The notes under the pieces: generated by a model | Told to the model about the DNA's origin: nothing | The model's input: only the letters and a program-made list of their open reading frames with translations | Databases searched by the model: none | Shown: positions 1 through 64,000 of the stretch, piece after piece | Layout of the letters: each line of letters begins with the position of its first letter | Position numbering within the stretch: position 1 is the first letter of the stretch | Translations under genes and position numbers: made by a program | DNA from: Tequatrovirus LF73P3 | Strand: one strand, 5' to 3' | Length of the DNA: 64,000 bases | Sequence record: OZ035756.1

Positions 1-254
1 CGAACGAAATCAATTTTACAGTCTGATCCATTCACAAACATCATATCAGCATTTACATCATGACACAATGCTTTTGCTACAGTTGTTTTACCTGTTCCTG
101 GAGAAGGAGAATGAAGAATAATATGTGGAATTTTACCTTTACTTGTAATAGATTTAAAGGTTTCTTTATCAAAGGCGGGAAGAATACATTCATCGATAGT
201 AGATGGACGATATTTCTGTTCAAGAATGTGTTCTTTTTCATTTACAGTAATCAT
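1..254 (-). CDS. 44: clamp loader large subunit gp44, N-terminal part (truncated at window edge)
   Basis: Minus-strand ATG at 252-254 gives MITVNEKEHILEQKYRPS...HSPSPGTGKTT (Walker A); reading frame runs off the window start. Confidence 0.85.
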   Translation of the reverse strand, partial: MITVNEKEHILEQKYRPSTIDECILPAFDKETFKSITSKGKIPHIILHSPSPGTGKTTVAKALCHDVNADMMFVNGSDCKIDFV

Positions 255-284
255 AATTTCCTCATTCAAGTTTTAGTGTAAATT

Positions 285-302
285 TAAGGGCCGAAGCCCT
301 TT
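285..302 (-). terminator. intercistronic GC hairpin (GGGC-UUCG-GCCC on minus transcript)
   Basis: aagggccgaagccctt palindrome between genes 45 and 44; same motif recurs at 4996, 8635, 36358. Confidence 0.4.
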
Positions 303-303
303 A

Positions 304-990
304 TTAAAAGTCGTGGGTAGAATCAGCTTCAAGAGCTACTACATAATTCGCGTGTTCACCTTCAAATTTAGCAGCACCCTGTTTACCTTTTGCCCAGAGC
401 AGAAGTTTATAATTTCCTGGTTGCATTTTCATATTTGCCATGTTGATAATGAAATTAAATGTATTTTCACCATCATAATCACCAAGAGTCAAAGAATATT
501 TAACACGGGTCAAAGCAGAATCTTCTACTTTATTAAAACCGTTAATTACGATTTTACCTTCTTTTACTGTGATAGCAATTGTATCAATCTGCAGACCACG
601 AGATACACGCAATAGTTGTTGAAGGTCTTCAGCTTTAATTTCGGTAACAACAGATGCTACCGGAAATGGAATTGGTTTATTAGGAGCAACTACTGTACTC
701 GGATCGGCTGCTGGCCAAAAAATTGTTGAACGAGCATCAGCAATTTTAATATTTCCATCTTCTGACTGGGAAATTTCTGCATCATCATTAACTAGAGACA
801 GAATACCGAGAAAACCGTTCAAATCGTAAATCGCTACATCAAAATCAATAGTGTCGGAAATATTTGCTTCCGCATAAGTTGTACCATTAACTGCGCGAGT
901 CATAATAAATTGACCAGATTTAAGCATAATGCCAGAGTTAATAGTAGCGAAATTTTTAAGCAGAGCAGTAGTATCTTTAGACAGTTTCAT
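304..990 (-). CDS. 45: sliding clamp gp45
   Basis: 228 aa, MKLSKDTTALLKNFATINSGIMLKSG...; sequence and length match T4 gp45 from memory. Confidence 0.95.
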   Translation of the reverse strand: MKLSKDTTALLKNFATINSGIMLKSGQFIMTRAVNGTTYAEANISDTIDFDVAIYDLNGFLGILSLVNDDAEISQSEDGNIKIADARSTIFWPAADPSTVVAPNKPIPFPVASVVTEIKAEDLQQLLRVSRGLQIDTIAITVKEGKIVINGFNKVEDSALTRVKYSLTLGDYDGENTFNFIINMANMKMQPGNYKLLLWAKGKQGAAKFEGEHANYVVALEADSTHDF

Positions 991-1045
991 GTAATTTCCT
1001 TCAATTCAAGTGAGATTTAATTTTATAACTAATTTAATAAAGCAA

Positions 1046-1435
1046 TTAACGATTAAAATCGGCAGCAATTGTTTCCGCAACAAGTTGAGCAGCAACAATT
1101 AGACGTTCATCTGCATTACCGCAATAATCATCTTCAAGGCGCTCACCACATGAAGTCATAATAAATTTAGCACCAGCATTTAAAGATTCTGTCGTATGTT
1201 TGCGCATTAGTTCAATCCATTTATTACTTACTTCACGATCGATAGCTTCATAATACGCATGACGAGCAGGTGCAGATTTAATTTTGCTCTGAATAACTTC
1301 CATCGCGTTATCAGAAAGAGACAAAACCCATGCTCGACGAATTTTATTTTGGTTTTGTGGATTTGATTCAGAACGCACGTGTTTTGGCTGAATATCTTTT
1401 ACATCAACAGTATAATTCACAGTAATTTTAGTCAT
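1046..1435 (-). CDS. rpbA: RNA polymerase binding protein RpbA
   Basis: 129 aa ORF immediately upstream of gene 45, position and length as T4 rpbA. Confidence 0.8.
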
Positions 1436-1444
1436 AATACACCT

Positions 1445-1633
1445 TTAGTCATAATAATCAGTAACAGTCCAAGCTTCATTTCTGTTGGACATTATTTTCG
1501 TATATTCTGATTTAAATGCATTCTTAAGCATAGATTCAGTAACTATATGCTCTTCATTAGAAAAATTATTTCTCAGAATATATCGTTTTATTTCAGGAAT
1601 AGTTAATAGATGCTGTCCAGTTGAATATTCCAT
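1445..1633 (-). CDS. hypothetical small protein (T4 45.2 position)
   Basis: 62 aa ORF packed between rpbA and gene 46. Confidence 0.5.
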   Translation of the reverse strand: MEYSTGQHLLTIPEIKRYILRNNFSNEEHIVTESMLKNAFKSEYTKIMSNRNEAWTVTDYYD

Positions 1634-1688
1634 GTTTTTCCTCCATAGAGATTATACTCTAATAAATTAAAGCATAATCTCTTATAAA

Positions 1689-3371
1689 TTAAACCATTAC
1701 AGTAAATCGACCAACTTTCTTCATTTGAAGATGCTGACCATATTCTTGCGGGTCATGGTCTTTATGTGAAATTATAAAAACATTAGTATTTTTCATTGAA
1801 TTTATAATATTAGCTACACCTTTAATACCTTCGGCATCAAATGATCCATCAAACACTTCATCAAGAATTAATGTACTAATACTAACACCAGATACGATAG
1901 AAGCAATATCACGCCAAGTAAATAAAAGAGCAATATCGATTCGTGCTTTTTCACCTTCACTAAATGAAGCATAACTAAAATCTTCACGACCGCGGGATTT
2001 AATTGTCTCATTAAATTCTTCATCTAATGTAAACACATAATCCGCTTCCATTATTTTAAGATAATGGTTAATCTGCTTATTAAATAATGGAATGTACTTT
2101 TTAATGATAGCACCTTTAATACCAGAATCTTTGAGCATATCAGTCAAAATTCCTCTGTGGTATTTTTCCATTACTAAATTAGTTTTTGTCTTAACAATTT
2201 TATCAAGTTCTTCTTGAAGCAGTGCTATTTCATCAGCATGGTCAATAAACTCAGATGATGCTTTTTCTATAGCTGCTTTAACTTTTTTAGCTTTATCTAC
2301 CGTCGTGATTAGAGATTGCTTTTTATTGCGAATATCATTCGCCAACGTCTGCTGGGTTTTAATATTATCTCGGTATTCATCAACGAGAACTTTTAAATTA
2401 TCACGATGTGTTGAAAGCTGTTCAAACGAATGCGTGCATTCAGAAACTTTATCTTTAATTTTAGAAACAACTTTATCACCGGAACTTAATTGTGACAAAC
2501 AGGTTGGACATAATCCACCTTCGTGATACATATTAATGACTTTATTATACGAGTCAATTTTTGATTTAATTAAAAATGCTTCTTGACCGATTTTATTAAA
2601 TGCATCAGTTGGGTCTTCATCCAAAACAATATTAACTAATCTTTCATTAGCTTCTTCTATTTCCGATTTTAACGTTCTAGCTTCTTTCGCCAAATCATCA
2701 TACATATTCTGCAGACGAGTAAGGTTATCACCAGTTAATTTTTTCTGACGTTCAACGTTATCATTATATATTTTAATTTGCTGGATAATACTATCTTTTT
2801 TAACATCAAGCACTTGGTTTTGTGAATTTAATTCACGTATTAGTGCTTTATTAAGCTTATCCATTTCAGCTAATGTTCCTACCTCGAGCAGGTCTTCGAC
2901 GAGTTTTCTTCTTGCAGGAGTGGATAGGCCCATAAAAGGGGTATACCCTGCTGTACCAAGGACAACAATCTGTTTGAAACTGGCATATGACATTCCGATA
3001 AGCTGTTCAAATTCTGCTTGGAAATCTTTACTGCTGGCAGATTCATTAAGACGTGTACCGTTAACGGTGATTTCGAAAACATTCGGTTTTTGTCCTCTTT
3101 TGATATAGTACTTTTTCTCATCATATTCCATCCACAGTTCAACTAAAAGTTCTTTCTTATTTGTGCTGTTTATTAATTGACCTTTCTTTACATCACGAAA
3201 TGGCTTGCCAAAAAGCCCAAATGTGATGGCTTCTAACATAGTAGACTTACCACCGCCATTTCGTCCAGTAATAAGAGTTTTTTGAACCTTATCTAGTTGA
3301 ATGTCAATAGGATTTCCACCTACTGACATTATATTTTGATACCTAACTCGGTTTAGTTTAAAATTCTTCAC
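1689..3371 (-). CDS. 46: recombination endonuclease subunit gp46 (Rad50/SbcC-like ATPase)
   Basis: 560 aa, N-terminal Walker A GRNGGGKST, long coiled-coil middle, C-terminal Walker B LILDEVF. Confidence 0.92.
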   Translation of the reverse strand: MKNFKLNRVRYQNIMSVGGNPIDIQLDKVQKTLITGRNGGGKSTMLEAITFGLFGKPFRDVKKGQLINSTNKKELLVELWMEYDEKKYYIKRGQKPNVFEITVNGTRLNESASSKDFQAEFEQLIGMSYASFKQIVVLGTAGYTPFMGLSTPARRKLVEDLLEVGTLAEMDKLNKALIRELNSQNQVLDVKKDSIIQQIKIYNDNVERQKKLTGDNLTRLQNMYDDLAKEARTLKSEIEEANERLVNIVLDEDPTDAFNKIGQEAFLIKSKIDSYNKVINMYHEGGLCPTCLSQLSSGDKVVSKIKDKVSECTHSFEQLSTHRDNLKVLVDEYRDNIKTQQTLANDIRNKKQSLITTVDKAKKVKAAIEKASSEFIDHADEIALLQEELDKIVKTKTNLVMEKYHRGILTDMLKDSGIKGAIIKKYIPLFNKQINHYLKIMEADYVFTLDEEFNETIKSRGREDFSYASFSEGEKARIDIALLFTWRDIASIVSGVSISTLILDEVFDGSFDAEGIKGVANIINSMKNTNVFIISHKDHDPQEYGQHLQMKKVGRFTVMV

Positions 3372-3631
3372 AAAAGATTCCTTTTAATGTATCTTTTAGA
3401 CCATTCTATCATATCATCATAATCTAAAAAGTATTCATCAAATTCAGCCATGCAAACAACGCCTTGTGCTGCTTTTGATGTGATATAAATTATTCCAACA
3501 TATCTAGAATCTTCTTCGGTATAATCAATGTTTGCTATGAATTCATCATTAATGTCAAATGTCGAAAACTTCACAGTATGCATCCTTAATACAAGATACA
3601 GCCATATCTTGTAATGATTTAGGTGTGTCAT
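3368..3631 (-). CDS. hypothetical protein (46.1 position); true start may be internal Met at 3583
   Basis: 87 aa ORF; 4-nt overlap with gene 46 start; N-terminus overlaps next ORF by 77 nt so a shorter product is likely. Confidence 0.45.
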   Translation of the reverse strand: MTHLNHYKIWLYLVLRMHTVKFSTFDINDEFIANIDYTEEDSRYVGIIYITSKAAQGVVCMAEFDEYFLDYDDMIEWSKRYIKRNLL

Positions 3632-3818
3632 TATCTAAAATGTTGAAGTTAAAAGATACTGCCCAGTCAGTGCAGACCGTAACCTTTTTAATACAATTAT
3701 CTTCAACCTCTAGCGGTTCAAACCAATATTCAATAATTTCTTTATGCCCAATATCATCTTTTACTTCGCATTCAAAATGCTGACTCATCATAACATTTTT
3801 AAATTCATCAAAAGTCAT
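3555..3818 (-). CDS. hypothetical protein (46.2 position)
   Basis: 87 aa ORF, ATGA-type overlap with gene 47 stop. Confidence 0.5.
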   Translation of the reverse strand: MTFDEFKNVMMSQHFECEVKDDIGHKEIIEYWFEPLEVEDNCIKKVTVCTDWAVSFNFNILDNDTPKSLQDMAVSCIKDAYCEVFDI

Positions 3819-4834
3819 TGTGTTGCCTCTACATATAACTGATTTGCATATTGAATAAGTGCTTCGCGATCAGAATCAGTGATGTCTGGAATTGCATTAA
3901 TGTATTCTTCCATCAACGTCTGAAGAGATTGAACTTCCACTTCTTCGTTATCATCTGATTCGACAGAGTTATCAATCTTTGACACAACTCGTAATGAATG
4001 CACAACTTTTTCTAGTTCAGATTCGAACTTCGTTAGATTTTTGTCTACCTCAGTTACTATAACACGTACTGATAGATTTGTAAAATCTTTATAGTCAATT
4101 TTTCCCTTAAATGGATATTGAATTCGACGATGCCAGGTAGTGTTGTTTGGAATAAATTCCATTCGTTCTGTTTCTGTATCAAACATCCAGAACCCACGAG
4201 GGTCATTCTCGTCACCTGCAGTTAGTGTCCATGGTGTCCCAATATATCTGACGTTAGCAGCCTCAGAGATAGTATGGAAGTGACCAGACCACACTTCTTT
4301 ATAAGTCTTAAGGAAATCAGGTTCAAGACCATGAGATTTCATTCCTTTATAAAAATAAAATCCATTCAGTTCCCAGTGACCAACACAAAAAGAAGCAGAT
4401 GAAGTTTTGATGTGTTCAAGAATTTCACCAGTATTTTCTTCACACATCCAAGGAATTAAATCAATCAAACATCCGTCAAAATCTACTGTAGTAGGCTTAT
4501 CATATACTTTAACATTAGGATATTTAGCCAAAAGTTCAGTAGAAGCATTTGGATGCATTACATTTTTGTAGTGGAGATCGTGATTTCCTACAATAGTATG
4601 TAATGTGATTCCAGCACCATCAAGCATTTGAACTATTTCACGGGCAAACTCCATAGTTTTATGCGTGATCGCTTTTCGTACATCAAAAATATCACCGTAT
4701 TGAATCCATACCGTAATTCCATTTTTCTTAGAATATTCTATCGCTTGCTTAATTCCATCAATTTGAATACCGCGAATCCACTCATCATCAGCTTTAACGC
4801 CTAAATGCCAATCACCTAAATTTAAAATTTTCAT
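3815..4834 (-). CDS. 47: recombination endonuclease subunit gp47 (Mre11/SbcD-like phosphoesterase)
   Basis: 339 aa, MKILNLGDWHLG...GNHD calcineurin-like phosphoesterase motifs. Confidence 0.92.
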   Translation of the reverse strand: MKILNLGDWHLGVKADDEWIRGIQIDGIKQAIEYSKKNGITVWIQYGDIFDVRKAITHKTMEFAREIVQMLDGAGITLHTIVGNHDLHYKNVMHPNASTELLAKYPNVKVYDKPTTVDFDGCLIDLIPWMCEENTGEILEHIKTSSASFCVGHWELNGFYFYKGMKSHGLEPDFLKTYKEVWSGHFHTISEAANVRYIGTPWTLTAGDENDPRGFWMFDTETERMEFIPNNTTWHRRIQYPFKGKIDYKDFTNLSVRVIVTEVDKNLTKFESELEKVVHSLRVVSKIDNSVESDDNEEVEVQSLQTLMEEYINAIPDITDSDREALIQYANQLYVEATQ

Positions 4835-4971
4835 ATATCAAGAACCGTCATTGAAATGCAAAATAAAATTATTGAAATAAATCCATCTGGAGTGCTAAAG
4901 AACCCAATCCAACATGCTCTAGTGAATAGATAAAATGCAAGAAAAAGTATCACATATCCAAGAAATATCAT
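4831..4971 (-). CDS. small hydrophobic protein (46 aa), translationally coupled to gene 47
   Basis: Hand translation MIFLGYVILFLAFYLFTRACWIGFF...; stop overlaps gene 47 ATG (ATGA); below ORF-track size cutoff. Confidence 0.35.
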   Translation of the reverse strand: MIFLGYVILFLAFYLFTRACWIGFFSTPDGFISIILFCISMTVLDI

Positions 4972-4995
4972 TATATCAAACTCCGTATAAAGCTA

Positions 4996-5013
4996 AAGGG
5001 CCGAAGCCCTTTA
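4996..5013 (-). terminator. GC hairpin with UUCG loop after alpha-gt
   Basis: aaagggccgaagcccttt directly after alpha-gt stop. Confidence 0.4.
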
Positions 5014-6213
5014 TTTTGTAATAATGTCAAACTGTTCTTTAAAACAGAAGCTTGAATCTTGATGCTGATACAAAAATTCATATGCTTTTTCTCGCTCACG
5101 GTCATAAAGAGCTTGGTCAGATGACAGTTCTTTAATACGTTCAAATGTTGATTCCATATCATTTTCATCAAACCAAACGATACCGCTATCATGCGAAATT
5201 AGCGGAGTATTATCAACACGGAATTTTAAATTTTCGCCCGTAGATTTCCAAAATACTGGAATTGTTCCACATGCACCAAGCTCGAGATGAGTATATTCTA
5301 AAGAACGTTGTAGATATTTTTTATCTAATTTACTCAGCTGATAACCAAATCCGGATTTACTCATGCGTTCAAGCATTTCGCTATTTACATAACGATCAAG
5401 AATTTGCGTTGGCAAATTAGGAGCAATTTTAATTTGGTCTACTTGATGAAGACGATAATACTCATATGGAATTCCTTTTTCTTTAATAGGAATGAACGCA
5501 GGAGAACGTTCCAGACCTTCCATAATAGTACTTAGCCCAGCAGGTTTAAGATGTTTTTCGTGAAAATCAAACATCTGATAAAAACCTTTCCATGTAGTCG
5601 TACGACCAATCCAGCGGTTGATATTCATGTTAATTTCAGAAACATCTTTCCAGTAGGTTGATCGAACCTTCGCGATATCCATAGGAGGCTGAAAGTTGTA
5701 TACGGTCGGTGCTTCTTCAATATCATCAAACAGAGAAACAGTTTCTGGATACCATTCTTTCATCAGAACTTTATTAAAATCACCATTATCAGAATGACTA
5801 AAAATAACATCAGCTCGACGAACAGTTTCTTCTAATCCCAAATTTCGACGCAAAGAAAGAGAAGAATGGTCATGTTGATAAACTACAACACGAACAGAAG
5901 GTTTAATGTTATCAATAATTTTTTTATAGTTATTAATAGGGTCTTCTTCAACCGAAGTAGCAGGAACTGAATTGATAATTAGAATATCACAATCATTTAC
6001 CAGCTTAAGTGTTTTATCGTATTCTTTTGCCAATAAAACCGGAATTGAAAATGATTTATAATCATGTGCACAGTTACGAGTAAATGATTTATCTTTAGCA
6101 TAAACCAAAGTTACTTCATGACCATTTTTAATAAACCAATCACGCTGCTCGAGAGAAAATTTAGTTACGCCGCAACCTTCAAGACCTCGAGCCATAAAAA
6201 TGCATACTTTCAT
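5011..6213 (-). CDS. a-gt: DNA alpha-glucosyltransferase
   Basis: 400 aa, IFMARGLEGCGVTKFSLEQRDWFIKNGHEVTLVYAKDKSF..., matches T4 alpha-gt. Confidence 0.92.
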   Translation of the reverse strand: MKVCIFMARGLEGCGVTKFSLEQRDWFIKNGHEVTLVYAKDKSFTRNCAHDYKSFSIPVLLAKEYDKTLKLVNDCDILIINSVPATSVEEDPINNYKKIIDNIKPSVRVVVYQHDHSSLSLRRNLGLEETVRRADVIFSHSDNGDFNKVLMKEWYPETVSLFDDIEEAPTVYNFQPPMDIAKVRSTYWKDVSEINMNINRWIGRTTTWKGFYQMFDFHEKHLKPAGLSTIMEGLERSPAFIPIKEKGIPYEYYRLHQVDQIKIAPNLPTQILDRYVNSEMLERMSKSGFGYQLSKLDKKYLQRSLEYTHLELGACGTIPVFWKSTGENLKFRVDNTPLISHDSGIVWFDENDMESTFERIKELSSDQALYDREREKAYEFLYQHQDSSFCFKEQFDIITK

Positions 6214-6262
6214 TTAATATCCTCATTGTTTTGGTTTATTTTACCAAAAATTTATAAAGCAA

Positions 6263-6282
6263 TATAGGAGCCGAAGCTCCTA
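6263..6282 (-). terminator. GC hairpin (AGGAGC-UUCG-GCUCCU)
   Basis: ataggagccgaagctcctat palindrome at the end of a small ORF. Confidence 0.35.
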
Positions 6283-6453
6283 TCCGCATAATACACCATA
6301 CAGAGGCTCATTAGAGCTTCTAAATTTTATACGCTTATATGTTATAGTTCCTTCCGCTTTAGCTTTATCATGCGCCTCTTTAAAGCGTCTCATCATTTCT
6401 ACTTTAGAGGAACGAATTTTATTATAATCTATTTCAGAAGTCTGGGTGTTCAT
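6280..6453 (-). CDS. hypothetical small protein (57 aa)
   Basis: Hand translation MNTQTSEIDYNKIRSSKVEMMRRFKEAHDKAKAEG...; starts 4 nt after stop of upstream ORF. Confidence 0.3.
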   Translation of the reverse strand: MNTQTSEIDYNKIRSSKVEMMRRFKEAHDKAKAEGTITYKRIKFRSSNEPLYGVLCG

Positions 6454-6456
6454 CTT

Positions 6457-6663
6457 TCACAGTTGCCACCATTTTTTGACTTGATAGGAATCAACCCACA
6501 CTTTCATATTAGGGTCTGCTCTTACAATAGGAGGATTAACTTCTTTAATTGAACTATCATGGTATTCTTTTTCAGAAATTTTCACACAAAGATGCCCATT
6601 CAAAGATTCAGTAAATCCTGCATTAATTTTAAGACGCTTGAATTTTACGTGTGTAAGCATCAA
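6457..6663 (-). CDS. hypothetical protein
   Basis: 68 aa ORF in tightly packed minus-strand array. Confidence 0.4.
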   Translation of the reverse strand: MMLTHVKFKRLKINAGFTESLNGHLCVKISEKEYHDSSIKEVNPPIVRADPNMKVWVDSYQVKKWWQL

Positions 6664-6946
6664 TCATATCCTCAATCTGCGATCTAGTAGTCTTCCAAAG
6701 AATACTAATGAGTTCATCGTTATATGGCTGTTTTAGAATATCCCGACTTTTCTTGATAGCATATTCGTATTGAGCAAAATTATTGTTTTCAGCTGCAATC
6801 TGAGCGTGCTTATAAAGACGGTTCAGTTCGCGTTTGTTTTTAGACAATAACTTATTTGCTTTTCTTTCTGCTTCAAGACGGTTCTTTTCTTCAATAGAAG
6901 AAATAAGCTTTTCCACTTCATCATTAATTTCGGGTTTATCAGTCAT
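6629..6946 (-). CDS. hypothetical protein, coiled-coil rich
   Basis: 105 aa ORF, charged helical composition. Confidence 0.5.
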   Translation of the reverse strand: MTDKPEINDEVEKLISSIEEKNRLEAERKANKLLSKNKRELNRLYKHAQIAAENNNFAQYEYAIKKSRDILKQPYNDELISILWKTTRSQIEDMIDAYTRKIQAS

Positions 6947-6947
6947 A

Positions 6948-7166
6948 TTATTTCTCTAATATAAAATAAAAATCATCATCTGTTAAATGATACCGATAGT
7001 TTAATTCTACACCATTAGATTTAAAAGCGGTATCATACGGATTTTCTGGATCAATATCAATGTCAAGAGCTAAAACTTCCCTGAGATACATTTTAAGTAA
7101 ATAGGGAATAGCTTCAACTTCAGGTATTTCTTCCAAGAATCCGGAGAGGTTAATCGTTAGCCTCAT
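6948..7166 (-). CDS. hypothetical protein
   Basis: 72 aa ORF, stop 2 nt from downstream start. Confidence 0.5.
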
Positions 7167-7707
7167 ATAAAAAATCCAAACTAGGAGAATCGTCTACAAC
7201 ACTTTTCTTTTCAGCCCCCGGTGTTCTATAGGTTGATTCTTCGTAATGCGTCATTTTATCGTAGATGTCTTGAATAAAAGTTTCATCTACTAACGCAACC
7301 ATATCGTCGTCACGACTGTCATAGACATTGTGAACGAAGTAACTATATTTCTTTGCAACTTCCTTACGTTCTTTTTTAATACGTTGGACGAATGCATTAA
7401 AACAAGCTTGAGTTATATATGCATGTGGGTTTTTATATTTCGTTTCATCAAAATTATGAAGCCCCTTAATAGAAGCTTCTATACCATCTGCAATCATTTC
7501 TTGTTTCCAGGATTGGGTGTATCCTGAAAAGTTGAAACGTTTAGATAAGCCTTCTGCAATAAGCATAATGGCTAATCCGATAGTATCATTCTGACGAACT
7601 ACTTTATTTGGGTCTTTATTATTTGCTAATTCTGTTTTCCAATCAATAATAGCTTGTAAAAGCTCTTTATTGTTTACGTAATTATATTTAGGCTTAGTTT
7701 CTGACAT
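7150..7707 (-). CDS. 55: late-transcription sigma factor gp55
   Basis: [24 protein letters not shown]...; track ORF has 2-codon N-extension; 185 aa from MSETK. Confidence 0.9.
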
Positions 7708-7740
7708 TTTCACCTCTTAGCTCAATTCATAGATCTATTA

Positions 7741-7776
7741 TATCATAATATTTGAAGATCTATCTTAAAGCATAGA
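7741..7776 (-). promoter_or_regulatory. candidate MotA-dependent middle promoter upstream of gene 55
   Basis: Minus strand reads TATGCTTTAAG (mot-box-like TGCTTtA) then about 14 nt then TATTAT. Confidence 0.3.
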
Positions 7777-7785
7777 GGATATCAG

Positions 7786-8055
7786 TTATCTAAGTAAGCA
7801 GTATGCTTGGAACACTTTCTCCATCATCTTTTTAAATTCATGAATATCTATGTAATGACTAGTTAAATCAGCATGATATAAAAAGTCTAAAAACTTTTCA
7901 TGTGTGCTAACATATTCGCTTTCATTTAATTCAGAAACATGGCTTTCCCAATATCCAACACCAGTCTTATTTGGGAAAAATGAAATTTTCATATATTGGT
8001 CAACATAGAAAATTCCATAATTTTCAATAGTAATAGAAATATTAATAAATTTCAT
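7786..8055 (-). CDS. hypothetical protein
   Basis: 89 aa ORF, 4-nt overlap with upstream gene. Confidence 0.45.
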   Translation of the reverse strand: MKFINISITIENYGIFYVDQYMKISFFPNKTGVGYWESHVSELNESEYVSTHEKFLDFLYHADLTSHYIDIHEFKKMMEKVFQAYCLLR

Positions 8056-8267
8056 ACATTCATCAACTTAGCCGCTTCAAGAGCTGCATCTAACGAATCA
8101 AATTGGTCGACGTATTCAATCAATTCGCCGTAATTAGCGTATAACCACCATTGACTAAATTCATACTCAAGGATGAATCCATTTCCTTCAATTTGAGTTA
8201 AACCAATGCCATTTGTATTTACTTCATATCCGGCAAGACGCAAATCGTTAATAAGAGCTTCGTTCAT
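8052..8267 (-). CDS. hypothetical acidic protein
   Basis: 71 aa ORF. Confidence 0.45.
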   Translation of the reverse strand: MNEALINDLRLAGYEVNTNGIGLTQIEGNGFILEYEFSQWWLYANYGELIEYVDQFDSLDAALEAAKLMNV

Positions 8268-8269
8268 AA

Positions 8270-8596
8270 TTATGCCTTAGTAATTTTCAGGTCAGCAAAT
8301 TTTTTCTTGCGTTGATTTTTCATACGACGAATAGTTTTATCAGAAATTTCATGCTTTTGATAAGCTTTAGATTCTACGCCAAAAGCTTTAACATCAAATT
8401 CTGACAAGATATATTGAACCAACAATTCACGGACAGTATTGCGCCCAATTTTCTGATCATTTTGTTTCATCGTCTGATGAAGCTCTTTTTCCCATTTATC
8501 CAAAATTTGAGGAGTTACAATATCGCCTTTTTCTAGCAAAGAAACCACTTTATCATATGCGTAAGAATTGATGGCGTTTTTAATTTGAATAGTCAT
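8270..8596 (-). CDS. hypothetical protein
   Basis: 108 aa ORF, basic C-terminus. Confidence 0.5.
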   Translation of the reverse strand: MTIQIKNAINSYAYDKVVSLLEKGDIVTPQILDKWEKELHQTMKQNDQKIGRNTVRELLVQYILSEFDVKAFGVESKAYQKHEISDKTIRRMKNQRKKKFADLKITKA

Positions 8597-8634
8597 ACAT
8601 TATCCTCAATTGCGTTAAAATTTTATTATCCAAA

Positions 8635-8650
8635 AAGGGCCGAAGCCCTT
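8635..8650 (-). terminator. GC hairpin with UUCG loop
   Basis: aagggccgaagccctt between two small genes. Confidence 0.35.
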
Positions 8651-8849
8651 AGCTAAACTGTTTGGCGCCCTTCCAGCCTTCGTACATCATTGCGGCTGAT
8701 ATTAATATTGCTCCTGAGCAACTTGAATATTTGTGATTCCAAAACCAGTTTAGAAAAACTTCGTCATCAATACCTTGGGCTATCATATTTTCAAAGAACT
8801 GACGACGAGCTTCAGCAATTCGTTGCGATAATTTAGATTCAGGATTCAT
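8649..8849 (-). CDS. hypothetical protein
   Basis: 66 aa ORF. Confidence 0.4.
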   Translation of the reverse strand: MNPESKLSQRIAEARRQFFENMIAQGIDDEVFLNWFWNHKYSSCSGAILISAAMMYEGWKGAKQFS

Positions 8850-9065
8850 TTAAATTTTCCAGTTACCATTTTCATCAATAAATTTAATCCAGTCATTTAC
8901 TGACCACTTGGTCGTATCGCCCTTTGGAGCAACATTTAAAGTGTATAATCCCTGTTTAAAAAGCATGCGTTTGATATTCATATTTTCCTCAGCTGTAACG
9001 ATAGCACTCGTTTGATTTACGCTTAGCAACTCGTTGAGAAGTATTATAATCAAAATCATCGTCAA
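8850..9065 (-). CDS. hypothetical protein (start uncertain)
   Basis: 71 aa ORF; overlaps next ORF by 77 nt, internal Met start possible. Confidence 0.3.
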   Translation of the reverse strand: MTMILIIILLNELLSVNQTSAIVTAEENMNIKRMLFKQGLYTLNVAPKGDTTKWSVNDWIKFIDENGNWKI

Positions 9066-9327
9066 TGTAAACTGATTTTTTCAACTTTCTTACTTCACCA
9101 CGTAATTGGCGATTTAGCTCATCTTTAACTTCTGAATCAATGCCTTTCATTCTACGCCATTTATCAGAGCGAAAAATGTTTTCGACCATATCTTTATGAC
9201 TTACACCATCAGGAGCTTTACGCTTTCCGAAATAGTCATAATCACGAACTTTCAAGTCTTTACGACGATACGTTTTACCCATGGAGTTTAATTTCCTTAG
9301 CAACTGAACTAAATACAGCACGGTCAC
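8989..9327 (-). CDS. hypothetical basic protein (possible start at Met16, 9282)
   Basis: 112 aa ORF, Lys/Arg rich. Confidence 0.4.
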   Translation of the reverse strand: MTVLYLVQLLRKLNSMGKTYRRKDLKVRDYDYFGKRKAPDGVSHKDMVENIFRSDKWRRMKGIDSEVKDELNRQLRGEVRKLKKSVYIDDDFDYNTSQRVAKRKSNECYRYS

Positions 9328-9457
9328 AAATCATCTGTTTATGTAACTTGAGTATAAGATAATAAACTTCAAAACCGTTTACATAAGTAACACGAACAAC
9401 ATTACCATTAATAAAATAATATTGTCCCTTTTTAATTTCTTTATCAACCACAACCAT
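9275..9457 (-). CDS. hypothetical protein
   Basis: 60 aa ORF directly downstream of an early-type promoter. Confidence 0.35.
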   Translation of the reverse strand: MVVVDKEIKKGQYYFINGNVVRVTYVNGFEVYYLILKLHKQMICDRAVFSSVAKEIKLHG

Positions 9458-9484
9458 ATCAAATCCTCAAAGGCAATTCATGTG

Positions 9485-9518
9485 TTAATAATACCACAGT
9501 TTGAACTTCTTGTAAACA
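9485..9518 (-). promoter_or_regulatory. early sigma70-type promoter
   Basis: Minus strand GTTTAC(-35) + 18 nt ending CTGTGG + TATTAT(-10), A-rich upstream element. Confidence 0.5.
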
Positions 9519-9594
9519 ACTTTGTGAAAATTATTTTAGGGAATGATAAGAAGGGAACGATAGCTTAGAATGGTAATATACAGAATGTGAGAAA

Positions 9595-9615
9595 GAAAGG
9601 CCCAGAGGGCCCGTC
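9595..9615 (-). terminator. rho-independent terminator candidate
   Basis: ggcccagagggcc inverted repeat followed on minus strand by U-rich run. Confidence 0.4.
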
Positions 9616-9939
9616 TTAGTCTTCTATGATATCTCTATCATATCCAAGTGAAATGAGAGTTTCTTTGAAGTGTTTAATGTTCTTTTGTCTAGAATCATTA
9701 ATGAAAATGACTGGATAACGAATGTTAAGAGATGTAAATCCAGCGCGTTTAGCAAGAGATACAATCAGTGGACGATCATACTCGATCTTACCATTATTTG
9801 TAAGAACTTTATAGAAAGTAAAAGGAGCATTGAGCTCCTTTAGAAGTTTTGTAACTGATTGACATCCAGGACAACGACCAACTTCATCTGGAATTCCATA
9901 GACTTCAATCTTATTCTTTAAGTTCGAGTTTTGTTCCAC
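9616..9939 (-). CDS. glutaredoxin/NrdH-like redoxin (start codon uncertain, possibly GTG)
   Basis: CPGC redox motif in VYGIPDEVGRCPGCQSV; no in-frame ATG near expected start; GTG at 9937-9939 with AAGGA 10 nt upstream. Confidence 0.5.
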   Translation of the reverse strand: MEQNSNLKNKIEVYGIPDEVGRCPGCQSVTKLLKELNAPFTFYKVLTNNGKIEYDRPLIVSLAKRAGFTSLNIRYPVIFINDSRQKNIKHFKETLISLGYDRDIIED

Positions 9940-10222
9940 GAGAAATAATTCCTTGATAAGCCCAATATGGCGGGTTAACAGAATCATCGCCAGAATTTTC
10001 TTCAGGAAAATAAACCTGGATAACAAATCCAGATTCATCAAAGGTAAAATAAACCGTAGGTAATTCACCTAACAATTCAGCACGATTATTAATTTCTTCG
10101 AGTTCTCGTTCACGTCCGGCCCAAAAACTAGGATTTAGACTACATTCATAGAAATAATAGTCATTACCGAACATATCAAAACCATTCCAACTCTCTACCA
10201 CATACCGCTCAAAACTAATCAT
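9911..10222 (-). CDS. hypothetical protein
   Basis: 103 aa ORF, aromatic-rich. Confidence 0.45.
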   Translation of the reverse strand: MISFERYVVESWNGFDMFGNDYYFYECSLNPSFWAGRERELEEINNRAELLGELPTVYFTFDESGFVIQVYFPEENSGDDSVNPPYWAYQGIISRGTKLELKE

Positions 10223-10224
10223 AA

Positions 10225-10440
10225 TTAAGCCTTTTTATCAAGAACAGCATTCAGTTTGTTAGTAATTTTATCCAGACGCTCATTGAACTCGCTAGAAGAC
10301 AGTCCTTTTTCTGGAGAAATCAAACTAATCACGAAAAATATAGCAATAAAAGGAATAAGGAAAATAGCTCCAACTGCCATAAACAGAAAGAATGTTACAG
10401 TTGTAAGAAAATCAGCTAAACCTTTGCGAAATTTATACAT
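10225..10440 (-). CDS. small membrane protein
   Basis: 71 aa, central hydrophobic segment FFLFMAVGAIFLIPFIAIFFVISLI. Confidence 0.4.
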   Translation of the reverse strand: MYKFRKGLADFLTTVTFFLFMAVGAIFLIPFIAIFFVISLISPEKGLSSSEFNERLDKITNKLNAVLDKKA

Positions 10441-10555
10441 ATTTTACCCTTAATTGATTAACCAAGCATTGATAAGCACTAAACTATATTGTGAATAAAA
10501 TTCTGGACCAAAATGAAAAATCATATCATTTATAGTGTCCATGATATAATTCAAT

Positions 10556-11026
10556 TTAATCATGTTTCCACACCCCATCGGTATTTGACCAAAGTCGCTG
10601 ATTATCTGATCCTCGCCACAGCTTTTTGGTCGGAAGATTTTTCTCATACTTCCCATCAATAATAACATCAACATATTTAAGCATTTCTAGTTGTTTAATA
10701 TCTTCAAACTTATATCCTGTCCACACCCAAATGCTTTTATTCGGATAAAGATTTTTTACTGTTTGAACAATGCAATGAACAACATCTCGGTTATCAGGAT
10801 AAAGAGGGTCTCCTCCAGTTATAGTTAATCCTTCTATATAATCATTATTCAAACATTTAATTAATTGTTCCAGTGTTTCACCAGTGAATGGAACGCCATT
10901 TCTAGCATTCCACGTTGATTTATTATAACACCCTTCGCATTTATGCAAACAACCTGTAACGAAAAGAACGACCCTGCATCCAGGGCCATTCACAAAATCG
11001 CAGGGATAAAATCTATCGTAATTCAT
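10556..11026 (-). CDS. nrdG: anaerobic ribonucleotide reductase activating protein NrdG (radical SAM)
   Basis: 156 aa, CxxxCxxC cluster (CLHKCEGCYN). Confidence 0.9.
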   Translation of the reverse strand: MNYDRFYPCDFVNGPGCRVVLFVTGCLHKCEGCYNKSTWNARNGVPFTGETLEQLIKCLNNDYIEGLTITGGDPLYPDNRDVVHCIVQTVKNLYPNKSIWVWTGYKFEDIKQLEMLKYVDVIIDGKYEKNLPTKKLWRGSDNQRLWSNTDGVWKHD

Positions 11027-12840
11027 TGGTGTTTAACCCTATGCATGATTTCTTTATTTTTGCCGAGATTAAATCCGCGCTCGTTCGGATTTCCCAAATA
11101 GCCGCATGTTCTTCTTATTGTGTTCATCTTTTTAGGATCAGTTTCTCCACAAATAGAACAAACAAATCCGTTTTCAGTAGGAGTCATTTCATGGGTACTT
11201 CCGCATGTAAAACATTTATCTACTGGCATGTTAACACCAAAATAATCTAAATGTTGTGCGGCATAATCCCATACAGCCTCAAGACCTTTTAGGTTATTTT
11301 TCATATCAGGAAGTTCAACATAAGAAATGTGACCGCCTGTTGCAATGAAATGATATGGTGCTTCGCGAGAAATCTTTTCAAACGGAGTAATATTTTCTTC
11401 TACTGAAACGTGGAAACTGTTAGTGTACCAGCCTTTATCAGTAACATCCTTTACACTTCCATATTTTTCGGTATCAAGTTTACAGAAGCGATAGCACAGG
11501 TTTTCAGCAGGTGTAGAATACAAACTAAAAGCAAAACCAGTTCTTTCAGTCCACTGCTTAAGACGAGCATTCATTTTAGTTAAAATTTCCTGTCCAATAT
11601 CACGACCGACAAGAATATTCAATTCATGAATACCAATGTATCCTAAAGACACCGAACTTCTACCGTTTTTAAATAACTCAATTATGTCGTCATCAGGTTT
11701 AAGACGAACCCCGAATGCACCTTCTTGGTAAAGAATAGGAGCTACAGTTGCTTTAACTCCTTTTAAGGAACTAATTCTACACATCAAAGCTTCAAAACAC
11801 AGATCCATTCGTTCATTGAACAATTCGGCAAATTTCTGTTCATTGAACTGTGTTCCAATATAAGAATCTAATGCAATGCGAGGAAGATTCAGTGTTACAA
11901 CACCAAGATTATTACGTCCATCAAGAATTTCATTACCAGTCGAATCTTTCCATACACTCAAGAAACTACGACAACCCATTGGAGAAACAGGAATAGATGA
12001 ACCGGTGATAGCTTTATTGTTCTTAGCCGAAATGATGTCAGGATACATTCTTTTGCTTGCACACTCTAGAGCAAGCTGCTTAATATCATAGTTTGGATCG
12101 TCTTTATAAAGATTAACACCTTCTTCAACGAACATAACAAGCTTAGGGAAAATAGGAGTTATCCCATCGCGACCAAGGCCTTTAATACGATTTTTCAGAA
12201 TTGCTTTCTGAATCATTCGTTCAGTCCAGTCAGTTCCCGTACCAAACGTAATTGTTACAAAAGGCGTTTGTCCGTTTGAACTAAAGAGAGTATTTACTTC
12301 ATATTCATAAGCTTGGAATGCATCGTATACGTCTTTTTCTGTTTTAGATTGGGCATAATTCAATGCATCAGCGATTTGCCATTTTTCTGCATCCTCAATA
12401 TGTTTTGCATAGGTGCGTTTAACATAAGGAGAAAGTACTTTATCTACATTCGCAAAAGTCGTTCCGCCATATTGATGGGAAGCAACCTGTGCAGTAATTT
12501 GTGCCATAATTGCAGTGGCAACGCCGATTGATTTAGGAGTTTCAATCTGTGCATTACCTAATTTAAATCCATTCTCAAGCATCCCCTTTAAATCGACTAA
12601 ACAGCAATTAGTAAATGGAAGAGCAGGAGAATAATCAATATCATGCACGTGAATGATTCCGCTTTCATGCGCATTCATAATAAAAGACGGGACCATATTT
12701 TTGGCAATGTGTTTAGACACAATACCAGCCATAAGGTCCCGTTGAGTTGGAAAAACACGAGAATCTTTATTAGCATTCTCGTTTAAAAGGTCTTTATTAG
12801 TTTTATGAATCAATCCTTCAATTTCTTTTTCAATTGTCAT
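11023..12840 (-). CDS. nrdD: anaerobic ribonucleoside-triphosphate reductase NrdD, uninterrupted
   Basis: 605 aa continuous ORF, C-terminal glycyl-radical region and Cys-rich tail CFTCGSTHEM...CSICGETD. Confidence 0.95.
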   Translation of the reverse strand: MTIEKEIEGLIHKTNKDLLNENANKDSRVFPTQRDLMAGIVSKHIAKNMVPSFIMNAHESGIIHVHDIDYSPALPFTNCCLVDLKGMLENGFKLGNAQIETPKSIGVATAIMAQITAQVASHQYGGTTFANVDKVLSPYVKRTYAKHIEDAEKWQIADALNYAQSKTEKDVYDAFQAYEYEVNTLFSSNGQTPFVTITFGTGTDWTERMIQKAILKNRIKGLGRDGITPIFPKLVMFVEEGVNLYKDDPNYDIKQLALECASKRMYPDIISAKNNKAITGSSIPVSPMGCRSFLSVWKDSTGNEILDGRNNLGVVTLNLPRIALDSYIGTQFNEQKFAELFNERMDLCFEALMCRISSLKGVKATVAPILYQEGAFGVRLKPDDDIIELFKNGRSSVSLGYIGIHELNILVGRDIGQEILTKMNARLKQWTERTGFAFSLYSTPAENLCYRFCKLDTEKYGSVKDVTDKGWYTNSFHVSVEENITPFEKISREAPYHFIATGGHISYVELPDMKNNLKGLEAVWDYAAQHLDYFGVNMPVDKCFTCGSTHEMTPTENGFVCSICGETDPKKMNTIRRTCGYLGNPNERGFNLGKNKEIMHRVKHQ

Positions 12841-13310
12841 TTTAAACTCTTTCTAAGCTGCTTCTTAAATGAAGCTATTAATTGTGTTTTGGTGTCAGAT
12901 TCATTATATTCAAATCCTCTTTGAAGCATCTCAGCCATCATTTCCTCTTTTCCTAAACGAGAAAATTCCTTTGATTTATCTCCAACGAAGTTAGGGTGAA
13001 TATTATTTTGGGTGTAATCGGATTTTAAATAAGTAAGTAAATTTTCTAACCATTCAAGATAATCAACACCTTGTCCCTTTAAGCCAGAACGATTAAATTT
13101 GTGCTTCATTTGACCTTCCGCAGCATTGCAAAGATTACAGAGCAATCCACGTACCTTTCCTGCTTTTGGTCCATTTAATTCGTGGTCATGGTCGAGGTGA
13201 TTAGCTTGAACATCAGGATTTAGTTCTCGTTGGCAAATTAAGCATTTACCATTTTGCGCATTATAAAATTTTTGTTTTTCTTCTTTGTATAATTTGCCAG
13301 TCAATAACAT
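12837..13310 (-). CDS. 49: endonuclease VII (Holliday junction resolvase)
   Basis: 157 aa, MLLTGKLYKEEKQKFYNAQNGKCLICQREL...HLDHDH...; matches T4 gp49. Confidence 0.95.
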   Translation of the reverse strand: MLLTGKLYKEEKQKFYNAQNGKCLICQRELNPDVQANHLDHDHELNGPKAGKVRGLLCNLCNAAEGQMKHKFNRSGLKGQGVDYLEWLENLLTYLKSDYTQNNIHPNFVGDKSKEFSRLGKEEMMAEMLQRGFEYNESDTKTQLIASFKKQLRKSLK

Positions 13311-13352
13311 AATAAAACCCTTACCTTAAATAGATAAGGGTATTTATTATTT

Positions 13353-13529
13353 TCAAGTATTGTAAAACATTCGATGCAATCGCTTATATTGCCGAATCAT
13401 CTTTTTAGTAGGTCGAACATAAGTTCCTACACAAGTGGTCATATTAGAGTCGGTAGGACTTCCTTTAATAAAAAGTTTCCAAACCTTACCACCATTTAAC
13501 TTTTCAGTATAAATTAATTCGGTTTTCAT
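13353..13529 (-). CDS. hypothetical small basic protein (58 aa)
   Basis: Hand translation MKTELIYTEKLNGGKVWKLFIKGSPTDSNM...; start overlaps upstream stop by 1 nt. Confidence 0.35.
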   Translation of the reverse strand: MKTELIYTEKLNGGKVWKLFIKGSPTDSNMTTCVGTYVRPTKKMIRQYKRLHRMFYNT

Positions 13530-13993
13530 TAAAACGCTCGGTCAGAAAAAGAATTTTGAGTTTCAAGCCATTCAATATATTCTGCCGCAGCTTGCATTAA
13601 ATTTCCTTCATAACCATCGTTATTTTCTTGTGCAGCTAATTTAGCCAATGCGTATGAAATACGTTCACCCTGAAAAGCGGCTTTAGGTTTATGAATAGCT
13701 TGATCAACTCGTTCTACAACTTCTTCAATTTCGCCATTTTCTACTGATTCAGTATTCCACAAGCACCAATACGTAATTGGCTTATCATAGATGTTAATAA
13801 CCTTTCCGTCAGAAAGTTCAATTTCAATAATTCCAGTATCAGGTTCTATGTCATCTTCACATTCTTTTGCAAGTTCACGAACTTTAAATACAGTACCTGC
13901 ACTAAGTTCCGGCCAGTAATTACACAGCCCTTTATCAGCACGATTAATTCTAAACCACTTATCTACTGCAATCATGTCCCATCTCCATATCAA
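13529..13993 (-). CDS. hypothetical protein (pin/49.x region of the T4 map)
   Basis: 154 aa ORF, acidic. Confidence 0.5.
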   Translation of the reverse strand: MIWRWDMIAVDKWFRINRADKGLCNYWPELSAGTVFKVRELAKECEDDIEPDTGIIEIELSDGKVINIYDKPITYWCLWNTESVENGEIEEVVERVDQAIHKPKAAFQGERISYALAKLAAQENNDGYEGNLMQAAAEYIEWLETQNSFSDRAF

Positions 13994-14098
13994 TTATGTC
14001 ATTTATCGTTGGTTCATTATATACTGTTTCTTCATCAGTGTAAACCGGTTCTTCCGGCTCTGGCTCTACAGTTTCCCATCTAGCCGCCCACCAAGGTT

Positions 14099-14446
14099 TT
14101 ATAGCGTAATCCATTCTCGTACTGTCTGAGTTACTACGCGTTCACGGGGCTCGACTAGTTCAACAGTTGGAACTGCATAATACCAGTCAGAATGGTAAGA
14201 ACCTGAGCGAGTTTCATTTACAGACACATGAACGTTATGTTTTGGACTAAAATAAACACACTGACGATATTGGCATTTGCCATCTTGTACCCAATCTTCT
14301 ATTTCGACAGGTTTAAGATAATCCGAAAAATCGAAATCATAATTTTCTGAAAATCCATCATGGTCTTCGATGATTTCGCTCAGAACTGCATCAACATCGT
14401 AAATCATATTTACCCCAGTTTGACCATACAATCGCCATATTTCCAT
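14099..14446 (-). CDS. hypothetical protein
   Basis: 115 aa ORF. Confidence 0.5.
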   Translation of the reverse strand: MEIWRLYGQTGVNMIYDVDAVLSEIIEDHDGFSENYDFDFSDYLKPVEIEDWVQDGKCQYRQCVYFSPKHNVHVSVNETRSGSYHSDWYYAVPTVELVEPRERVVTQTVREWITL

Positions 14447-14625
14447 TTAGAAATAGACTTTTCACCATTAGAATAATAAACTTCGAGTTTAGCACGATTA
14501 TTTTTAATTTGAATAACTTTGGCTGTCATCAAAGTTCCATACCCATAGTAAACTGCAACCTCATCACCTACATATACCGCGCTTCCGCGGTAGTCATGGA
14601 TATAATCAGTTCCTTCGAGCATCAT
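14410..14625 (-). CDS. hypothetical protein
   Basis: 71 aa ORF, 4-nt overlap with nrdC. Confidence 0.45.
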   Translation of the reverse strand: MMLEGTDYIHDYRGSAVYVGDEVAVYYGYGTLMTAKVIQIKNNRAKLEVYYSNGEKSISKWKYGDCMVKLG

Positions 14626-14885
14626 TTAAAGTATTCCCGCAATTGGTCAAATCCACCAATATGACTTCCATCAGAAGCAAATACTTGTGGCATCGTCAAA
14701 CCAATTTGAGTATCACGACCCAGTTTCGTTAGAAGCTCAGCGATTTTCTCATCATCAAAAACACCTTTTTCCGGCATAATGTTGATAAATTCAAACGGCT
14801 GTTTCTTCACAGTCAAAAGACGTTTTGCATTATCACAATACACGCATTTATGAATGTTGCTATCATAACCATATACTTTAAACAT
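14622..14885 (-). CDS. nrdC: thioredoxin/glutaredoxin NrdC
   Basis: 87 aa, MFKVYGYDSNIHKCVYCDNAKRLL... CVYC redox motif, matches T4 nrdC. Confidence 0.9.
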   Translation of the reverse strand: MFKVYGYDSNIHKCVYCDNAKRLLTVKKQPFEFINIMPEKGVFDDEKIAELLTKLGRDTQIGLTMPQVFASDGSHIGGFDQLREYFK

Positions 14886-14886
14886 A

Positions 14887-15144
14887 TTATTCCTTAATTC
14901 CTAGTACTTGTTTAAAAGTCTCGTCGTAATCAAGACTTTGGCCAGTTTGTTCTTTATGTTTGTATATAATATCACTTACTTCTGATAGCATATTTTTATA
15001 TGAACGGGTTAAAGCAGATTTAAGCACGCTGTATCTATCAGGAAATTTACCATGTTCATTATAATACGCTATTGCTAATTCACGGACTGCCTTTTCAGCA
15101 GTCTCCATATATTCTTTACGCTTTGTCATTTTCTTCTCGGTCAA
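14887..15144 (-). CDS. hypothetical protein (nrdC.1 position)
   Basis: 85 aa ORF. Confidence 0.5.
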
Positions 15145-15433
15145 ATCGGTGTTTGCAATGACGGCATTTATAACGAAGATTACTAGTCTGCCAATGAATT
15201 AATTGAACCTGTTCAGTACCGCATTCAGGACAATTAGGAACGTTTTTAGAAGCCCTTTCGCGACGTTCAACCATAACCATAATAGCATCCCAGGCTGGAG
15301 GTTTAAAATCTAAATCATCACAACCATGAATCTTTCCACGCATTTCCAGATCGTCTTCTTCACCAGCCATAATAATTTTAATTAGACTGGAATTACTTGA
15401 AGCTGCAATATCTTCTAATAGACGCTTTTTCAT
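15116..15433 (-). CDS. zinc-ribbon protein
   Basis: 105 aa; CPECG...CRHCKHR four-Cys pattern. Confidence 0.5.
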
Positions 15434-16407
15434 TTCAGCACCTCAATAGCATTACGTAAACCATTTGCTTTGGCGGTTAAAGCCTTAAGAACTTTAGTAT
15501 GATCTTCAATCTGTTTTTCAACTTCAATTAAGCGTGTATTAAGATATTCGCGTTCTTCGCTCAGATTATCAGCCTTTTCTGCTTTAGGTTCTTTTACAAC
15601 TGGCTTATATGTATTAGGGTTCTTCAGTTTAATTAGAATGCGTGAACTGTATAACATTGAACCATTATCTTCGGTTTCGTCATACATTTCCACTACGTCC
15701 ATCATCTCCACCATCGTGCAGAGTTTATAAGACAACGAACGAATAGTTTTGTTATGCTTATTAATTTCTCTAGCTGTCATGGTGCCGAGATTACGTGAGT
15801 AATAATAAGGAACCTGGATATTAATTAATACTGATGAACCACCTGGCTTGTGTGTTACTTCATCAGCAATAACCCAATCCTTAACATGAACTGTATTTGT
15901 ACGGTCATCACCCGCGGTAAATAGTTTGCGAGCATGCTTAAAAAGCATATTCACTTGGTCATTGAATTGACAAGCAAATTTATCAGCAAATTTAGTTTCA
16001 GGAATGGTAGATAACCAATCAGCCAAGTGGGTCTTTTTAACATCGTTAACAATAGTAAATTCAACCAAATCAGTTATAGATGTCGCAGATTTAATGAAGC
16101 TCGGCTTCATAAAGTTTTCAATGTTATCACGAGCTATCACAGAAGATAGTAATCGGGAACGTTTGAACCACTCTAGCAAAGAACCAAGAGAATGTGAATA
16201 TGCATTTTGTGTATCTTTACAAATATGGTTTTCCCATCCAATATAGTCTAAAAAATCACGAAGAATATTATTGATTACTTCTCTGTGTCCGATCTGATAA
16301 TTGCGGTGTTTAGTAATAAGACTGTCAAAATAATCAATATAATGTTTACGAGTCATATTAATCTCCTCAGTAGAAAGTAAGAACATTATACCACATCCTT
16401 GTGGCAA
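15430..16407 (-). CDS. hypothetical protein with C-terminal coiled-coil tail
   Basis: 325 aa (possibly 308 from MTRKHYIDY); C-terminal EEREYLNTRLIEVEKQIEDHTKVLKALTAKANGL heptad-like. Confidence 0.6.
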   Translation of the reverse strand: MPQGCGIMFLLSTEEINMTRKHYIDYFDSLITKHRNYQIGHREVINNILRDFLDYIGWENHICKDTQNAYSHSLGSLLEWFKRSRLLSSVIARDNIENFMKPSFIKSATSITDLVEFTIVNDVKKTHLADWLSTIPETKFADKFACQFNDQVNMLFKHARKLFTAGDDRTNTVHVKDWVIADEVTHKPGGSSVLINIQVPYYYSRNLGTMTAREINKHNKTIRSLSYKLCTMVEMMDVVEMYDETEDNGSMLYSSRILIKLKNPNTYKPVVKEPKAEKADNLSEEREYLNTRLIEVEKQIEDHTKVLKALTAKANGLRNAIEVLK

Positions 16408-16413
16408 AGTAAA

Positions 16414-17433
16414 CTAGTTTAGTGCATTTAGTGCATTGTTCAGTTTAGAACGTTGCTTCGTAAGATTTTTGACTTTTTCTTGAGCTTTTTCTAGCATCTT
16501 TTCAGCTTCTAACACTTCATTAGTTGCTTTAACGAGTTCATCATCTACTGCCTTGATAGACTTCTCAATCGCATCCGCGTGCCATTTTTCAACAGGTTTA
16601 AGACTCGGATTTTCAACAGGAAGAAAATTCACTTTATTGAATTTCCATGCATCATTATTACCTGAACTATACATCCAAAATTTAGGATCGTTTGATGAGC
16701 AATTGGATAAATTTAAGTTATCTTGCACTTCCTGCTTTTTCTCTTGCGGGACTTCGTCCTTTCTCAAAAAATCGTATTTAAATGAAACGATCATATCAAG
16801 TTCATACGTTGTTGTATGTTCCCAATTTCGCTCAAAATGAGGTAAAATCTTAGACTGAACAGCGGCAACAACATCCATATACTTAAATGCTTCTGTCAAC
16901 TGTGATTTAAGGCATTCGCAAATTGAAAGAGAATTTTTTGTATTAGGTTTAAAGCTAATTCGCGCAGTTCTGTTATTTTCTTTTAATGGTCTTACTTCCA
17001 TCTGAAGAGTATAACCATCAAATTTCAGATTCTTTAAGTTAATATCAGAACCTTTTAATCGACTCGCAATTGATAAAATTTGTTTTAATTGTTTACGGAA
17101 TAGAGCAATAAATCTCCATTCAATACGATAATGATTTGGATTGAAAAATCCAGATGATAAATCGACCTTACTTTGACCAACGCCTTGAACAAATAGAGGA
17201 TTTTTATAATCAATAGTTTTACAGAAATCGGTGAGCTGCTCACGAGCCGTCATTTGCGTAATATACCCTGCTTCGCTAAAATTACGCACCCATTCACTGC
17301 TATTCGTATATTTAAAATGAATATCACTATTAACTTTATCAGGGTCTAAATTATTTTGGCATAAAAATGTCATAACATCACGAGTATAGCTGGCATTACG
17401 AACCATATCTTCAATTTGAGAACGAGTTTTCAT
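16414..17433 (-). CDS. hypothetical protein with C-terminal coiled-coil tail
   Basis: 339 aa; C-terminal ELVKATNEVLEAEKMLEKAQEKVKNLTKQRSKLNNALNALN. Confidence 0.6.
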   Translation of the reverse strand: MKTRSQIEDMVRNASYTRDVMTFLCQNNLDPDKVNSDIHFKYTNSSEWVRNFSEAGYITQMTAREQLTDFCKTIDYKNPLFVQGVGQSKVDLSSGFFNPNHYRIEWRFIALFRKQLKQILSIASRLKGSDINLKNLKFDGYTLQMEVRPLKENNRTARISFKPNTKNSLSICECLKSQLTEAFKYMDVVAAVQSKILPHFERNWEHTTTYELDMIVSFKYDFLRKDEVPQEKKQEVQDNLNLSNCSSNDPKFWMYSSGNNDAWKFNKVNFLPVENPSLKPVEKWHADAIEKSIKAVDDELVKATNEVLEAEKMLEKAQEKVKNLTKQRSKLNNALNALN

Positions 17434-17441
17434 GGTATTCC

Positions 17442-18344
17442 TTAAGATTTAAGTAAATCGACAATTTTAATTAACTTTTCACGCTCAGATTTAGCTTTAC
17501 TACTCAGTCCAGATAGTCTGAAAATTTCATCATCATATTGTTGAATAGAAATATTCAGCTCTTCAATCTGTTTATTAAAATAATCAATTTGTTCAGAATG
17601 TTTTTCGTTACTACGAACTGGCACAGGTTTCGTAGGCAATGTAGTTGAACTGGATTCATTCGGGCGATAAATTAAAATACAACTTGAACCGATAGGGCAT
17701 TTTGCACCAGATGAATATTCTAATGTTCCAGCTTCTTTTAAAATTTCAAAAGCTAAACAGAGATGATGCCCCATATTGACATAATCTGTAGAGCGAGCTC
17801 TGATATAATAATCAATGCCACGAGTACTAAATTTAAAGCATTTAAGGTCTTCTGTATTATTGGTCTTAAAAATCATTTGTTTATCTAGACCTTTAGCTAA
17901 TCGAGCGCCCAATGCTAATAATCGTCGTTGATTTTCCCACAAATCCGTAATCATTTGATCGAATGATAATTTTGGCATTAGTCGACCATAAAGGTCATAT
18001 CCTTTATTATAATTACGAAGGATTTCACTCGCGTTAATACGAGACAATGCTCCAATTTTATTAAGGGCTTTCATAATGCGATTAGATAAAAGCATTCCAG
18101 ACCCGTTTGTTCGCTGTAAATGTTTTTCTAATCCAAATCCAATATCAACTTTAAACTTATCTAAAATTTCGGCATGAACATCTTTATCAATAACATTCAA
18201 ATCCAAAGTTGGGTTAAATCTATGAAAAAATTTATCTGGCTCTCCACGACGAAGTACAGTCCATTCGTTCGATTTTTTATTAACTAAAGATTTAATTACT
18301 GCATTGACATTATTAATTACTACTGACATATTTTCCTCACTCAA
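17442..18344 (-). CDS. hypothetical protein with C-terminal coiled-coil tail
   Basis: 300 aa; C-terminal IEELNISIQQYDDEIFRLSGLSSKAKSEREKLIKIVDLLKS. Confidence 0.6.
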   Translation of the reverse strand: MSEENMSVVINNVNAVIKSLVNKKSNEWTVLRRGEPDKFFHRFNPTLDLNVIDKDVHAEILDKFKVDIGFGLEKHLQRTNGSGMLLSNRIMKALNKIGALSRINASEILRNYNKGYDLYGRLMPKLSFDQMITDLWENQRRLLALGARLAKGLDKQMIFKTNNTEDLKCFKFSTRGIDYYIRARSTDYVNMGHHLCLAFEILKEAGTLEYSSGAKCPIGSSCILIYRPNESSSTTLPTKPVPVRSNEKHSEQIDYFNKQIEELNISIQQYDDEIFRLSGLSSKAKSEREKLIKIVDLLKS

Positions 18345-18738
18345 TTTTACTGATTATGCGGAATAAGATTGAACAGACTATATAAGTACCACACACAGAT
18401 TGAACTAATACCATTCCAAAGAACCAAACAATATTATCAAACCATGTCTGTTTTACGTCGAAAGGACGTAAACTTACAGTAATATTATCGCCTTTTTCTA
18501 TTGATGAATACATCTCTGGGGAAATATATTCACTAAATCTATAACCGTCTTTGAGTTCATATACAGCAATAAACGATAAACTAGACCCTTTTCCTTGAGT
18601 TCCTGTAAGGGTATTAACTACAGTAACATCATAATCTTTATAATGCATATAATCATTAATTGCGTAATAACCATATGCAACTACTACACATAAACAACAT
18701 ATCAATAAATTCAATCTTTTAATTATCAACTGTTTCAT
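18337..18738 (-). CDS. membrane protein (N- and C-terminal TM segments)
   Basis: 133 aa; LLICCLCVVVAYGYYAI and WFFGMVLVQSVCGTYIVCSILF hydrophobic stretches. Confidence 0.5.
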   Translation of the reverse strand: MKQLIIKRLNLLICCLCVVVAYGYYAINDYMHYKDYDVTVVNTLTGTQGKGSSLSFIAVYELKDGYRFSEYISPEMYSSIEKGDNITVSLRPFDVKQTWFDNIVWFFGMVLVQSVCGTYIVCSILFRIISKIE

Positions 18739-18793
18739 AATAATCTCAATTAAAAGGGCTTAGAACCATTATACCATCCTTGGTATAAAGCGG

Positions 18794-19321
18794 TTATGCG
18801 AGTACCGTCTTTAACCGTTCTTCAAACTTCCGAAGAGTATTTTGGCGTTCAGCTCTTTGCTTTTTGTAAGTTTCAATACGCTCTGAAATGAGAGAATATC
18901 GTTCATTTATTGATTCTTTCATAAAATCAGGAATTTCACGAGAAGCTTTAATCTCGTCAAATTTATCAATAACAGCTTGCTCTTCAGCAATTAAGTTATC
19001 ATACATTAAAATATCTTTCTTGATGAACTCAATATCTTCTTGAGTTACACGAGATAATTTAGATGCTTTATCCTTTTTGTACTGTTCATTAGTATCACGA
19101 GACCAGTGTAATGTACGATTTTTATTCGTATTTTTGTAAATTTCTACAATACCGATCTCATCAATAATAACGATCCAATTCCAACGGGATTTGTAAATTT
19201 GTCCTCCATCAACAGTGATTTCACCTCCGATTGAGATGTCGTTAAAGAACTTGCTTTGTGCTTCAGATTTAAATTTACCATCGTTGTAATTTACCAAGTT
19301 GAAAATATCTTTAGCGTTCAT
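18794..19321 (-). CDS. hypothetical protein with C-terminal coiled coil
   Basis: 175 aa ORF immediately downstream of an early promoter. Confidence 0.55.
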   Translation of the reverse strand: MNAKDIFNLVNYNDGKFKSEAQSKFFNDISIGGEITVDGGQIYKSRWNWIVIIDEIGIVEIYKNTNKNRTLHWSRDTNEQYKKDKASKLSRVTQEDIEFIKKDILMYDNLIAEEQAVIDKFDEIKASREIPDFMKESINERYSLISERIETYKKQRAERQNTLRKFEERLKTVLA

Positions 19322-19346
19322 TTTCTGTTCCTCCGTAGTTGATAGT

Positions 19347-19380
19347 TGTATAGTACCACAGAGGAACAGTCTTGTAAACC
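19347..19380 (-). promoter_or_regulatory. early sigma70-type promoter with conserved 22-bp core shared with 21265 and 37897
   Basis: Minus strand GTTTAC...CTGTGGTACTATACAACTATCAAC. Confidence 0.5.
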
Positions 19381-19381
19381 A

Positions 19382-19696
19382 CTAAAAGAAACTTCTTTCA
19401 CAATTTTTTCCACTGAACCAGGCGCTCACTGCTTTCTTAGTCTCAGGAGCAGTGTTATCCATAAACCATTCAAAGGCAGCCTTTTTATGATTCTGGAGGG
19501 CTTCTCGGGCTTTAATCTGCTCACGGTCTATTAACACTAACATATGAGCCTTTCTTGTCACCATGGGCTTCTTATGATTTTTTGAATACTCCCAGTCATT
19601 TGTCCATCGCATTGTCGTTGCGAACTGAAATACTGCTTCTTTAATTTTAGTTTCGTAAATTTCACGAGCCTTTGAGTATAACATCACTACCTCCAT
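19382..19696 (-). CDS. hypothetical protein
   Basis: 104 aa ORF. Confidence 0.5.
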   Translation of the reverse strand: MEVVMLYSKAREIYETKIKEAVFQFATTMRWTNDWEYSKNHKKPMVTRKAHMLVLIDREQIKAREALQNHKKAAFEWFMDNTAPETKKAVSAWFSGKNCERSFF

Positions 19697-19786
19697 TCAC
19701 CAGTTTAATTCTAGTCATCTTTTTGATGGCAGTCCATATAATCTATTTCTGAACTGCCTTTTTGTCTTAGAAGGCCTCTTATGAAT

Positions 19787-20773
19787 TTATTTCAGAAGAG
19801 TAACCTCAGCGATTTCTTGCCAACCGTTTTTGTCGGTCATAATAAAGTCAGCAAGATAAAGAGCAGTACGCAGTGAAACATTGCGTAAACGATTAACATT
19901 AACTTTCATCCATGATAATGCTTTATAAGTTTCTTCATCAGAAAGACCGCGCTTTTGCATCATGTCAGTTGAAAGAATAACATCTTCAACCCTGACCATA
20001 ATTTCTTCATTAGTGTGAACACCCAAATCCAAATAAACCGAGCGGGACACTAATGCTTGTAAATGTGGAGCAAGTTTAGTACCACGGTCTAATTCGCGGT
20101 CAATGTCAACGTTTGTGATAAAAACAATCGTTCCTTTAAATTCAAACTCACGGTCAATGCCTTTTTCTTCTAAGTAAGAAGATGCAGTGCTCCAGCAGAC
20201 TTTACGGGTCTCTCCAGTGTCCAGAGCAGCTTTTAGAAGATTAAGAATGTCCATATCAGAGAAAACATCCACATCATCAATCAAAAGGACAGAATTCTCT
20301 TCACGATTATTCCAAAGCTGCTCATAAAGACCAATACCAGAGATTTTACCATTAATGCTTTTATATTCAATGTATCCGTTATCATTTGCTTTATTTAAAG
20401 CTTTATCTAAAGAATACGTTTTACCAATACCTGCTGCGCCAGAGATAATTAATGAACGAATATTTCCATTAATAATACCATTCGTCATCATTCCCATAAC
20501 ATTAAATCTTTTATTAATGCGGGTTTTCATATCTTCATATGATTCTTTAACTTCTTCAACTTTTACACCATCATATGAAATATCTGATTTGTAAACCCAA
20601 ACACCGCGACGTTTACCGTCAATTTCAACAAAAACTTTACCATCTCCTTGTGCATCTACCGGAGCATTATCTGGGAACCATTCGCCTAAGAGCTCAAAAG
20701 TTCCAGAGATTTCTTTACCGAAGTAGATACCCTTATTGATAGTTACAGTTTTCATTTTATTCTCCAATTTCAC
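19787..20773 (-). CDS. P-loop NTPase (AAA-like ATPase) of unknown role
   Basis: 328 aa; Walker A GAAGIGKT and Walker B VLLIDDVD. Confidence 0.65.
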   Translation of the reverse strand: MKLENKMKTVTINKGIYFGKEISGTFELLGEWFPDNAPVDAQGDGKVFVEIDGKRRGVWVYKSDISYDGVKVEEVKESYEDMKTRINKRFNVMGMMTNGIINGNIRSLIISGAAGIGKTYSLDKALNKANDNGYIEYKSINGKISGIGLYEQLWNNREENSVLLIDDVDVFSDMDILNLLKAALDTGETRKVCWSTASSYLEEKGIDREFEFKGTIVFITNVDIDRELDRGTKLAPHLQALVSRSVYLDLGVHTNEEIMVRVEDVILSTDMMQKRGLSDEETYKALSWMKVNVNRLRNVSLRTALYLADFIMTDKNGWQEIAEVTLLK

Positions 20774-20789
20774 ATTTGTTTTGATAGGG

Positions 20790-20823
20790 TAATAGTATCA
20801 CACTACTACCCTACTGTAAACAA
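20790..20823 (-). promoter_or_regulatory. early sigma70-type promoter candidate
   Basis: Minus strand GTTTAC with downstream TA-rich -10 region. Confidence 0.35.
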
Positions 20824-20824
20824 T

Positions 20825-21088
20825 TTATTTTAATGTTTGCCAAATTTTTACTGCTTCGCGACGAGATACTTCTACAGCTCCAAGTTCTACGGCTTTTTGG
20901 CGTCGGCGAGCATGTAAGTCATAATGTTTAATGCGTTTATCTTGAAACCAAGAACGTTTCATTCCTATTGCTTCTGCCATTTTATGAAGCTCTTCAATAT
21001 CTCCATCAGTGAACATATGACAATTTTTAGTTGGATGACCGCGAAGTTTCCATCCATGATTCATTAAAACATCTACGTAAACTGTCAT
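20825..21088 (-). CDS. hypothetical protein
   Basis: 87 aa, MTVYVDVLMNHGWKLRGHPTKNCHM... Confidence 0.5.
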   Translation of the reverse strand: MTVYVDVLMNHGWKLRGHPTKNCHMFTDGDIEELHKMAEAIGMKRSWFQDKRIKHYDLHARRRQKAVELGAVEVSRREAVKIWQTLK

Positions 21089-21279
21089 TGATTCTGCTCC
21101 AAATATGTTTCTATAATTTTCTGAGCGAGATAAACTGCGTTATCTTCAGTTGCATCTTCTAAGAAATTTTCAAAATAAGCTGAAATTTCTTCTGTGTCAA
21201 TCAACTTTTTTACTTCAATTAACGTAGTTTTCATTTTATTCCCCCAAATCCGTATCAGTTGATAGTTGTATAGTACCAC
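21085..21279 (-). CDS. hypothetical acidic protein
   Basis: 64 aa ORF directly after promoter at 21267-21300. Confidence 0.45.
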   Translation of the reverse strand: MVLYNYQLIRIWGNKMKTTLIEVKKLIDTEEISAYFENFLEDATEDNAVYLAQKIIETYLEQNQ

Positions 21280-21300
21280 AGTATGCTTTGGTTGTAAACC
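21267..21300 (-). promoter_or_regulatory. early sigma70-type promoter (conserved core)
   Basis: Minus strand TTTTCACAAAACGGTTTAC...CTGTGGTACTATACAACTATCAAC. Confidence 0.5.
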
Positions 21301-21329
21301 GTTTTGTGAAAAAAATTTTGAAATAAAAA

Positions 21330-21357
21330 AGGGGACCTTAGAGGTCCCCTTGCGTTA
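21330..21357 (-). terminator. rho-independent terminator
   Basis: Minus strand AGGGGACC-UCUA-AGGUCCCCU followed by UUUUUU. Confidence 0.6.
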
Positions 21358-21359
21358 GT

Positions 21360-21845
21360 TTATACCATTTCTATTATGTGCATATTCTTTTTGCTGTCAA
21401 AATATATGCTTTTAACTGTTAACTCAGAATTAATTGGCAGTAAAAACTCTCTTTCATAATCTACCATACAAAGATTATCATAAAGTTTGTTAAGCTTATC
21501 ATCATCAGTTTGACCAGATTCTTCAATTGCGATTAAATTTTCTAAAATGTCAATCATGGCAGTCGAATAGTCAAAAACGTTTGCATTTTTTAACACTACT
21601 AAAACATTAGTCATATAGCGTTCTGCAGCAAACGTTTCAGCTATATGAGACTCACTGCTAAAGGAAGTTATTCTTTTAAATTTGATTCTCCTATTAACTT
21701 CAAACTTATAAGATAGCACTTCCTCTATTGTAAGTCCTCTAAAAAGTATGTCTTTAATCTCAAGTTTGTCTTTAATGTAATCATTAACACGCTTATGATT
21801 AAAATCATTAATTTTGTTGCCAAGGCATTGCATTAAAATATGCAT
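21360..21845 (-). CDS. hypothetical protein
   Basis: 161 aa ORF bracketed by promoter (21890) and terminator (21330). Confidence 0.55.
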   Translation of the reverse strand: MHILMQCLGNKINDFNHKRVNDYIKDKLEIKDILFRGLTIEEVLSYKFEVNRRIKFKRITSFSSESHIAETFAAERYMTNVLVVLKNANVFDYSTAMIDILENLIAIEESGQTDDDKLNKLYDNLCMVDYEREFLLPINSELTVKSIYFDSKKNMHIIEMV

Positions 21846-21889
21846 TGTATTTTCCTCAATTTTTAAAGAACAATTAACTAACTTACAAA

Positions 21890-21924
21890 TATATTATAAT
21901 ATGCTTTGCGGTAGAAGTAAACAA
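21890..21924 (-). promoter_or_regulatory. early sigma70-type promoter
   Basis: Minus strand GTTTAC + spacer + TATTATAAT. Confidence 0.5.
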
Positions 21925-21951
21925 CTTTGTGAAAAAATTTTGAAATAAAAA

Positions 21952-21976
21952 GGGAGCCCGAAGGCTCCCTATCATT
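21952..21976 (-). terminator. rho-independent terminator
   Basis: Minus strand GGGAGCC-UUCG-GGCUCCC followed by UUUUU. Confidence 0.6.
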
Positions 21977-22985
21977 TATAATAACTTCGATGGTTTTCAA
22001 GATAAACCCTCTCAAGGAAGTCATCCCAGAAACCCATGTCTACTTTTTGCTGCATACCGTTCTTAGAAGCTTCAATGGATGCTGCTTCTACTTGATCGAC
22101 CACATCTTCCAAAAACTCTTGAACAGTTTTAAATGGATGTTTACCCAACTTCACGTCGAGAATAAATGGAGCGTCTTGAAGTGGATAGACTAAGTCACCA
22201 GTTTTGTAAATTTCCAATAGTTGGAGTCCACCACGGCAAGCATGACTCAGAGCTTTCCAGTCAATGCCCTCATTCGCTTCAGCCTTACGAGCACGTTCGC
22301 CGTATTCAGCATCAAGTTTATTCAAAGATTGCTTAAGCTCGATAAGAGAAAGCGTTGTCTGATATTTACGACCCAACACAGTGTAGAACGTTTGTGGACC
22401 TGTTTTCTCATGATTATGGAACACCCATTCACAGAATTCGTTCTCTGGAAGACGATGCTTAATATCTTCAATCTTAGTTCGACGTTGCTTAATGGAACCG
22501 TCTTCTTGATAATCAACCCACTGATCAGGGATTTGATTAACTACTTTCAATACATCACGTAATGCGGCCAAACGAGAACCCTTAACACCGTATTTAGAAG
22601 CTTGCTTGCGAACATATCCTAAGTAGGATTTCATGTTAGTCGTATAAAAACGAGAACGATTGTCTTGAATAAACTTCCATACATCAGGCAAATCAGATTT
22701 AACTACCAGTTCAGGTGGAGTGTGGAGCATATCCAATGCTACAGTTTCACCATCTGCTGCTAATTTAAAGAAATACTTAAGACTGTATAGTTCATGGTCA
22801 ATATCATCTTTAGTGTTTTTAGATGATGTGTTGTTAGTGTTTTTACTCATATGCTCTTTAACATTTCCGATAAGAATATCACGAGCAGGAGGAACAAAGA
22901 TTTCTTTAAAATCTACATCAGATTCTGGAGTAGAAGTTCCATAAAGATGACTACCAAAATAGCTTTTCATTACTGTTTTCATCAT
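21972..22985 (-). CDS. putative nucleotidyltransferase (Pol-beta superfamily fold) with C-terminal helical domain
   Basis: 337 aa; N-terminal FGSHLYGTSTPESDVDF (GS-x9-SDhD) and downstream ALDMLH acidic motif. Confidence 0.6.
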   Translation of the reverse strand: MMKTVMKSYFGSHLYGTSTPESDVDFKEIFVPPARDILIGNVKEHMSKNTNNTSSKNTKDDIDHELYSLKYFFKLAADGETVALDMLHTPPELVVKSDLPDVWKFIQDNRSRFYTTNMKSYLGYVRKQASKYGVKGSRLAALRDVLKVVNQIPDQWVDYQEDGSIKQRRTKIEDIKHRLPENEFCEWVFHNHEKTGPQTFYTVLGRKYQTTLSLIELKQSLNKLDAEYGERARKAEANEGIDWKALSHACRGGLQLLEIYKTGDLVYPLQDAPFILDVKLGKHPFKTVQEFLEDVVDQVEAASIEASKNGMQQKVDMGFWDDFLERVYLENHRSYYK

Positions 22986-23467
22986 TCAGCCTTATATTCA
23001 ATAACAGGACATACTTTAGCTTTACGCGCTTTTAAAAATTCGACGATAATAGATTTCTTGGGTTGAATAGGCTCAAGTCCATTTTTGATTCGTTCTTCGT
23101 TTTGTACAATGAGCTCAATTTCTTTATTGAGCTTTCGGTCGTTATATTTGTCTAACAACCAGGAAGGACCAATTACCGCCCCGACAGCAATAAGAACCAT
23201 GACCGATAATGCTAAAATGCCTATACCAATTGAAGCTGGAATTAATGTCCATAGACTACTAAAGACAAAGAATTTAATTAAAATTTCTTGGCCAATTATT
23301 GCAGCACCTGTTAAAGTTGCAAATCCAACAATTGAAACCGCTAATACCGGGAGAAACGTTTTCCAAAAATAAGCACATAACGTTTTTGGACGATTCCATG
23401 TGCTGTTAAATGCCGAGTAAATTTTAAAGTGCCAAGAGTTTTCATTAATAATCATAATTATAATCAT
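22982..23467 (-). CDS. membrane protein (2 predicted TM helices) coupled to the NTase gene
   Basis: 161 aa; hydrophobic FLPVLAVSIVGFATLTGAAIIG and IGIGILALSVMVLIAVGAVIG; ATGA overlap with downstream gene. Confidence 0.5.
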   Translation of the reverse strand: MIIIMIINENSWHFKIYSAFNSTWNRPKTLCAYFWKTFLPVLAVSIVGFATLTGAAIIGQEILIKFFVFSSLWTLIPASIGIGILALSVMVLIAVGAVIGPSWLLDKYNDRKLNKEIELIVQNEERIKNGLEPIQPKKSIIVEFLKARKAKVCPVIEYKAE

Positions 23468-23985
23468 CCTTTCATTGAAGGTGTAACAGTTGTTAAATAC
23501 TTAATCATAGCTTCAGCTTCTGATTTTGATAATGAAATTTCTCCATTGTTTTGACGAATAGAAATAAAATCCGGATGACGGTCACCACCAGCTTTTAAAA
23601 CACACATATAAGTATCAGTTTCATCTTCAATATCTGAAATGATTGAAGCAGTTCCACATGAATGTGGTTTTTGATAAATCAATACAGCTTTTCTTCCACC
23701 GTTTGACTGCTCATAAACTTTTAACACATCAAACAAATCACTTCTTTTATCAATAGCTAAGATGTTGTTTTCATCTTCAATGTTAAATCCTTCGGATACT
23801 TCATAAAGTGTCACCCATAAATCACCAATATCAATAACAGCGTTCACTTTTCCATGACTTTCAAGAGCATTACAAATTTTCTTAATTTCATCATAACTCA
23901 TTTTAATAATATCATCTCCTTGAATAAAGAAGATGTCATTTTTAAATTCAACGCGAATTAAACCACTTTCACTTGAAATAAACAT
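23464..23985 (-). CDS. hypothetical protein, paralog of 23992-24549
   Basis: 173 aa; C-terminal SKSEAEAMIKYLTTVTPSM resembles neighbour's TKDEAIALKTYLDSVIPTM. Confidence 0.55.
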   Translation of the reverse strand: MFISSESGLIRVEFKNDIFFIQGDDIIKMSYDEIKKICNALESHGKVNAVIDIGDLWVTLYEVSEGFNIEDENNILAIDKRSDLFDVLKVYEQSNGGRKAVLIYQKPHSCGTASIISDIEDETDTYMCVLKAGGDRHPDFISIRQNNGEISLSKSEAEAMIKYLTTVTPSMKG

Positions 23986-23991
23986 ATTTCC

Positions 23992-24549
23992 TCACTTTGA
24001 AATCATAGTTGGAATGACAGAATCAAGATAAGTCTTTAGCGCAATAGCTTCGTCTTTGGTAAATGTGACAATATATGAACGAAAATCATCAATTTGACGA
24101 ATAGTTAAGACATCTCCATCTTCATAACATTTTGATACATTTAAAACAGTTTCATCATTTTGATTGCAAGCGTTAGTAATAATAGCATTGCAATTTTTGA
24201 GCCATTTTAAACTATGTTTTCTTTCATTAGAATAATAAAAATATTTAATCTTATCTATAAAACTATCCCAATGGATAACTGATAAACACATTGACTCACT
24301 TTTAATATTAAATCCTGGGCATGAAGAATAAAAATGAATTTTGTGCTCATCATTGATGCTTACTATTTTATCAGTATAAGGATATTCTATTTGGATTAAA
24401 TGAATGATTTCACTAGGCGTAAAATATAGCATATCGTCTTCTTGCGTCAAACGATACATGTTATTTACTTTTTCTATAGCCAATTCACCAAAAAGCGGAC
24501 TAACTTCTAATACTAATCGTTTCATATTGATTCTCTTCGACTCACTCAC
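23992..24549 (-). CDS. hypothetical protein, paralog of 23464-23985
   Basis: 185 aa ORF. Confidence 0.55.
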   Translation of the reverse strand: MSESKRINMKRLVLEVSPLFGELAIEKVNNMYRLTQEDDMLYFTPSEIIHLIQIEYPYTDKIVSINDEHKIHFYSSCPGFNIKSESMCLSVIHWDSFIDKIKYFYYSNERKHSLKWLKNCNAIITNACNQNDETVLNVSKCYEDGDVLTIRQIDDFRSYIVTFTKDEAIALKTYLDSVIPTMISK

Positions 24550-24686
24550 AATTACATACTCCTTTGAATAATATCAATAATGTTGTTCACCAGATTATAA
24601 GTAAACATTGGATAATTATATTGAATCATCACATACACAACAAACAAAACTTTCATTCTCTTCTCCTTGGCAGTTGACAAGATTAC

Positions 24687-24890
24687 TATATCATAACCTT
24701 GCCAACTTGTAAACCATTAAATGACGTTTTCAATAAAATTCTGAAGCTTTGTGTGAGCATCAACCATGATTTTCATTTCTTCCTTTGCGAAAGCTGTACC
24801 TCTTTCTCGAGCAGAATACTCATAGTCAGAAACTGCATTAGCATATTCTTCAATTAGCTTCATTAAAAACATCTGCTTTTCAGTTTTCAT
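24687..24890 (-). CDS. hypothetical small helical protein (67 aa), absent from supplied ORF track
   Basis: Hand translation MKTEKQMFLMKLIEEYANAVSDYEYSARERGTAFAKEEMKIMVDAHTKLQ...; RBS AGGTGGA 4 nt upstream. Confidence 0.35.
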
Positions 24891-25074
24891 TATTCCACCT
24901 AATCATTTCAAGATATTGAACTAACTTAGCTTTGGATTTATCCAAATCCTTTTTAGCTGCTTCTATACCATCGTATGAGTATCCTTCACAATGCTCAACT
25001 GCTAATTGATATGAATCTATTTCAACATCACGTGCTAATTTAATAATTTTTTCAAACTGTTCACATGTTAGCAT
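24880..25074 (-). CDS. hypothetical protein
   Basis: 64 aa ORF. Confidence 0.4.
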   Translation of the reverse strand: MLTCEQFEKIIKLARDVEIDSYQLAVEHCEGYSYDGIEAAKKDLDKSKAKLVQYLEMIRWNNEN

Positions 25075-25076
25075 AC

Positions 25077-25280
25077 TTAAACTCTCGTATTATGATCGAT
25101 AATTTCATCAAGAAACATATCTAAAGCTTCTACAGCATTATCAACTTTAGCTTCAAATTTTTCAATACCTTTATTTGCAATGCCTGCCGAAAACCAAGCA
25201 AAGTCACTAAGTTCCTCATCTGCTTTGCGAATTAAAGCTACCAATTCTTTAATTTTATCTGCTTGTTCAATTCTAGTCAT
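25077..25280 (-). CDS. hypothetical protein (start moved to Met13)
   Basis: [24 protein letters not shown]...; identical RBS context AGGTGGAATAATG as the gene at 24890. Confidence 0.4.
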   Translation of the reverse strand: MTRIEQADKIKELVALIRKADEELSDFAWFSAGIANKGIEKFEAKVDNAVEALDMFLDEIIDHNTRV

Positions 25281-25513
25281 TATTCCACCACATATGAAAG
25301 AGAGAATATTGCACACGCCATATGAGTTGCAGCTTCATCACACATATCATAACGTTTCTTAAGAAGTTCTACAAGTTCTTCACTAGTAACTTCATCCATG
25401 TCGACGAAAAAATCACCATTAATGATGACGTAGATATTTCCTTCTTGATTGAGTGCTTCAATTTTCATGATGTTCTCCTCTTTATCCGATGGTTGTATAG
25501 TATCACGGCTCAA
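25280..25513 (-). CDS. hypothetical acidic protein
   Basis: 77 aa ORF after early promoter at 25494-25527. Confidence 0.4.
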
Positions 25514-25527
25514 ATTGAAAGTAAACT
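25494..25527 (-). promoter_or_regulatory. early sigma70-type promoter
   Basis: Minus strand GTTTAC...TGATACTATACAACC. Confidence 0.45.
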
Positions 25528-25541
25528 GGTAAAATGAAAAA

Positions 25542-25559
25542 AGTCTCCCGAAGGAGACT
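25542..25559 (-). terminator. GC hairpin with UUCG loop (AGUCUCC-UUCG-GGAGACU)
   Basis: Palindrome followed on minus strand by U-rich sequence. Confidence 0.5.
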
Positions 25560-25563
25560 AATG

Positions 25564-25950
25564 TTATTCGAGGGAAAGAAGATATTTGCTCTGGTAAAAC
25601 ATCCCAGTAATATCATCTATCGTGCTTTGAATGGCTGGAGGCATTTCTTTATAAATGCTGTTAGATTGGTCTAGTATGTGATCAATCATTTTAATTGTAT
25701 CGGTAGGAAGTTTACTGGCATCTGGAATAGAAGGCGTGTATTTTCTACCAGAATACCCTAAATATTGCTCACCAAATTTATCAATCAAATCTGGCAATTC
25801 AGAGAAAATAAAATCGTATGCTTTGTGTCTAGCATAACTTTTAGTTTCAAAATGTGCAGAATGAAAATAAGCTTGTGCAGCCATTAATAAACCTAAGTAT
25901 TCATCTGCCTTTGAAGGTTTTCCACTTTGTGAAAAGTCGCTGAATTTCAT
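25564..25950 (-). CDS. hypothetical protein (rI.-1 position)
   Basis: 128 aa ORF, 4-nt overlap with rI. Confidence 0.55.
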
Positions 25951-26240
25951 TCAGTCTCCAATTTAATGTTCATAATTCTAGCGTATGATTGTGCCATCTC
26001 CGCGCCTCGCTCTATACATTCAAAATCGGAAGAGCACGGGTCATTTTTATAAGTCGTTCGCATAAAACTATAGAACTGTTCAGATGATTCTACGCTTTTA
26101 TTTTCAAAAAGCATATAAACGTGTCTAATACCAGATTCCATAAATTTATCAAAATGAGGATCGACATTCGCTTCAATTGGTGGAGATAAAGCAAACGCTA
26201 ATCCTAGCATGGCAAATAGTGCCGTTGCTTTTAAGGCCAT
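25947..26240 (-). CDS. rI: lysis inhibition regulator RI
   Basis: 97 aa, MALKATALFAMLGLAFALSPPIEANVDPHFDKFMESGIRHVYMLFENK...; signal-anchor N-terminus, matches T4 rI. Confidence 0.85.
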   Translation of the reverse strand: MALKATALFAMLGLAFALSPPIEANVDPHFDKFMESGIRHVYMLFENKSVESSEQFYSFMRTTYKNDPCSSDFECIERGAEMAQSYARIMNIKLETE

Positions 26241-26252
26241 AAAGGCCTCCTA

Positions 26253-26465
26253 TCATTTTTGTCCTGTATTTACTTTATGCCGATGCACGGCCTTAACTTT
26301 ATCAAGGTATTTTTCAAAATTTCGCAATCTAGTATAGTCTGCCGGAGATTGGTTGAGTGATACTTCTCGACGCAAAGCTGAAATGATATTTCCAACTTCC
26401 CTACGAATTTCATCTAATTGAAGAACAGTAAGATTGCGAAGTTGCTTTTCAGTTAATTGTAGCAT
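26253..26465 (-). CDS. hypothetical protein (rI.1 position)
   Basis: 70 aa ORF. Confidence 0.5.
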
Positions 26466-26507
26466 ATATACCCCTTTAGTTAGATAAACCTATTTATAAC
26501 TTTTGCA

Positions 26508-27089
26508 CTAACCAAGCTTTTTAGTTAATTCATTCCAATGTTTTCTACACAAAGAAACATAAATTTCATCACCAATACAGATTTGATTACCTTCTTTAAC
26601 TGGCGTTCCATCTTCCATTAATCGAGCTGTCATAATAGCTTTTTTACCACAATGACAAACTGCTTTTAGTTCAATAAGTTTATCTGCAATCGCCAAAAGT
26701 TCTTTAGAACCTTCAAATAATTTTCCAGCGAAATCAGTCCTTAGTCCATAAGCCATAACAGGAACATTATATGTATCAACAATTCGGCTTAATTGATGCA
26801 CCTGTTCAGTTTTTAAAAACTGGGCTTCATCTACAAATACACAATGAATATCCTTTTGTGCTTCAGCCCATTTATAGAACTCAAAAATATCCATATCATC
26901 CGTAATAATATTCGCTTCCTGCTTAATTCCAATGCGAGAAACGACTTCACAGACAGAATCACGAGTATCAATAGCAGGCTTAAGAACTAATACACCCATT
27001 CCGCGTTCTTTATAATTATGCGCAGCAGTCAAAAGAGAAGCAGATTTTCCAGCATTCATTGTTGCGTAAGTAAAAATTAAACTCGCCAT
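26508..27089 (-). CDS. tk: thymidine kinase
   Basis: 193 aa; P-loop ATMNAGKSASLL, C-terminal Cys pairs CHCG...CR, matches T4 tk. Confidence 0.95.
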   Translation of the reverse strand: MASLIFTYATMNAGKSASLLTAAHNYKERGMGVLVLKPAIDTRDSVCEVVSRIGIKQEANIITDDMDIFEFYKWAEAQKDIHCVFVDEAQFLKTEQVHQLSRIVDTYNVPVMAYGLRTDFAGKLFEGSKELLAIADKLIELKAVCHCGKKAIMTARLMEDGTPVKEGNQICIGDEIYVSLCRKHWNELTKKLG

Positions 27090-27098
27090 ATCACCTTC

Positions 27099-27284
27099 TT
27101 AAAGCGTATTCACATAAGCTATTAATTCGTTTTCTTTCTTATCAAACCGATCAGCAAATTCTTCTTGTTGATCGGGAGATAGCGGGCCGTATTCATCATA
27201 AAAGGTGTTTGCTTCTGTATGCTCATCTAGAAGTTCATGGATAAGCTCAAACAATTTATCTTTTTGTTCTTTACTCAGACTCAT
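27099..27284 (-). CDS. hypothetical acidic protein
   Basis: 61 aa ORF. Confidence 0.45.
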   Translation of the reverse strand: MSLSKEQKDKLFELIHELLDEHTEANTFYDEYGPLSPDQQEEFADRFDKKENELIAYVNTL

Positions 27285-27450
27285 ATATTAATTTCCAGGA
27301 GTTTTAAAATAATTCGCTTTTGCTTAAATATTTCCATAGTTAAATGACCAGTATCTTTTTGACCGATTCCAATGGCAAAACCTTTATTGACAGCGAGTTC
27401 AATTAAATTATCAAGCTCACGTAACACTTCATATTGTAACTCAAAACTAT

Positions 27451-27678
27451 TCATTTCGGTTTACCTTCTTTAACGAAATCGGGATAAGGATAAAATCCTG
27501 AATAAAATCCTTCACCTTTATGATTGATGCATCCTTTATTAGAACAATAGCACCAATAATCGAAATCACAAGCCATTTCATCATTACATAAAGCAAAAAC
27601 AACTGGCCATTCACACTTTTCGCAGTGGGCATTTTTAAGAATACTTGTTTGGCTCATAACCATGTAACCTTTAAACAA
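27451..27678 (-). CDS. cysteine-rich small protein (likely zinc-binding)
   Basis: 75 aa; CEKCEW...CNDEMACDFDYWCYCSNKGC. Confidence 0.4.
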   Translation of the reverse strand: MFKGYMVMSQTSILKNAHCEKCEWPVVFALCNDEMACDFDYWCYCSNKGCINHKGEGFYSGFYPYPDFVKEGKPK

Positions 27679-27866
27679 TATTCTTCTACGTGTTGTTTAC
27701 GACCTTTCTTATCAATAAAGGTATATTCAACGAATGTTCCAATATAGTCTTTATCTACACCATGTGGACTATTAATTGGGCATTTAGTACGGCAAATGCG
27801 TTCCCATTGACGAATAATTTCCACTTTGTTTTTAGGATCAAACGGATGCGGGTAATGTACTTTCAT
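27654..27866 (-). CDS. hypothetical protein
   Basis: 70 aa ORF. Confidence 0.45.
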   Translation of the reverse strand: MKVHYPHPFDPKNKVEIIRQWERICRTKCPINSPHGVDKDYIGTFVEYTFIDKKGRKQHVEEYCLKVTWL

Positions 27867-28317
27867 AATCCACCACTATTAAATCAATATCAGGAGTAAA
27901 CATGTCGATTAATTTAGAAACCTTATCCCAATCGCCGCCAGCAATACCGCAACCTATACGTGGAATGTAAATTACTGGTTTAAACAAAAGGGTTTCTGCC
28001 TGTAGATTTAATTCTATCATGCAGTTTACTAAAGCACCATAATCAAGATTAGGACCCGGTTCGTATTGTGTATACAGGTTATAGCATATACCAAATCCCG
28101 TAGGACTATGTTTAAAAACAATAGACATATCGCCTAATTTATCACGAGAACCGTACTCGGTAGTGGTTTTATCTATTTCTAAAATTTTGGGATAGGCTCT
28201 TGCTAATTGACCCGCTACGCCAGAGCCCATTGTGTGGAAGCAATTGCACCCGTGCGCAATAATATTACCTTGAAGAAATAGGGCGACAATATCGCCCTTG
28301 ATATATTTTACAATCAT
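27838..28317 (-). CDS. macro-domain protein (putative ADP-ribose binding/hydrolase)
   Basis: 159 aa; GDIVALFLQGNIIAHGCNCFHTMGSGVAGQLA and IYIPRIGCGIAGGDW match macro-domain glycine-rich motifs. Confidence 0.55.
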   Translation of the reverse strand: MIVKYIKGDIVALFLQGNIIAHGCNCFHTMGSGVAGQLARAYPKILEIDKTTTEYGSRDKLGDMSIVFKHSPTGFGICYNLYTQYEPGPNLDYGALVNCMIELNLQAETLLFKPVIYIPRIGCGIAGGDWDKVSKLIDMFTPDIDLIVVDYESTLPASV

Positions 28318-28661
28318 CTAGTACTCAATCCTCGATTATAAGAATCTACTAAACGGTCAACCATTGAATGACAAGCGGCTTTATCTTTCTCCTCCGCAAC
28401 TGAACATTCTAAGGTATTCCACTTTTTAGCATATCGTTTTAACAATGTATCATTTTTGTATCTGCTTGATTTATCTCTTTCTCCGTCTTTATATGCATAT
28501 ATTAATTTCTGCGCAAATTCAGCTTGGCATGCTTTATTTTTCCCACAATAATCCGCGGCAGTACGGTTTACATACTCTCTAATTTCAGTATATGATGTAT
28601 CTGCTAACGCAGAAGCAGAAAATGAAATTAATCCTATACATAAAACCAAAATTTTAGTCAT
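28314..28661 (-). CDS. secreted Cys-containing protein (position of T4 vs)
   Basis: 115 aa; N-terminal signal peptide MTKILVLCIGLISFSASALA. Confidence 0.5.
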   Translation of the reverse strand: MTKILVLCIGLISFSASALADTSYTEIREYVNRTAADYCGKNKACQAEFAQKLIYAYKDGERDKSSRYKNDTLLKRYAKKWNTLECSVAEEKDKAACHSMVDRLVDSYNRGLSTR

Positions 28662-29199
28662 TTACTATTTCCAAAAGTTTATTATTTTTAAGGTAATTAG
28701 CCTTTTCTAGGACTTCAGAAGCATATTTAGAACCTGCTTTAACATTCCATCCCGAATTATAAGAGGATATCGCCTTTCTTATATCGCCCTTATGTATATT
28801 TAACCAATAAGAAAGTTCAATGTACGCCCAGGAAGCTGAATTGGACCGTTTATTCAACATTCTTTTTATTTCAGCATCGGTCATATTATAACCAAGTTCC
28901 TTAACTCTTGCTCGCATAGTAGGCAAATAATTTTGGAACATTCCATAGGCATGATGCTTTGGTTTAGATTTTAAATTAACTCCGGCAGAGCTTTCTTGCC
29001 ATAAAATAGCAGCCATTATATGACCCAATCCGCTCTTGTGGATATTTTTGTGTGTTTTATATTTTCCATCCTTAGAAAATTGTTCCCCGAATTGATACGC
29101 GTAACGCATGTTATCGAGTTGGACATTACTGAAAGTATGCTCGGAGCTATGTGCCATCATTGAAATGGCCAATAGACCAGCGAGTAGTGCTTTTCTCAT
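28654..29199 (-). CDS. periplasmic lytic-transglycosylase-like protein
   Basis: 181 aa; signal peptide, ...ILWQESSAGV...AYGMFQ... SLT-like ES/GxxQ motifs. Confidence 0.55.
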   Translation of the reverse strand: MRKALLAGLLAISMMAHSSEHTFSNVQLDNMRYAYQFGEQFSKDGKYKTHKNIHKSGLGHIMAAILWQESSAGVNLKSKPKHHAYGMFQNYLPTMRARVKELGYNMTDAEIKRMLNKRSNSASWAYIELSYWLNIHKGDIRKAISSYNSGWNVKAGSKYASEVLEKANYLKNNKLLEIVND

Positions 29200-29206
29200 G
29201 CTTACC

Positions 29207-29668
29207 TCATTGAGTTTTAATTACTGCTTTAGAAGCCTTTCCTGGTAAACGACGGCTGTTGATAATTGCCATTCTACACTGAAGTGACGGGTCTTTGAAC
29301 TTCGCATTAGGTTTACAAACTGTAAATCCAAGCCAAAGATTTCCATCTGTGATTTCTAAACGCCCAGGACGATATTCAACCCCATCAATAAAATCTTCGT
29401 CAATATCAGGGCGTGGAGGCATACTCAGGAATTCATTAACTTCTAAAACATGGTCTTTTATTTTGTGGAATAATTCAAAAACATATGTCTCATCAATCTC
29501 CCGTTGAATTGCACGATCAAGAAGATGCTGAGAATATTTTAGATGAAACGATGAGACCCCTGCTGCTTTTGATGCCTCACGAATCTCATTGTTAATTTGA
29601 CGAAACTCCGACTCAAAGTGACGACGAAGCTTATTTCGACGGATAAAAACTTCTGTGTTGATAGTCAT
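29207..29668 (-). CDS. regB: site-specific endoribonuclease RegB
   Basis: 153 aa, MTINTEVFIRRNKLRRHFESEFRQINNEIREASKA..., matches T4 RegB. Confidence 0.9.
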   Translation of the reverse strand: MTINTEVFIRRNKLRRHFESEFRQINNEIREASKAAGVSSFHLKYSQHLLDRAIQREIDETYVFELFHKIKDHVLEVNEFLSMPPRPDIDEDFIDGVEYRPGRLEITDGNLWLGFTVCKPNAKFKDPSLQCRMAIINSRRLPGKASKAVIKTQ

Positions 29669-29695
29669 GTTATTCTCCTCTTAACTGATAGAAAA

Positions 29696-29726
29696 ATTAT
29701 ACCACAGTCAAGAGGAAAAGTAAACA
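29696..29726 (-). promoter_or_regulatory. early sigma70-type promoter upstream of regB
   Basis: Minus strand GTTTAC + 18 nt ending TGTGG + TATAAT. Confidence 0.55.
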
Positions 29727-29727
29727 A

Positions 29728-30048
29728 TTATTCTTTAAATCTAATCAATTTATTCATAGACTTTGAAACTTCTGCACGGACCTCATGTAGGTTTTTGAGC
29801 TGTTCAAGACGCTGCTCATAGTAAGCAATTTCATCTTCTTCGAGACAGTCCTGTGAATCTTCTTTAAGATAACTTGCATAGTCCTGGAAAGCTTTACGGA
29901 CTACTTCTTGGAAGTCATCAAGACTTTGAATTTTCTTAGGAGCAACAGATACACGACGAGGGGCAGTATAATACTCATAACCAAACCCTGCGCTTAATTG
30001 AGCCATTAATATTTTTCCTCTGGTTGGAACACAGCACGACAAGCCCAC
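29728..30048 (-). CDS. hypothetical protein (vs.3 position)
   Basis: 106 aa ORF. Confidence 0.5.
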
Positions 30049-30272
30049 ATACTGGCTTCTTTGAGTTTCGTTTTAGCAATAGTTAACTGATCGAGACTTT
30101 CAGCATAATTCTTCGCGAATTCACAGTCTTCACAATTATCTAGCGCTTCCCAGAACTCATCATATAAAGCATCAAAGATAAGTCCTAAACGAACTTCAGC
30201 ATCTTTGATAGCATTCACTTTACTGATTTTATCGTCAGTATGTGGCTTATAACCTTTAATGTCTTCAATCAT
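30006..30272 (-). CDS. hypothetical acidic helical protein (vs.4 position; Acb2-like candidate)
   Basis: 88 aa; positional equivalence to T4 vs.4 only. Confidence 0.4.
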
Positions 30273-30486
30273 ATTTTACTTCCTCACCTGTTTCCAAATC
30301 ATATTCAACTAAACGAATAGGTTCATGAATGCCATATCCTTGAACAGAAATTTCTGTCGTAGGATAAATTCCATTAATATCACCCATGTTCCACGCTTCA
30401 TTAAATTGCTGTTCGCCTGAATTACTAAACCACTCGGCGAAAGCATTTAGCACATCTTCAGAACCTTCAATAATTATCTTTGCCAT
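30265..30486 (-). CDS. hypothetical acidic protein
   Basis: 73 aa ORF. Confidence 0.45.
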   Translation of the reverse strand: MAKIIIEGSEDVLNAFAEWFSNSGEQQFNEAWNMGDINGIYPTTEISVQGYGIHEPIRLVEYDLETGEEVKYD

Positions 30487-30848
30487 TACAAACTCTCGGT
30501 AAAGGTACGAGCGATAACGTCGCGCTGCTGTTCCGGAGTCAGAGAGTTAAAGCGAACTGCATAACCGGATACACGGATGGTCAGCTGCGGATATTTTTCC
30601 GGATGCTTAACTGCATCTTCCAGAGTTTCGCGACGCAGAACGTTAACGTTCAGGTGTTGACCACCCTCGATTTTAACTGTAGGTTGTGTTTCAATTTCAA
30701 TTTCACGGGCATGCAAACCATAGAAAATTTCTGGGTCTACAAAAGAGTCCTCTTTAAAAGTTTTAGAGACAATAATTCGTGCTTGAATACCATCTTCAAA
30801 ATAAATAGTACCTTTATGCGTGCCTTCAAGAATTTGATATGCTTTCAT
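30486..30848 (-). CDS. autonomous glycyl-radical cofactor (GrcA/YfiD-like; T4 Y06I-type)
   Basis: 120 aa; C-terminal [59 protein letters not shown] as in E. coli GrcA; locally GC-rich. Confidence 0.85.
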
Positions 30849-30854
30849 ATAACC

Positions 30855-31184
30855 TCAATTAGAAAATAAATTTATCCAAGATTGTTCTTTAATTAAAAAT
30901 GGCTCAGAATCATATGCCATTAAACTTTGGGTGATTAGTCCTTTAAAAGGTCCATCAATAAATTCCATGGTAAAATATGGAATTTTATTCATTAATCTTG
31001 CATTAGGAGCAGTGCACAAAACTCTGCATCCTTTGAATACACCTTTTTGTAATTTGTATTGCTTAGGATAAAATTCGCTCAAGACGTTGTTATTTGCCAA
31101 AATTTCAAAATGATTCACCAATTTATTTTTAACAGTTTTTGGCGAAAAATAAAGATATTCGAAAAGTTGCGTGTCTGTCATCAT
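30855..31184 (-). CDS. hypothetical protein (start moved to internal Met)
   Basis: Track ORF 30855-31235; MMTDTQLFEYLYF start gives ATGA overlap with upstream gene. Confidence 0.45.
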   Translation of the reverse strand: MMTDTQLFEYLYFSPKTVKNKLVNHFEILANNNVLSEFYPKQYKLQKGVFKGCRVLCTAPNARLMNKIPYFTMEFIDGPFKGLITQSLMAYDSEPFLIKEQSWINLFSN

Positions 31185-31771
31185 TGCATTCCGATTATGA
31201 AAAACTGTGGACGAGTAATACCACCAATGCAGCATTTACTATTGCAACAGTGGTGCACAGTTTCAATATGAATATCGTAAATTTTATCCATATCAGGAGA
31301 TTTAACAGGCTCATCAATTATATACAAAATTCGTGAAAGCGATAAACCTCTGAACTTGCTACCTCTATTTCCAACAAAACTACGGACAGAATCAGTAAAT
31401 AAACGGAATCGAATATCATCACTAGAATAACGAGAAAATTCTTTTTTAATGTGTCCCGCAGAAATTTTAGCGTAAGCTGAAGTATTAGAAAGAACAATAA
31501 CTGTTCCACCGTCATACAACCAATTAGCGGCAAAATTAGTTACTGCAGCTGATTTACCGGATTGTCTGCCACCATCTAAACGAAGTGTACAATATTCTTT
31601 AAATAAATGCGACGAATCAGGTACATAAAATCCACTATTACAAATTTCTTCTACTCTAGCATCAGAATGGTGTGTAAAAGCATTCATCAGGGATAGATAA
31701 GGACCAGTTAAAAATGTTCTCATTTTATTCTCTCTAAATTTGGGCCATTCCATGGCGCATGAATTGTCCAT
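31181..31771 (-). CDS. P-loop containing protein
   Basis: 196 aa; Walker A-like GGRQSGKSAA. Confidence 0.5.
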   Translation of the reverse strand: MDNSCAMEWPKFRENKMRTFLTGPYLSLMNAFTHHSDARVEEICNSGFYVPDSSHLFKEYCTLRLDGGRQSGKSAAVTNFAANWLYDGGTVIVLSNTSAYAKISAGHIKKEFSRYSSDDIRFRLFTDSVRSFVGNRGSKFRGLSLSRILYIIDEPVKSPDMDKIYDIHIETVHHCCNSKCCIGGITRPQFFIIGMQ

Positions 31772-31900
31772 TTCTGTATTTACCCATTACCGCACTTGGG
31801 CTCGACCTTATTACAGGTTGGCGGGAATCCCTCATAGAATCATGAGGTCCAGCTTGTTCCCATGTTATTTGAATGTAAATAGGCCTAAGTATCGGACTTA

Positions 31901-32479
31901 TTAATTACCACGGGCTGCATTAGCAACGGCGTAAGCATACTGAACATTAGCGTCTTTAAACGTACCTTTAGAGGTATCTATTTCTGCCTTAAAGCCGCCT
32001 TTAGCCATAACATCAGCAAATTCTTTACGGAAAGCCATTGCATCAAGACCTTTCCATGATGATTTATGCTTGGCAAATTCAAGACCGGCGAAGTTGACAG
32101 CCTTAGCCAATTTATTGTCAATAACCCATTTACCAGCTTTAGGCACAAACACCGGGCCTTTCTGCTTAGAGAATAGTTTTAAATTCCAGCGACGAAGGTC
32201 ACTGTCAGCTTTAACAAAAGCTGCGTCCAAGTTACTAGCAACAACATCTTGAATATGGCCAAATTTAAGCCCATCAACTTCAATATTTAGATCGGTACGC
32301 CAGCGAAGTCCTTCCCAAGCGAAGGCTTTAAAATCAGAAGCTTTTGTGGCTAGATATCGTTCAAGTGGAGCAGTTTTAGGGTCAAAGCCGTTTCCGCCAC
32401 GATAAGTCCACTCGTCCTTATTAATGCCTTGAGCTTTTCCTGCAAAGGCCTCGGCGATAAATTCTTTATACGTTTTCAT
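31901..32479 (-). CDS. ipIII: internal head protein IPIII
   Basis: 192 aa; N-terminal capsid targeting sequence MKTYKEFIAEA, basic Ala/Lys-rich body. Confidence 0.8.
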   Translation of the reverse strand: MKTYKEFIAEAFAGKAQGINKDEWTYRGGNGFDPKTAPLERYLATKASDFKAFAWEGLRWRTDLNIEVDGLKFGHIQDVVASNLDAAFVKADSDLRRWNLKLFSKQKGPVFVPKAGKWVIDNKLAKAVNFAGLEFAKHKSSWKGLDAMAFRKEFADVMAKGGFKAEIDTSKGTFKDANVQYAYAVANAARGN

Positions 32480-32506
32480 GTGTTTCCTTGTTTGTTTTGA
32501 TAGAGT

Positions 32507-32540
32507 AATTATACCATATTAATACTTAAGCGTAAACTGT
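32507..32540 (-). promoter_or_regulatory. early sigma70-type promoter upstream of ipIII
   Basis: Minus strand GTTTAC + spacer + TGGTATAAT. Confidence 0.5.
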
Positions 32541-32867
32541 TTAAGCTTTACCGCCAGAAATAATTCCGAAGTTGTTAAAATCGTATCCAATATCGTCAAC
32601 ATCTACTTTAGGGCTTGCTACAACATAAGCAATTTCACTACGTTTTGCATAGGTGTTTATTTCTTTACCATTGCCGCCTAAGAAAGAATACCCATTACGT
32701 TTTAATGAGCCAAAATCTTCGGCATCACCAATGAAAGCTTTAACTTTAAATTTGGGGGCCTTTGGCATCTGCTTCAGCGATAAATTCTTGATACATTTTA
32801 ATTTTTCCTTAGTAAATTGATTTACCATAGTATTTGTACCAAGTAGGACGTTGAGCAATTTTTTCAT
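32541..32867 (-). CDS. hypothetical protein (start uncertain; overlaps denV end)
   Basis: 108 aa track ORF; internal Met starts at 32828 or 32768 more likely. Confidence 0.35.
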
Positions 32868-33222
32868 CTAAGCGTGCTTGACTTATCGCAATGGACGCTT
32901 CGTCCGGGACATAATTATTACGAAATTCGGCAGGGATGTCGGAAATATCCTGGACAGTCGTGTCCTTGATTTTGAAACCACGTTTCAAGCATTCAGCGAT
33001 TAGCTCGATTTGACGTAAACGTAAAAATTCGAGCTTGTCGTAAAAGAATGTTACGTGACCTGTGCCTAATATAAATGTTGGAGAGATTTTAAAATCCTTT
33101 ACACATTTACCGTTTTGAACATGTTTACGGACTGCACCAAATACGCGTGGTAATTCACGATACTCTGCCATAAGATGTTGGTCGGTCAGTTCAGAAACAA
33201 GTGTTAAATTGATACGGGTCAT
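32809..33222 (-). CDS. denV: endonuclease V (pyrimidine dimer DNA glycosylase)
   Basis: [12 protein letters not shown]...[19 protein letters not shown]...[10 protein letters not shown]; start at Met5 of track ORF; matches T4 DenV. Confidence 0.9.
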
Positions 33223-33246
33223 AATTTCCTCCAAGTAGTTGATGAA

Positions 33247-33280
33247 TGTATAGTATCAAAACCCTTGGAGGAAGTAAACA

Positions 33281-33281
<1 letters not shown>
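33247..33281 (-). promoter_or_regulatory. early sigma70-type promoter upstream of denV
   Basis: Minus strand GTTTAC...TGATACTATACATTC. Confidence 0.45.
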
Positions 33282-34083
<802 letters not shown>

Positions 34084-34539
34084 TTAAAAGAGGTTGTTCA
34101 TTATTCGGTAAAGTGAAGGACCCATCACATATTGCCACTGAGTACGAGGAATAAGAGCAAAAGCATCCATCTCTGGAATCATAACGCCATCTTTATTTTC
34201 AAAATAAGACTCGCAGCGGCAATTTCTAAACATCTCATGCTCTACTGGAACCGTATAATAAAATAACTGTAAGTCTTTATTACTAGAATATTTAAATACA
34301 CCTAGGTCTTCTAGAAGGTCTGGATTATAATTGCTAAAGCCAGTCTCTTCTAAGCATTCTCTTCGTGCTGCGTCTAGTGCGCTTAAATCAGAATTTTCTA
34401 TACGGCCCTTTGGAATATCCCAGCGATGTGCCATCATTCCAGGTTTACGAGAACCGGTAACTCGTCCCATAAATAAATCTTTATCTTCTGTCATAAAGAT
34501 AATACCAGCTGATAATGTTTTCATTTTAATTTCCTGCAT
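34084..34539 (-). CDS. nudE: Nudix hydrolase NudE
   Basis: 151 aa; Nudix box GRIENSDLSALDAARRECLEETGF. Confidence 0.8.
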   Translation of the reverse strand: MQEIKMKTLSAGIIFMTEDKDLFMGRVTGSRKPGMMAHRWDIPKGRIENSDLSALDAARRECLEETGFSNYNPDLLEDLGVFKYSSNKDLQLFYYTVPVEHEMFRNCRCESYFENKDGVMIPEMDAFALIPRTQWQYVMGPSLYRIMNNLF

Positions 34540-35009
34540 TCAGTGATAAAATTATTTAAATTTTGAGCATATTTCTTTTCATCAAAAATCTTTTGTTGTC
34601 TGCGCATCCGCCATGGCATTTCAATGAACATGTACCATATTCCTGATAATATTGATGCTGTAAAAATATTAACAAGTATGGTTAAAAGAATCCAATCTCC
34701 TATTCTGTCCATTGGATTTTTTATAAAAAAGTAAAATACGAATGATGACACAGGAAGACTAATGATATACCACAGAATCATAATCTTATCTGTGAACCAT
34801 TCAGCATTCGTTAACTTAGCACGACCATTATGAATACACACGAATTTATCATCTGTTACAGTAGATGGCTTAACTGCTTGATATCCCATTCTAAACTCCC
34901 TAATTAATCGTTTCTTTGTATCTTCAGAACAGCCGCTCCAGTCAACTCTATCAACTGAAATGCCATCGTCCCCATCATCTAAATCATACCAGCGAGTTTT
35001 TAAAATCAT
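34521..35009 (-). CDS. membrane protein, member of triplicated paralog array
   Basis: 162 aa; TM segments; C-terminal NNFITECRKLK. Confidence 0.5.
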   Translation of the reverse strand: MILKTRWYDLDDGDDGISVDRVDWSGCSEDTKKRLIREFRMGYQAVKPSTVTDDKFVCIHNGRAKLTNAEWFTDKIMILWYIISLPVSSFVFYFFIKNPMDRIGDWILLTILVNIFTASILSGIWYMFIEMPWRMRRQQKIFDEKKYAQNLNNFITECRKLK

Positions 35010-35380
35010 TTAATTTTCCTACAATCACTCACAAACTCTTCCATTGATTCTTTTTCAATATAAGACATATAGCTATTATATTCCTTTAATTGTATTTTGT
35101 AATTCTTTTTTCTTTGCCAATTTATTTTAAAATTATCATAATGAAAATATAACATGGTACCAAAGAATGAAAATAATGAAATTGCTATAGTATAATGAAG
35201 TTCACTCCAAACTTCTATTATATCTACTATACCGCTGACGTTACTGCGGATGTTTAAAATAAAACAGTCAATTAACAATCCAATAAAACTACCCGCAAGA
35301 GCTGCAGCCAATGCCACAGCAAAAATTAAAAATGACTCAGAAAAAGAATATTTGACTTTATTTAGTCTTGGCTTTTGCAT
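35006..35380 (-). CDS. membrane protein, member of triplicated paralog array
   Basis: 124 aa; two TM segments; C-terminal EEFVSDCRKIK. Confidence 0.5.
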   Translation of the reverse strand: MQKPRLNKVKYSFSESFLIFAVALAAALAGSFIGLLIDCFILNIRSNVSGIVDIIEVWSELHYTIAISLFSFFGTMLYFHYDNFKINWQRKKNYKIQLKEYNSYMSYIEKESMEEFVSDCRKIK

Positions 35381-35775
35381 CGTGATTCCTTAACAAATTT
35401 CATAATTTCATTAAATTCATACTTAGCAAGTTTAATCTGGTGTTCCTTTTTAATCTTTTTACACTGGGCTTTCCAATCACGTACGCGTTTACGATAATGT
35501 CTTCCTTGATACCAGTATCCTACCCAATTTACGGGTACTAATAAAAGTGGAACTACCAATGGAAGAATTAGCATTAACACAAGTATTTCGCCAGAATCAA
35601 TATCAGTCATAACATCTAAAACACCTCCAATAATCAATAGAATTACAAATGATATAAGTATAACAGGACCTATTAATACATCGGTAGAAATTATCTGGTG
35701 CTTTGATTCATACTTCACAGGTTTACTTGGAAGGTATAGTGATGGCTTTGACATATTCTCTACATTCCTTAACAA
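35362..35775 (-). CDS. membrane protein, member of triplicated paralog array
   Basis: 137 aa; TM segments; C-terminal KAQCKKIKKEH...FVKESRCKSQD. Confidence 0.5.
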   Translation of the reverse strand: MLRNVENMSKPSLYLPSKPVKYESKHQIISTDVLIGPVILISFVILLIIGGVLDVMTDIDSGEILVLMLILPLVVPLLLVPVNWVGYWYQGRHYRKRVRDWKAQCKKIKKEHQIKLAKYEFNEIMKFVKESRCKSQD

Positions 35776-36337
35776 ATTTTTCTAATAATAAATCGCTTTC
35801 AAAATTGGGATTTTCCACGAATTTATCAAAAAGATCATCAACAATAGTTAAGATATTCTTTTTACTAAGAATACGCTTATTTTCATGCTTCGTTTCAGAA
35901 TCAACTATAAGAGTAAAGAAATATTTCTTTCCCTGAAATTTTACCGTAGTATCAATATAAAATAAATTTGACTTTTGTAAATTACGTTTAAACCATGCGT
36001 CACTTAAACTATAAACGCCAAGATAATCATAATCGTCATTTAAATAACAAACTGTCCATTCAGGAGAAATGAAATCAGTAAATTCAACATCAAAATCACA
36101 TGTCAATGAATGAATTGATTCAATACTTTTAATGAGTATTCCAGGACGTATTAAAGACTTTTTACCTCTACAAAATCTTCCAGAAAGACTTTCATCAGTT
36201 TCATATGAAGACCCCCAATAATAATTACGTCCTTCTGCCATACGTTTAAGAGCATTTAGTAATTGGTCTGGAACATCAACCTGTCTTTGGAACTCTTCAA
36301 ACATTGAATTGAAATCACTTTGCATTTTCATTTTCAT
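35723..36337 (-). CDS. hypothetical protein
   Basis: 204 aa ORF. Confidence 0.55.
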   Translation of the reverse strand: MKMKMQSDFNSMFEEFQRQVDVPDQLLNALKRMAEGRNYYWGSSYETDESLSGRFCRGKKSLIRPGILIKSIESIHSLTCDFDVEFTDFISPEWTVCYLNDDYDYLGVYSLSDAWFKRNLQKSNLFYIDTTVKFQGKKYFFTLIVDSETKHENKRILSKKNILTIVDDLFDKFVENPNFESDLLLEKFVKECREYVKAITIPSK

Positions 36338-36357
36338 TCCTATTTACTCCAAGTAAT

Positions 36358-36373
36358 AGGGGCCGAAGCCCCT
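36358..36373 (-). terminator. GC hairpin with UUCG loop
   Basis: aggggccgaagcccct between two genes. Confidence 0.4.
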
Positions 36374-36378
36374 TATCA

Positions 36379-36972
36379 TTATTTCAGAGAATTAATGTAT
36401 TCCTGGACATCGGCAGAGGTAGTTTCAACCCCGGAAATATTACCGTTAAAGGTTTCAACTCGAGCAAGAGTATCTTCAATATCAACCTTAGTCAGCGCTG
36501 CAATTTCAACTACATCATCAGCAGTACTAATTCCAAGGGCATTTGCTGCGCGAGTTTCACGGATATATTCCAATTTAACTGCAAGTTCTTGCCGAGCATC
36601 ATCTAACTCAACTACTTTCTTGGCGATTTCAATTCGCATTTCAGCATAACCATCAGCTTTAGTAGTCAACTGTTCAGCTGTTCGACGATATAGCAAGCCG
36701 AGTTTAGCGTGCATTGTTACATCTTGACCTTCAGAAAGAAGTTTACGAATTTCACGCTCTTTTGATTCGGCCTGTCGATTCTTTTCGATAACAAGTTCAC
36801 GAATACGCTTTTCTTCATTAATAGATTTAACAGAAGCAGTTTTTAGATCTTTAATTTTATCAAGTAGTTTTGCTGCTGCAGCAGTATACTGTTCTTCAAC
36901 AGATAAATTTTTAGCCATAGCAGAACCAAGTTTAGTGCGAATAAACTCAACAATTTTCTTCAGTGTGTTCAT
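36379..36972 (-). CDS. coiled-coil protein, possibly PspA/IM30-like
   Basis: 197 aa, long amphipathic helices; weak resemblance to PspA C-terminal LARxExF motif. Confidence 0.5.
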
Positions 36973-37014
36973 AGTATTTCCTTAGGTTGATTAAAAATAA
37001 AATCTGTGGAAGAA

Positions 37015-37560
37015 TTATATCATACTATTTAAGAGATGTAAACTATTTTTAATTTTACAAATTCGTTCAGCTTCTTCAACAGCGGCGGCGATAATGCTTT
37101 TAGCTATAGGAGTATTAATACTAGTAGCTTTTACACTTAACACGATTTCTTTATCTTTACTAGGCCAACCCCACGATTTTTCACCATGAGTGCCTTTAAT
37201 TACAGCAGACACCTCAAGTGAGCATCCATTATCACATGTTTTTACATTAACAACCCAAGGATCACTTTTCTCAACCGGTTTATCAAACGGTTTATCCCAG
37301 TAAATATTAAGAATACGTGGGACATCAAATACAGCAGGACAAATCTTAACTGTAAGACCTTCGCTTTCTAGCCAATTAATAAGAGGGCGTTCATACATGC
37401 GGCGATGTGGGCTTCGGACTCGACAAGCCTTGTGCCCATTGCTTGCGGCTTCACTAAGCTGTTCTAATACCTGCTTTTGCATTATTGATAAGATACCATC
37501 AAAAGATTTTTCGGAAGTTTCATTCAGTTCTGTATAAAGAGACATAACAGTTTTCCTCAA
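37015..37560 (-). CDS. hypothetical protein
   Basis: 181 aa ORF (true start may be MSLYTELNE). Confidence 0.5.
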   Translation of the reverse strand: MRKTVMSLYTELNETSEKSFDGILSIMQKQVLEQLSEAASNGHKACRVRSPHRRMYERPLINWLESEGLTVKICPAVFDVPRILNIYWDKPFDKPVEKSDPWVVNVKTCDNGCSLEVSAVIKGTHGEKSWGWPSKDKEIVLSVKATSINTPIAKSIIAAAVEEAERICKIKNSLHLLNSMI

Positions 37561-37601
37561 GTTATAGGCTCATAATATCTCAATCATGAGCCTATGTAAA
37601 C

Positions 37602-37877
37602 TTATTTCATATTATTGAAATATTCTTCTGCGATTTCGTCGTTATCGTGGTAAACTTTAGAAGACAGTTTAACATAACCTTCTGCCGTGAACATATTAAT
37701 CACAACCTTTACAGTATACCACTGACCGTCTTCATTACCCATTACTGCGTAAGTTTCAAACATCGGATGATCAGGACCGATAACTTTAATATCATTCACT
37801 GTACGACCGAAATCTTCTGAAACACATTTCATAAAGAAGTTGAACAGTTCGCCGTAATTATCCATTTTATTCTCCAA
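37602..37877 (-). CDS. hypothetical acidic protein
   Basis: 91 aa ORF directly after early promoter. Confidence 0.5.
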   Translation of the reverse strand: MENKMDNYGELFNFFMKCVSEDFGRTVNDIKVIGPDHPMFETYAVMGNEDGQWYTVKVVINMFTAEGYVKLSSKVYHDNDEIAEEYFNNMK

Positions 37878-37904
37878 GTTGTTTTCTGTATCAGTAGTTG
37901 ATAG

Positions 37905-37940
37905 TTGTATAGTACCATGGAAGAACAGGGATGTAAACCA
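37905..37940 (-). promoter_or_regulatory. early sigma70-type promoter (conserved core)
   Basis: Minus strand TTTTTCACAAAATGGTTTAC...CATGGTACTATACAACTATCAAC. Confidence 0.5.
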
Positions 37941-38067
37941 TTTTGTGAAAAAAATTTTTAAAAGTTTTAGGGAATTCTAGGGAGGGAAGGGGCGATTAAA
38001 GGATAGGATAATATATTATAAAGGGTAGAAACTAAATGATGCCTAGAGAGGTCCAGAAAGGTCTAGA

Positions 38068-38098
38068 TACCAAAAAGCCCTATCATTTAGATAGGGAT
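38068..38098 (-). terminator. rho-independent terminator after CTS-protein gene
   Basis: Minus strand CCCUAUC-UAAAU-GAUAGGG followed by CUUUUUGG. Confidence 0.5.
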
Positions 38099-38104
38099 TT
38101 AAAA

Positions 38105-38668
38105 TTATTTATCTAGTTTAGTTATTATAGCTTCGGCAGCAGCTTTTAGCTTAGATGCGGTGTTAATACGATTTTTAATTTCAGTATACGCATCGCCAAG
38201 AACGTCGAGGCTATCAGAATAAACACTTACACTATTGCGTTCGCTATTTGAAATAGAACCTTTAGTTTTACGATCAAAATCAGTGTACACGTCTTGAAGA
38301 TCACGGGCTGCCTTCTTTGCATCATCCAATGCATCAAGAGCTTTATTCAAAGCATTAACGTATTTTTTAGTGTCGAACATATTCTTAGAAATTTTAACAG
38401 GTGCACGTTCAGGAGTAGCTAAGGCAGATTTAGGAACCTGAGCGCCTGATGCTAATTTCTTAGAAATTTTGAAAAATGCTTTATTGAATTTATTTTCTTG
38501 ACTCATCGTAAAAGAACTATTATCAATGTTATACATTTCAATAGCTTTAGCTTTCCACTTAAGAAAATCGCCACGGTCTTTTGGGTCCAATTGGAAGAAT
38601 ACTTTAGTAAGATCTGCTTCAGATGGTAATTTTGCTGCTTCGGTTAAAAATTCGGCATAGGTTTTCAT
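38105..38668 (-). CDS. internal-protein-like capsid-targeted protein (CTS-bearing)
   Basis: 187 aa; N-terminal MKTYAEFLTEA matches the capsid targeting sequence/prohead-protease cleavage context of T4 internal proteins. Confidence 0.6.
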   Translation of the reverse strand: MKTYAEFLTEAAKLPSEADLTKVFFQLDPKDRGDFLKWKAKAIEMYNIDNSSFTMSQENKFNKAFFKISKKLASGAQVPKSALATPERAPVKISKNMFDTKKYVNALNKALDALDDAKKAARDLQDVYTDFDRKTKGSISNSERNSVSVYSDSLDVLGDAYTEIKNRINTASKLKAAAEAIITKLDK

Positions 38669-38756
38669 TTAAAATCCTTGAAATAATTTATCGGTTGGTT
38701 ATTAATTATTTATTACTTTGTTATTATCCGTAACAGCATTCTCTATGTGATTCAAA

Positions 38757-38792
38757 CTAAAAAGCCCCAACCTTTCGGTCGGGGCTAAGCCT
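38757..38792 (-). terminator. strong rho-independent terminator ending the tRNA/stable-RNA transcription unit
   Basis: Minus strand GCCCCGACC-GAAA-GGUUGGGGC (9 bp stem) followed by UUUUUAG. Confidence 0.75.
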
Positions 38793-38794
38793 TG

Positions 38795-39090
38795 CGGCAA
38801 CCTTGTCGGGGTTCCACCTGCTAAGGCAAGTGTTTGTACGAAACGCCGGGATTCGAACCCGGTTATTAAGCAGTTGACGCTACTCAATATTTTTAAAAGG
38901 CCATATCTCGACCATATCCGAACGTTCCGTCAAAAACGCTACTCGGCTTACGGCAAAGATATTTCCTCGAATCGATAATTCGATGCGCCGTTTCTGCTGT
39001 GATAGTAAAGAATCAGAACACAGTAAAACTGTGGGAGAAACTATACTCCAGGGAACATCAGTCCGACGACTTACCGGTAGCGACCCGGTT
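38795..39090 (-). ncRNA. candidate small stable RNA(s) with tRNA-like T-arm (not a canonical tRNA)
   Basis: Minus strand CCGGG-UUCGAAU-CCCGG T-arm-like hairpin at 38845-38865, locally GC-rich, between tRNA-Arg unit and the terminator. Confidence 0.4.
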
Positions 39091-39092
39091 TC

Positions 39093-39443
39093 TTAATATT
39101 CTTTTAAAGCATCAATCTGTTCACGACGTTTACGCCATAAATCAATTGCTTCATACGCAGATTCAGCATTTCGAATTGGACGGCATTTATATAAAGACTT
39201 GTGATTTTGATATTGTGTAGATAATGGAATTTTATCTAAAAGGTCTTTACGTTCAAAGTATTCGTAACCATCTAAACCAAATGAACGATTTTTGAGAAAT
39301 TGCCAATGACCATATTCATTTTCGACATAAACATAATCCGCGTGTTGATAAAGCAAATTAATTACACGTTCAGAAATAACAGTGTCATTGTGATTAAAAT
39401 AAAATGTTAAATCATGAACTACTAAATAAACATTACCTTTCAT
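39093..39443 (-). CDS. hypothetical protein within tRNA region
   Basis: 116 aa ORF starting 17 nt downstream of tRNA-Arg. Confidence 0.45.
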   Translation of the reverse strand: MKGNVYLVVHDLTFYFNHNDTVISERVINLLYQHADYVYVENEYGHWQFLKNRSFGLDGYEYFERKDLLDKIPLSTQYQNHKSLYKCRPIRNAESAYEAIDLWRKRREQIDALKEY

Positions 39444-39459
39444 ATTTTCCTCACTTAAT

Positions 39460-39535
39460 TGGTCGAGGCAGTAGGGATCGAACCTACGACCTAGGACTTA
39501 GAAGGTCCTTGCTCTTCCTTCTGAGCTATGCCTCG
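39460..39535 (-). tRNA. tRNA-Arg (anticodon UCU)
   Basis: Cloverleaf by hand: 7-bp acceptor CGAGGCA/UGCCUCG, anticodon loop CUUCUAA, T-loop GGUUCGAUCC, encoded CCA. Confidence 0.85.
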
Positions 39536-39538
39536 TAG

Positions 39539-40204
39539 TTAAAATTTCATTTTTCGACCTTTAAACCATCCTTCTGGAATTGGGTCAGTTTTCTTAATAC
39601 GTTTAGAAACTTTTTCATCTAATGAATGAATCCACATCATACCAAATTGGGAATTCTTTTCACCTTTTTGGTGATTATTTTTAGCGTGAATTTCTTTCAT
39701 TTTATTAATAGTTTCAAGAGTATGATGCTTATTTAAAAATCGGCTATTATTTAAAAATTTTTCTTTGTATTCAGGAGTTGACCACAAACGTTTAAATACA
39801 TTTGAACCATTTTTACGATATTTTTCTTGAAGTAAAATATCATTTTTAAAACGTGACTTAAACGATTTAGCTCCTTTTAAACTAGCGTCTTTCTTCTGAT
39901 TTAGCATCTCAGGAATATTTATATGATCCCATCCACCTTCACCGCCAAGTTTTAAATTATACACATCAGGTCTATTTAAAAACTCTTCTGTGACAATATT
40001 TTTCTCGGCTTCAAGCATAGATTCTTTATCGTCAAAATATTCTAATATTTCTTTAGAAAAATTTTCTATACCATACCTGTCTTGGGCTCTTTTTAATAAT
40101 TTACCAGAACCCATATATCCATCATCTAAATTTTCGGTAGAATGCACACCAATATAAATTTTATTATTAATTTTATTTGTTATTTTATAAAGATAAAAAT
40201 GCAT
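39539..40204 (-). CDS. segB: GIY-YIG homing endonuclease SegB
   Basis: 221 aa from MHFYLYKITNKINNKIYIGVHS (GIY-YIG) ... GYMGSGKLL; track ORF N-extension runs into tRNA genes. Confidence 0.8.
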   Translation of the reverse strand: MHFYLYKITNKINNKIYIGVHSTENLDDGYMGSGKLLKRAQDRYGIENFSKEILEYFDDKESMLEAEKNIVTEEFLNRPDVYNLKLGGEGGWDHINIPEMLNQKKDASLKGAKSFKSRFKNDILLQEKYRKNGSNVFKRLWSTPEYKEKFLNNSRFLNKHHTLETINKMKEIHAKNNHQKGEKNSQFGMMWIHSLDEKVSKRIKKTDPIPEGWFKGRKMKF

Positions 40205-40250
40205 ATCAGTCCCTAATAAAGAACTGAGCGTCTCACGACGAGTCATAAAT

Positions 40251-40337
40251 TGGTGGGGAGTGATGGAGTCGAACCACCCGAGTCGCAATGACAATGGATT
40301 TACAGTCCACACCGCTACCTCTACGGGATAACTCCCC
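40251..40337 (-). tRNA. class-II tRNA with anticodon GUA (tRNA-Tyr-like)
   Basis: Hand fold: perfect 7-bp acceptor GGGGAGU/ACUCCCC, anticodon loop CUGUAAA, long variable arm, T-loop UUCGACU, encoded CCA. Confidence 0.6.
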
Positions 40338-40346
40338 TAATTAATT

Positions 40347-40423
40347 TGGTGACCCAGACCAGATTTGAACTGGTAACCTTTCCCTTATGAGGGGACTGCT
40401 GCTAACCATTGAGCTACAGGGCC
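40347..40423 (-). tRNA. tRNA-Ile (anticodon CAU, presumably lysidine-modified)
   Basis: GGCCCUGUAGCUCAAUGGUUAGCAG...CUCAUAA...GGUUCAAAUC...ACCA. Confidence 0.8.
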
Positions 40424-40424
40424 T

Positions 40425-40500
40425 TGGTGCTGATTGACGGAATCGAACCGCCGACATCCTCATTACAAGTGAGGCGCTCTACCTACTGAGCTAAATCAGC
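40425..40500 (-). tRNA. tRNA-Thr (anticodon UGU)
   Basis: GCUGAUUUAGCUCAGUAGGUAGAGC...CUUGUAA...GGUUCGAUUCC...ACCA. Confidence 0.85.
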
Positions 40501-40502
40501 AA

Positions 40503-40589
40503 CGGAGGCGATAGGATTTGAACCTATGAGTCGCCGGAGCGACTGCCGGTTTTCAAGACCGGTGCATTAAACCACTCTGCCACGCCTCC
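40503..40589 (-). tRNA. tRNA-Ser (anticodon UGA), class II
   Basis: GGAGGCGUGGCAGAGUGG...CUUGAAA..., long variable arm, no encoded CCA. Confidence 0.85.
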
Positions 40590-40591
40590 AG

Positions 40592-40665
40592 TCTCCGCGG
40601 CAGGATTTGAACCTGCGACATTCTGCTCCCAAAGCAGACACTCTACCAAACTGAGCTACACGGAG
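40592..40665 (-). tRNA. tRNA-Pro (anticodon UGG)
   Basis: CUCCGUGUAGCUCAGUUUGGUAGAG...UUUGGGA...GGUUCAAAUCC; abuts tRNA-Ser (dimeric precursor arrangement). Confidence 0.85.
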
Positions 40666-40675
40666 TAAATTAAAT

Positions 40676-40749
<74 letters not shown>

Positions 40750-40754
40750 AAATT

Positions 40755-40841
40755 TGGTGCGAGAAGTGGGACTCGAACCCACAAGGAAATCATTCCGCAG
40801 CATTTTAAGTGCTGTGTCTTTACCAATTTGACCATTCTCGC
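40755..40841 (-). tRNA. tRNA-Leu (anticodon UAA), class II
   Basis: GCGAGAAUGGUCAAAUUGGUAAAG...CUUAAAA...GGUUCGAGUCCCACUUCUCGCACCA. Confidence 0.9.
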
Positions 40842-40842
40842 G

Positions 40843-40915
40843 CTGGGAATAAAGGACTCGAACCTTTGCATCTAGCAGTCAAAGTGCTATGCCTTACCAA
40901 CTTGGCTAATTCCCA
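40843..40915 (-). tRNA. tRNA-Gln (anticodon UUG)
   Basis: UGGGAAUUAGCCAAGUUGGUAAGGC...CUUUGAC...GGUUCGAGUCC; directly abuts tRNA-Leu. Confidence 0.85.
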
Positions 40916-40982
40916 ATTATTAACAAAGGCTCTCTAACAAGAACCCTTGATGATAGAGGGTATTAATCAGTGCGATATGAGT

Positions 40983-41010
40983 TAATAATAACAAATAATT
41001 CTTAAAGCAT
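40983..41010 (-). promoter_or_regulatory. candidate MotA-type middle promoter for the tRNA cluster
   Basis: Minus strand ATGCTTTAAG (mot-box-like) + about 12 nt + TATTAT, about 70 nt upstream of tRNA-Gln. Confidence 0.3.
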
Positions 41011-41012
41011 AT

Positions 41013-41300
41013 TTACCATTTATGATAATACATATTTACGATGCATTCAAGACCCAAAGGATTCTTGAAAATATCATATTCAAGAGGACCTTTTTCTGTT
41101 TCAATAAAGAAATCAAAATTTACTGTATTAAATTTACGGTCTTCCTTTACTAATTTAACTTGAGAAGATGAACGGTCAGTGTAAACCTTTTCAACTTCAA
41201 AACATGTTAAAATGCCATAATCATCAATCAAGGCTTTAGCTGCTTCTTGATCATATTTATATCCATTTTCAATGGATGATACTTTCGCATAAAGAATCAT
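41013..41300 (-). CDS. hypothetical protein
   Basis: 95 aa ORF. Confidence 0.45.
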   Translation of the reverse strand: MILYAKVSSIENGYKYDQEAAKALIDDYGILTCFEVEKVYTDRSSSQVKLVKEDRKFNTVNFDFFIETEKGPLEYDIFKNPLGLECIVNMYYHKW

Positions 41301-41302
41301 TA

Positions 41303-41707
41303 TTAACCTTTATCAACAATAGTATGTGTATGGGCATTTACGATTTGCCACCAATCGAAACTATCGCCAAATCGTTTTGATTTATTGTCTTCAATAATTT
41401 GGCGTAATTCATCTTCTGTTTCAGCATACGCAATCAAATCATCATATCCACCGCAAGGATAGTAATTATCGCCTGCGAACAAAAGAAAATTTACTTTAGA
41501 TGGGTCTACATAATAATGCTCTTTAGGATATTTAGTTCCTCTCCAATCAGTTACTTCAACATAACGATAAGAAAATCCATTTTTACTTTCAATCCAACTC
41601 CACGCTTCAAAAGGAGTATTAAAAACTTTATCAGGTATTAAATTACCTTCAAAATGAGAAGGATTTGCATAATCCCCGGCATAAACATAATATTCGTTAA
41701 TACTCAT
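41303..41707 (-). CDS. hypothetical protein
   Basis: 134 aa ORF, aromatic-rich. Confidence 0.5.
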   Translation of the reverse strand: MSINEYYVYAGDYANPSHFEGNLIPDKVFNTPFEAWSWIESKNGFSYRYVEVTDWRGTKYPKEHYYVDPSKVNFLLFAGDNYYPCGGYDDLIAYAETEDELRQIIEDNKSKRFGDSFDWWQIVNAHTHTIVDKG

Positions 41708-41932
41708 TTATTCACCTTTAGAAATTTTATCCATAACGATAGCGATTAAACCAATTAAAAATGCTACTACAAGTGAAAACACATTTTCTGCTGTAGTTAA
41801 TAATCCGCATATAAATCCAACAAACATTGAAAAACTAAAAGCAGAAGCAGAAACTGCAATAGCAACATTTCGAATTAATTCACAACGTTTCATTTTTATT
41901 CTCCTCAGTAGTTGATAGGGTAATAATATCAC
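41708..41932 (-). CDS. small membrane protein
   Basis: 74 aa; two hydrophobic segments. Confidence 0.45.
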   Translation of the reverse strand: MILLPYQLLRRIKMKRCELIRNVAIAVSASAFSFSMFVGFICGLLTTAENVFSLVVAFLIGLIAIVMDKISKGE

Positions 41933-41954
41933 TACCCCATCTAAAAGTAAACGG
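41915..41954 (-). promoter_or_regulatory. early sigma70-type promoter
   Basis: Minus strand GTTTAC + spacer + TA-rich -10. Confidence 0.4.
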
Positions 41955-41962
41955 TTTATAAA

Positions 41963-42271
41963 CTATTTTATTCCGCGTGATGCAATTGTGTTCTGCCGTT
42001 TAACACCAGTTTGTTTAAAGTCATGATTGTCGATTTGATCGGTACGAGCAACTCCGAATGATGATTTGATCTTAGCTTTAGATCCTTTAGTTATAGAAAT
42101 AAACATCTCGGAAGCCCCTTTCTTAAAGTCCGAAGCGATTACTTCAACGCCGTTCTTAGCAAGTGACTTCAGAATTGCCTCTGCATACTCATCGTCAAGA
42201 CTCGTCTGAGTATTAATAACGAATGTCTTTGGCGCAGCCGCTTCATTGATAAATTCTTTAAATGTTTTCAT
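41963..42271 (-). CDS. internal-protein I-like capsid-targeted protein
   Basis: 102 aa; N-terminal CTS MKTFKEFINEA; sits at the ipI position next to 57B. Confidence 0.6.
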   Translation of the reverse strand: MKTFKEFINEAAAPKTFVINTQTSLDDEYAEAILKSLAKNGVEVIASDFKKGASEMFISITKGSKAKIKSSFGVARTDQIDNHDFKQTGVKRQNTIASRGIK

Positions 42272-42299
42272 TTTATTTTCCTAATTAATTTTGATGAGA

Positions 42300-42333
42300 T
42301 AATAGTATCACTACCTCATCAGCATGTAAACAA
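42300..42333 (-). promoter_or_regulatory. early sigma70-type promoter upstream of ipI-like gene
   Basis: Minus strand TTCACAAAGTTGTTTAC...GATACTATTATC. Confidence 0.5.
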
Positions 42334-42343
42334 CTTTGTGAAA

Positions 42344-43040
<697 letters not shown>

Positions 43041-43041
<1 letters not shown>

Positions 43042-43766
43042 TATAGTACCTTTAGTATATTTTTAATTTTAGAAAAAAGTTCTTCAAGAGAACCATCGTT
43101 TGTAATTACTAAATCGCCATCACGAATTGGCAATCCAGCTTCTGTAATATGAGTATCATTGGATTTTTGACCAGGACGAACTACATGAATTACTGTAGCA
43201 CCCATCGCCCTAGCCGCATCCATTTCATGATCTTGACGAGTATCAGGAACGATATAATAATCATAACCTGAGTTAAATTTATCAAGATAATCTAAAGCAA
43301 ATAATTTTACCCAATACATGCGGTCGAAGTTATTAACAATCAAATCCGTACCTAGGGCTTGCATCAGACGACGGACTGACCATTGATCTTCAATATTATT
43401 TATAACGTCAATAATCTTGTTACATGCTACGGAATCAACTGATTCTTGTCCTTCGTCCTCAAAAACACACACACCCTTAATTGGGCTTTTACTATTAAGA
43501 TAGCAAAATGCTTGTTCCATAATCGTGATTACTTCTGATTTAGTCAGATTTAAATTAGTCTCACGATCATAGTCAATTCCTTCAAACTCTTTACGAGTTA
43601 AGCAAGGATAGTCAGTGTTTTCTGCAAATACGCCCCACGCATAAGCCAATGCATCCTTAATAGGACCAGCAAGTTGGTATTTAACTGCAGAATAATTGCT
43701 CATGATAAAATCAGCAGTAGTATCTTTTCCACTACGCTTTACACCGCTTAAAAAGATTAGTTTCAT
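43041..43766 (-). CDS. 1: deoxynucleoside monophosphate kinase gp1
   Basis: 241 aa; MKLIFLSGVKRSGKDTTADF P-loop, matches T4 gp1. Confidence 0.95.
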
Positions 43767-43815
43767 ATGTTTCTCCTCAAATTTAGTTAAGATTATAACA
43801 CATGAAACTGAAGCA

Positions 43816-44346
43816 TTAAACTTCTGCTATAATTTTGCCATCTTTTTCTACTTGAAAATACGTATAAGGAATCGTTGCTGTGCATACTAAGGCTGGGTCT
43901 GAATCTTCTGTGTAGCTAAATTCTACTTCAGACAGGTCAGAAACCCAAGGCTTATAAAAGTTTATTGACATCACGATTTCAGTTTTACTATTATCTAAAA
44001 TGTAAAGCGTAATGTATTCAGGACCTGTTTTTTGGGCAGTATTTTCACCTGTAAGATAGTTACTAGTTCCTAGCATCCATTCATACATTCCTATCCACGA
44101 CTTAAGCTCTTCATCAACTATAAATCTCACGATGAGTGGATCGTACTCAAATGTAACTCCTGGACGTTGTGCTCTGCCTAGTCCAAACGGCCCAGTCACG
44201 GTATCAGTAACAGGTATCCTAATTCCTGGAATAGGAACTGACTGAGCATTTAAAGTAAAAGCAGATGTAGTATTACTATGCGGTATTGATACTACAAAGT
44301 TAGTTGTATTTGCTTGGTTAAAAATTTGTTGCAGTGCTTGCGACAT
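43816..44346 (-). CDS. 3: tail completion / sheath stabiliser gp3
   Basis: 176 aa from MSQALQQIFNQANTTNFVV (track ORF has a 27-codon N-extension). Confidence 0.8.
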   Translation of the reverse strand: MSQALQQIFNQANTTNFVVSIPHSNTTSAFTLNAQSVPIPGIRIPVTDTVTGPFGLGRAQRPGVTFEYDPLIVRFIVDEELKSWIGMYEWMLGTSNYLTGENTAQKTGPEYITLYILDNSKTEIVMSINFYKPWVSDLSEVEFSYTEDSDPALVCTATIPYTYFQVEKDGKIIAEV

Positions 44347-44452
44347 ATATTCCTCATAATGCTTTATAAATGTTGGTGGTATAATGGGTCTAAGTCCCTT
44401 CCATTCAATTCCAATTAGAACAAACAATAGAAAAGAATGGAAGATAATAGAA

Positions 44453-45277
44453 TTAGATATTTGACCAGACTTTGTTTGCAGAGAAACGTTTTCCTTTGGA
44501 GTAGAAGCTTTGGAGTGGCATTAACACAACGTTCGCCCAGTCTTTCGGGGCGATTTCAACAAGGCTACCCATAATATTACCAGGTATATATGCCTTAATC
44601 ATTTGGTCTGCACCCCTAAATCCTTTCACTTGACTCCAATCAATTTTTAATTTCGTTTTATTAGTAATAGTAGGTGTATTTGAATATTGCTTTAAAAGCT
44701 CTTCTAGAAATTGCTGACGAGCTTTAGGTGGAATATAGTGCAAGTTCAATCCGTACATTAAATTATGTTTACCTAAACCAAGGTAAATTATCAAAGGAAA
44801 TTTATCCCAGTAAGGAAGAGTTTCCTTGTGTTTAGCATCATAAGCAAAAGCATATATTCGTCCCGGCTGCGGGCGAACAACTTTATGTCCTTTTACTTGC
44901 TTAATAGTTTCAGCAAACCACTTTCTGGTTTTATTATTAATTGCTGCGCCTTCATTACGAATTTTATCACGCAATGTTTGCCTGAATGAATTTATCATAA
45001 GCAGTTGTCTTTCTTGCTTATTGAGTTTATTCATTGGTTTTGATTCAAGCTTTTGAATCTTTTCAGCTGTTTTAATTCCTGAAGCATATTTTGACATTGC
45101 TGAAGTAAACGTAGAGTATTTGATTCCTCTTTCTTCAGCAAATTGCTTTCCTGTCATTCCTTTTGCTTTGGCCTTTTTGTATTCAAGACCTATCTGAATC
45201 CATTTCTTTTCGTTTAATGATTGCTTAACCTTTGGAACTTGGGGAGTGCTTTCATTAATTATTTGAAAAATAGCCAT
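44453..45277 (-). CDS. 2: DNA end protector gp2
   Basis: 274 aa, [21 protein letters not shown]..., matches T4 gp2. Confidence 0.85.
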
Positions 45278-45729
45278 TATGCCCCCTTAAAGCCAAGAGC
45301 TCGTAATCCATCTTCTGTTAGAATTCTAAATTTTATTCCACGCTTTTCAGCTAAAGATTGCGCTGCTTTCCATTTGTCAGTATTAACGGAATATGTATAA
45401 ATTTCATTCATAAATCTTTTCTTCGCTGCAGTTGTTAGATGTGCCGGTTTAACTGGTGGTTGTGTTTCTTTTTTAGGTTTTATTTCAATAAAAAATTCTT
45501 GTCCAGAAGAATCTTTCATCCAAATATCCATGAAGTATCTACGTTTTTTCCCTTCTGCATTACAAAAATAAGGAATTACTGCTGTTTCACTACCCCATGC
45601 AATAATTTCTGGATTTTTATCTAACCATTCAAAAAAGAATTTTTCCCAATTTGATCTATACGTAATTTTTTTAGGGTCACCTCTATATTTTGATATATTT
45701 TTAGGAACCCATTTTCCAGAATATGCCAT
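45277..45729 (-). CDS. 4: head completion protein gp4
   Basis: 150 aa, [30 protein letters not shown]... Confidence 0.85.
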
Positions 45730-45740
45730 TGGATTCTCCT

Positions 45741-45748
45741 TATAAATA
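45741..45748 (+). promoter_or_regulatory. late promoter TATAAATA upstream of gene 53
   Basis: Exact TATAAATA 29 nt upstream of gene 53 ATG. Confidence 0.6.
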
Positions 45749-45755
45749 GATAATA

Positions 45756-45763
45756 TATTTATA
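45756..45763 (-). promoter_or_regulatory. late promoter TATAAATA (minus strand) upstream of gene 4, divergent from the gene 53 promoter
   Basis: Forward tatttata; about 27 nt upstream of gene 4 start. Confidence 0.45.
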
Positions 45764-45776
45764 AACAGGAGGGCCC

Positions 45777-46367
45777 ATGCTCTTTACATTTTTTGATCCG
45801 ATTGAATATGCGGCCAAAACGGTGAATAAAAACGCGCCGACTATTCCTATGACAGATATTTTTAGAAACTATAAAGACTATTTCAAACGTGCTCTTGCGG
45901 GATACCGCTTACGTACTTATTGTATTAAAGGTTCACCACGCCCGGAAGAATTAGCAAATGCTATATATGGAAATCCGCAGTTGTATTGGGTTTTATTGAT
46001 GTGTAATGATAATTATGATCCGTATTATGGATGGATTACTTCGCAAGAAGCTGCTTATCAAGCATCTATACAAAAATACAAAAACGTAGGTGGAGACCAA
46101 ATAGTATATCATGTGAATGAGAACGGTGAAAAATTTTATAATTTAATATCATACGATGATAATCCATATGTTTGGTATGACAAAGGCGATAAAGCTAGAA
46201 AATATCCTCAATATGAAGGAGCACTTGCTGCGGTCGATACGTATGAAGCTGCTGTTCTTGAAAATGAAAAACTTCGTCAAATAAAAATAATAGCAAAATC
46301 AGACATCAATTCATTTATGAACGACCTTATACGTATAATGGAGAAATCTTATGGAAATGATAAGTAA
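45777..46367 (+). CDS. 53: baseplate wedge protein gp53
   Basis: 196 aa, position and length as T4 gp53. Confidence 0.85.
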   Translation: MLFTFFDPIEYAAKTVNKNAPTIPMTDIFRNYKDYFKRALAGYRLRTYCIKGSPRPEELANAIYGNPQLYWVLLMCNDNYDPYYGWITSQEAAYQASIQKYKNVGGDQIVYHVNENGEKFYNLISYDDNPYVWYDKGDKARKYPQYEGALAAVDTYEAAVLENEKLRQIKIIAKSDINSFMNDLIRIMEKSYGNDK

Positions 46368-48081
46368 TAACCTTAATTGGTTTGTTGGTGTTGTTGAAGA
46401 TAGAATGGACCCATTAAAATTAGGTCGTGTTCGTGTTCGTGTAGTTGGTCTGCATCCACCTCAAAGAGCACAAGGCGACGTAATGGGTATTCCAACTGAT
46501 AAATTACCATGGATGTCAGTTATTCAACCTATAACTTCTGCAGCAATGTCTGGAATTGGAGGCTCCGTTACTGGTCCGGTAGAAGGAACTAGAGTTTATG
46601 GTCATTTTTTAGACAAATGGAAAACTAACGGAATTGTCCTTGGCACTTATGGTGGAATAGTTCGCGAAAAACCGAATAGACTTGAAGGATTTTCTGACCC
46701 GACTGGACAGTATCCTAGACGTCTAGGAAATGATACTAACGTATTAAACCAAGGCGGAGAAGTAGGATATGATTCGTCTTCTAATATTATCCAAGATAGT
46801 AATCTAGACACCGCAATAAATCCCGATGATAGACCGTTATCAGAAATTCCAACCGATGATAATCCAAATATGTCAATGGCTGAAATGCTTCGCCGTGATG
46901 AAGGATTAAGACTAAAAGTCTATTGGGATACAGAAGGATATCCGACAATTGGTATTGGTCATCTTATCATGAAGCAGCCAGTTCGTGATATGACCCAAAT
47001 TAATAAAGTTTTATCAAAACAAGTTGGTCGTGAAATTACCGGAAATCCAGGTTCTATTACAATGGAAGAAGCGGTAACTTTATTTGAACGCGATTTGGCT
47101 GATATGCAACGTGACATTAAATCACATTCTAAAGTTGGCCCAGTTTGGCAAGCAGTTAATCGTTCCCGTCAAATGGCATTAGAAAATATGGCATTTCAGA
47201 TGGGTGTTGGCGGTGTAGCTAAATTTAACACAATGTTAACAGCTATGTTAGCCGGAGATTGGGAAAAGGCATATAAAGCTGGTCGTGATTCATTGTGGTA
47301 TCAACAAACAAAAGGCCGTGCATCCCGTGTTACCATGATTATTCTTACAGGGAATTTGGAATCATATGGTATTGAAGTGAAAACACCAGCTAGGTCTTTG
47401 TCAGCAATGGCTGCTACTGTAGCAAAGTCTTCTGATCCAGCTGACCCTCCTATTCCGAATGATTCGAGAATTTTATTTAAAGAACCTGTTTCTTCATATA
47501 AAGGTGAATATCCGTATGTTCACACAATGGAAACTGAAAGCGGTCATATTCAGGAATTTGATGATACCCCTGGGCAAGAACGATACAGATTAGTTCATCC
47601 GACTGGAACATATGAGGAAGTATCACCCTCAGGAAGAAGAACAAGAAAAACTGTTGATAATTTGTATGATATAACAAATGCTGACGGTAATTTTTTGGTA
47701 GCCGGCGATAAAAAGACTAACGTCGGTGGATCAGAAATTTACTACAACATGGATAATCGTCTTCACCAAATAGATGGAAGCAACACAATATTTGTCCGTG
47801 GCGATGAAACTAAGACAGTTGAAGGTAATGGAACTATCCTAGTTAAAGGTAATGTTACTATTGTAGTCGAAGGTAATGCTGACATTACAGTTAAAGGAGA
47901 TGCTACCACTTTAGTTGAAGGAAATCAGACTAATACAGTAAATGGAAATCTTTCTTGGAAAGTTGCTGGGACAGTTGATTGGGACGTTGGTGGTGATTGG
48001 ACGGAAAAAATGGCATCTATGAGTTCTATTTCATCTGGTCAATACACAATTGATGGTAGCCGTATAGACGTAGGTTTATAA
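46351..48081 (+). CDS. 5: baseplate hub/cell-puncturing protein gp5 with lysozyme domain
   Basis: 576 aa; MEMISNNLNWFVGVVEDRMDPLKLGRVRVRVVGLHPPQ; internal lysozyme domain MAEMLRRDEGLRLKVYWDTEGYPTIGIGHL; C-terminal VxGxxxxx beta-helix repeats. Confidence 0.95.
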   Translation: MEMISNNLNWFVGVVEDRMDPLKLGRVRVRVVGLHPPQRAQGDVMGIPTDKLPWMSVIQPITSAAMSGIGGSVTGPVEGTRVYGHFLDKWKTNGIVLGTYGGIVREKPNRLEGFSDPTGQYPRRLGNDTNVLNQGGEVGYDSSSNIIQDSNLDTAINPDDRPLSEIPTDDNPNMSMAEMLRRDEGLRLKVYWDTEGYPTIGIGHLIMKQPVRDMTQINKVLSKQVGREITGNPGSITMEEAVTLFERDLADMQRDIKSHSKVGPVWQAVNRSRQMALENMAFQMGVGGVAKFNTMLTAMLAGDWEKAYKAGRDSLWYQQTKGRASRVTMIILTGNLESYGIEVKTPARSLSAMAATVAKSSDPADPPIPNDSRILFKEPVSSYKGEYPYVHTMETESGHIQEFDDTPGQERYRLVHPTGTYEEVSPSGRRTRKTVDNLYDITNADGNFLVAGDKKTNVGGSEIYYNMDNRLHQIDGSNTIFVRGDETKTVEGNGTILVKGNVTIVVEGNADITVKGDATTLVEGNQTNTVNGNLSWKVAGTVDWDVGGDWTEKMASMSSISSGQYTIDGSRIDVGL

Positions 48082-48107
48082 ATTTACATCATTAGAGAAT
48101 TCAACAA

Positions 48108-48644
48108 TTGGCTAATATACTTCCAATGAGCGCTGATTTAGGAGAATCCATGGAAGGTTCTTCTATCGACGTCACCTTTACCGCTCAATTAGAAACAGGT
48201 GAAACGTTAGTATCTATAAATATAACTAGTTACGAAGAAACTCCTGGGGTTTTAGTAGAAGAAAATCGTTTATATGGAACGTATGAATCTGTGTTTGGAT
48301 TTGGAAATGATGCGTTGAAATATCGTTTAGATAATGAATTTAAAACTGCTGCTTCATGGGAAGACCTTCCAACTGATTCTAATACCCAATTGTATTTATG
48401 GAAAGCTCCTCAGAACCTCCAGAAGACATTCACTTACGAAGTAACATTAATATATGACTACCAAGAACAAAGTGAATCTGGAGGTTCTGGTAGTAATTCT
48501 AGGTCATCTTCTGATACCACTGAACCAACTGATCCTCCAGCTCCAATAAGAAAAACTCTTGTTAAAAATTATACAAAAACTATAGTTGGAAATTGGAGTC
48601 GTTGGGCTGATAAATTAAGAAGCTACGTATATGAGAGGCAATAA
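48108..48644 (+). CDS. gp5.1-like protein
   Basis: 178 aa ORF between gene 5 and 5.4. Confidence 0.6.
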
Positions 48645-48937
48645 TGTCAGGATTAAGTTATGATAAGTGTGTTACTGCTGGCCATGAAGCGTGGCCTCCA
48701 ACAGTTGTGAATGCTACACAAAGTAAAGTATTCACTGGAGGAATTGCTGTTCTCGTAGCAGGTGATCCAATTACAGAACATACAGAAATTAAAAAGCCAT
48801 ATGAAACACATGGCGGAGTGACACAACCTAGAACTTCTAAGGTATATGTCACTGGAAAGAAAGCTGTTCAAATGGCTGATCCAATATCATGTGGTGATAC
48901 TGTGGCTCAGGCATCATCTAAAGTATTCATTAAATAG
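48644..48937 (+). CDS. 5.4: PAAR-repeat spike tip protein gp5.4
   Basis: 97 aa, [30 protein letters not shown]... Confidence 0.85.
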
Positions 48938-48945
48938 GATTTAAA

Positions 48946-50928
48946 ATGGCAAATACCCCTGTAAATTATCAATTAACACGAACAGCAAATGCTATTCCCG
49001 AGATATTCGTCGGGGGTACATTTGCTGAAATAAAACAAAACCTCATTGAATGGCTTAATGGCCAAAATGAATTTTTGGATTATGATTTTGAAGGCTCAAG
49101 ATTAAACGTTCTGTGTGACCTTTTGGCTTATAATACATTGTACATTCAGCAGTTTGGTAATGCTGCCTTGTATGAAAGCTTTATGCGTACTGCTAATTTA
49201 CGTAGTTCAGTAGTTCAAGCTGCACAAGATAATGGATATTTACCTACTTCAAAATCAGCTGCTCAAACTGAAATTATGCTAACTTGTACAGACGCATTGA
49301 ATAGAAATTATATTACTATTCCTCGTGGTACTCGCTTTTTAGCATATGCAAAAGATACTTCCGTTAATCCTTACAACTTTGTATCTACCGAAGATGTTAT
49401 TGCTATTCGTGATAAAAATAACCAATATTTTCCGCGTTTAAAATTAGCCCAGGGGCGTATAGTAAGAACTGAAATCATCTATGATAAATTAACACCTATT
49501 ATCATTTATGACAAAAATATAGATAGAAATCAAGTTAAACTATACGTTGATGGAGCAGAATGGATTAACTGGACAAGAAAGTCAATGGTTCATGCTGGTT
49601 CTACATCAACAATTTACTACATGCGTGAAACTATTGATGGAAATACTGAGTTTTATTTTGGTGAAGGAGAGATTTCTGTTAATGCGGCAGAAGGAGCATT
49701 GACCGCTAATTATATTGGAGGTCTTAAACCTACCCAGAACTCTACGATTGTTATTGAGTACATCAGTACTAACGGTGCAGATGCGAATGGCGCAGTCGGA
49801 TTTTCATATGCAGATACATTAACAAATATAACTGTCATCAACATTAATGAAAATCCAAACGATGACCCAGATTTTGTTGGGGCAGATGGCGGCGGTGATC
49901 CAGAAGATATTGAACGTATTCGTGAATTGGGTACTATTAAACGCGAGACCCAGCAACGCTGCGTAACTGCGACGGATTATGATACATTCGTTTCAGAGAG
50001 ATTTGGTTCTATTATTCAAGCAGTTCAGACTTTCACTGATTCTACTAAACCTGGTTATGCATTTATTGCTGCTAAACCTAAATCAGGACTATATTTAACT
50101 ACTGTACAGCGCGAAGATATTAAAAATTATCTCAAAGACTATAATTTAGCTCCTATTACGCCATCAATTATTTCTCCTAATTACCTTTTTATTAAGACTA
50201 ATTTAAAAGTCACATATGCTTTAAATAAGCTGCAAGAATCCGAACAGTGGCTCGAAGGTCAAATAATTGATAAAATTGATCGTTATTATACTGAAGATGT
50301 AGAAATTTTTAACTCGTCTTTCGCTAAATCTAAGATGTTGACATATGTAGATGATGCAGATCATTCTATCATTGGCTCATCCGCGACAATTCAAATTGTT
50401 CGTGAAGTACAAAACTTCTATAAAACGCCTGAAGCAGGTATTAAATACAATAATCAAATAAAAGATCGTTCTATGGAATCTAATACGTTTTCATTTAATT
50501 CTGGACGAAAGGTTGTAAATCCTGATACTGGTTTAGAAGAAGATGTGTTATATGACGTTCGCATAGTATCAACAGACCGAAATTCTAAAGGAATTGGTAA
50601 AGTTATTATTGGTCCATTTGCTTCTGGCGATGTTACAGAAAATAAAAACATTCGTCCATATACAGGCAACGATTTTAATAAATTAGCAAATTCTAGTGGA
50701 CGCGACAAATACTATGTTATCGGTGAAATAAATTATCCAGCTGATGTGATTTATTGGAATATCGCTAAAATTAATTTAACATCTGAAAAATTTGAAGTTC
50801 AGACTATTGAATTATATTCTGACCCAACCGATGATGTTATCTTTACTCGCGATGGTTCACTGATTGTATTTGAAAATGACTTACGTCCACAATACTTAAC
50901 TATCGATTTGGAGCCTATATCACAATGA
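48946..50928 (+). CDS. 6: baseplate wedge protein gp6
   Basis: 660 aa, order and length as T4 gp6. Confidence 0.9.
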   Translation: MANTPVNYQLTRTANAIPEIFVGGTFAEIKQNLIEWLNGQNEFLDYDFEGSRLNVLCDLLAYNTLYIQQFGNAALYESFMRTANLRSSVVQAAQDNGYLPTSKSAAQTEIMLTCTDALNRNYITIPRGTRFLAYAKDTSVNPYNFVSTEDVIAIRDKNNQYFPRLKLAQGRIVRTEIIYDKLTPIIIYDKNIDRNQVKLYVDGAEWINWTRKSMVHAGSTSTIYYMRETIDGNTEFYFGEGEISVNAAEGALTANYIGGLKPTQNSTIVIEYISTNGADANGAVGFSYADTLTNITVININENPNDDPDFVGADGGGDPEDIERIRELGTIKRETQQRCVTATDYDTFVSERFGSIIQAVQTFTDSTKPGYAFIAAKPKSGLYLTTVQREDIKNYLKDYNLAPITPSIISPNYLFIKTNLKVTYALNKLQESEQWLEGQIIDKIDRYYTEDVEIFNSSFAKSKMLTYVDDADHSIIGSSATIQIVREVQNFYKTPEAGIKYNNQIKDRSMESNTFSFNSGRKVVNPDTGLEEDVLYDVRIVSTDRNSKGIGKVIIGPFASGDVTENKNIRPYTGNDFNKLANSSGRDKYYVIGEINYPADVIYWNIAKINLTSEKFEVQTIELYSDPTDDVIFTRDGSLIVFENDLRPQYLTIDLEPISQ

Positions 50929-53900
50929 CAGTAAAAGCACCTTCAGTCACTAGTCTCAGAATTTCCAAGTTATCCGCAAATCAGGTGCAAGTACGCTGGG
51001 ATGACGTTGGTGCTAATTTCTACTATTTTGTAGAAATCGCTGAGACAAAAACAAACTCGGGGGGAAATCTCCCGAGTAATCAATACCAATGGATTAACTT
51101 AGGATATACTGCAAATAACAGCTTCTTTTTTGATAATGCTAATCCATTGACATCGTACATTATTAGAGTAGCTACAGCTGCACAGGATTTTGAGCAGTCT
51201 GATTGGATTTATACCGAAGAGTTTGAAACTTTTGCTACAAACGCTTATACATTTCAAAACATGATTGAAATGCAATTAGCTAATAAATTCATTCAGGAAA
51301 AATTTACTCTTAATAATTCTGACTATGTTAATTTTAATAATGACACTATAATGGCTGCATTGATGAATGAATCATTCCAATTCAGCCCATCATATGCTGA
51401 TGTTTCATCAATAAGTAATTTTATTATTGGTGAAAATGAGTATCATGAAATACAAGGTTCTATTCAGCAAGTATGTAAGGATATTAACCGAGTTTATTTG
51501 ATGGAATCAGAAGGGATTCTATATCTTTTTGAGCGCTATCAGCCTGTAGTTAAAGTATCCAATGATAAAGGACAAACCTGGAAAGCTGTAAAGCTCTTCA
51601 ATGACCGTGTAGGATATCCTTTATCTAAGACTGTATATTACCAATCTGCGAGCACAACATACGTTCTAGGATACGACAAGATTTTCTATGGCCGCAAATC
51701 TACTGATGTTAGATGGTCAGCTGATGATGTCAGATTTAGTTCGCAGGACATAACATTCGCTAAACTTGGTGATCAACTTCATTTGGGATTTGATGTTGAA
51801 ATCTTTGGTACTTATGCTACATTACCTGCAAATGTGTATCGTATAGCTGAAGCTATTACTTGCACTGATGATTACATTTACGTTGTCGCCAGAGACAAAG
51901 TTAGATACATAAAAACGAGTAATGCACCTATAGATTCTGACCCATTATCTCCAACATATTCGGAAAGGCTATTTGAACCTGATACGATGACTATAACCGG
52001 AAATCCTAAAGCAGTATGTTATAAAATGGATTCTATTGGTGATAAAGTTTTTGCTCTTATTGTTGGAGAAGTTGAAACATTAAATGCTAATCCTAGAACA
52101 TCAAAAATAATTGATTCTGCCGATAAAGGAATATATGTTTTAAATCATGACACAAAAACGTGGAAAAGAGTTTTTGGCAACACTGAAGAAGAAAGAAGAC
52201 GTATTCAACCTGGATATGCGAATATGTCAACTGACGGTAAATTAGTTTCTCTATCTTCGAGTAATTTTAAATTTTTAAGTGATAACATTGTTAATGACCC
52301 TGAAACTGCAGCGAAATATCAGTTAATCAGTGCTATTAAATATGAATTTCCTCGTGAATGGTTAGCTGATAAGCATTATCATATGATGGCATTTATAGCA
52401 GATGAAAAATCTGATTGGGAAACTTTTACACCTCAGCCGATGAAATACTATGCAGAACCATTCTTTAACTGGTCTAAAAAATCTAACACACGCTGTTGGA
52501 TAAACAACTCTGATAGAGCTGTAGTAGTTTATGCTGATTTAAAATACACCAAAGTTATAGAAAATATTCCGGAAACATCGCCAGATAGATTAGTTCATGA
52601 ATACTGGGATGATGGTGATTGTACGATAGTAATGCCAAATGTTAAATTCACGGGATTTAAAAAATACGCGTCTGGGATGCTTTTTTATAAATCTTCTGGT
52701 GAAATAATTTCTTACTATGATTTTAACTATCGAGTGAGAGACACTGTCGAAATAATTTGGAAGCCAACTGGAATATTTTTAAAAGCATTTTTACAAAACC
52801 AAGAGCATGAGACTCCTTGGTCGCCAGAAGAAGAGCATGGATTAGCTGACCCTGATTTAAGACCATTAATTGGCACAATGATGCCTGATTCTTATTTGTT
52901 GCAGGATTCGAATTTTGAGGCATTTTGTGAAGCATATATTCAATATCTTTCTGACGGATACGGAACTCAGTATAATAATTTACGAAATTTAATTCGTAAT
53001 CAGTATCCACGAGAAGAGCATGCGTGGGAATATTTGTGGTCAGAGATATATAAAAGAAACATTTATTTAAATGCTGACAAACGTGATGCTGTTGTAAGAT
53101 TTTTTGAATCACGTAGTTATGATTTTTATTCTACTAAAGGAATTGAAGCATCATACAAATTTCTTTTTAAAGTTCTTTATAATGAAGAAGTTGAAATTGA
53201 AATTGAATCTGGGGCTGGTACTGAATATGACATAATCGTTCAATCTGATTCTTTGACTGAAGATTTAGTAGGACAAACGATTTATACAGCCACAGGAAGA
53301 TGTAATGTTACTTATATAGAAAGAAGTTATTCTAACGGTAAATTGCAATGGACCGTAACTATTCATAATCTTTTGGGAAGATTAATTGCTGGTCAAGAAG
53401 TTAAAGCAGAAAGACTCCCTAGTTTTGAAGGCGAAATTATTCGTGGAGTTAAAGGAAAGGATTTGCTTCAAAACAATATAGACTATATTAATAGAAGTAG
53501 ATCATACTATGTAATGAAAATTAAATCCAATTTACCTTCTTCCCGCTGGAAATCTGACGTTATTCGTTTTGTTCATCCAGTAGGATTTGGATTTATAGCA
53601 ATTACCCTTTTAACGATGTTTATTAATGTTGGTTTAACTCTTAAACATACAGAGACTATAATTAATAAATACAAAAACTATAAATGGGATTCTGGATTGC
53701 CTACTGAATATGCTGATAGAGTAGCTAAATTAACTCCAACCGGTGAAATTGAGTATGATTCAGTAACAGGCGAAGCAATTTATGAGCCTGGCCCAATGGC
53801 TGGTGTAGAATATCCTCTTCCTGATGACTATAATGCTGAAAATAATAATTCAATATTTCAAGGTCAATTGCCGTCTGAACGACGTAAATTAATGAGTCCC

Positions 53901-54023
53901 CTATTTGATGCTTCTGGAACAACATTTGCGCAATTTAGGGATTTAGTTAATAAACGTCTAAAAGATAATATAGGAAATCCAAGAGACCCTGAAAATCCAA
54001 CACAGGTTAAAATAGATGAATGA
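50925..54023 (+). CDS. 7: baseplate wedge protein gp7
   Basis: 1032 aa; 4-nt overlap with gene 6. Confidence 0.9.
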   Translation: MTVKAPSVTSLRISKLSANQVQVRWDDVGANFYYFVEIAETKTNSGGNLPSNQYQWINLGYTANNSFFFDNANPLTSYIIRVATAAQDFEQSDWIYTEEFETFATNAYTFQNMIEMQLANKFIQEKFTLNNSDYVNFNNDTIMAALMNESFQFSPSYADVSSISNFIIGENEYHEIQGSIQQVCKDINRVYLMESEGILYLFERYQPVVKVSNDKGQTWKAVKLFNDRVGYPLSKTVYYQSASTTYVLGYDKIFYGRKSTDVRWSADDVRFSSQDITFAKLGDQLHLGFDVEIFGTYATLPANVYRIAEAITCTDDYIYVVARDKVRYIKTSNAPIDSDPLSPTYSERLFEPDTMTITGNPKAVCYKMDSIGDKVFALIVGEVETLNANPRTSKIIDSADKGIYVLNHDTKTWKRVFGNTEEERRRIQPGYANMSTDGKLVSLSSSNFKFLSDNIVNDPETAAKYQLISAIKYEFPREWLADKHYHMMAFIADEKSDWETFTPQPMKYYAEPFFNWSKKSNTRCWINNSDRAVVVYADLKYTKVIENIPETSPDRLVHEYWDDGDCTIVMPNVKFTGFKKYASGMLFYKSSGEIISYYDFNYRVRDTVEIIWKPTGIFLKAFLQNQEHETPWSPEEEHGLADPDLRPLIGTMMPDSYLLQDSNFEAFCEAYIQYLSDGYGTQYNNLRNLIRNQYPREEHAWEYLWSEIYKRNIYLNADKRDAVVRFFESRSYDFYSTKGIEASYKFLFKVLYNEEVEIEIESGAGTEYDIIVQSDSLTEDLVGQTIYTATGRCNVTYIERSYSNGKLQWTVTIHNLLGRLIAGQEVKAERLPSFEGEIIRGVKGKDLLQNNIDYINRSRSYYVMKIKSNLPSSRWKSDVIRFVHPVGFGFIAITLLTMFINVGLTLKHTETIINKYKNYKWDSGLPTEYADRVAKLTPTGEIEYDSVTGEAIYEPGPMAGVEYPLPDDYNAENNNSIFQGQLPSERRKLMSPLFDASGTTFAQFRDLVNKRLKDNIGNPRDPENPTQVKIDE

Positions 54024-55020
54024 TTCAAGTGTTATCTATCGTGCGATAGTTACTTCAAAATTTAGAACAGAAAAAATGCTGAATTTTTATAATTCAATTG
54101 GAAGTGGTCCGGATAAAAACACTATCTTTATCACATTTGGAAGATCAGAACCGTGGTCATCAAATGAAAATGAGGTGGGCTTTGCCCCACCTTATCCAAC
54201 CGATTCTGTATTAGGCGTAACTGACATGTGGACGCATATGATGGGAACAGTAAAAGTTCTTCCATCAATGCTTGATGCTGTTATTCCTCGCAGAGATTGG
54301 GGAGATACTAGATATCCGGATCCATACACATTTAGAATTAACGATATTGTAGTGTGTAACTCAGCTCCTTACAACGCTACTGAATCAGGCGCAGGCTGGT
54401 TAGTATATCGTTGTTTAGATGTTCCTGATACCGGAATGTGTTCAATAGCATCTTTAACTAATAAGGATGAATGCCTCAAATTAGGCGGAAAATGGACTCC
54501 TTCTGTTAGGTCAATGACTCCTCCTGAAGGTCGAGGAGATGCGGAAGGAACAATCGAACCTGGAGACGGATATGTTTGGGAATATCTTTTTGAGATTCCG
54601 CCCGATGTATCTATAAATAGATGCACAAATGAATATATCGTAGTTCCTTGGCCTGAGGAATTAAAAGAAGACCCAACTAGATGGGGGTATGAAGATAATC
54701 TCACTTGGCAACAAGATGATTTTGGATTAATTTATCGCGTTAAGGCAAACACTATACGTTTTAAAGCATATTTAGATTCAGTTTACTTTCCTGATGCTGC
54801 ATTACCGGGAAATAAAGGATTTAGACAAATATCAATAATCACCAATCCTCTTGAAGCTAAAGTTCATCCAAATGACCCAAACGTTAAAGCTGAAAAGGAT
54901 TATTATGATCCGGAAGATTTAATGAGGCATTCGGGTGAAATGATTTATATGGAAAATAGGCCACCTATTATCATGGCAATGGATCAAACAGAAGAAATCA
55001 ATATTCTGTTTACATTTTAA
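54016..55020 (+). CDS. 8: baseplate wedge protein gp8
   Basis: 334 aa. Confidence 0.9.
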   Translation: MNDSSVIYRAIVTSKFRTEKMLNFYNSIGSGPDKNTIFITFGRSEPWSSNENEVGFAPPYPTDSVLGVTDMWTHMMGTVKVLPSMLDAVIPRRDWGDTRYPDPYTFRINDIVVCNSAPYNATESGAGWLVYRCLDVPDTGMCSIASLTNKDECLKLGGKWTPSVRSMTPPEGRGDAEGTIEPGDGYVWEYLFEIPPDVSINRCTNEYIVVPWPEELKEDPTRWGYEDNLTWQQDDFGLIYRVKANTIRFKAYLDSVYFPDAALPGNKGFRQISIITNPLEAKVHPNDPNVKAEKDYYDPEDLMRHSGEMIYMENRPPIIMAMDQTEEINILFTF

Positions 55021-55024
55021 ATTA

Positions 55025-55049
55025 AGGGAGCCCATGGGCTCCCTTTTTC
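55025..55049 (+). terminator. rho-independent terminator after gene 8
   Basis: GGGAGCCC-AU-GGGCUCCC followed by UUUUUCUUU. Confidence 0.7.
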
Positions 55050-55051
55050 TT

Positions 55052-55059
55052 TATAAATA
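55052..55059 (+). promoter_or_regulatory. late promoter TATAAATA upstream of gene 9
   Basis: Exact TATAAATA 25 nt upstream of gene 9 ATG. Confidence 0.6.
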
Positions 55060-55083
55060 CTATAAACTCATAAGGAAACCGCT

Positions 55084-55950
55084 ATGTTCATTCAAGAACC
55101 AAAGAAATTGATTGATACCGGCGAAATTGGTAACGCTTCTACTGGTGATATCTTATTCGACGGTGGTAATAAAATTAATAGTGATTTTAACGCAATTTAT
55201 AATGCGTTTGGCGATCAGCGCAAAATGGCAGTAGCAAATGGCACTGGAGCAAATGGCCAAATTATCCATGCTACTGGATATTATCAAAAGCACTCTATAG
55301 CAGAGTACGCAACTCCAGTAAAAGTTGGCACTAGACATGATATTGATACCTCTACTGTAGGTGTTAAAGTTATCATTGAAAAAGGCGAACTTGGCGACTG
55401 TGTTGAATTTATTAACTCAAATGGATCAATATCAGTTACTAATCCTTTAACAATTCAGGCTATTGATTCAATCAAAGGTGTTTCGGGTAATTTGGTAGTA
55501 ACTAGCCCATATAGTAAAGTTACTTTACGATGTATTTCATCTGATAATTCTACATCTGTTTGGAATTATTCTATTGAAAGTATGTTTGGACAAAAGGAAT
55601 CACCAGCTGAAGGTACATGGAATATTTCTACATCTGGATCAGTTGACATTCCACTATTTCACCGTACTGAATATAACATGGCTAAATTGTTAGTTACGTG
55701 CCAATCGATAGATGGAAGAAAAATTAAAACAGCAGAAATAAATATTCTTGTGGATAATGCTAATTCAGAGGTCATTTCTTCTGAATATGCTGTCATGCGA
55801 GTTGGGAATGAAACTGAAGAAGACGAAATCGCTAATATTGCATTTAGTATTAAAACAAATTATGTAACAGCGACTATAAGTTCTTCAACTGTCGGTATGA
55901 GAGCAGCAGTTAAAGTTATCGCTACGCAGAAAATCGGGGTGGCTCAATAA
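55084..55950 (+). CDS. 9: baseplate protein gp9 (long tail fibre socket)
   Basis: 288 aa, MFIQEPKKLIDTGEIGNASTGDILFDGGNKINSDFN... Confidence 0.9.
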   Translation: MFIQEPKKLIDTGEIGNASTGDILFDGGNKINSDFNAIYNAFGDQRKMAVANGTGANGQIIHATGYYQKHSIAEYATPVKVGTRHDIDTSTVGVKVIIEKGELGDCVEFINSNGSISVTNPLTIQAIDSIKGVSGNLVVTSPYSKVTLRCISSDNSTSVWNYSIESMFGQKESPAEGTWNISTSGSVDIPLFHRTEYNMAKLLVTCQSIDGRKIKTAEINILVDNANSEVISSEYAVMRVGNETEEDEIANIAFSIKTNYVTATISSSTVGMRAAVKVIATQKIGVAQ

Positions 55951-57755
55951 TGAAACAAAATATTAATATCGGTAATGTTGTTGATGATGGTACCGGTGAC
56001 TACCTGCGTAAAGGTGGTATAAAAATAAATGAAAACTTTGATGAACTTTATTATGAACTTGGTGATGGAGATGTTCCATATTCAGCCGGTGCCTGGAAAA
56101 CTTATAATGCTTCATCTGGACAAACACTAACGGCAGAATGGGGAAAATCATATGCCATTAATACTTCGTCTGGAAGAGTAACTCTACAACTTCCTAAAGG
56201 AACTGTTAATGATTACAACAAGGTAATTAGAGCTAGAGACGTATTCGCTACATGGAACATCAATCCAGTTACTTTAGTAGCTGCTTCCGGAGATACAATT
56301 AAAGGGTCGTCATCATCGGTTGAAATTAATGTTCAATTTAGTGATTTAGAGCTCGTTTATTGCGCACCAGGACGTTGGGAGTATGTCAAAAACAAACAAA
56401 TTGATAAAATTATTAGTTCAGATATTAGTAATGTAGCTCGCAAAGAATTTTTAGTAGAAGTTCAAGGACAAACTGACTTTTTAGATGTTTTCCATGGAAC
56501 TAGTTATAATGTCAATAACATCAGAGTAAAACACCGCGGTAACGAATTATATTACGGCGATGTATTTAGTGAAAACAGTGACTTTGGCTCTCCGGGGGAA
56601 AATGAAGGAGAATTAATTCCTCTTGATGGATTTAATATTAGGTTAAGACAGCCTTGTAATATTGGCGACACTGTTCAAATTGAAACGTTTATGGATGGTG
56701 TATCACAATGGAGAAGTTCATATACAAGACGCCAAATAAAAGTACTAGATTCAAAACTAACATCAAAGACTTCTTTAGAAGGAAGCATTTATGTTACTGA
56801 TTTATCGGCGATGAAATCAATTCCATTCTCTGCGTTTGGATTAATTCCTGGCGAACCCATTAATCCTAATTCTCTCGAGGTTCGTTTTAATGGAATTTTA
56901 CAGCAACAGGCTGGAACAGCTGGGTATCCTCTGTTTTTGTGCGAAGGCGCTAATTCAGATACGCAAGAAGGATGTATATCTCTTGGTGGCGAATGGAAAG
57001 AATCAAACACAGATTATTCTATAGAATATGAAGATGGAAAACCTACCAGTCTTTTATTTGATAGAAAATTTGAATCAGGCGATATAATCGTTATAACGTG
57101 GTTCAATAATGATTTAGGAACTCTTTTAGAAAAAGATGACATCATTGAATTAACGGATGACCGTTATGTTAGTAAAGGATCATCTACCGAAGTTACTGGT
57201 GATGTAGCCTTAACGGATTTTGATAAAATCGGTTGGCCAAATGTTGAAAAAGTTGATTCTTATACTAGAACGTATAATTCAATATCATCTATTTTCGATA
57301 GCATTTATCCTGTAGGTTCAATTTATGAAAATGCTATAAACCCAAATAATCCGGTGACTTATATGGGGTTTGGTTCATGGAAATTATTTGGTAAAGGACA
57401 AGTTTTAGTAGGATGGAATGATGATGTTACGGATCCAAACTTTGCTTTAAACAATAATGATTTAGATTCTAGTGGAAATCCTTCACACACTGCCGGTGGA
57501 ACAGTTGGAACAACATCAGTAACGCTTGAAAACGCAAATCTTCCTGCGACTAAAACTGATGAAAGAGTTTTAATTGAAGATGAAAATGGATCAGTTATTA
57601 TTGGAGGTTGTCAATATGACCCAGATGAAACTGGTCCTATATATACAAAATATCGTGAAGACTATGCAACAACAAACTCTTCACATACTCCTCCTACTAA
57701 TATTAGTAATATTCAACCGTCTATTACTGTATACCGTTGGATAAGGATTGCATAA
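55950..57755 (+). CDS. 10: baseplate wedge protein gp10
   Basis: 601 aa, [23 protein letters not shown]... Confidence 0.9.
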
Positions 57756-58414
57756 TGAGTTTACTTAATAATAAAGCGGGAGTTATTTCCCGCTTAGCGG
57801 ATTTTCTTGGTTTTAGAACTAAGAAAAATGATATTTCGATTATGAATAATCAGCCAGTAGGCGCTGTAACAATTTCACAAATATCAAAAGGTTTTTATGA
57901 TTCAAATGTAGAATCTGCTATCAATGATGTTAGAAATATGGCAGAGCAACCGGTTGGAGCTGTATTAGTTAATATAAGCGGCGTATCTCCTACTGGCGTG
58001 CAACAAACCGACTATTGGTCATTTGAAGGAACTGTTACTGATACTTCAGTCAAACCAGGTGACCCGGTTATTGTTAACATGTTTGGTATTCCAGTTAAAG
58101 CTACTAATGGAATGACTTCAATTGAATTTACTAGTGCCGTTAGAATAGCTCTACAGGAAATGGTTGTAAAATTTATTGCAATTGATTCATTTGAAGACCA
58201 TCCTACCATAGGAAATAAAATACAAGTTAAGTATTTAGATAACCAAGAACATATCTTAGAACAATACTCTGATAAAGGAATTACTTTCAAACAGGAAATA
58301 ATTTCTCCTTCTAAACCTGGGTATGGAACTTGGCAATTATTAGGTGCGCAAACTGTTACGCTAGATAGTCACACACAACCTACAGTATTTTATTATTTTG
58401 AGAGAGTAGCATGA
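57755..58414 (+). CDS. 11: baseplate protein gp11 (short tail fibre attachment)
   Basis: 219 aa from ATG overlapping gene 10 stop (TAATG); track ORF begins at a TTG upstream. Confidence 0.85.
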
Positions 58415-59961
58415 GTAACAATACATATCAGCACGTATCAAATGAATCAAAATATGTTAAATTCGATCCAGTAGGATCGAATTTTCCTAACACTGTCACG
58501 ACAGTGCAGTCTGCATTATCAAAAATAAGTAATATCGGCGTAAATGGTATTCCTGATGCAACTATGGAAGTTAAAGGAATAGCAATGATTGCGTCAGAAC
58601 AAGAGGTTTTAGATGGAACTAATAATTCTAAAATCGTTACACCAGCTACATTAGCAACAAGATTATTGTATCCAAATGCTACTGAAACTAAATATGGTTT
58701 AACGCGTTATTCAACAAATGAAGAAACATTAAAAGGCTCAGATAATAATTCATCAATAACACCACAAAAACTGAAATACCACACTGACGATGTGTTCAAA
58801 AATAGATATTCGTCTGAGTCATCAAACGGGGTTATTAAAATATCATCTACACCTGCAGCTTTGGCTGGAGTTGATGATACTACTGCGATGACTCCGCTAA
58901 AAACCCAAAAACTTGCAATAAAATTAATTTCGCAAATAGCTCCTTCAGAAGACACTGCAACAGAATCGGTGAGAGGAGTAGTTCAATTATCTACTGTTGC
59001 GCAAACTCGTCAAGGAACTCTCCGCGAAGGATATGCAATTTCCCCGTATACCTTTATGAATTCTGTTGCAACAGATGAATATAGGGGTGTTATACGTTTA
59101 GGAACACAGACTGAAATTAATAATAATTTGGGGGGTGTTGCAGTAACAGGTGAAACACTAAATGGTCGAGGAGCTACCGGTTCTATGCGTGGAGTAGTTA
59201 AATTAACGACGCAAGCCGGTATTGCCCCTGAAGGTGATAGTTCTGGAGCATTAGCATGGAACGCAGATGTAATTAATACTCGTGGTGGACAAACTATTAA
59301 TGGTTCTTTAAATTTAGACCATCTTACAGCAAACGGAATTTGGTCGCGTGGTGGAATGTGGAAAAATGGCGATCAACCTGTTGCCACTGAAAGATATGCG
59401 TCCGAAAGGGTTCCAGTTGGGACTATTATGATGTTTGCAGGTGATTCAGCACCTCCAGGTTGGTCTATGTGTCACGGTGGAACTGTGTCAGGTGACCAAT
59501 TTCCTGATTATAGAAACGTAGTTGGAACAAGATTTGGTGGTGATTGGAATAATCCTGGTATTCCTGATATGCGAGGTCTTTTCGTCAGAGGAGCCGGCAC
59601 AGGCGGTCATATTTTAAATCAACGAGGACAAGATGGTTATGGAAAGGATAGACTTGGCGTAGGATGTGACGGAATGCATGTTGGTGGTGTCCAGGCACAA
59701 CAAATGTCATACCATAAACACGCCGGTGGTTGGGGGGAATATAACAGAAGTGAAGGCCCATTTGGCGCGTCTGTTTATCAAGGATATCTTGGAACTAGAA
59801 AATATTCCGACTGGGATAATTCTTCATACTTCACTAATGATGGATTTGAATTAGGTGGACCGAGAGATGCCCTTGGTACACTTAATCGTGAAGGATTAAT
59901 TGGTTATGAAACTAGACCATGGAATATATCATTAAACTATATTATTAAAGTTCATTACTAA
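58411..59961 (+). CDS. 12: short tail fibre protein gp12
   Basis: 516 aa, [26 protein letters not shown]..., repeated beta-motifs, C-terminal receptor-binding domain. Confidence 0.9.
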
Positions 59962-59970
59962 GGATTACAA

Positions 59971-61428
59971 ATGATTGAATTAAAAGAGTTACCTTTTGTT
60001 GATAGCGTTCCTGACGAAGGTCAGGAACGTATTTCATGGATTAAAAATGGTGAAGAAATATTAGGAGCTAGTACTAAGTATGGAAATGATGGATCAATGA
60101 ATAGACCAATTGTTTCCGTGTTTAAAAACGTCGAAGTTCTTGATGAAAATGTGGGAATTCTTAAAACTGCCATTGAAACATCGCAGAAAGATATTAAAAC
60201 AATTCAAGGAGTTTTAGATGTATCAGGAGATATAGAAGCACTAGCACAGATCAGTGTTAATAAAAATGACATATCAAATTTAAAGACACTTACTAATGAA
60301 CACACTGATATATTAACTGGAACTAATAATACAGTTGACAAAATTATTGCTGATATAGGTCCATTTAATGATGAAGAAAACTCTGTTTACAGAACAATTA
60401 GAAATGATTTATTGTGGATTAAACAGGAATTAGGACAATATTCTGGTCAAGACATTAACGGTCTTCCTGTTGTTGGTAATGCTAGCACAGGAATGAAACA
60501 CAGAATAATAACAAATAGTACGTTATTATCTTCACAAGGCATTCGTTTAAGCGAATTAGAAACTAAATTTACTGAATCTGACGTAGGATCATTAACTGTT
60601 GAAGTCGGTAAATTACGCGATGAACTTGGTAATAAACCGGTAGATTTTGGGCCAAATATTTATAATAGATTAAACACCATAGATGATAAACAAACTTTAA
60701 TAATTTCTGATATAGCAGAAATTAAATCTTCTATTGGATACCCAGAAAATGTTTCTATAATAACAGAAATTAATAATAACAAAAGTAGCATTGAAGCTAT
60801 TAATAATGAATTAAATCAGAGTGAAGGTGTTAAACAGCGCTTAACGGCTATTGAAACTTCTATCGGTTCAGATGATATTCCTTCTAGTATTAAAGGAAAA
60901 ATTAAAAATCACACAACTTCTATTGAGTCTTTAAATGGAATTGTCGGTGAAAACACTTCGTCTGGTTTAAGAGCAAATGTTTCATGGTTAAATCAAATTG
61001 TTGGAACTGACTCCAGCGGAGGACAACCGTCTCCTTCTGGATCTCTATTAAATAAAGTTTCAGTGATTGAAGGAGAAGTTTCAGTTTTAAACAATAATGT
61101 TCAAAATATACAAGTTGAAATAGGAAATAATAGAACAGGAATTAAAGGTCAAGTTATTGAACTTACTTCACTTATAAATGGAAATAATCCTGACGGATCA
61201 ACTGTTGAAGAACGAGGATTAACTAATTCTGTAAAAACGAATGAAACTAACATTGCGGCAGTCACACAGGAAGTAAATACAGTTAAAGAAAATATATCCT
61301 CTTTACAGAGTAGCGTTCAAGATCTACAAGAAGCAGGTTATATTCCTGAAGCTCCAAAAGATGGCCAAGCTTACGTTCGTAAAGACGGCGAATGGGTATT
61401 ACTTTCTACCTTTTTATCACCAGCATAA
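59971..61428 (+). CDS. wac: fibritin (whisker antigen control)
   Basis: 485 aa, segmented coiled coil, C-terminal foldon [27 protein letters not shown]. Confidence 0.95.
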
Positions 61429-61431
61429 CAT

Positions 61432-61449
61432 GGGGCCGCAAGGCCCCAA
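61432..61449 (+). terminator. GC hairpin after wac (GGGGCC-GCAA-GGCCCC)
   Basis: Perfect 6-bp GC stem with GNRA loop immediately after wac stop; no strong U-run. Confidence 0.5.
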
Positions 61450-61459
61450 AGGATTTTAA

Positions 61460-63161
<1,702 letters not shown>

Positions 63162-63202
63162 TAAATATTATAAACTAATTAAAGCCCAGATTAGGAGAAA
63201 TC

Positions 63203-64000
63203 ATGTTTGGTTATTTTTATAATTCGTCTTTTAGACGATATGCTACCTTGATGGGCGATTTGTTTTCAAATATCCAAATCAAACGTCAGTTAGAATCTGG
63301 TGATAAGTTTATACGTGTTCCTATTACGTATGCATCAAAGGAACACTTCATGATGAAATTAAATAAATGGACATCGATAAATTCACAAGAAGATGTAGCT
63401 AAAGTTGAAACTATTCTACCTCGTATAAATTTACATTTAGTTGATTTTAGCTATAATGCTCCATTTAAAACAAACATTTTAAATCAAAATTTACTACAAA
63501 AAGGCGCAACTTCTGTAGTATCACAGTATAATCCATCTCCTATTAAAATGATTTATGAATTGAGTATATTTACTCGCTATGAGGATGATATGTTTCAAAT
63601 AGTTGAACAAATTCTTCCATATTTTCAGCCTCATTTTAATACAACTATGTACGAACAGTTTGGAAATGATATTCCATTTAAAAGGGATATTAAAATTGTA
63701 CTGATGTCTGCTGCTATAGACGAATCTATAGATGGAGATAATTTATCTCGTCGTAGAATTGAATGGTCACTAACATTTGAAGTAAATGGATGGATGTATC
63801 CTCCGGTAGATGATGCAGAAGGATTAATTCGTACTACTTATACAGATTTTCACGCCAATACAAGAGATTTGCCTGATGGTGAAGGTGTTTTTGAATCTGT
63901 TGATAGCGAAGTTGTTCCTCGAGATATTAACCCAGAAGACTGGGATGGAACAGTAAAACAAACTTTCACCAGCAATGTAAATAGACCAACACCGCCAGAA
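63203..64000 (+). CDS. 15: tail sheath stabiliser/terminator gp15 (3' truncated by window end)
   Basis: ATG at 63203 with AGGAGAAA RBS; MFGYFYNSSFRRYATLMGDLF...; no stop before window end. Confidence 0.85.
   Translation, partial: MFGYFYNSSFRRYATLMGDLFSNIQIKRQLESGDKFIRVPITYASKEHFMMKLNKWTSINSQEDVAKVETILPRINLHLVDFSYNAPFKTNILNQNLLQKGATSVVSQYNPSPIKMIYELSIFTRYEDDMFQIVEQILPYFQPHFNTTMYEQFGNDIPFKRDIKIVLMSAAIDESIDGDNLSRRRIEWSLTFEVNGWMYPPVDDAEGLIRTTYTDFHANTRDLPDGEGVFESVDSEVVPRDINPEDWDGTVKQTFTSNVNRPTPPE

Follow-up and report, generated by a model that had tools for sequence, protein, structure and literature searches.

The window analysed here, a stretch of 64 kb from a Tequatrovirus (a T4-like phage), carries on its minus strand three short, overlapping open reading frames (34521-35009, 35006-35380, and 35362-35775), as an earlier note drawn up from the letters alone had described. 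Judged by sequence, their T4 orthologues are the early genes e.2, e.3, and e.4, which are recorded as "conserved hypothetical, predicted membrane proteins." The gene order e.5-e.4-e.3-e.2-nudE-e is common to T4 and the window, and the three proteins are 78 to 100% identical to hundreds of Tequatrovirus entries. One difference is that e.2 is complete in the window (162 aa) but truncated in the T4 reference (309 nt). At the DNA level the locus is 90 to 99% identical to 513 phage records, in which it is labelled e.2/e.3/e.5. The genes themselves are already known; the box at their C termini, described below, is a modestly interesting and testable lead. The features of the locus are as follows.

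34084..34524, minus strand: nudE (e.1), a Nudix hydrolase gene and the final cistron of the overlapping string, with its ATG at 34524
34521..35009, minus strand: e.2 orthologue, 162 aa (phrog_2203, 3.2e-77; PF26896, Phage_T4_Y06M)
35006..35380, minus strand: e.3 orthologue, 124 aa, N terminus MQKPRL (phrog_2330, 2.8e-61)
35362..35754, minus strand: e.4 orthologue, 130 aa from the ATG at 35754 (phrog_2604, 2.4e-69; PF26873, Phage_T4_Y06O)
35723..36337, minus strand: e.5 orthologue, 204 aa, with no TM helix (phrog_2607; PF26876, Phage_T4_Y06P)
36358..36373, unstranded: hairpin GGGGCUUCGGCCCC between e.6 and e.5, the upstream border of the gap-free e.5-e.4-e.3-e.2-nudE block

Annotations of phages Lutter and G4498 list the hairpin as a terminator, and at the other end of the block nudE separates e.2-e.4 from the endolysin gene e. 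Several GenBank labels for this neighbourhood, "sulfurtransferase" (e.3 and e.4), "site-specific RNA endonuclease," "phosphoserine phosphatase" (e.5), and "host specificity protein" (e.6), are unsupported by any profile library. The sizes first reported were 162, 124, and 137 aa; the first two hold, while the third protein most likely has 130 residues. The 137-aa version of e.4 (35362-35775, from the TTG at 35775) is an ORF-finder artefact. Orthologues of e.4 all start MSKP..., the gene has 393 nt in the GenBank annotation, and the phrog_2604 profile spans residues 8 to 136 of the longer version, making the ATG at 35754 the most likely start.

What kind of proteins are these? For each, the predicted form is a hairpin of two membrane helices, followed by a basic tail in the cytoplasm. 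In Kyte-Doolittle windows of 19 residues, e.2 has helices at 78-96 and 106-124 (means of 1.98 and 2.04), preceded by a cytoplasmic N-terminal domain (residues 1 to 74), and e.4 has helices at 31-49 and 57-75 (2.85 and 3.03). The e.3 protein combines a strong helix (19-37; 2.51) with a weaker one (61-79) that scores 2.03 in the Dhakavirus orthologue versus 1.37 here. The C-terminal tails have K+R/D+E counts of 9/4, 10/6, and 16/6 for e.2, e.3, and e.4, so that hydropathy and charge together bear out the earlier description of TM helices followed by a basic tail. e.2 and e.3 end in FITECRKLK* and FVSDCRKIK*, and e.4, in which the tail is a long basic helix, ends in the variant FVKESRCKSQD*. An AF2 model of e.4 has helices at 24-49, 54-108, and 111-127 (pLDDT 69), and a Foldseek comparison of this model with viral structures returned e.4 orthologues only. 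The model of e.2 is poor (pLDDT 52).

Each protein matches its own family over its full length. The e.2 profile (PF26896/phrog_2203) covers residues 1 to 160, and the window protein fits the traits of that family, namely an N-terminal domain with W..lDDG.eGi..VDW..C, two TM helices, and a C-terminal FIKxCRK; an alignment with distant members agrees with the assignment. e.3 matches phrog_2330 over residues 1 to 122. In databases it falls into 45 clusters, all at least 66% identical, with Mosigvirus and Dhakavirus orthologues at roughly 20 to 37% identity. e.4 matches PF26873/phrog_2604. Scans of e.2 to e.5 against Pfam, NCBIfam, and PADLOC otherwise gave only subthreshold matches of the TM type, and sequence searches of the PDB gave no match.

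The C-terminal box lies at the following positions.

34533..34550, minus strand: e.2 box, ttt atc act gaa tgc agg, followed by aaa tta aaA TGA, giving the Shine-Dalgarno (SD) sequence AGGAAA and the nudE start
35018..35035, minus strand: e.3 box, ttt gtg agt gat tgt agg, with AGGAAA as the e.2 SD and an ATGA overlap
35380..35397, minus strand: e.4 box, ttt gtt aag gaa tca cgA, with AAGGAA as the e.3 SD; the e.3 ATG begins in the last box codon
35759..35776, minus strand: e.5 box, ttt gtt aag gaa tgt aga, upstream of the e.4 ATG at 35754

The last of these was overlooked at first reading: the soluble e.5 protein also carries the box, as FVKECREY (FVKECREYVKAITIPSK*). When all six frames of the 64-kb window are translated, a loose pattern, [FY][IVL].[ED][CSI]R, has six matches, of which four are the C termini of the consecutive genes e.5, e.4, e.3, and e.2. 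The strict pattern F[IV].[ED]CR has three matches in six frames of about 172 kb (the window plus the remainder of a 97.8%-identical genome), at the C termini of e.5, e.3, and e.2 only. The same three genes are the only ones among 349 ORFs of at least 60 aa in that DNA to have F[IV]xxC[RK] in the last 22 residues, and within the e.6-to-e interval they carry [FW]-[IV]-x-x-[C]-[RK] within about 20 residues of the C terminus. In e.4 the box is a variant, with S at position 5 and the Cys shifted by two residues (FVKESRC). These counts show that the shared C-terminal motif, which the earlier note had picked out in e.2, e.3, and e.4, is real and far beyond chance.

How widespread is it? All four of e.5, e.4, e.3, and e.2 are box-ended in Tequatro-, Mosig-, Dhaka-, and Gaprivervirus. 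Jiaoda-, Kanagawa-, Moon-, and Karamvirus have four to six box-ended proteins, both membrane and soluble, between e.6 and e, and in the Aeromonas Biquartavirus an e.5-like protein is box-ended. Over nine T4-like genera, the box ends four to six neighbouring proteins, and a search of 1.84 billion representative proteins gave no distant e.2 homologue that did not end in it. Because soluble proteins (e.5 and others) carry the same box, it does not mark a membrane-protein lineage.

The box also lies where one gene passes into the next. Stop and start overlap as ATGA at e.3/e.2 and e.2/nudE, by 19 nt at e.4/e.3, and by 32 nt at e.5/e.4. An AAGGA or AGGAA core (as AAGGAA or AGGAAA) sits inside the upstream ORF, 5 to 11 nt ahead of the next ATG; the longest spacing, 11 nt, is at e.5/e.4, and the nudE ATG at 34524 lies 6 nt downstream of the AGGAAA within the e.2 box. 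In Mosigvirus p000v, the 5' two-thirds of e.3 is gone; the box and the ribosome-binding site remain. With overlapping stops and starts and an SD within the upstream reading frame, e.5>e.4>e.3>e.2>nudE form a gap-free string that is probably translationally coupled, to go by its junctions. In its four consecutive junctions, 4- to 32-nt overlaps, and SDs in upstream coding sequence, the string resembles other translationally coupled overlapping cistrons, but these impose no single conserved upstream peptide, whereas here a six-residue box recurs in 34 proteins. The junction also seems to resemble the RegA operator consensus. A structured RNA element was rejected because the four junctions fold no better than their shuffles (z of +1.2 to -1.0). 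A sigma-70 promoter scan gave no excess (21 found versus 17.7 expected), and Rfam at a permissive threshold gave no RNA family in 33000-38000.

Could the box, then, have no function as a peptide and simply be the AU-rich, SD-bearing initiation region of the next gene, read in the upstream frame? Much in the DNA looks that way. In most junctions TTT ATT AAG GAA (UUUAUUAAGGAA) stands immediately before the next ATG. Position 4 alternates between two residues of dissimilar chemistry, E and G, and a K-E to K-G substitution leaves AAGGA intact. Lys at position 3 is AAG in 8 of 13 cases (background, 30%), and AGR is enriched at position 6. The codons of the other positions tell a different story. 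Among the 34 box proteins, Phe is present in 32 (TTT in 22 and TTC in 10, as in background usage), Cys in 26 (TGC in 15 and TGT in 11), and Arg in 31, with all six of its codons in use; the three residues are thus kept through free synonymous change, AGA to CGT included. The motif is degenerate, since 8 of the 34 lack the Cys, 3 have Lys in place of Arg, and the Cys is shifted in the e.4 of the window. It is also retained away from its supposed cause: Dhakavirus and Gaprivervirus e.5 keep it though the e.4 SD sits some 20 nt further on, and a 102-aa Jiaodavirus protein keeps it without any following start codon. Finally, no other coupled gene pair in the approximately 172 kb encodes it. The box is a selected peptide, using six Arg and both Cys codons and persisting where no gene start follows, and a mere by-product of initiation is very unlikely. 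About equally improbable is that the box serves primarily as a recombination linker, a coding cassette boundary for in-frame swap, gain, and loss. Such a boundary would be analogous to the PeSLs of T4-type genomes, cassettes of promoter and stem-loop through which modules are shuffled (PMC2839356, PMC4122927). The following exact repeats are of interest here.

35385..35400, minus strand: 16-mer AAATTTGTTAAGGAAT, copy 1, at the e.4/e.3 junction, one of only two exact copies in the window
35764..35779, minus strand: 16-mer AAATTTGTTAAGGAAT, copy 2, at the e.5/e.4 junction; the two copies flank the e.4 body

A divergent e.4 allele (35412-35719) sits between these copies, so that identical 16-mers bound an allele replacement. 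About 50 of roughly 500 Tequatrovirus records have e.3 and no e.2, and the loss of e.2 is exact, box to box, in at least two independent genomes (G4498 and a second one) and in one IMG/VR contig. In G4498 and the second genome the junction left behind is a hybrid of the e.3 box (left half) and the e.2 box (right half), so that e.3 ends FVSDCRKLK* and still overlaps nudE by ATGA. (Pattern scans of IMG/VR for the junctions gave one and two contigs, too few for frequencies. An apparent e.2-tail fusion, P0204/L015, was discarded as a 524-bp chimeric metagenome scaffold.) The gene content of the interval differs greatly among genera, and like PeSLs the boxes are short repeats at gene boundaries of a hyperplastic region with precise gene gain and loss. 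But PeSLs consist of an intergenic early promoter and a stem-loop, and the boxes lie inside coding overlaps, with no hairpin or promoter excess and with a conserved peptide. A linker, moreover, needs DNA identity, while across genera the DNA drifts synonymously and the peptide is kept, and other rearrangements at the locus (P0143, in TM1, and the p000v deletion) use unrelated microhomologies.

Are e.2, e.3, and e.4 one family or three? The earlier note read them as a tandem triplication. BLASTP joins e.2 and e.3 by the 14-aa C terminus only (E = 0.007) and e.3 and e.4 by the N terminus and TM1 only (E = 0.001); it finds no match between e.2 and e.4. With hhalign, the signal is limited to the box (11 to 15 columns) or, for e.3 and e.4, to the box and the preceding helix (39 to 40 columns), and with the box removed it drops to P ≥ 0.005, equal to the noise of reverse controls. 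Box-free cross-family HMM scores fall within the range of reversed or block-shuffled decoys. Two reciprocal weak matches persist without the box in a database of 33 sequences (e.3 HMM against Dhakavirus e.4, E = 0.001; e.4 HMM against e.3, E = 0.004), and decoys equal them. Similarity beyond the last 12 or so residues never exceeds that of composition-matched decoys. By tblastn, five orthologues of e.2, e.3, and e.4 (E cutoffs of 0.01 to 1) find exactly one place per phage record, the exception being a Mosigvirus e.3 query (E ≤ 0.1) with 724 places in 723 records. The genes belong to three different PHROGs, and e.2 and e.4 to two Pfam families. Nor do related genera keep e.2, e.3, and e.4 in tandem: in Mosig-, Gapriver-, Kanagawa-, and Moonvirus, e.2 lies about 3 to 4 kb from e.4-e.3, beside [78 aa]-nudE, and e.4-e.3 remain adjacent.

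Triplication is thus unsupported by the families, the scores, and the gene order, and outside the shared motif there is no pairwise similarity beyond composition, an outcome that the earlier note itself had named as telling against it. True tandem paralogues, in which an ancestral two-TM gene was triplicated and the bodies diverged while the overlap-constrained termini stayed similar, are on the whole unlikely. Several observations do point that way. Two-TM hairpin, basic tail, and C-terminal box are common to all three proteins, whose sizes are similar; e.3 and e.4 both have an M-x-K-P-x-L N terminus and some 45 nt of homologous junction DNA, and their 39- to 40-column hhalign match has P values of 7e-5 to 2e-5. 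The count across T4-like genera that the earlier note had proposed gives two to four small two-TM box proteins in the interval, with four in tandem in Karamvirus PG7, and a natural in-frame e.4::e.2 chimera has its crossover at the matching point of TM1 (PV..SFV). Besides the decoys, the near absence of tblastn cross-matches, and the separate families, there stand against it the extra 75-aa domain of e.2, its own synteny ([228 aa]-e.2-[78 aa]-nudE, far from e.4-e.3), and the same box on soluble proteins. Common ancestry of all three bodies could nonetheless be real, since in small TM proteins that evolve fast, similarity can fade past detection. As the comparisons stand, e.3 and e.4 may be ancient duplicates, and e.2, to go by its family and synteny, is a different protein, adjacent to e.4-e.3 in Tequatrovirus only.

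What might such proteins do? A literature search by gene names returned nothing functional. The superinfection exclusion proteins of T4, Imm and Sp, are small, early, nonessential, and located in the inner membrane, and e.2 to e.4 resemble them in these four traits and in coming from the same phage group. In T4 the RNAs of e.2 to e.4 are early and the proteins have been detected (PMC9697503 supplement), and a knockdown was scored "Not Fit," meaning that fitness was unchanged (PMC11879866 supplement); in the laboratory the phage can do without these proteins. A role at the envelope, for example superinfection exclusion, with the periplasm-facing parts diversifying in an arms race, would also suit the pattern of variation. 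In Tequatrovirus, e.3 and e.4 vary mainly in TM1 and the periplasmic loop (entropy of 0.66 to 0.93) and the tail is invariant (0.07 to 0.26), and dN/dS, at 0.2 to 0.56, is above that of neighbouring genes. Yet these values are below 1, so there is no gene-wide positive selection, the variation resembles the exchange of a few discrete alleles, and the best conserved part is the cytoplasmic one. The proteins have no sequence relationship to Imm or Sp, which have neither the F-I-x-x-C-R box nor a long basic tail, and no similarity to any other defence or exclusion family in Pfam, PADLOC, or NCBIfam; Pfam at E ≤ 1 gave only chance-level TM matches and neither Imm_superinfect nor the Sp family. Exclusion is therefore a distinctly unlikely account, and of the earlier suggestion of a diversifying family, the variable TM1 and loop and the copy number of two to four agree with it, while dN/dS does not. 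A role as holin- or antiholin-like regulators of lysis, suggested by two TM helices, charged C termini, and a location near the endolysin gene e, is scarcely credible. The likeness is to class II holins such as phage 21 S, which have two TM helices, both ends in, and a charged C-terminal tail, near the endolysin gene. But nudE intervenes before e, Pfam gives no holin match, the T4 RNAs are early, where those of a holin would be late and timed to lysis, and knockdown is without effect on fitness. In T4, the genes t, rI, and rIII suffice to explain lysis, and the holin that the phage uses, T, is unrelated.

Overall, the explanation that we prefer, with moderate confidence, is that e.2, e.3, and e.4 are three separate membrane-protein families united with one another, and with e.5, by a box that has three overlaid roles. 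The proteins would be small helical hairpins of the inner membrane whose two ends lie in the cytoplasm, the C-terminal one as a basic helical tail. (i) Purifying selection in at least nine T4-like genera would maintain the box, F-[IV]-x-x-C-R(-K), as a peptide, most likely a common cytoplasmic docking or assembly motif directed toward one shared partner or toward the other box proteins, a role that we purely infer. (ii) At most junctions, its codons 3 and 4 (AAG GAA or AAA GGA) or its Arg-Lys (AGG AAA) would supply the SD of the next cistron which, together with a start overlapping the stop (ATGA), would yield the gap-free and probably coupled e.5>e.4>e.3>e.2>nudE string. (iii) Because its DNA is repeated, the box would serve as a joint for exact in-frame gain and loss, the loss being seen for e.2. 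A bolder proposal, tentative and on balance doubtful, is that the F-I-x-x-C-R box defines an unrecognised superfamily of membrane and soluble early proteins, in which a portable peptide binds one partner or coassembles, for example through its Cys, into a membrane-associated complex, with the same 18 to 24 nt also acting as ribosome-binding site and cassette joint.

The locus is a compact case of three constraints laid over the same letters, those of a peptide motif, of ribosome binding for the gene that follows, and of a joint for recombination. It suggests that precise in-frame gene gain and loss in a hyperplastic region is possible without intergenic cassettes, and it is a reminder that a terminal motif common to overlapping genes is no evidence of paralogy. 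About half of the T4 genes have no assigned function, and e.2 to e.5 are typical of that set. One conserved C-terminal peptide on four adjacent early proteins, and on up to six elsewhere, provides a single testable handle on them.

Across 34000-36400, 513 phage records, nearly all Tequatrovirus, match at 90-99% identity, and annotated relatives name the minus-strand genes here, in order, e (lysozyme), nudE, e.2, e.3, e.4, e.5, and e.6. The three reading frames at issue are therefore e.2, e.3, and e.4, which, like e.5, are already catalogued:

34521-35009, minus strand, e.2, 162 aa
35006-35380, minus strand, e.3, 124 aa
35362-35754, minus strand, e.4, 130 aa

The earlier note had given three overlapping genes of 162, 124, and 137 aa. 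The first two lengths stand, but the third counts from TTG 35775, the ORF finder's first possible start, whereas orthologues, PHROG coverage, and GenBank annotation use ATG 35754. The GenBank label "sulfurtransferase" for e.3 and e.4 (OQ446694, OR125554, and others) is a widespread mis-annotation without Pfam, NCBIfam, or PHROG support, and the same databases lend none to "site-specific RNA endonuclease" or "phosphoserine phosphatase" for e.5. The supplement of PMC9697503 places the T4 RNAs of e.2 through e.5 in the early class and reports detection of the proteins. The supplement of PMC11879866 lists the genes without function and with no fitness effect upon CRISPRi-ART knockdown; its T4 type genome has a truncated e.2 (309 nt, 102 aa, phrog_35263, at 67652-67960), unlike the full-length 162-aa e.2 of the window and most relatives.

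The proposal that these proteins carry transmembrane (TM) helices followed by a basic C-terminal tail with a common motif was borne out by hydropathy, charge counts, and a motif scan. Two TM helices are found in each of e.2 and e.4; e.3 has one strong and one weaker helix, the latter clearly hydrophobic in the Dhakavirus orthologue. N-termini are basic, loops acidic or neutral, and C-tails strongly basic (K+R/D+E of 9/4 in e.2, 10/6 in e.3, and 16/6 in e.4), a distribution that supports predicted N-in/C-in hairpins. In AF2 models, TM2 continues into a long cytoplasmic helix with the motif at its end (pLDDT 69 for e.4; only 52 for e.2). An additional N-terminal domain of 75 residues is present in e.2.

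The motif, a short box of the form F-[IV]-x-x-C-R(-K), is real and wider than first reported. A loose version occurs six times in the six-frame translation of the window, four of these being the C-termini of the consecutive e.5, e.4 (a variant), e.3, and e.2. In ~172 kb (the window plus the remainder of a genome with 97.8% identity), the strict motif lies solely at the C-termini of e.5, e.3, and e.2; of the 349 ORFs that reach 60 aa, only these three have F[IV]xxC[RK] within the last 22 residues. The motif is not a membrane-protein property, since e.5 lacks TM helices. No description of it was found in the limited literature accessible.

Did these genes arise by tandem triplication, as the earlier note suggested? 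By BLASTP, e.2 and e.3 match only in a 14-residue C-terminus, e.3 and e.4 only in the N-terminus and TM1, and e.2 and e.4 not at all. The three are distinct PHROGs, and e.2 and e.4 distinct Pfam families. Six orthologue queries from four genera were run in tblastn (E cut-offs 0.01 to 1); five hit exactly one place per phage record, and Mosigvirus e.3 hit 724 places in 723 records. With hhalign on multi-genus family alignments, e.2/e.3 matched over 14 columns (P=1.5e-5) and e.3/e.4 over 39 (P=7e-5), e.2/e.5 and e.3/e.5 more weakly over 11-13, and e.2/e.4 and e.4/e.5 not at all; without the box, all pairs gave P>=0.005, the level of reversed-sequence controls. When the box was left out, HMM scores between families were 8.9-12.4 bits, inside the range of the best few percent of decoys (reversed or block-shuffled), which is the chance expectation for the best of ~18 targets. 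The termini excepted, the BLASTP, tblastn, hhalign, and HMM tests thus show no significant similarity beyond composition, the outcome that the earlier note named as refuting its reading.

Gene order bears on the same question. In Mosigvirus, Dhakavirus, Gaprivervirus, Kanagawavirus, and Moonvirus, e.6 is followed by e.5-e.4-e.3 or equivalents, and in the genera checked e.2 lies ~3-4 kb beyond, in a conserved block of a 228-aa protein, e.2, a 76-78-aa protein, and nudE. Only Tequatrovirus therefore has the e.4-e.3-e.2 tandem triple. Triplication thus gains only partial support, from the common termini, and is opposed by the bodies, the separate PHROG and Pfam families, and the distant e.2. The e.3 and e.4 genes, equal in size, always adjacent, and sharing an N-terminal M-x-K-P-x-L and ~45 nt of homologous junction DNA, are plausibly ancient duplicates; e.2 is a different protein. 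Its profile, searched with HMMER against 1.84 billion representative proteins, found only 15 clusters, every full-length match ending in FIK[EGM]CR[KN]. The box recurs on many proteins encoded nearby:

Klebsiella Jiaodavirus, on an e.5-like protein, e.4, 98-aa and 108-aa two-TM proteins, and a soluble 102-aa protein between nudE and e
Karamvirus PG7, on one soluble and four consecutive two-TM proteins
Moonvirus, on five proteins
Kanagawavirus, on four proteins
Aeromonas Biquartavirus, on an e.5-like protein

In all-against-all BLASTP, the membrane box proteins fall into at least six families, interlinked almost solely by the box and the immediately preceding tail; the clearest exception is e.2 with its short relatives, and e.3/e.4 is a weak one. 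Six other genera also carry, between e.3 and e.2, a second tandem family, absent from the window, of small soluble proteins (65-105 aa) ending in G.W[VI]SSS..C* (loci L004 3357-4151, L007 3300-3881, L020 7710-9315, L021 8078-8846, and L022 7302-7828). These proteins appear to form a true array of tandem paralogues that has a C-terminal motif of its own.

Does the box act as a peptide or as an RNA signal? At most junctions the box reads TTT ATT AAG GAA TGY MGN, and since the next gene's ATG, often as ATGA, is only a few bases on, its AAGGA is the Shine-Dalgarno (SD) sequence. The e.3 and e.2 boxes of Tequatrovirus differ: there AGGAAA (Arg-Lys) is the SD, with spacing restored by two additional codons. 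For nudE, ATG 34524 (146 aa) is the more likely start, as it shares an ATGA with the e.2 stop and is preceded at 6 nt by AGGAAA; the other candidate, ATG 34539 (151 aa, the T4 annotation length of 456 nt), falls within the e.2 box codons. Distant e.2 homologues change K-E to K-G and keep AAGGA, and Lys codon AAG is enriched at position 3. Across 34 box proteins, Phe uses TTT/TTC as background, Cys uses TGC 15 and TGT 11 times, and Arg uses all six codons. Dhakavirus/Gaprivervirus e.5 keeps the box although the SD of e.4 is located elsewhere, and so does the Jiaodavirus 102-aa protein, after which no start codon comes. No further coupled gene pair in ~172 kb of genome encodes the box, the junction RNAs showed no structure on folding, and no Rfam family matched the locus. 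By this evidence, the box is both a selected peptide and an RNA signal. The junction AAAUUUGUUAAGGAAU (35385-35400 and 35764-35779) resembles the SELEX consensus of the translational repressor RegA, AAAAUUGUUAUGUAA.

The box also marks a recombination joint. Phage vB_EcoM_G4498 (L025 1500-1600) and a T4-like genome in an E. coli assembly (L024 6690-6780) precisely lack e.2; the equivalent region is window 34521-35035. In these two genomes e.3, ending FVSDCRKLK* or FVIDCRKLK*, is joined in frame to nudE with the ATGA overlap kept. In the hybrid junction, gagtttgtga.tgattgCAGGAAATTAAAATGaaaac, the left half derives from the e.3 box and the right half from the e.2 box plus the nudE initiation region. 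One IMG/VR contig has the same joint, and e.3 is present without e.2 in ~50 of ~500 Tequatrovirus records (~10%). The only two exact window copies of AAATTTGTTAAGGAAT flank the e.4 body, and between them sits an e.4 allele (35412-35719) divergent from three relatives. Other rearrangements at the locus, the UFV05 chimera and p000v deletion, use unrelated microhomologies.

The former, P0143 (vB_EcoM-UFV05 and UFV11; 5 contigs), is a natural in-frame chimera, e.4(1-31)::e.2(88-162), that crosses over in a similar TM1 stretch, PV..SFV, and lacks the remainder of e.4, the whole of e.3, and the N-domain of e.2 (equivalent to window ~34750-35665). Mosigvirus p000v (L006 3393-3495) has lost the 5' two-thirds of e.3 and kept the last ~32 codons, with box and next-gene ribosome-binding site; several Mosigviruses carry the same remnant. 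In Shigella phage vB_SsoM_113 (L001 3851-4825), e.5 and e.4 are annotated as a single 975-nt CDS: a 1-nt deletion in a GAAAAAT run (window 35777-35781, A5) moves e.5 into the frame of e.4, which stays open as far back as TTG 35775. Either a genuine fusion or a sequencing error in the homopolymer could account for this. The T4-like segment of L024 (GCA_025336695.1, contig JAODFN010000001.1, 489 kb) adjoins E. coli LysE, LysR, and DEAD helicase genes at ~9990-12393, and is probably a chimeric assembly from a phage-contaminated culture rather than a lytic-phage integration.

Among Tequatroviruses, cytoplasmic tails and boxes are nearly invariant, and variation in e.3 and e.4 falls in TM1 and the periplasmic loop. 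For these two genes dN/dS is 0.2-0.56, versus 0.02-0.12 for e.6 and e, and never exceeds 1. This pattern does not demonstrate an arms race; it is consistent with looser constraint on a generic membrane anchor or with a small set of discrete alleles being exchanged. Upstream, e.6 (36379-36972) is under very strong purifying selection (dN/dS 0-0.04) and present in 1,106 phage records, Aeromonas and Pectobacterium phages included; its GenBank label "host specificity protein" is without support. A GGGGCUUCGGCCCC hairpin with a UUCG loop (36358-36373), annotated as a terminator in related phages, separates e.6 from e.5, and strong early-promoter-like sites precede e.6 (37042-37014) and e.7 (37600-37572).

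Overall, the earlier observation is confirmed and extended: the locus most likely holds three different small early membrane proteins and a soluble neighbor in one overlapping string, e.5-e.4-e.3-e.2-nudE, which is probably translationally coupled. The C-terminal box is most likely dual coded, serving as a selected peptide, as the ribosome-binding site of the next cistron, and as a joint for in-frame gene loss. For the box, we infer a possible common docking function.

Follow-up and report, generated by a model that had tools for sequence, protein, structure and literature searches.

The internal proteins of T4-like phages are injected, act ahead of phage gene expression and have been known since 2025 as specific inhibitors of type IV restriction. 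T4 IPII and IPIII (Ip2 and Ip3) are targeted by a capsid targeting sequence (CTS), processed by the prohead protease gp21 and injected as GmrSD inhibitors; T4 IPI (IPI*) inhibits the GmrSD of E. coli CT596, and T4 Ip1, Ip2 and Ip3 act on a distinct GmrSD apiece, which they block (PMC12373910). Bas37_0260 of phage KarlGJung (Bas37), a CTS protein encoded at the ipI locus, follows the same concept of a CTS-bearing, injected inhibitor and blocks McrBC (bioRxiv 10.1101/2025.11.20.689424). The ipI locus is known to be polymorphic, with four cassettes in RB15 (Ip5, Ip9, Ip7 and Ip8), three in G4498 and two in T2.

We analysed 64,000 nucleotides of Tequatrovirus DNA (the window), which keep the T4 gene order; genes 21 and 22 lie beyond its limits. 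A preliminary description had picked out two CTS genes flanking a tRNA cluster. Both are real genes, occupying 38105-38668 and 41963-42271 as described (stop codon counted), but on the minus strand, and nine tRNAs lie between them. A regular-expression scan for the CTS in all six frames (ATG-started ORFs of at least 40 aa, 593 starts) returned four ORFs, against 2e-4 expected from amino-acid frequencies and none in 200 shuffles, so that two CTS genes of the window had been missed. The four genes and the tRNA cluster are as follows.

31901..32479, minus strand: fourth CTS gene, IPIII orthologue, 192 aa (CTS alignment; phrog_5341, E 3e-117)
33281..33562, minus strand: third CTS gene, Ip5-like, 93 aa (CTS scan; phrog_3499 'internal head protein')
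38105..38668, minus strand: gene for a 187-aa CTS protein, family phrog_2280 (ORF; phrog_2280, E 3e-53)
39460..40915, minus strand: tRNA cluster, nine tRNAs, split by a segB-like GIY-YIG homing endonuclease gene
41963..42271, minus strand: ip7 gene, 102 aa (ORF; 99% identity to RB15 Ip7; phrog_2667)

The Ip5-like gene lies directly downstream of the lysozyme gene e, and its product is 48% identical to RB15 Ip5. The N-termini of the two proteins described earlier, MKTYAEFLTE↓AA (187 aa) and MKTFKEFINE↓AA (102 aa; arrows mark the predicted cut), both match the CTS motif MKT(Y/F)xEF(I/L)xE. Alignment with T4 IPI, IPII and IPIII bore out the T4-type CTS and the cleavage site after Glu10 in both: the 10 residues and the (L/I)-x-E↓A site are near-identical to those of IPII and IPIII (MKTYQEFIAE↓A), and T4 IPI aligns with both N-termini over its first 7 residues. 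Each protein contains a single gp21-type (L/I)-x-E site, at residues 8-10 (LTE↓A and INE↓A), with a small residue at position 11. The predicted mature forms, of ~177 aa (19.7 kDa, pI 9.46) and ~92 aa (~9.9 kDa, pI 9.65), are basic like those of IPII and IPIII.

The 102-aa gene was correctly placed at the exact T4 ipI position, the interval between 57B and trna.4, where ip7 replaces ipI. It is not, however, an unidentified allele: by sequence comparison the product is 99% identical over 102 aa to Ip7 of phage RB15, first named in 1994 (Repoila et al., 1994; GenBank Z35082), and matches phrog_2667, 'internal head protein', with E 5e-41. By this comparison it is a long-known allele, widely annotated as an internal head protein, with no new identity, and RB15 Ip7 shares its locus and CTS with no substantive difference. 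Ip7 is kept in 283 phage records and is common: T2 has a copy, to which the 102-aa protein is likewise 99% identical, and phages of Klebsiella and Enterobacter carry it too. One cassette is present at the ipI locus here, with the following elements.

41923..41951, minus strand: second early-promoter-like element, downstream of ip7 and upstream of trna.4 (promoter scan)
42242..42271, minus strand: Ip7 CTS codons, MKTFKEFINE, predicted cut after Glu10 (alignment with T4 IPI, IPII and IPIII)
42292..42330, minus strand: early-promoter/stem-loop cassette (PeSL type) upstream of ip7 (promoter scan and fold)

The upstream cassette has a -35 box GTTTAC, a -10 box TACTAT and a 13-bp stem (fold -14.8 kcal/mol, z = -3.6). 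It is near-identical to the T4 ipI upstream region, and its GTTTAC / -10 layout is common to T4 ipII and ipIII; the flanks of ip7 together with the promoter cassette are 97% identical to their T4 ipI counterparts. The downstream element forms the right-hand edge of the cassette and shows 77% similarity to the opposite flank of T4 ipI. Early-promoter stem-loop repeats of the form GTTTAC...TAnnAT frame ip7 at either end, as in PeSL-type modular shuffling. The first 22 nucleotides of ip7 are identical to those of T4 ipI, which places the recombination junction inside the CTS codons. Beyond it the two genes differ: T4 IPI has a 19-residue leader (cut after ...ITE) and a body unrelated to Ip7, whose leader is of 10 residues. 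Ip7 would thus be a cassette exchanged into the ipI locus between such repeats.

The 187-aa gene differs from this arrangement. It had been assigned to the same variable locus and likened to ipII and ipIII; the locus assignment holds for ip7 but fails here, as this gene occupies the slot between rnaC and e.8, and the likeness to ipII and ipIII holds for the CTS but extends neither to allele status nor to the rest of the protein. The elements around it are these.

38078..38096, minus strand: intrinsic terminator of the 187-aa gene itself (scan; fold -10.5 kcal/mol, z = -3.1)
38097..38755, minus strand: 659-bp segment comprising leader, 187-aa gene and terminator (blastn against T4, junction alignment, T2 locus)
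38639..38668, minus strand: CTS codons of the 187-aa protein, MKTYAEFLTE, predicted cut after Glu10 (alignment)
38707..38714, minus strand: putative late promoter AATAAATA, a 7/8 match to the T4 late promoter TATAAATA
38763..38786, minus strand: rnaC intrinsic terminator, immediately upstream of the 187-aa unit (terminator scan)

By blastn, junction alignment and inspection of the T2 locus, the 659-bp segment has no counterpart at this position in T4 or T2; it meets T4-like sequence at a GGGCTTTTT microhomology. The rnaC terminator (fold -20.3 kcal/mol, z = -3.7) is homologous to the T4 rnaC 3' end, and the gene forms a terminator-insulated single-gene unit between it and e.8. A promoter scan of the leader revealed no early GTTTAC promoter, and the gene has no PeSL-type framing, being flanked instead by the two intrinsic terminators; T4 ipII and ipIII, by contrast, lie elsewhere and carry early-promoter stem-loop cassettes. 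The putative late promoter lies 39-46 nt upstream of the ATG, and its ATAAATA core is unchanged in 10/10 orthologous leaders despite indels nearby. The classical IP genes compared (T4 ipI-III, and ip7 and ipIII of the window) have an early promoter. The 187-aa gene lacks one, and instead of being hypervariable it keeps the same place from genus to genus. In hhalign comparisons its product, close to IPIII in size and with a net basic charge like that of IPII and IPIII, resembles IPII up to residue 12 and IPIII up to residue 25, sharing only the CTS with them. Membership of the ipI locus, or status as an ipII or ipIII allele, was ruled out by the separate syntenic slot and the CTS-only likeness.

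Residues 1-181 of the 187-aa protein match phrog_2280, a family of unknown function. The protein occurs in 164 phage records, and all matches listed read 'hypothetical' or 'Phage protein'; by these searches the family is widespread, absent from T4 and T2 and not recognised as an internal protein. Homologues at 22-46% identity occupy the same slot, adjoining the tRNA/rnaC region and e.8, in Mosigvirus, Dhakavirus, Karamvirus, Jiaodavirus and Marfavirus, all with the CTS, and the slot is syntenic in at least 7 genera. The Mosigvirus and Karamvirus homologues and a metagenomic protein, P0027, match the same profile. A CTS-like N-terminus ending in (L/I)-x-E is retained in homologues of six other genera at 22-30% overall identity, and from Tequatrovirus to metagenomic members the CTS is the best-conserved segment of the family (family alignments A5 and A6). 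One distant homologue adjoins an ART-PolyVal ADP-ribosyltransferase-like gene, and chimeric ORFs with pieces of the 187-aa gene were also found. The ORF has a dN/dS of 0.05-0.16 at dS 0.10-0.18, indicating strong purifying selection. With rnaC/D and e.8 it is 92-96% identical to the RB69 copy, while flanking genes are 75-79% identical, showing that the unit has passed between genera. Natural copies in the viable isolates RB69 and OE5505 are frameshifted.

Alignments and an AF2 model suggest that the 187-aa protein consists of the CTS (1-10), a helical N-domain (~17-73), a Pro/Ala/Lys linker (74-98) and a long helical hairpin (100-186). Ip7 is modelled with a beta-alpha-beta-beta-alpha core, whose matches are weak, generic and ferredoxin-like (ACT/RRM-type); in its fold search no match reached E <= 0.001, and the 50 matches listed included no recognisable IPI* entry. 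The predicted folds of the two proteins are of moderate or poor confidence (pLDDT 68.8 and 57.7), comparison of both gave no informative match, and no PDB or Pfam relatives of either protein were found.

Judged from these features, both proteins are probably packaged, trimmed by the protease and injected, and plausibly serve as anti-restriction factors. Each would be made as a precursor and become cargo of a T4-type prohead core, with its first 10 residues (the CTS) serving to dock it in the scaffolding core. Cleavage by the protease gp21 after Glu10 (LTE↓A, INE↓A) would follow, leaving predicted mature N-termini AAKLPSEADLTK... and AAAPKTFVINTQ..., and the basic mature proteins (~19.7 and 9.9 kDa, pI ~9.5) would remain in the DNA-filled head, enter the cell with the DNA and act ahead of all phage gene expression. 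Most likely, each would counter a host defence that targets DNA, probably one subtype of type IV restriction enzyme. CTS, cleavage motif, genomic context, conservation and selection are observed, whereas we infer packaging, cleavage, injection and target alike; our literature search found no virion proteomics or N-terminal sequencing covering either protein. As a prior, an anti-defence role is reasonable: of the CTS proteins whose targets are known, all four inhibit type IV restriction. Nothing in the sequences or predicted folds, however, points to a particular target. Beyond the CTS, neither the 187-aa protein nor Ip7 has mature-protein homology to IPI*, Ip2, Ip3 or Bas37_0260, the likeness of the last to both being essentially limited to the CTS. 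The same function would still be compatible with this, because the known inhibitors are mutually unrelated. Restriction of T2 by both GmrSD-ECOR21 and GmrSD-ECOR17 has been reported (PMC12373910); as T2 carries Ip7, an anti-restriction Ip7 would have to target another enzyme.

A published transposon screen, HIDEN-SEQ, bears on the 187-aa gene. Its orthologue bas37_0243, whose product is 98.4% identical, was scored 'Essential' on E. coli K-12, with insertions in 1/48 TA sites, and passed without comment, while its neighbours tolerated insertions and T4 ipI-III and Bas37_0260/0261 were scored non-essential (bioRxiv 10.1101/2025.11.20.689424). In the same phage, by contrast, Bas37_0260 was dispensable in the reference library, with insertions in 15/15 sites (bioRxiv 10.1101/2025.11.20.689424). 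The call fits poorly with a purely accessory anti-defence role. On its own, however, it is unreliable, because the screen also marks the T4 genes hoc, inh, segE, uvsW, segC and wac, all known to be non-essential, as 'essential', inh with 1/49 sites. T4 Inh, gp67, gp68 and Alt, compared by description only, are head-internal and gp21-handled, and inh is insertion-poor like bas37_0243. To our knowledge, none of these four carries the MKT(Y/F)xEF(I/L)xE leader.

Were the call real, which we doubt, phrog_2280 might be the first CTS-delivered internal protein indispensable to its phage. It would be synthesised late, packaged in advance and required to reach the cell together with the DNA, there to disarm a defence that even restriction-deleted E. 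coli K-12 possesses, or else to permit genome ejection or establishment; the need for it would have been lost in T4 and T2.

The same call, set against insertion-tolerant neighbours and other IP genes, is among the evidence for a mainly structural or assembly role of the 187-aa protein inside the head (core organisation, DNA condensation or ejection), in which it enters the prohead by means of the CTS and carrier phages have grown dependent on it. Synteny in at least 7 genera, strong purifying selection and expression signals that look late-only are consistent with this, and the basic, all-helical protein, with a modelled long coiled hairpin and a Pro/Ala/Lys linker, would suit a DNA- or scaffold-associated role. 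T4 and T2 nevertheless form normal heads without the protein, RB69 and OE5505 are viable with frameshifted copies, T4 remains viable when mutated to lose all three IPs, and the miscalled T4 genes weaken the screen; we regard this role as unlikely. Somewhat less likely still is that the 187-aa protein, Ip7 or both are injected effectors with a target other than type IV restriction, whether another first-line defence active even in K-12 or a component of host takeover (RNA polymerase, nucleoid, protease). If real, the need for bas37_0243 appeared in a library that could dispense with the McrBC inhibitor Bas37_0260, so the 187-aa target would not be McrBC; the dissimilarity of both proteins to known type IV inhibitors and the ADP-ribosyltransferase-like neighbour of the distant homologue point the same way, but every CTS protein with a known target hits type IV restriction and nothing positive indicates another target. 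It is very improbable that the CTS-like start of the 187-aa ORF is a mere remnant of recombination, the conserved leader DNA having served as a crossover point and the protein being neither packaged nor processed: ipI-locus cassette junctions do fall within CTS codons and chimeric ORFs exist, but homologues past nucleotide homology keep motif-preserving variants (MLNFKEFIAE, MYTFNEFLAE, MKFKDFLTE and others), which argues for selection on the peptide itself.

Type IV restriction enzymes shape T-even host range, and only four injected internal proteins have assigned targets. The 187-aa family adds a widespread candidate internal protein, listed as 'hypothetical' in databases; being missing from T4, it was out of sight of T4-centred studies. 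Phages that carry the gene can be obtained (Bas37/KarlGJung, RB14 and RB69, the last with a frameshifted copy), so that packaging, processing and host-range effects are directly testable, and the uncommented 'essential' call provides a concrete phenotype. Recognition of the family would be of use in annotation and in host-range prediction for therapeutic T4-like phages.

Both open reading frames (ORFs) singled out in the preliminary description were found where it had placed them, at 38105-38668 (187 aa) and 41963-42271 (102 aa), on the minus strand, and they flank the tRNA cluster, with nine tRNA genes at 39460-40915 in between. Each was also said to begin with a capsid-targeting sequence (CTS), the N-terminal leader of about 10 residues of T4 internal proteins. 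Alignment bore this out: MKTYAEFLTE/AA and MKTFKEFINE/AA (slashes mark predicted cleavage points) align with MKTYQEFIAE/A of T4 IPII/IPIII and with the beginning of T4 IPI. The prohead protease of T4, gp21, is known to recognize (L/I)-x-E; at the motif level, cleavage after Glu is likewise predicted, with a single (L/I)-x-E in each protein at residues 8-10, ending in Glu10. A pattern scan of the 593 ATG-started ORFs of >=40 aa in the window returned four CTS matches (expectation 2e-4; 0 matches in 200 shuffles), the other two being:

31901-32479: IPIII orthologue.
33281-33562, minus strand: Ip5-like gene of 93 aa, 48% identical to RB15 Ip5 and matching phrog_3499.

The 187-aa gene is the sole one of the four without an internal-protein label. 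In the third CTS protein, the Ip5-like one, Ser follows the predicted cleavage point. The lysozyme gene e spans 33559-34047, and the ATG of the Ip5-like gene lies 3 nt beyond the first base of the e stop codon; ahead of both genes, canonical late promoters (TATAAATA) are present at two positions, 34081 and 34068. The order in the window is e, ip5-like, denV (32809-33234), a 108-aa ORF and ipIII, that in T4 denV, ipII, ipIII and e; no ipII was found in the e-denV-ipIII region of the window.

Both genes had been assigned to the variable internal-protein locus. Comparison with T4 by blastn upheld this for the 102-aa gene, which lies in the 57B-trna.4 interval, but not for the 187-aa gene, which lies outside the ipI locus. 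Alignment with alternative alleles, the check proposed, showed that the 102-aa protein is the already known Ip7, being 99% identical both to the T2 copy and to RB15 Ip7 (Z35082, a deposit that also holds Ip5, Ip9 and Ip8 from one 57B-trna.4 interval). Ip7 matches the profile phrog_2667, 'internal head protein', and occurs in 283 phage records, with Klebsiella and Enterobacter phage copies at 47-93% identity. Relative to T4 ipI, just the gene body has been exchanged, 97% homology running from 57B through the promoter cassette and on through the first 22 coding nucleotides. The upstream cassette comprises an early promoter (GTTTAC -35, TACTAT -10) and a 13-bp stem (-14.8 kcal/mol), and a related promoter element forms the boundary on the other flank; this architecture is the one already described for the ipI locus.

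For the 187-aa protein, 164 phage records hold a copy, with identities of 85-100%. Its orthologues among the matches listed are all annotated as 'hypothetical protein' or 'Phage protein' (e.g. RB14ncORF136c), its profile match, phrog_2280, is labelled 'unknown function', and dN/dS among close orthologues is 0.05-0.16. A word-indexed homologue search had suggested a very narrow family, a view overturned when an exhaustive HMMER search returned a single distant homologue (204 aa, 32% identity) and tblastn with that homologue as bridge reached about 350 phage records. Members were retrieved from Karamvirus, Marfavirus, Mosigvirus, Dhakavirus and Jiaodavirus and from IMG/VR contigs. In all annotated records examined, the homologue lies just 3' of the tRNA/rnaC region and 5' of e.8/e.6 homologues or of genes in that slot. 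Distant members share 22-30% overall identity with the 187-aa protein of the window, and all start with a CTS-like leader ending in (L/I)-x-E (MLNFKEFIAE/S, MYTFNEFLAE/T, MKTYNEFLNE/S, MLKFKDILTE/S, MKFKDFLTE/E). That this peptide was kept after nucleotide homology had decayed speaks for a functional leader and against a recombination scar. One distant homologue, the metagenomic protein P0027 (CTS MITFNEFLNE/S), is encoded on a T4-like contig (L004 1419-2033), and the gene directly after it (L004 2092-2526) has ADP ribosyltransferase-like ART-PolyVal/DUF3990 domains.

Variant copies of the 187-aa gene were found in the retrieved loci as follows:

L010 7429-7991: RB69 copy, split by a frameshift near residue 122.
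L012 801-1363: OE5505 copy, split by a frameshift.
L007 1501-1989: CT01 copy, in-frame deletion of 25 aa of the linker between two KISK repeats.
L011 1592-1714: F26, stray duplicated C-terminal fragment.

P0010 and P0028, both metagenomic, are chimeric proteins with pieces of the 187-aa protein, P0028 joining an e.8-like N-terminus to its C-terminal part. Nucleotide identity to RB69 (Mosigvirus) is 95.7% in the 187-aa gene, 91.7% in rnaC/D and 93% in e.8, above the 75-79% of the outer genes, which points to recent exchange of this segment of ~1.3 kb between genera.

T4 lacks segment 38097-38755 (87-nt leader, 187-aa gene and its own terminator; blastn), as does T2. This segment is bordered by the rnaC terminator (38763-38786) on one side and by the sequence ahead of e.8 on the other, and joins T4-like sequence at a GGGCTTTTT microhomology. 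The gene sits behind a strong terminator, with its own terminator at 38078-38096. No early promoter of the GTTTAC type was found at the 187-aa gene; such promoters are present at T4 ipI/II/III and at ip7 and ipIII of the window. An element 39-46 nt 5' of the ATG, AATAAATA (38707-38714), matches 7/8 of the T4 late-promoter consensus, and its ATAAATA core is unchanged in 10 of 10 orthologous leaders. Given the missing early promoter, the flanking terminators and the conserved late-promoter-like element, exclusively late expression is plausible.

The surrounding DNA is that of a Tequatrovirus, with about 1000 matching phage records (the best covering 80-87% of the region at 94-96% identity) and copies of both proteins in vB_EcoM_SP1 that are 100% identical. 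Gene order is T4-like (gene 1, 57A, 57B, ip locus, trna.4-2, tRNAs with segB, rnaD/rnaC, e.8 to e.1) and includes:

35723-36337 and 36379-36972, minus strand: e.5 and e.6 homologues.
38756-39093, minus strand: rnaC and rnaD homologues (stable RNAs in T4), 90% identical to T4.
39093-39443, minus strand: 116-aa ORF (phrog_3355, unknown function) between rnaD and tRNA-Arg, absent from T4.
39539-40312, minus strand: segB-like GIY-YIG homing endonuclease gene between tRNA-Arg and tRNA-Tyr.

An Rfam search assigned the rnaC/rnaD homologues to no family, and several GenBank records annotate them as small hypothetical coding sequences. The segB-like gene is 96% identical to T4 segB across 39539-40190. 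Its mechanically called ORF (GTG start, 257 aa) overlaps tRNA-Tyr (40251-40337), a tRNA that T4 lacks; translation probably begins at the ATG of residue 37 instead. The 116-aa ORF was rejected as a toxin or antidote partner of the 187-aa gene since 425 phage records contain it, including those of RB69 and T2, and T2 lacks the 187-aa gene.

Structure prediction gave a poor AF2 model of the 187-aa protein (pLDDT 57.7) with a consistent layout: a helical N-domain spans ~17-73, residues 74-98 form a disordered Pro/Ala/Lys linker, and a long helical hairpin occupies 100-186. With a pI of 9.46 the mature protein is basic, and its likeness to T4 IPII/IPIII is limited to the leader. In the Ip7 model (pLDDT 68.8), a basic tail of low confidence follows a beta-alpha-beta-beta-alpha core. 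Neither protein had an above-noise match in Pfam, PADLOC or PDB, searched both by single sequence and by profile, the sole hits being a weak one to cytochrome b562 and some to coiled coils; Ip7 has no sequence relative in PDB. Fold searches with the models returned just each protein's own family or generic ACT/RRM-like folds, the latter alone among the Foldseek matches listed for Ip7 (E above 5e-3), and the 187-aa protein had no sequence or structural relative outside its own family.

Sequence analysis established the CTS with its cleavage motif and the genomic context, as well as conservation, selection and horizontal exchange. By analogy with the T4 packaging paradigm (Mullaney and Black, 1996, as cited in PMC9391042), the CTS would dock the protein into the prohead core and gp21 would cut after Glu10, giving the mature N-termini AAKLPSEADLTK (187-aa protein) and AAAPKTFVINTQ (Ip7); the trimmed protein would stay with the DNA in the head and enter the cell by co-injection. 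Packaging and processing are on this analogy very likely, and no virion proteomics for either protein was found in the literature. The function may be to neutralize a DNA-targeting defence, since all 4 CTS proteins with known targets do so: Ip1, Ip2 and Ip3 each have one distinct GmrSD target (PMC12373910), and the HIDEN-SEQ preprint reports that Bas37_0260 acts on McrBC (10.1101/2025.11.20.689424). A type IV restriction enzyme as the target is a tentative but serious prospect. Ip7 is probably not an inhibitor of GmrSD-ECOR21 or GmrSD-ECOR17, because T2 carries Ip7 yet is reported to be restricted by both unless given Ip2 or Ip3 (PMC12373910), assuming identical T2 stocks. For the 187-aa protein, the main rival to a defence-neutralizing role is that of a head-internal structural or ejection factor.

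HIDEN-SEQ, a transposon screen of T4 and Bas37 (phage KarlGJung), covered bas37_0243, the 98.4%-identical orthologue of the 187-aa protein. Just one of its 48 TA sites carried an insertion, giving a consensus call of 'Essential' (10.1101/2025.11.20.689424, Extended Data Table 7), while its neighbours bas37_0242, 0244 and 0245 (the copy of the 116-aa ORF), 0260 and 0261 of the ip locus, and T4 ipI/II/III were non-essential; the preprint does not discuss bas37_0243. In the first host-comparison sheet of the supplement, apparently K-12 versus CFT073, the e.5/e.6 orthologues bas37_0239 and bas37_0240 are strongly depleted in a host-specific manner (log2FC -3.62 and -6.49, q = 0), which the accessible preprint text does not mention; the e.5/e.6 homologues may be host-specific anti-defence genes. 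A genuine requirement for the 187-aa gene in Bas37 is rather doubtful, and both the natural frameshifted copies in RB69 and OE5505 and the strong outward-reading, unterminated promoter of the transposon counsel caution. It is also possible that the call is a locus-dependent artefact, as T4 hoc, inh, segE, uvsW (a contiguous block), segC and wac were also miscalled essential. One possible cause of the block miscall is premature expression of UvsW, a helicase, from the unterminated promoter of the transposon. That promoter, the strong J23119 (10.1101/2025.11.20.689424), led us to reject a promoterless marker inside a late-only unit as the source of the bas37_0243 call.

The T4 miscalls bear on the trust that can be placed in 'essential' calls for accessory genes. 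The searchable literature, which leaves older subscription papers outside its scope, yielded no description of the 187-aa family as an internal protein. The family is a conserved CTS protein that has lain beyond the reach of T4-based work and is unannotated in databases.

Follow-up and report, generated by a model that had tools for sequence, protein, structure and literature searches.

The species 1 and species 2 RNAs are small stable RNAs that have been described since the 1970s. Two other kinds of RNA are useful for comparison with them: the RNase P substrates of hairpin type that carry an ACC(A/C) tail, among them the precursor of 4.5S RNA and the C4 RNA of phages P1 and P7, and the phage tRNAs which serve as counter-defence against tRNA-targeting immunity, e.g. 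the T5 tRNAs acting against PARIS or retron effectors. The genes for species 1 (rnaC) and species 2 (rnaD) are already known and annotated in T4 (NC_000866) and T2L (AJ880101). Northern blotting in T4 showed that species 1 accumulates as a separate, stable molecule about 140 nt long, and in the literature both species are discrete RNAs which accumulate late in infection and are termed late “small regulatory RNAs” (PMC9697503). Transcription was reported to end after the species I gene (PMC2330249). Literature searches on the function and the processing (p2Sp1) of these RNAs brought up no function and no processing details.

Here, the known systems are compared with a window of 64,000 nt from Tequatrovirus LF73P3 (OZ035756.1), which is a T2/T4-like phage. 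The minus strand between 39096 and 38758 very probably carries rnaD, rnaC, a trailer and a terminator at the distal end of the tRNA operon. In the alignment, this interval is colinear and near-identical with the annotated rnaD, rnaC and terminator of T4 and T2L: the T4 misc_RNA features rnaD and rnaC and the terminator match it base-for-base, save for the central arm of rnaD, and the T2L record shows the same order as the window (tRNA-Arg, the 116-aa trna.2 ORF, rnaD, rnaC). The ends of the RNAs in the window were adopted from the T4 and T2L GenBank annotations, which disagree by 1–2 nt. Covariance models built from relatives (R1 for rnaC and R2 for rnaD) gave exactly one match per RNA in the window. 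The stretch was found in 812 phage records, in 679 of them with at least 80% coverage, and the homologues of rnaC and rnaD always lie within or adjoin tRNA clusters, each RNA being found independently of the other. Pattern scans of IMG/VR in which 14–16 bases were specified or gaps were variable gave matches that were mostly due to chance and were filtered. No Rfam family was detected over rnaC or rnaD at the gathering and relaxed thresholds in the window, nor at relaxed thresholds in seven other loci. Among the roughly 800 records of related phages, the majority either have no annotation for the two RNAs or show “hypothetical protein” ORFs on top of them.

An earlier note on this DNA had described a GC-enriched, structured stretch and likened it to the small stable RNAs of the T4 tRNA region, and the alignment with T4 bears this out. 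GC content is 0.42–0.47 over 38700–39100, in line with the tRNA cluster (0.45–0.55) and above the 0.25–0.35 of the flanking coding DNA, and the fold of the 336-nt stretch has z = −4.79, with none of 100 shuffles being equally stable. That the stretch holds two separate RNAs, that the T arm is a part of a mimic of the tRNA acceptor and T arm, and that rnaD possesses a hypervariable arm had not been seen in the note.

Within this interval, rnaC occupies 38835–38974 on the minus strand (140 nt) and is identified as the orthologue of the T4 species 1 RNA by alignment with T4 and T2L and by the sole match of model R1 in the window (38835–38974, 159.6 bits, E = 1e-36). In T4, rnaC has the same operon position, length of 140 nt, acceptor stem, T arm and 3′ end; the two sequences are about 97% identical and differ only at single points, for example by a U.G pair in hairpin 3 here and U-A in T4. 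As judged from the comparison of homologues, rnaC is a tRNA-shaped RNA of 140 nt with two hairpins in place of the D and anticodon arms. Its acceptor stem is formed by CGAUUCG (38974–38968) and CGUUUCG (38845–38839), giving 7 bp with two central U.U mismatches; compensatory changes (G-C) are found in Karamvirus, and the stem is entirely Watson–Crick in Tegunavirus, PM2 and Kp122. The T arm CCGGG-UUCGAAU-CCCGG (38846–38862) is 100% paired, and two of its five pairs covary (CCUGG/CCAGG and CUUGG/CCAAG). Acceptor stem and T arm together form a cloverleaf-like four-way junction backed by covariation. The 3′ end U-ACA (38835–38838), with which the T2L annotation also ends (...GUACA), stands in the position of the N73-NCA of tRNAs; it is U-CCA in four divergent homologues (PM2, Kp122, L176 and L254) and U-UCA in Tegunavirus. 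In most homologues the acceptor stem is preceded by U at position −1.

The position of the D arm is taken by a long irregular hairpin (38898–38967), the apical loop of which carries UUGACG at 38933–38928. Its helices 2–4 are 93–100% paired with many double changes, and in Gelderlandvirus and one more relative (L136) the stem sequence is replaced while the length and the loop are retained. Hairpin 3, of 10 bp (38864–38889), carries the loop CGUCAA at 38879–38874. The UUGACG and CGUCAA loops are predicted to form a covarying 6-bp kissing interaction, since the kissing pairs, which lie outside the covariance model, are 99.2% paired across 20 sequences and three compensatory variants exist (UUGAUG/CAUCAA, UUGGCG/CGCCAA and UUGCAG/CUGCAA). 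The putative geometry of this interaction would require bending of the 27-bp hairpin. A pairing of the UUGACG loop with CGUCGG of rnaD was considered as well and was rejected, since Kp122 alters the rnaC loop and leaves rnaD unchanged. In the consensus fold as a whole, 93.3% of cells are paired versus 36–48% in slid controls, double changes occur at 38 pairs, and none of 500 shuffles matched the observed value. The homologues are 139–144 nt long, and the fold is specific to the minus strand (z = −4.17, versus −0.05 for the plus strand).

The resemblance of rnaC to tRNA and to the tRNA-like domain of tmRNA concerns the 7-bp acceptor stem coaxial with the 5-bp T stem, the UUCGAAU T loop of 7 nt, and the discriminator followed by NCA or CCA; the U at −1, suitable for RNase P, and the location of the gene inside a tRNA operon are further tRNA-like features. 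The body is different: the comparative structure has kissing loops and possesses neither a D arm nor an anticodon arm with a 7-nt loop. No tRNA was called at 38757–39090 by ARAGORN or by the Rfam tRNA model (RF00005), and in the relaxed Rfam scan the sole match of tRNA type was a sub-threshold tRNA-Sec (16.6 bits, the gathering score being 47). The T-arm-like hairpin reported in the earlier note is present at 38862–38846, and its statement that there is no full cloverleaf stands as far as tRNA calls are concerned; it needs correction in that the T arm sits on a 7-bp stem of acceptor type, as part of a four-way junction. An “anticodon-like” CU-NNN-AA string in the linker of rnaC was dismissed as it lies outside any stem-loop and is unconserved in Kp122 and L136. 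The tmRNA reading does not fit either: ARAGORN and Rfam gave no match, pair 3-70 is A-U in place of G3.U70, a resume codon and a tag ORF are both missing, and the end in the window phage is ACA. The YrlA family (RF02553) had no match at E <= 10, and instead of a helix for Ro binding the ends of rnaC make up an acceptor stem. Because the 3′ end is ACA and the acceptor stem contains two U.U mismatches, tRNA-like processing or charging of rnaC is not assured.

The same two features, together with a T arm and an acceptor stem that are tRNA-derived in form and the dispensability of rnaC in Dhakavirus, might suggest that the cluster ends in decaying tRNA pseudogenes which are transcribed and functionless. 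We consider this very unlikely. The structure of rnaC is under purifying selection in at least seven genera, as indicated by the 38 covarying pairs, the constant length and the invariant loops that pair with each other; moreover, the core of rnaD is conserved across three phage subfamilies, and a single pair-restoring change in rnaD is adaptive.

The interval also contains two open frames, of 61 and 73 aa, which the earlier note held to be probably non-coding. Both are open in the window, and one could suppose that they encode small proteins, yet the comparison with relatives leaves practically no room for this. ORF A (38702–38887, minus strand) is broken by a 1-nt indel and stops in five close relatives (L047, L057, L021, L092 and L007), and its substitutions are distributed evenly over the codon positions with no third-position bias. 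ORF B (38999–39220, plus strand) is antisense to trna.2 and rnaD, is absent from T4 and has stops in L038, L140, L141 and L057. Frames are thus broken in close relatives, and the codon-position pattern is even or reversed; a conserved coding signal was sought in the relatives and is absent, while conserved structure is present.

The second RNA, rnaD, lies at 38981–39096 on the minus strand (about 116 nt) and corresponds to the T4 species 2 RNA according to the alignment with T4 and T2L and to the single match of model R2 in the window (38980–39097, 117.7 bits). At the 5′ end, the position of which is approximate, it overlaps with the stop codon of trna.2 (116 aa), and its 3′ end is ...CGGCG-CAUCG. 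The RNA is predicted to consist of a P1 hairpin and a long hairpin built of Pa, Pb and an arm, the distal arm being exchanged wholesale between related phages. P1 (CCGG-GUCGCUA-CCGG, 39074–39088) has a covarying stem, with the variants CAGGG/CCCUG in 536P1, UCGGG/CCCGA in W70 and UCAGGA/UUCUGA in Karamvirus; its place in the class-2 homologues is taken by a long-range helix around a domain of roughly 75 nt. A pseudoknot between the P1 loop and the 3′ tail fits 536P1 and is broken in W70, so it was abandoned. After P1 come the conserved UAAGU (39073–39069) and the 5′ strand of Pa, CGUCG (39064–39068), which pairs with CGGCG at 38990–38986. The 5′ strand of Pb, UGUU (39057–39054), is followed by CCCUG of the internal loop (39053–39049), and the 3′ side consists of AGCA of Pb (38998–38995), a GAAA joiner (38994–38991) and Pa.

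In a structure-blind MAFFT alignment, Pa is paired in all 29 sequences, its closing pair changing from G-C to C-G in six of them, and Pb is 95.7% paired with compensatory changes at all four pairs; the C, U and G columns of the CCCUG loop are invariant. An initial model of Pb, with CUG/CAG and AUG/CAU pairings and a bulged CA, coincides with the T4 MFE structure and was dropped, as UGUU/AGCA covaries at 4/4 pairs. The thermodynamic fold of rnaD alone is weak (z = −1.68), and the comparative Pa helix in the window lies 2.1 kcal/mol above the MFE. By-eye comparison of rnaD with K-turn, loop-E, RNase P RNA (CR-I/CR-V-like strings) and SRP-like structures gave no fit.

The hypervariable arm (39004–39048), of the T2 type (“type A”) with the apical hairpin CACAG-UUUUA-CUGUG at 39033–39019, is the only part of rnaD that diverges from T4. 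The two phages share the first 50 nt and the last 25 nt (P1, UAAGU, Pa, Pb and CCCUG) and the location directly upstream of rnaC, while the central arm of the window is homologous to that of T2L and unrelated in sequence to that of T4. The RNA ends in ...GCGCACCA in T4 and in ...GCGCAUCGA in the window. Its surroundings differ too: T4 rnaD begins 1 nt past tRNA-Arg, whereas here it is preceded by the 116-aa ORF, and in the window as in T2 the trna.2 ORF and rnaD both separate tRNA-Arg from rnaC. Altogether, at least five unrelated arm types are found on the same core, which is conserved in three phage subfamilies, including the tRNA clusters of Vequintavirinae and Stephanstirmvirinae.

A structural parallel of rnaD is with the 4.5S precursor and C4 RNA, which it resembles by a long irregular hairpin and, in most lineages, by a closing helix followed by C-ACC(A/C/G), and from which it differs by the lack of sequence similarity and by the extra 5′ hairpin. 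The ACC tail is missing from the Karam and Jiaoda rnaD and altered in the window (CAUCG), and the status of an RNase P substrate is putative. Pb is flanked by CUGA[U/A]G and GAAAC in the T-even, Vequintavirinae and Stephanstirmvirinae versions, which brings to mind a self-cleaving ribozyme of the hammerhead-like CUGAUG ... GAAAC type; we find this hardly conceivable, as only two helices are present and a three-way junction is lacking, the UG of CUGAUG forms pairs within Pb, the motif is missing from the Karam and Jiaoda versions, and the Rfam ribozyme families gave no match at E <= 10.

A functional hint comes from phage BW-1, in which lines adapted to the host ECOR34 acquired a single convergent SNP, virulence rising from 0.17 to 0.98. 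This SNP falls into the apical hairpin of the rnaD arm, where CUAUG is changed to CUGUG; a C-G pair is restored, and the MFE is lowered from −25.9 to −31.0 kcal/mol. The adapted allele is the one carried by the window. Alternatively, the SNP could act via a weak terminator-like hairpin or via the stability of the 3′ end of the trna.2 mRNA.

A hypervariable modular arm on a constant scaffold, as well as the name given to these RNAs in the literature, would agree with rnaD, and perhaps rnaC, being a trans-acting base-pairing sRNA whose variable arm is an antisense seed for host or phage mRNAs. This seems unlikely to us. The arms are mostly double-stranded, the adaptive change in BW-1 restores a stem pair and does not alter a single-stranded stretch, and rnaD is without an Hfq-type 3′ end. 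Furthermore, BLAST against 5,426 genomes of E. coli gave no match at E <= 10, leaving no sign of host mimicry or long antisense, although short seeds would escape such a search.

Downstream of rnaC, the operon transcript has a 3′ trailer of 48 nt (38787–38834, minus strand) with a 7-bp hairpin CACUUGC-CUUA-GCAGGUG at 38832–38815. The trailer is conserved in T4, and Dhakavirus, which is without rnaC, retains it directly 3′ of rnaD. It is followed by the intrinsic terminator of the tRNA operon (38758–38786, minus strand), recognized from its stem-loop and U tract and conserved in T4 and T2L. The terminator hairpin, AGCCCCGACC-GAAA-GGUUGGGGCU at 38786–38763, has a 10-bp stem with seven G-C pairs (the earlier note, which had rightly placed here a GC stem, a GAAA loop and U5, counted 9 bp), and the U5 run ends at 38758. 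It was the top-ranked match of the terminator scan, and trailer and terminator together fold with z = −4.57.

These elements are clearly cis-acting, the trailer persists when rnaC is lost, and in T-even phages the RNAs are placed after the last tRNA and ahead of the terminator, so one may ask whether the whole stretch is purely a 3′ module that protects the tRNA precursor from exonucleases and provides processing or termination signals, the RNAs being by-products. We judge this improbable. In Karam-, Gelderland-, Jiaoda- and Mosugukvirus, as well as in Vequintavirinae and Stephanstirmvirinae, the homologues are situated mid-cluster, far from any terminator; rnaC and rnaD occur independently and accumulate as discrete RNAs, and protection leaves the conserved kissing loops and the modular arm unexplained.

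On the basis of the anatomy, of the genomic context and of the older T4 literature, we suppose that the host tRNA-maturation machinery would cut both RNAs from an operon transcript of roughly 1.75 kb. The 5′ end of rnaC would be generated by RNase P at 38975|38974, just after the U at −1, and its 3′ end by an endonucleolytic cut in the trailer with subsequent trimming or CCA repair. Both rnaC and rnaD would then accumulate as stable RNAs.

As to what the accumulated RNAs may do, we suggest tentatively, as a possibility with the odds against it, that they are non-decoding accessory RNAs whose folds bind or titrate host factors and so tune host-specific fitness. In such a scheme rnaC would imitate the top half and the 3′ end of tRNA, and rnaD would be an unchanging scaffold that displays an arm specific to the host. 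Our best guess, made with low confidence, is that they serve as structured decoys for host factors or as binders of them. A more specific and rather doubtful version is that rnaC and rnaD represent RNA-based host-interaction or counter-defence devices: rnaC, locked by its kissing loops as a mimic of the acceptor/T-arm half and 3′ end of tRNA, would titrate a host factor attacking or sensing tRNA ends, and the arm of rnaD, swapped by recombination and tunable through changes of one base pair, of which BW-1 on ECOR34 is an example, would be a determinant of host range. Like the counter-defence tRNAs, rnaC and rnaD are encoded in phage tRNA clusters, are accessory and bring a host-dependent benefit (BW-1); unlike them, they cannot decode. 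The counter-defence tRNAs are real decoding tRNAs that replace the cleaved host tRNAs, and the decoy role of rnaC and rnaD is hypothetical.

Both RNAs are to be expected in any T-even-type genome, and their presence here is as such ordinary. What the comparison yields is a fold of rnaC that is backed by covariation and combines ends of tRNA type with an internal kissing loop, and the architecture of rnaD as a core with a swappable arm. Models such as R1 and R2 would improve phage annotation, because neither RNA has an Rfam family, and would remove spurious ORFs and spurious “tRNA-Phe” from the records. The only adaptive mutation published for rnaC or rnaD is the BW-1 change, by which one pair in the stem of the rnaD arm is restored. 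The question of what these RNAs do for the phage is about 50 years old, and the comparison presented here turns it into concrete experiments.

The interval downstream of tRNA-Arg comprises two structured non-coding RNAs and a terminator, homologous to the species 2 (rnaD) and species 1 (rnaC) RNAs of T4 and T2. The minus-strand tRNA cluster holds Gln, Leu, Gly, Pro, Ser, Thr, Met and Tyr, with Arg lying farther along at 39460-39535. A total of 761 phage records match 551 bases around the rnaD/rnaC interval with identity up to 98.5% (up to 99.7% for its 336-nt core), and since nearly all of these records come from Tequatrovirus and its relatives, the window represents a T-even-type phage. In the T4 reference genome, both RNAs are annotated as misc_RNAs immediately downstream of tRNA-Arg, and the window is colinear with T4 over the whole of rnaD and rnaC, a 48-nt trailer and the terminator, with near-identity everywhere except in mid-rnaD. 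The T2L tRNA-region record AJ880101 has the same layout as the window (tRNA-Arg, the 116-aa “trna.2” CDS, rnaD, rnaC), and its rnaC annotation (CGAUUCG... to ...GUACA, 140 nt) corresponds to 38974-38835 on the minus strand; by the T2L and T4 alignments, rnaD occupies about 39096-38981 on the same strand. Covariance models, both built from relatives, gave a single match each in the 64-kb window, at 38835-38974 for rnaC (159.6 bits) and 38980-39097 for rnaD (117.7 bits).

Judged by sequence, position and layout, the interval holds members of the T4 rnaC and rnaD families, and the earlier note was correct in interpreting it through the small stable RNAs of the T4 tRNA region. These are known entities, ordinary in a T-even-type genome: reviews and an omics paper describe them as discrete RNAs which accumulate late and call their function unknown (PMC3014915, PMC9697503), and a paper on SegB reports that the T4 tRNA operon transcript of ~1.75 kb terminates after the species I gene (PMC2330249).

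The features which the note had pointed out are recovered as well. The T-arm-like hairpin CCGGG-UUCGAAU-CCCGG lies at 38862-38846 (minus), and the strong terminator proposed to end the tRNA unit is the hairpin AGCCCCGACC-GAAA-GGUUGGGGCU followed by a U run (38786-38758, minus; 10 pairs, 7 of them G-C), the top terminator-like site of the region. GC content, said to be enriched, is 0.42-0.47 over 38700-39100 versus 0.25-0.35 in the flanks and resembles that of the tRNA cluster, and the 336-nt stretch folds far more strongly than its shuffles (z = -4.79). The absence of a full cloverleaf held only in part: ARAGORN and Rfam found no tRNA or other family in the interval, even at E <= 10, but RNAalifold and pair counting give rnaC a cloverleaf-like four-way junction. 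Neither RNA is included in Rfam 15. A hammerhead-like ribozyme reading was rejected on the basis of Rfam searches and the rnaD pairing analysis.

The rival reading of the interval as small-protein genes relies on two predicted ORFs, which the note had considered probably not coding. The 61-aa ORF (38702-38887, minus) begins within rnaC and extends through the terminator; it is broken by a 1-nt indel and stop codons in five close relatives (L047, L057, L021, L092, and L007), and its substitutions are evenly distributed among codon positions. The 73-aa ORF (38999-39220, plus) lies antisense to both rnaD and trna.2; stop codons interrupt it in L038, L140, L141, and L057, and it cannot exist in T4. 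By these comparisons neither ORF is coding, and the small-protein reading is rejected. Many other phage records place “hypothetical protein” CDSs over rnaC and rnaD.

Homologues of rnaC were collected from Tequatrovirus, Karamvirus, Tegunavirus, Gelderlandvirus, and several IMG/VR contigs, and distant ones, via the covariance model, from the large contigs L176 and L254, Pectobacterium phage PM2, and Klebsiella phage Kp122. The consensus consists of a 7-bp acceptor stem, a long irregular hairpin at the D-arm position, an A/U-rich linker, a 10-bp hairpin (hairpin 3) followed by one unpaired base, a 5-bp T stem with the loop UUCGAAU, and the acceptor 3' strand followed by U and ACA. In a 20-sequence alignment, 93.3% of cells are paired versus 36-48% with partners slid, and 38 of the 52 pairs changed on both sides, values which shuffles never reach. 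The fold is strand-specific (z = -4.17 sense versus -0.05 antisense), and the length stays at 139-144 nt even where the long-hairpin sequence is replaced. Two U.U mismatches interrupt the acceptor stem in the T-even, Karam, and Gelderland versions, and all its pairs are Watson-Crick in Tegunavirus, PM2, and Kp122; the 3' end is U-ACA in the window, U-UCA in Tegunavirus, and U-CCA, the true tRNA end, in L176, L254, PM2, and Kp122. Most homologues have U at -1, the residue preferred by RNase P. In two loci (L133 5958-6098 and L149 4201-4341), the T loop is UGCAUGC with all helices and kissing loops kept, so the standard tRNA elbow is not universally required. In Enterobacter phage KKP_3262 (L005 2547-2642), a 96-nt “tRNA-Phe(gaa)” of GenBank and ARAGORN represents the 3' two-thirds of an rnaC homologue. 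The RNA is tRNA-shaped and would work like the top half of a tRNA. By their defining features, it belongs to neither tRNAs, tmRNAs, nor YrlA RNAs.

The only two invariant hairpin loops of rnaC, UUGACG at the long-hairpin apex (38933-38928, minus) and CGUCAA in hairpin 3 (38879-38874, minus), are perfect complements. This kissing pair, found in the T-even and most other versions, becomes UUGAUG/CAUCAA in Tegunavirus, UUGGCG/CGCCAA in L176 and L254, and UUGCAG/CUGCAA in Kp122, and PM2 retains 4 of the 6 pairs. The helix, which was left out of the covariance model, is 99.2% paired, with compensatory changes at 2 of 6 pairs. We found no description of this interaction in the literature searched, whose scope excluded the structural papers of the 1970s, and do not claim novelty. 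Decaying pseudogenes as an explanation for the two RNAs are contradicted by covariation and by these invariant interacting loops.

Homologues of rnaD are more widespread, occurring in Mosigvirus, Dhakavirus, Karamvirus, Jiaodavirus, and Mosugukvirus and also in Vequintavirinae (W70, PBES02) and Stephanstirmvirinae (536P1), in every case adjoined by tRNA genes. When 29 distinct sequences were aligned with MAFFT without use of structure, the core helix Pa (CGUCG/CGGCG) was paired in all 29, six of which have G-C swapped to C-G. Pairing in the second core helix Pb (UGUU/AGCA in the window) reaches 95.7%, and each of its four pairs shows compensatory changes; for the model as a whole, pairing is 88.5%, versus 34-47% when slid. 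Two elements show essentially no variation: the UAAGU that precedes Pa and the CCCUG strand of the internal loop. Covariation also occurs in the 5' hairpin P1, whose loop is exchanged for a ~75-nt domain in some phages. The folds of both RNAs, conserved across relatives, are under purifying selection. The distal arm shows no relatedness even among close relatives. One core carries at least five arm types, among them the T2-type of the window, the T4-type, a JS98-type, and a W70/Karam type whose 20-nt loop is conserved, and their distribution is discordant with the phage phylogeny; 536P1, PBES02, and PM2 also have the T2-type apical module CCCACAG...CUGUGUUCUG. Hairpin-type RNase P substrates with an ACC tail resemble rnaD in outline only.

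Several variants deserve mention. In “class-2” rnaD (L127 1430-1592, L042, L136 5995-6200, L149, and L128 1190-1356), the domain replacing the 7-nt P1 loop has the conserved strings CCAAGCUGGUAAUG and AGCCCAGAUGGAUG and a covarying enclosing helix (GAGGG/CCCUU, GCGGU/ACCGU, AGAG/CUCU). PM2 has two rnaD-like copies. The 20-nt loop GAGUUCCCUCAACGAUAAC, present in W70 (L008 2535-2570) and Karamvirus loci, may resemble the E. coli type I-E CRISPR repeat at its two ends, with the repeat's hairpin left out and one mismatch in W70.

In lines of the related phage BW-1 adapted to the host ECOR34, a convergent SNP located in rnaD raised virulence from 0.17 to 0.98 (PMC12685909). BW-1 is 97.7% identical to the window over this interval, and the change (T>C at position 164264 of the deposited genome) is A>G at rnaD nucleotide 74. 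It converts CACAG-UUUUA-CUAUG into CACAG-UUUUA-CUGUG, regaining a C-G pair in the apical hairpin of the arm, lowers the predicted MFE from -25.9 to -31.0 kcal/mol, and creates the allele already present in the window and T2L. These effects of the SNP, from one experiment, point to the folded arm rather than a single-stranded seed as the important feature, with an importance that depends on the host. Alternatively, the same arm hairpin may act as a weak terminator-like element. It is possible that rnaD is a base-pairing sRNA, although the adaptive change restores a stem and searches of E. coli genomes gave no match at BLAST sensitivity.

The two RNAs are independent modules. Dhakavirus loci (L007 2498-2700 of ESCO10, L027, L088, L109, and L123) keep rnaD, trailer and terminator with rnaC precisely missing. 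The converse holds at the Tegunavirus (L004) and Gelderlandvirus (L009) loci, where rnaC is present but rnaD is absent within 2.5 kb, and the phages outside Tevenvirinae have rnaD only. This independent distribution, together with homologues lying mid-tRNA-cluster, contradicts a purely cis-acting 3' protective module.

The neighbourhood varies as well. The 116-aa ORF between tRNA-Arg and rnaD (39093-39443, minus) is the T2L “trna.2” protein (phrog_3355, of unknown function, E = 1e-54; no Pfam domain), and its stop codon overlaps the conserved rnaD leader UUAAGAAAC; in T4, which has no such ORF, rnaD starts 1 nt past tRNA-Arg. A 222-aa GIY-YIG homing endonuclease gene (39539-40207, minus; phrog_314, E = 3e-50; Pfam GIY-YIG) between tRNA-Tyr and tRNA-Arg occupies the exact site of tRNA-Asn in T2L and BW-1, a tRNA which the window does not have and whose gene carries the SegB cleavage site (PMC2330249). 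The tRNA-Tyr (40256-40335, minus) scores just 30.2 bits against the Rfam tRNA model (gathering 29), well under the 54-75 bits that the remaining eight tRNAs reach. In Karam-, Jiaoda-, and Mosugukvirus, a conserved ~130-nt non-coding stretch between the rnaD-like core and tRNA-Asp (L124 1585-1720 of Citrobacter phage CkP1, L003, L005, L125, L126, and L128), beginning with the hairpin CCGAAAG-UUAU-CUUUCGG and having no match in an Rfam search, may be another structured RNA.

We suggest that rnaC and rnaD would be cut out of the transcript of the tRNA operon by the enzymes that process tRNAs, because of their tRNA-like ends, the U at -1, their place inside tRNA clusters, and the T4 processing literature of the 1970s-80s. 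Maturation of rnaC would involve RNase P at the acceptor-stem base, an endonucleolytic trailer cut, and 3' trimming or repair by the CCA enzyme. Our best guess, at low confidence, is that both would serve as shape mimics or binders for host factors, with rnaC imitating the tRNA top half and 3' end and rnaD being a scaffold that displays an exchangeable, host-specific arm. The function of these RNAs is a long-standing question, which the structural models and the link to BW-1 make more directly testable.

Follow-up and report, generated by a model that had tools for sequence, protein, structure and literature searches.

A T6-type tRNA-Tyr(GUA) gene with a long connector to its D stem in the tRNA cluster of a T4-like phage

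We found that positions 40251-40337 on the minus strand of the window (i.e. the whole 64-kb stretch of DNA that was analyzed) are very probably a functional T6-type tRNA-Tyr(GUA) gene, the orthologue of the tRNA-Tyr genes of phages T6 and T2. This gene is already known and has been characterized functionally in T6; hence, it is not new as a gene, and the only point that may be new is the conserved architecture of its connector, the 4-5 nt that join the acceptor stem to the D stem. Any novelty that the preliminary description of this DNA, made from the sequence alone, may have implied did not hold, since the gene is annotated in T6, T2, RB7, PST, and hundreds more, and experiments have been done on the T6 copy (PMC13096335).

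The window comes from a T4-like phage (Tequatrovirus). The 24-kb stretch around tRNA-Tyr is approximately 96-97% identical to phages such as P922, EcNP1, and Nami, and the 1.6 kb around the gene has 98.8% identity with Salmonella phage GRNsp7. Using ARAGORN on the 64 kb, we found only nine tRNAs, all on the minus strand: a cluster at 40251-40915 and tRNA-Arg at 39460-39535. Their minus-strand order is Gln, Leu, Gly, Pro, Ser, Thr, Ile(CAU), and Tyr(GUA), followed by segB and then by tRNA-Arg, and tRNA-Tyr closes the first of the phage's tRNA sub-clusters. ARAGORN called tRNA-Tyr(gta) with the exact coordinates 40251-40337 (87 nt, including an encoded CCA), and GenBank and RefSeq records also annotate tRNA-Tyr; both agree with the tRNA-Tyr(GUA) identity given in the preliminary description. 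The ARAGORN set also bears out its count, in that tRNA-Tyr is a ninth tRNA relative to the eight of T4 (X03016).

The upstream neighbor is tRNA-Ile(CAU) (40347-40423, minus strand), which is separated from tRNA-Tyr by a 9-nt spacer; ARAGORN labels it 'Met', and it corresponds to the tRNA-Ile of T4. Directly downstream, the list of open reading frames has segB (39539-40204, minus strand), which encodes a GIY-YIG homing endonuclease of 221 aa (Pfam GIY-YIG with 26.1 bits; PHROG 314, homing endonuclease). Between tRNA-Tyr and segB, a putative 9-bp hairpin followed by a U-rich run over the segB ATG (40206-40227, minus strand) was seen by consensus scan only.

The 87 nt form a class-II cloverleaf, and all of the stems and loops that had been listed for it in the preliminary description were confirmed on the minus strand, by the sequence and by ARAGORN. 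The acceptor stem has 7 bp, with GGGGAGU (40331-40337) pairing with ACUCCCC (40255-40261) and G1-C72 as the first pair. It is joined to the D stem by the connector UAUC (40327-40330), which is non-canonical in that it has 4 nt whereas canonical tRNAs have 2 nt. In the D arm (40312-40326), CCGU (40323-40326) pairs with GCGG (40312-40315) through three Watson-Crick pairs and one U-G pair and encloses the 7-nt loop AGAGGUA with G18 G19. The anticodon arm (40294-40310) consists of the 5-bp stem GUGGA/UCCAU and the loop CUGUAAA, in which U33 precedes the anticodon GUA (40301-40303) and a purine occupies position 37 after it. The long variable arm UGUCAUUGCGACUCG (40279-40293) has 15 nt with the 3-bp stem GUC/GAC and is identical to that of T6, the T arm is GGUGG-UUCGACU-CCAUC (40262-40278), and the gene ends with the discriminator A73 (40254) and the encoded CCA (40251-40253), which together occupy 40251-40254. 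The conserved core of tRNA is present, i.e. U8 at the start of the connector, A14, G18 G19, and the T-loop UUCRA.

Relatives were collected as phage tRNA-Tyr(GUA) genes from IMG/VR (two pattern scans) and from GenBank phages, and 174 distinct sequences were parsed. We defined the family by the variable-arm end CUCG together with the T loop UUCGACU, a criterion that is independent of the D arm, and this gave 61 distinct sequences. Cloverleaf pairing in this family exceeds chance, and the cloverleaf is under selection: with the 4-nt connector, it is 98.9% paired over the 61 relatives (79.5% for shuffles) and has compensatory changes at 20 of 24 pairs, values that 0 of 500 shuffles reached and that slid controls came nowhere near. 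Compensatory changes were found at all seven pairs of the acceptor stem, and the variable-arm stem GUC/GAC covaries at two of its three pairs. The anticodon loop is nearly invariant in the family, with only position 32 varying (C/U), A73 is invariant, and G1-C72 is found in 56 of the 61 members. The fold of the single sequence (z-score of -0.91, with a minimum-energy structure that differs from the cloverleaf) is uninformative for tRNA-Tyr and not diagnostic.

The same comparison places the D stem after a long connector. A perfect 4-bp D stem follows a 4-nt connector in 56 of the 61 family members and a 5-nt connector in 5 of 61, and a fully paired D stem in the canonical 2-nt register was found in 0 of the 61. 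When the D stem is placed after the 4-nt connector, 100% of its pairs form among the 61 relatives, and 4 of 4 pairs have compensatory changes. In contrast, the canonical D stem drawn by ARAGORN (2-nt connector, UCCC/GCGG with a C-C mismatch) reaches 52.9% pairing, one of its pairs forms in 0 of the 61, and compensatory changes occur at 0 of 4 pairs; the corresponding cloverleaf energies are -27.5 kcal/mol for the 4-nt connector versus -20.8 kcal/mol for the canonical 2 nt. Hence, the ARAGORN D arm was ruled out by the comparative counts, and it is 6.7 kcal/mol worse. The preliminary description had called the D arm irregular with a 4-nt linker, which was right, and the comparison refines it to the connector UAUC and the stem CCGU/GCGG.

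The D stems of the family are usually CCGU/GCGG, and CUGU/GCAG, CCAG/CUGG, UCAG/CUGA, and UCGU/GCGA also occur; the stems CGGU/GCCG and CCGC/GCGG belong to other phage tRNA-Tyr genes, likewise with a 4-nt connector. Since 89 of the remaining 113 phage tRNA-Tyr genes have the ordinary 2-nt connector and a 3-bp stem, the long-connector form is a distinct class rather than a parsing artefact. In a review of non-canonical tRNAs, a connector of 2 nt is given as the rule and no such long-connector tRNA-Tyr is listed (PMC7609411), the study of T6 tRNA-Tyr makes no mention of its D arm (PMC13096335), and in a limited, non-exhaustive search of the literature we found no description of a long (4-nt) connector in tRNA-Tyr. 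We put forward, tentatively and with more doubt than confidence, that the family is an undescribed structural class of tRNA-Tyr with a connector of 4-5 nt, a D stem that has the full 4 bp, and a minimal 7-8-nt D loop. If confirmed, this would interest tRNA biologists, as a working tRNA with a 4-nt connector that is compatible with TyrRS.

The Rfam tRNA model RF00005 matches tRNA-Tyr at 40256-40335 with 30.2 bits, a small margin above the gathering score of 29, and the other eight tRNAs score 54-75 bits. Such a low covariance-model score would suit a decaying tRNA pseudogene, or a DNA relic that is retained only as a SegB target or recombination site, as would the 'Pseudo' and 'OTHER' labels on relatives and the finding that SegB cuts inside tRNA genes (PMC13096335). 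We consider this explanation very improbable. To attain the D stem with the 4-nt connector, RF00005 has to displace the acceptor stem by two bases, and this shift, with the mismatches that it costs, accounts for the 30.2 bits; hence, the weak score reflects an unusual shape and not decay. It is also a trait of the whole family, whose members score 29.9-39.1 bits or fall below threshold (53.4 bits for E. coli tyrU); RF00005 reports no match for the T5-like, Felix-like, CF1, TJE1, and Sf14 copies, and ARAGORN misses 5 of 14 fetched family members. The T5-like members thus share the low score, and the tRNA-Tyr genes of T5, SP15, and a Klebsiella phage are functional (PMC11555353). Decay is further opposed by the fully paired D stem with its compensatory changes and by the near-complete cloverleaf pairing of the 61 sequences, which come from unrelated phage families, as well as by the T6 RNA, which is detected and active in rescue (PMC13096335).

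Other kinds of RNA have hardly any probability here, namely one of the known non-tRNA stable RNAs of T4 (species 1 or species 2), a tRNA-Sec-like RNA, or a suppressor tRNA. The preliminary description had allowed for a known non-tRNA stable RNA; the homologues of species 1 and species 2 RNA map elsewhere, to approximately 38759-39093, so identity with either was ruled out by map position. The tRNA-Sec model gives 34.4 bits, slightly over the general tRNA model, but its own gathering score of 47 is not reached, the anticodon reads GUA instead of UCA, and the implied 9-bp acceptor stem would break two covarying pairs of the T stem. Hence, the tRNA-Sec-like reading was ruled out by its sub-gathering score, the wrong anticodon, and the T-stem covariation.

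The 87 nt have matches in 1,389 phage records, with at least 99% identity in 143 of them and 95-99% in another 365. In the T2, T6, and RB phages, which the preliminary description had named for comparison, the same gene is annotated as tRNA-Tyr (T2, T6, and RB7); the genes annotated as tRNA-Tyr in RB7, GiZh, JoYop, and P8 are identical to that of the window, and the annotation is also found in PST, GRNsp7, and many others. Records that use tRNAscan-SE or PGAP label the gene tRNA-Tyr, and PGAP does so on E. coli plasmids. Across the database, labels vary among tRNA-Tyr, 'tRNA-Pseudo-GTA' (a relative), 'tRNA-OTHER' (others), and none. Since the long connector lowers the scores of the whole family to the cut-offs of standard tRNA detectors or under them, and since family members are missed or variably labelled, phage tRNA-Tyr is under-counted in surveys of anti-defence tRNAs. 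Hence, the connector has relevance for annotation, in that misses by Rfam and ARAGORN and mixed database labels hide phage tRNA-Tyr genes.

The exact Ile-Tyr-segB junction of the window was found in only 23 database records (at least 80% coverage), and the T4-type Ile-segB junction without tRNA-Tyr was found in approximately 100. With 23 junction records versus the many tRNA matches, many more phages carry tRNA-Tyr without segB as a neighbor. The long-connector class is present in Tequatrovirus, Karamvirus, Moonvirus, Phapecoctavirus, Felixounavirus, Mooglevirus, and the Enterococcus Schiekvirus, in the T5-like Tequintavirus, Epseptimavirus, and Sugarlandvirus, and in Vequintavirus (rV5-like), where it is 95-97% identical to the window gene. 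Among 5,426 complete E. coli genomes, 269 have it on plasmids whose content resembles that of phage-plasmids, and none has it on a chromosome. The class is common, almost unchanged, to unrelated virulent coliphages and E. coli phage-plasmids. Similarity to the rV5-like, Felix-like, T5-like, Karamvirus, and phage-plasmid loci stops within approximately 6 nt of the tRNA. Since similarity ends at the edges of the tRNA, the tRNA gene itself is the unit shared between phage families, and movement of a larger cassette between them was ruled out because the flanks are not shared beyond this distance.

We also scanned bacteria with a pattern of the D arm plus anticodon (one genome per species) and found matches in Lachnospiraceae, Cytophagales (Chryseolinea and relatives), Tahibacter, and others, of which 100 of the 105 parsed have a 4-nt connector. 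The bacterial copies have mixed neighborhoods, solitary or, for many, within tRNA arrays, and the thrU-tyrU-glyT-thrT-tufB context was not seen among the neighborhoods inspected.

In T6, tRNA-Tyr has been detected by northern blot (Chihara et al., Nat Commun 2026; PMC13096335), and it was described there as relatively unstable and as cleaved by Septu. The target of Septu EcB88 in tRNA-Tyr is the variable arm, where the host tRNA is cut at C48/A49 and the T6 tRNA at C48 (PMC13096335); since the T6 tRNA is cleaved too, it is not a nuclease-resistant variant. Over-expression of tRNA-Tyr rescues T6 from Septu EcB88, and deletion of the tRNA region sensitizes the phage. The T6 escape mutants contain tandem repeats of a 718-bp unit, made of tRNA-Tyr and a C-terminally truncated segB, and these repeats arise via microhomology and require SegB catalysis, UvsX, and UvsY (PMC13096335).

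We found that the window matches this T6 module. The variable arm is identical, and C48, the base that Septu cuts in the T6 tRNA, is position 40290 of the window. The GIY-YIG segB is intact, and the segB region has 98.7% nucleotide identity with T6. A CTAAT microhomology is located at the 5' edge of the tRNA-Tyr gene (40337-40341), with the same sequence and spacing in T6; its CTAAT partner is within the 3' part of segB, approximately 27 codons before the stop (39619-39623), exactly 718 bp away. Hence, the window phage carries a T6-type tRNA-Tyr/segB module with the same amplification geometry. Expression, rescue, and amplification are results obtained with T6, to which the window phage is likened by its sequence; by this likeness it is predicted, unlike T4, to be able to escape Septu-type tRNA-Tyr nucleases by amplification.

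Phages of the T5 family provide a second case. Azam et al. (2024; PMC11555353) found that retron-Eco7 depletes tRNA-Tyr through its PtuAB effector and that the T5-like phage SP15 needs its own tRNA-Tyr to escape this defence. Rescue was abolished when the anticodon of SP15 tRNA-Tyr was changed, and under the phage promoter, rescue was also obtained with tRNA-Tyr from T5, a Klebsiella phage, or even E. coli (PMC11555353). These results bear on whether the phage RNA is mainly a decoy, i.e. an RNA that absorbs a tRNA-Tyr-specific nuclease and is not a translational adaptor. The T6 work provides grounds for this idea, since Septu EcB88 cuts the T6 tRNA at the same C48 as in the host tRNA, over-expression of the phage tRNA partly protects host tRNA-Tyr, and the authors themselves write 'decoy or supplement' (PMC13096335). 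However, the window gene keeps all of the identity elements for charging (A73, GUA, the long arm, and the encoded CCA), and its acceptor stem covaries like that of a working tRNA. Moreover, the effect of the SP15 anticodon change and the rescue by E. coli tRNA-Tyr indicate supply of a usable tRNA rather than a decoy, so we regard a main role as decoy as improbable.

As a working tRNA-Tyr, the RNA would be transcribed together with the rest of the minus-strand tRNAs in a multi-tRNA precursor and would be released by host RNase P and 3' processing enzymes, with its CCA already encoded. Charging by host TyrRS is predicted from the bacterial identity set G34-U35-A36, A73, G1-C72, and long variable arm, all of which are present; the discriminator A73 and the first pair G1-C72 are identity elements of E. 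coli TyrRS. The charged tRNA would decode UAU and UAC. Its likeliest selected role would be to enlarge the tRNA-Tyr pool of the cell, chiefly when PtuAB-type nucleases (Septu EcB88 and retron-Eco7) cut the variable arm. In this role, dose would be decisive, and SegB and the microhomology spaced at 718 bp would permit tandem amplification of tRNA-Tyr with truncated segB under nuclease pressure. We have somewhat less confidence in defence evasion as the main role than in the gene being a functional T6-type tRNA-Tyr.

Tyrosine codons constitute 4.37% of the 14,258 codons in the long open reading frames of the window, and 78% of them are UAU. This frequency is about 1.5 times the average of the E. 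coli proteome. Both the frequency and the strong UAU bias are consistent with a working tRNA-Tyr that is kept mainly for UAU/UAC demand in late protein synthesis, with its anti-defence value incidental, and phage tRNAs are commonly explained by codon compensation, a view that PMC13096335 quotes as the prevailing one. This explanation is compatible with supply of the tRNA-Tyr pool; as the main reason for keeping the gene, we consider it possible but rather unlikely. Phage T4 and the approximately 100 phages with the T4-type junction have the same A+T-rich coding style but not the gene, the only phenotypes reported for the tRNA-Tyr of T6 and the T5 family are those of defence evasion, and the GUA anticodon brings no decoding capacity beyond that of host tRNA-Tyr. 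Since T4 has no tRNA-Tyr despite the same general codon usage, tRNA-Tyr is dispensable in the laboratory.

If the altered core of the long-connector class shifts recognition by modification enzymes or by tRNA-targeting nucleases while TyrRS still accepts the tRNA, this could explain why the phage version has spread rather than a copy of host tRNA-Tyr.

Compared with the host, the window gene shares with E. coli tRNA-Tyr (tyrU, tyrT, and tyrV) class II, the anticodon GUA, the loop CUGUAAA, A73, and G1-C72, as well as the GUC/GAC stem of the variable arm and the encoded CCA. In contrast, E. coli tyrU is only 59.8% identical to it, its core is canonical (a connector of 2 nt, a D stem of 3 bp, and a long D loop), and its Rfam score is 53.4 versus 30.2 bits. 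Using blastn with tRNA-Tyr against the 5,426 E. coli genomes, we found no chromosomal match even at E = 10. Hence, origin from host tRNA-Tyr was ruled out by both the low identity to tyrU and the lack of a chromosomal blastn match.

The T4 cluster (X03016) has the same order as that of the window (Gln, Leu, Gly, Pro, Ser, Thr, Ile/segB/Arg, species 2, and species 1), with 94-97% identity for the genes in common. In place of the CCA, spacer, and tRNA-Tyr, T4 has an unrelated sequence of approximately 40 bases, which includes a putative terminator hairpin, between tRNA-Ile and ORF5 (segB). A degraded remnant of tRNA-Tyr in T4 was ruled out, since alignment of this spacer of approximately 40 nt shows no homology.

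For the T5-like phages, the sequence comparison was made with BB1. The BB1 tRNA-Tyr is 80.7% identical to the window gene and shares with it the 4-nt connector, CCGU/GCGG as the D stem, and UUCGACU as the T loop, and its variable arm is nearly identical. The role of tRNA-Tyr in the T5 family is the same, namely tRNA-Tyr supply against a PtuAB-type nuclease. In contrast, the T5-family gene belongs to a large tRNA-rich region, has a strong promoter of its own, and lacks SegB; its dose comes from transcription and not from amplification.

In T6, tRNA-Tyr(GUA) (MH550421, 66473-66559; labelled 'tRNA-Tyr-GUA') has the same site between tRNA-Ile(CAU) and segB and the same length. The phages differ around the gene, in that the window phage has tRNA-Ser and tRNA-Pro, both of which are absent in T6, and an additional 116-aa open reading frame after tRNA-Arg. 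The two tRNA-Tyr genes are identical at 85 of 87 positions (97.7%), including the whole variable arm with C48. In the anticodon stem, a G-U pair of T6 is G-C in the window, and in the T stem, a G-C pair of T6 is G-U in the window; hence, both differences are G-C/G-U exchanges within stems.

The tRNA-Tyr(GUA) gene (40251-40337, minus strand) belongs to a phage tRNA-Tyr family with a long connector between the acceptor and D stems, and we found that standard tools handle this family poorly. The tRNA-Tyr genes of T5-like BB1, Felixounavirus XTG1, CF1, TJE1 and Sf14 fall below the Rfam tRNA gathering score, and ARAGORN made no tRNA-Tyr call for Pet-CM3-4, TSP7_1, CF1, TJE1 or Sf14. Moreover, several such phage records either leave the gene without annotation or tag it as Pseudo or OTHER. 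Hence, the long-connector phage tRNA-Tyr family is systematically under-called.

The family extends beyond phage genomes. Members that are 90-94% identical lie on E. coli plasmids of ~70-120 kb, including NZ_CP024264.1 (4001-4087) and 272 further plasmid records. Among 5,426 complete E. coli genomes, 269 have the plasmid tRNA-Tyr and none has a chromosomal copy of it. On NZ_CP024264.1, the one plasmid inspected, the gene sits within an Asn-Tyr-Thr-Ser tRNA group with DNA ligase, PhoH and integrase as neighbours, and by this neighbourhood the plasmid looks like a phage-plasmid. We also found tRNA-Tyr with the 4-nt connector and the CCGU/GCGG D stem in bacterial genome contigs, among them those of Lachnospiraceae, Cytophagales and Tahibacter. 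In the Chryseolinea group, the copies have C1-G72 as first pair, which is typical of archaeal and eukaryotic tRNA-Tyr and not of bacterial tRNA-Tyr.

ARAGORN and many GenBank records call the neighbouring tRNA with anticodon CAU (40347-40423, minus strand) Met; despite this label, it is the tRNA-Ile of T4. Its acceptor stem contains a U-U mismatch, a G-A pair tops its anticodon stem, and its Rfam score (53.9) is the lowest among the canonical eight tRNAs of the window. Opposite three tRNA genes, on the plus strand, are sub-threshold Rfam matches to 'Plastid-ycf2 5'UTR' (40427-40500, 39462-39535 and 40757-40841), which we rejected as artefacts because the model apparently resembles antisense tRNA. 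The genes for tRNA-Ser and tRNA-Pro (40502-40665) are shared by the window and T4, whereas T6 lacks both. Hence, the tRNA content of close relatives differs gene by gene.

Between tRNA-Tyr and segB lies a hairpin (40206-40227, minus strand) that could restrict read-through into segB or else conceal the segB start; in T4, a 'potential terminator' hairpin occupies the corresponding place. The T4 stable RNAs species 2 and species 1 have homologues at ~38759-39093 (minus strand; 90.6% identity to the T4 cluster, X03016); no function is known to have been assigned to either RNA. These homologues overlap with a 61-aa TTG ORF called mechanically (38702-38887), which is unlikely to be a real gene. In the window, the species 2 homologue is separated from tRNA-Arg by the insertion of a 116-aa ORF (39093-39443, minus strand), which had no Pfam match and belongs to PHROG 3355, listed there as of unknown function. 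In contrast, species 2 RNA directly adjoins tRNA-Arg in both T4 and T6, while the Salmonella phage GRNsp7 has the 116-aa ORF insertion in common with the window.
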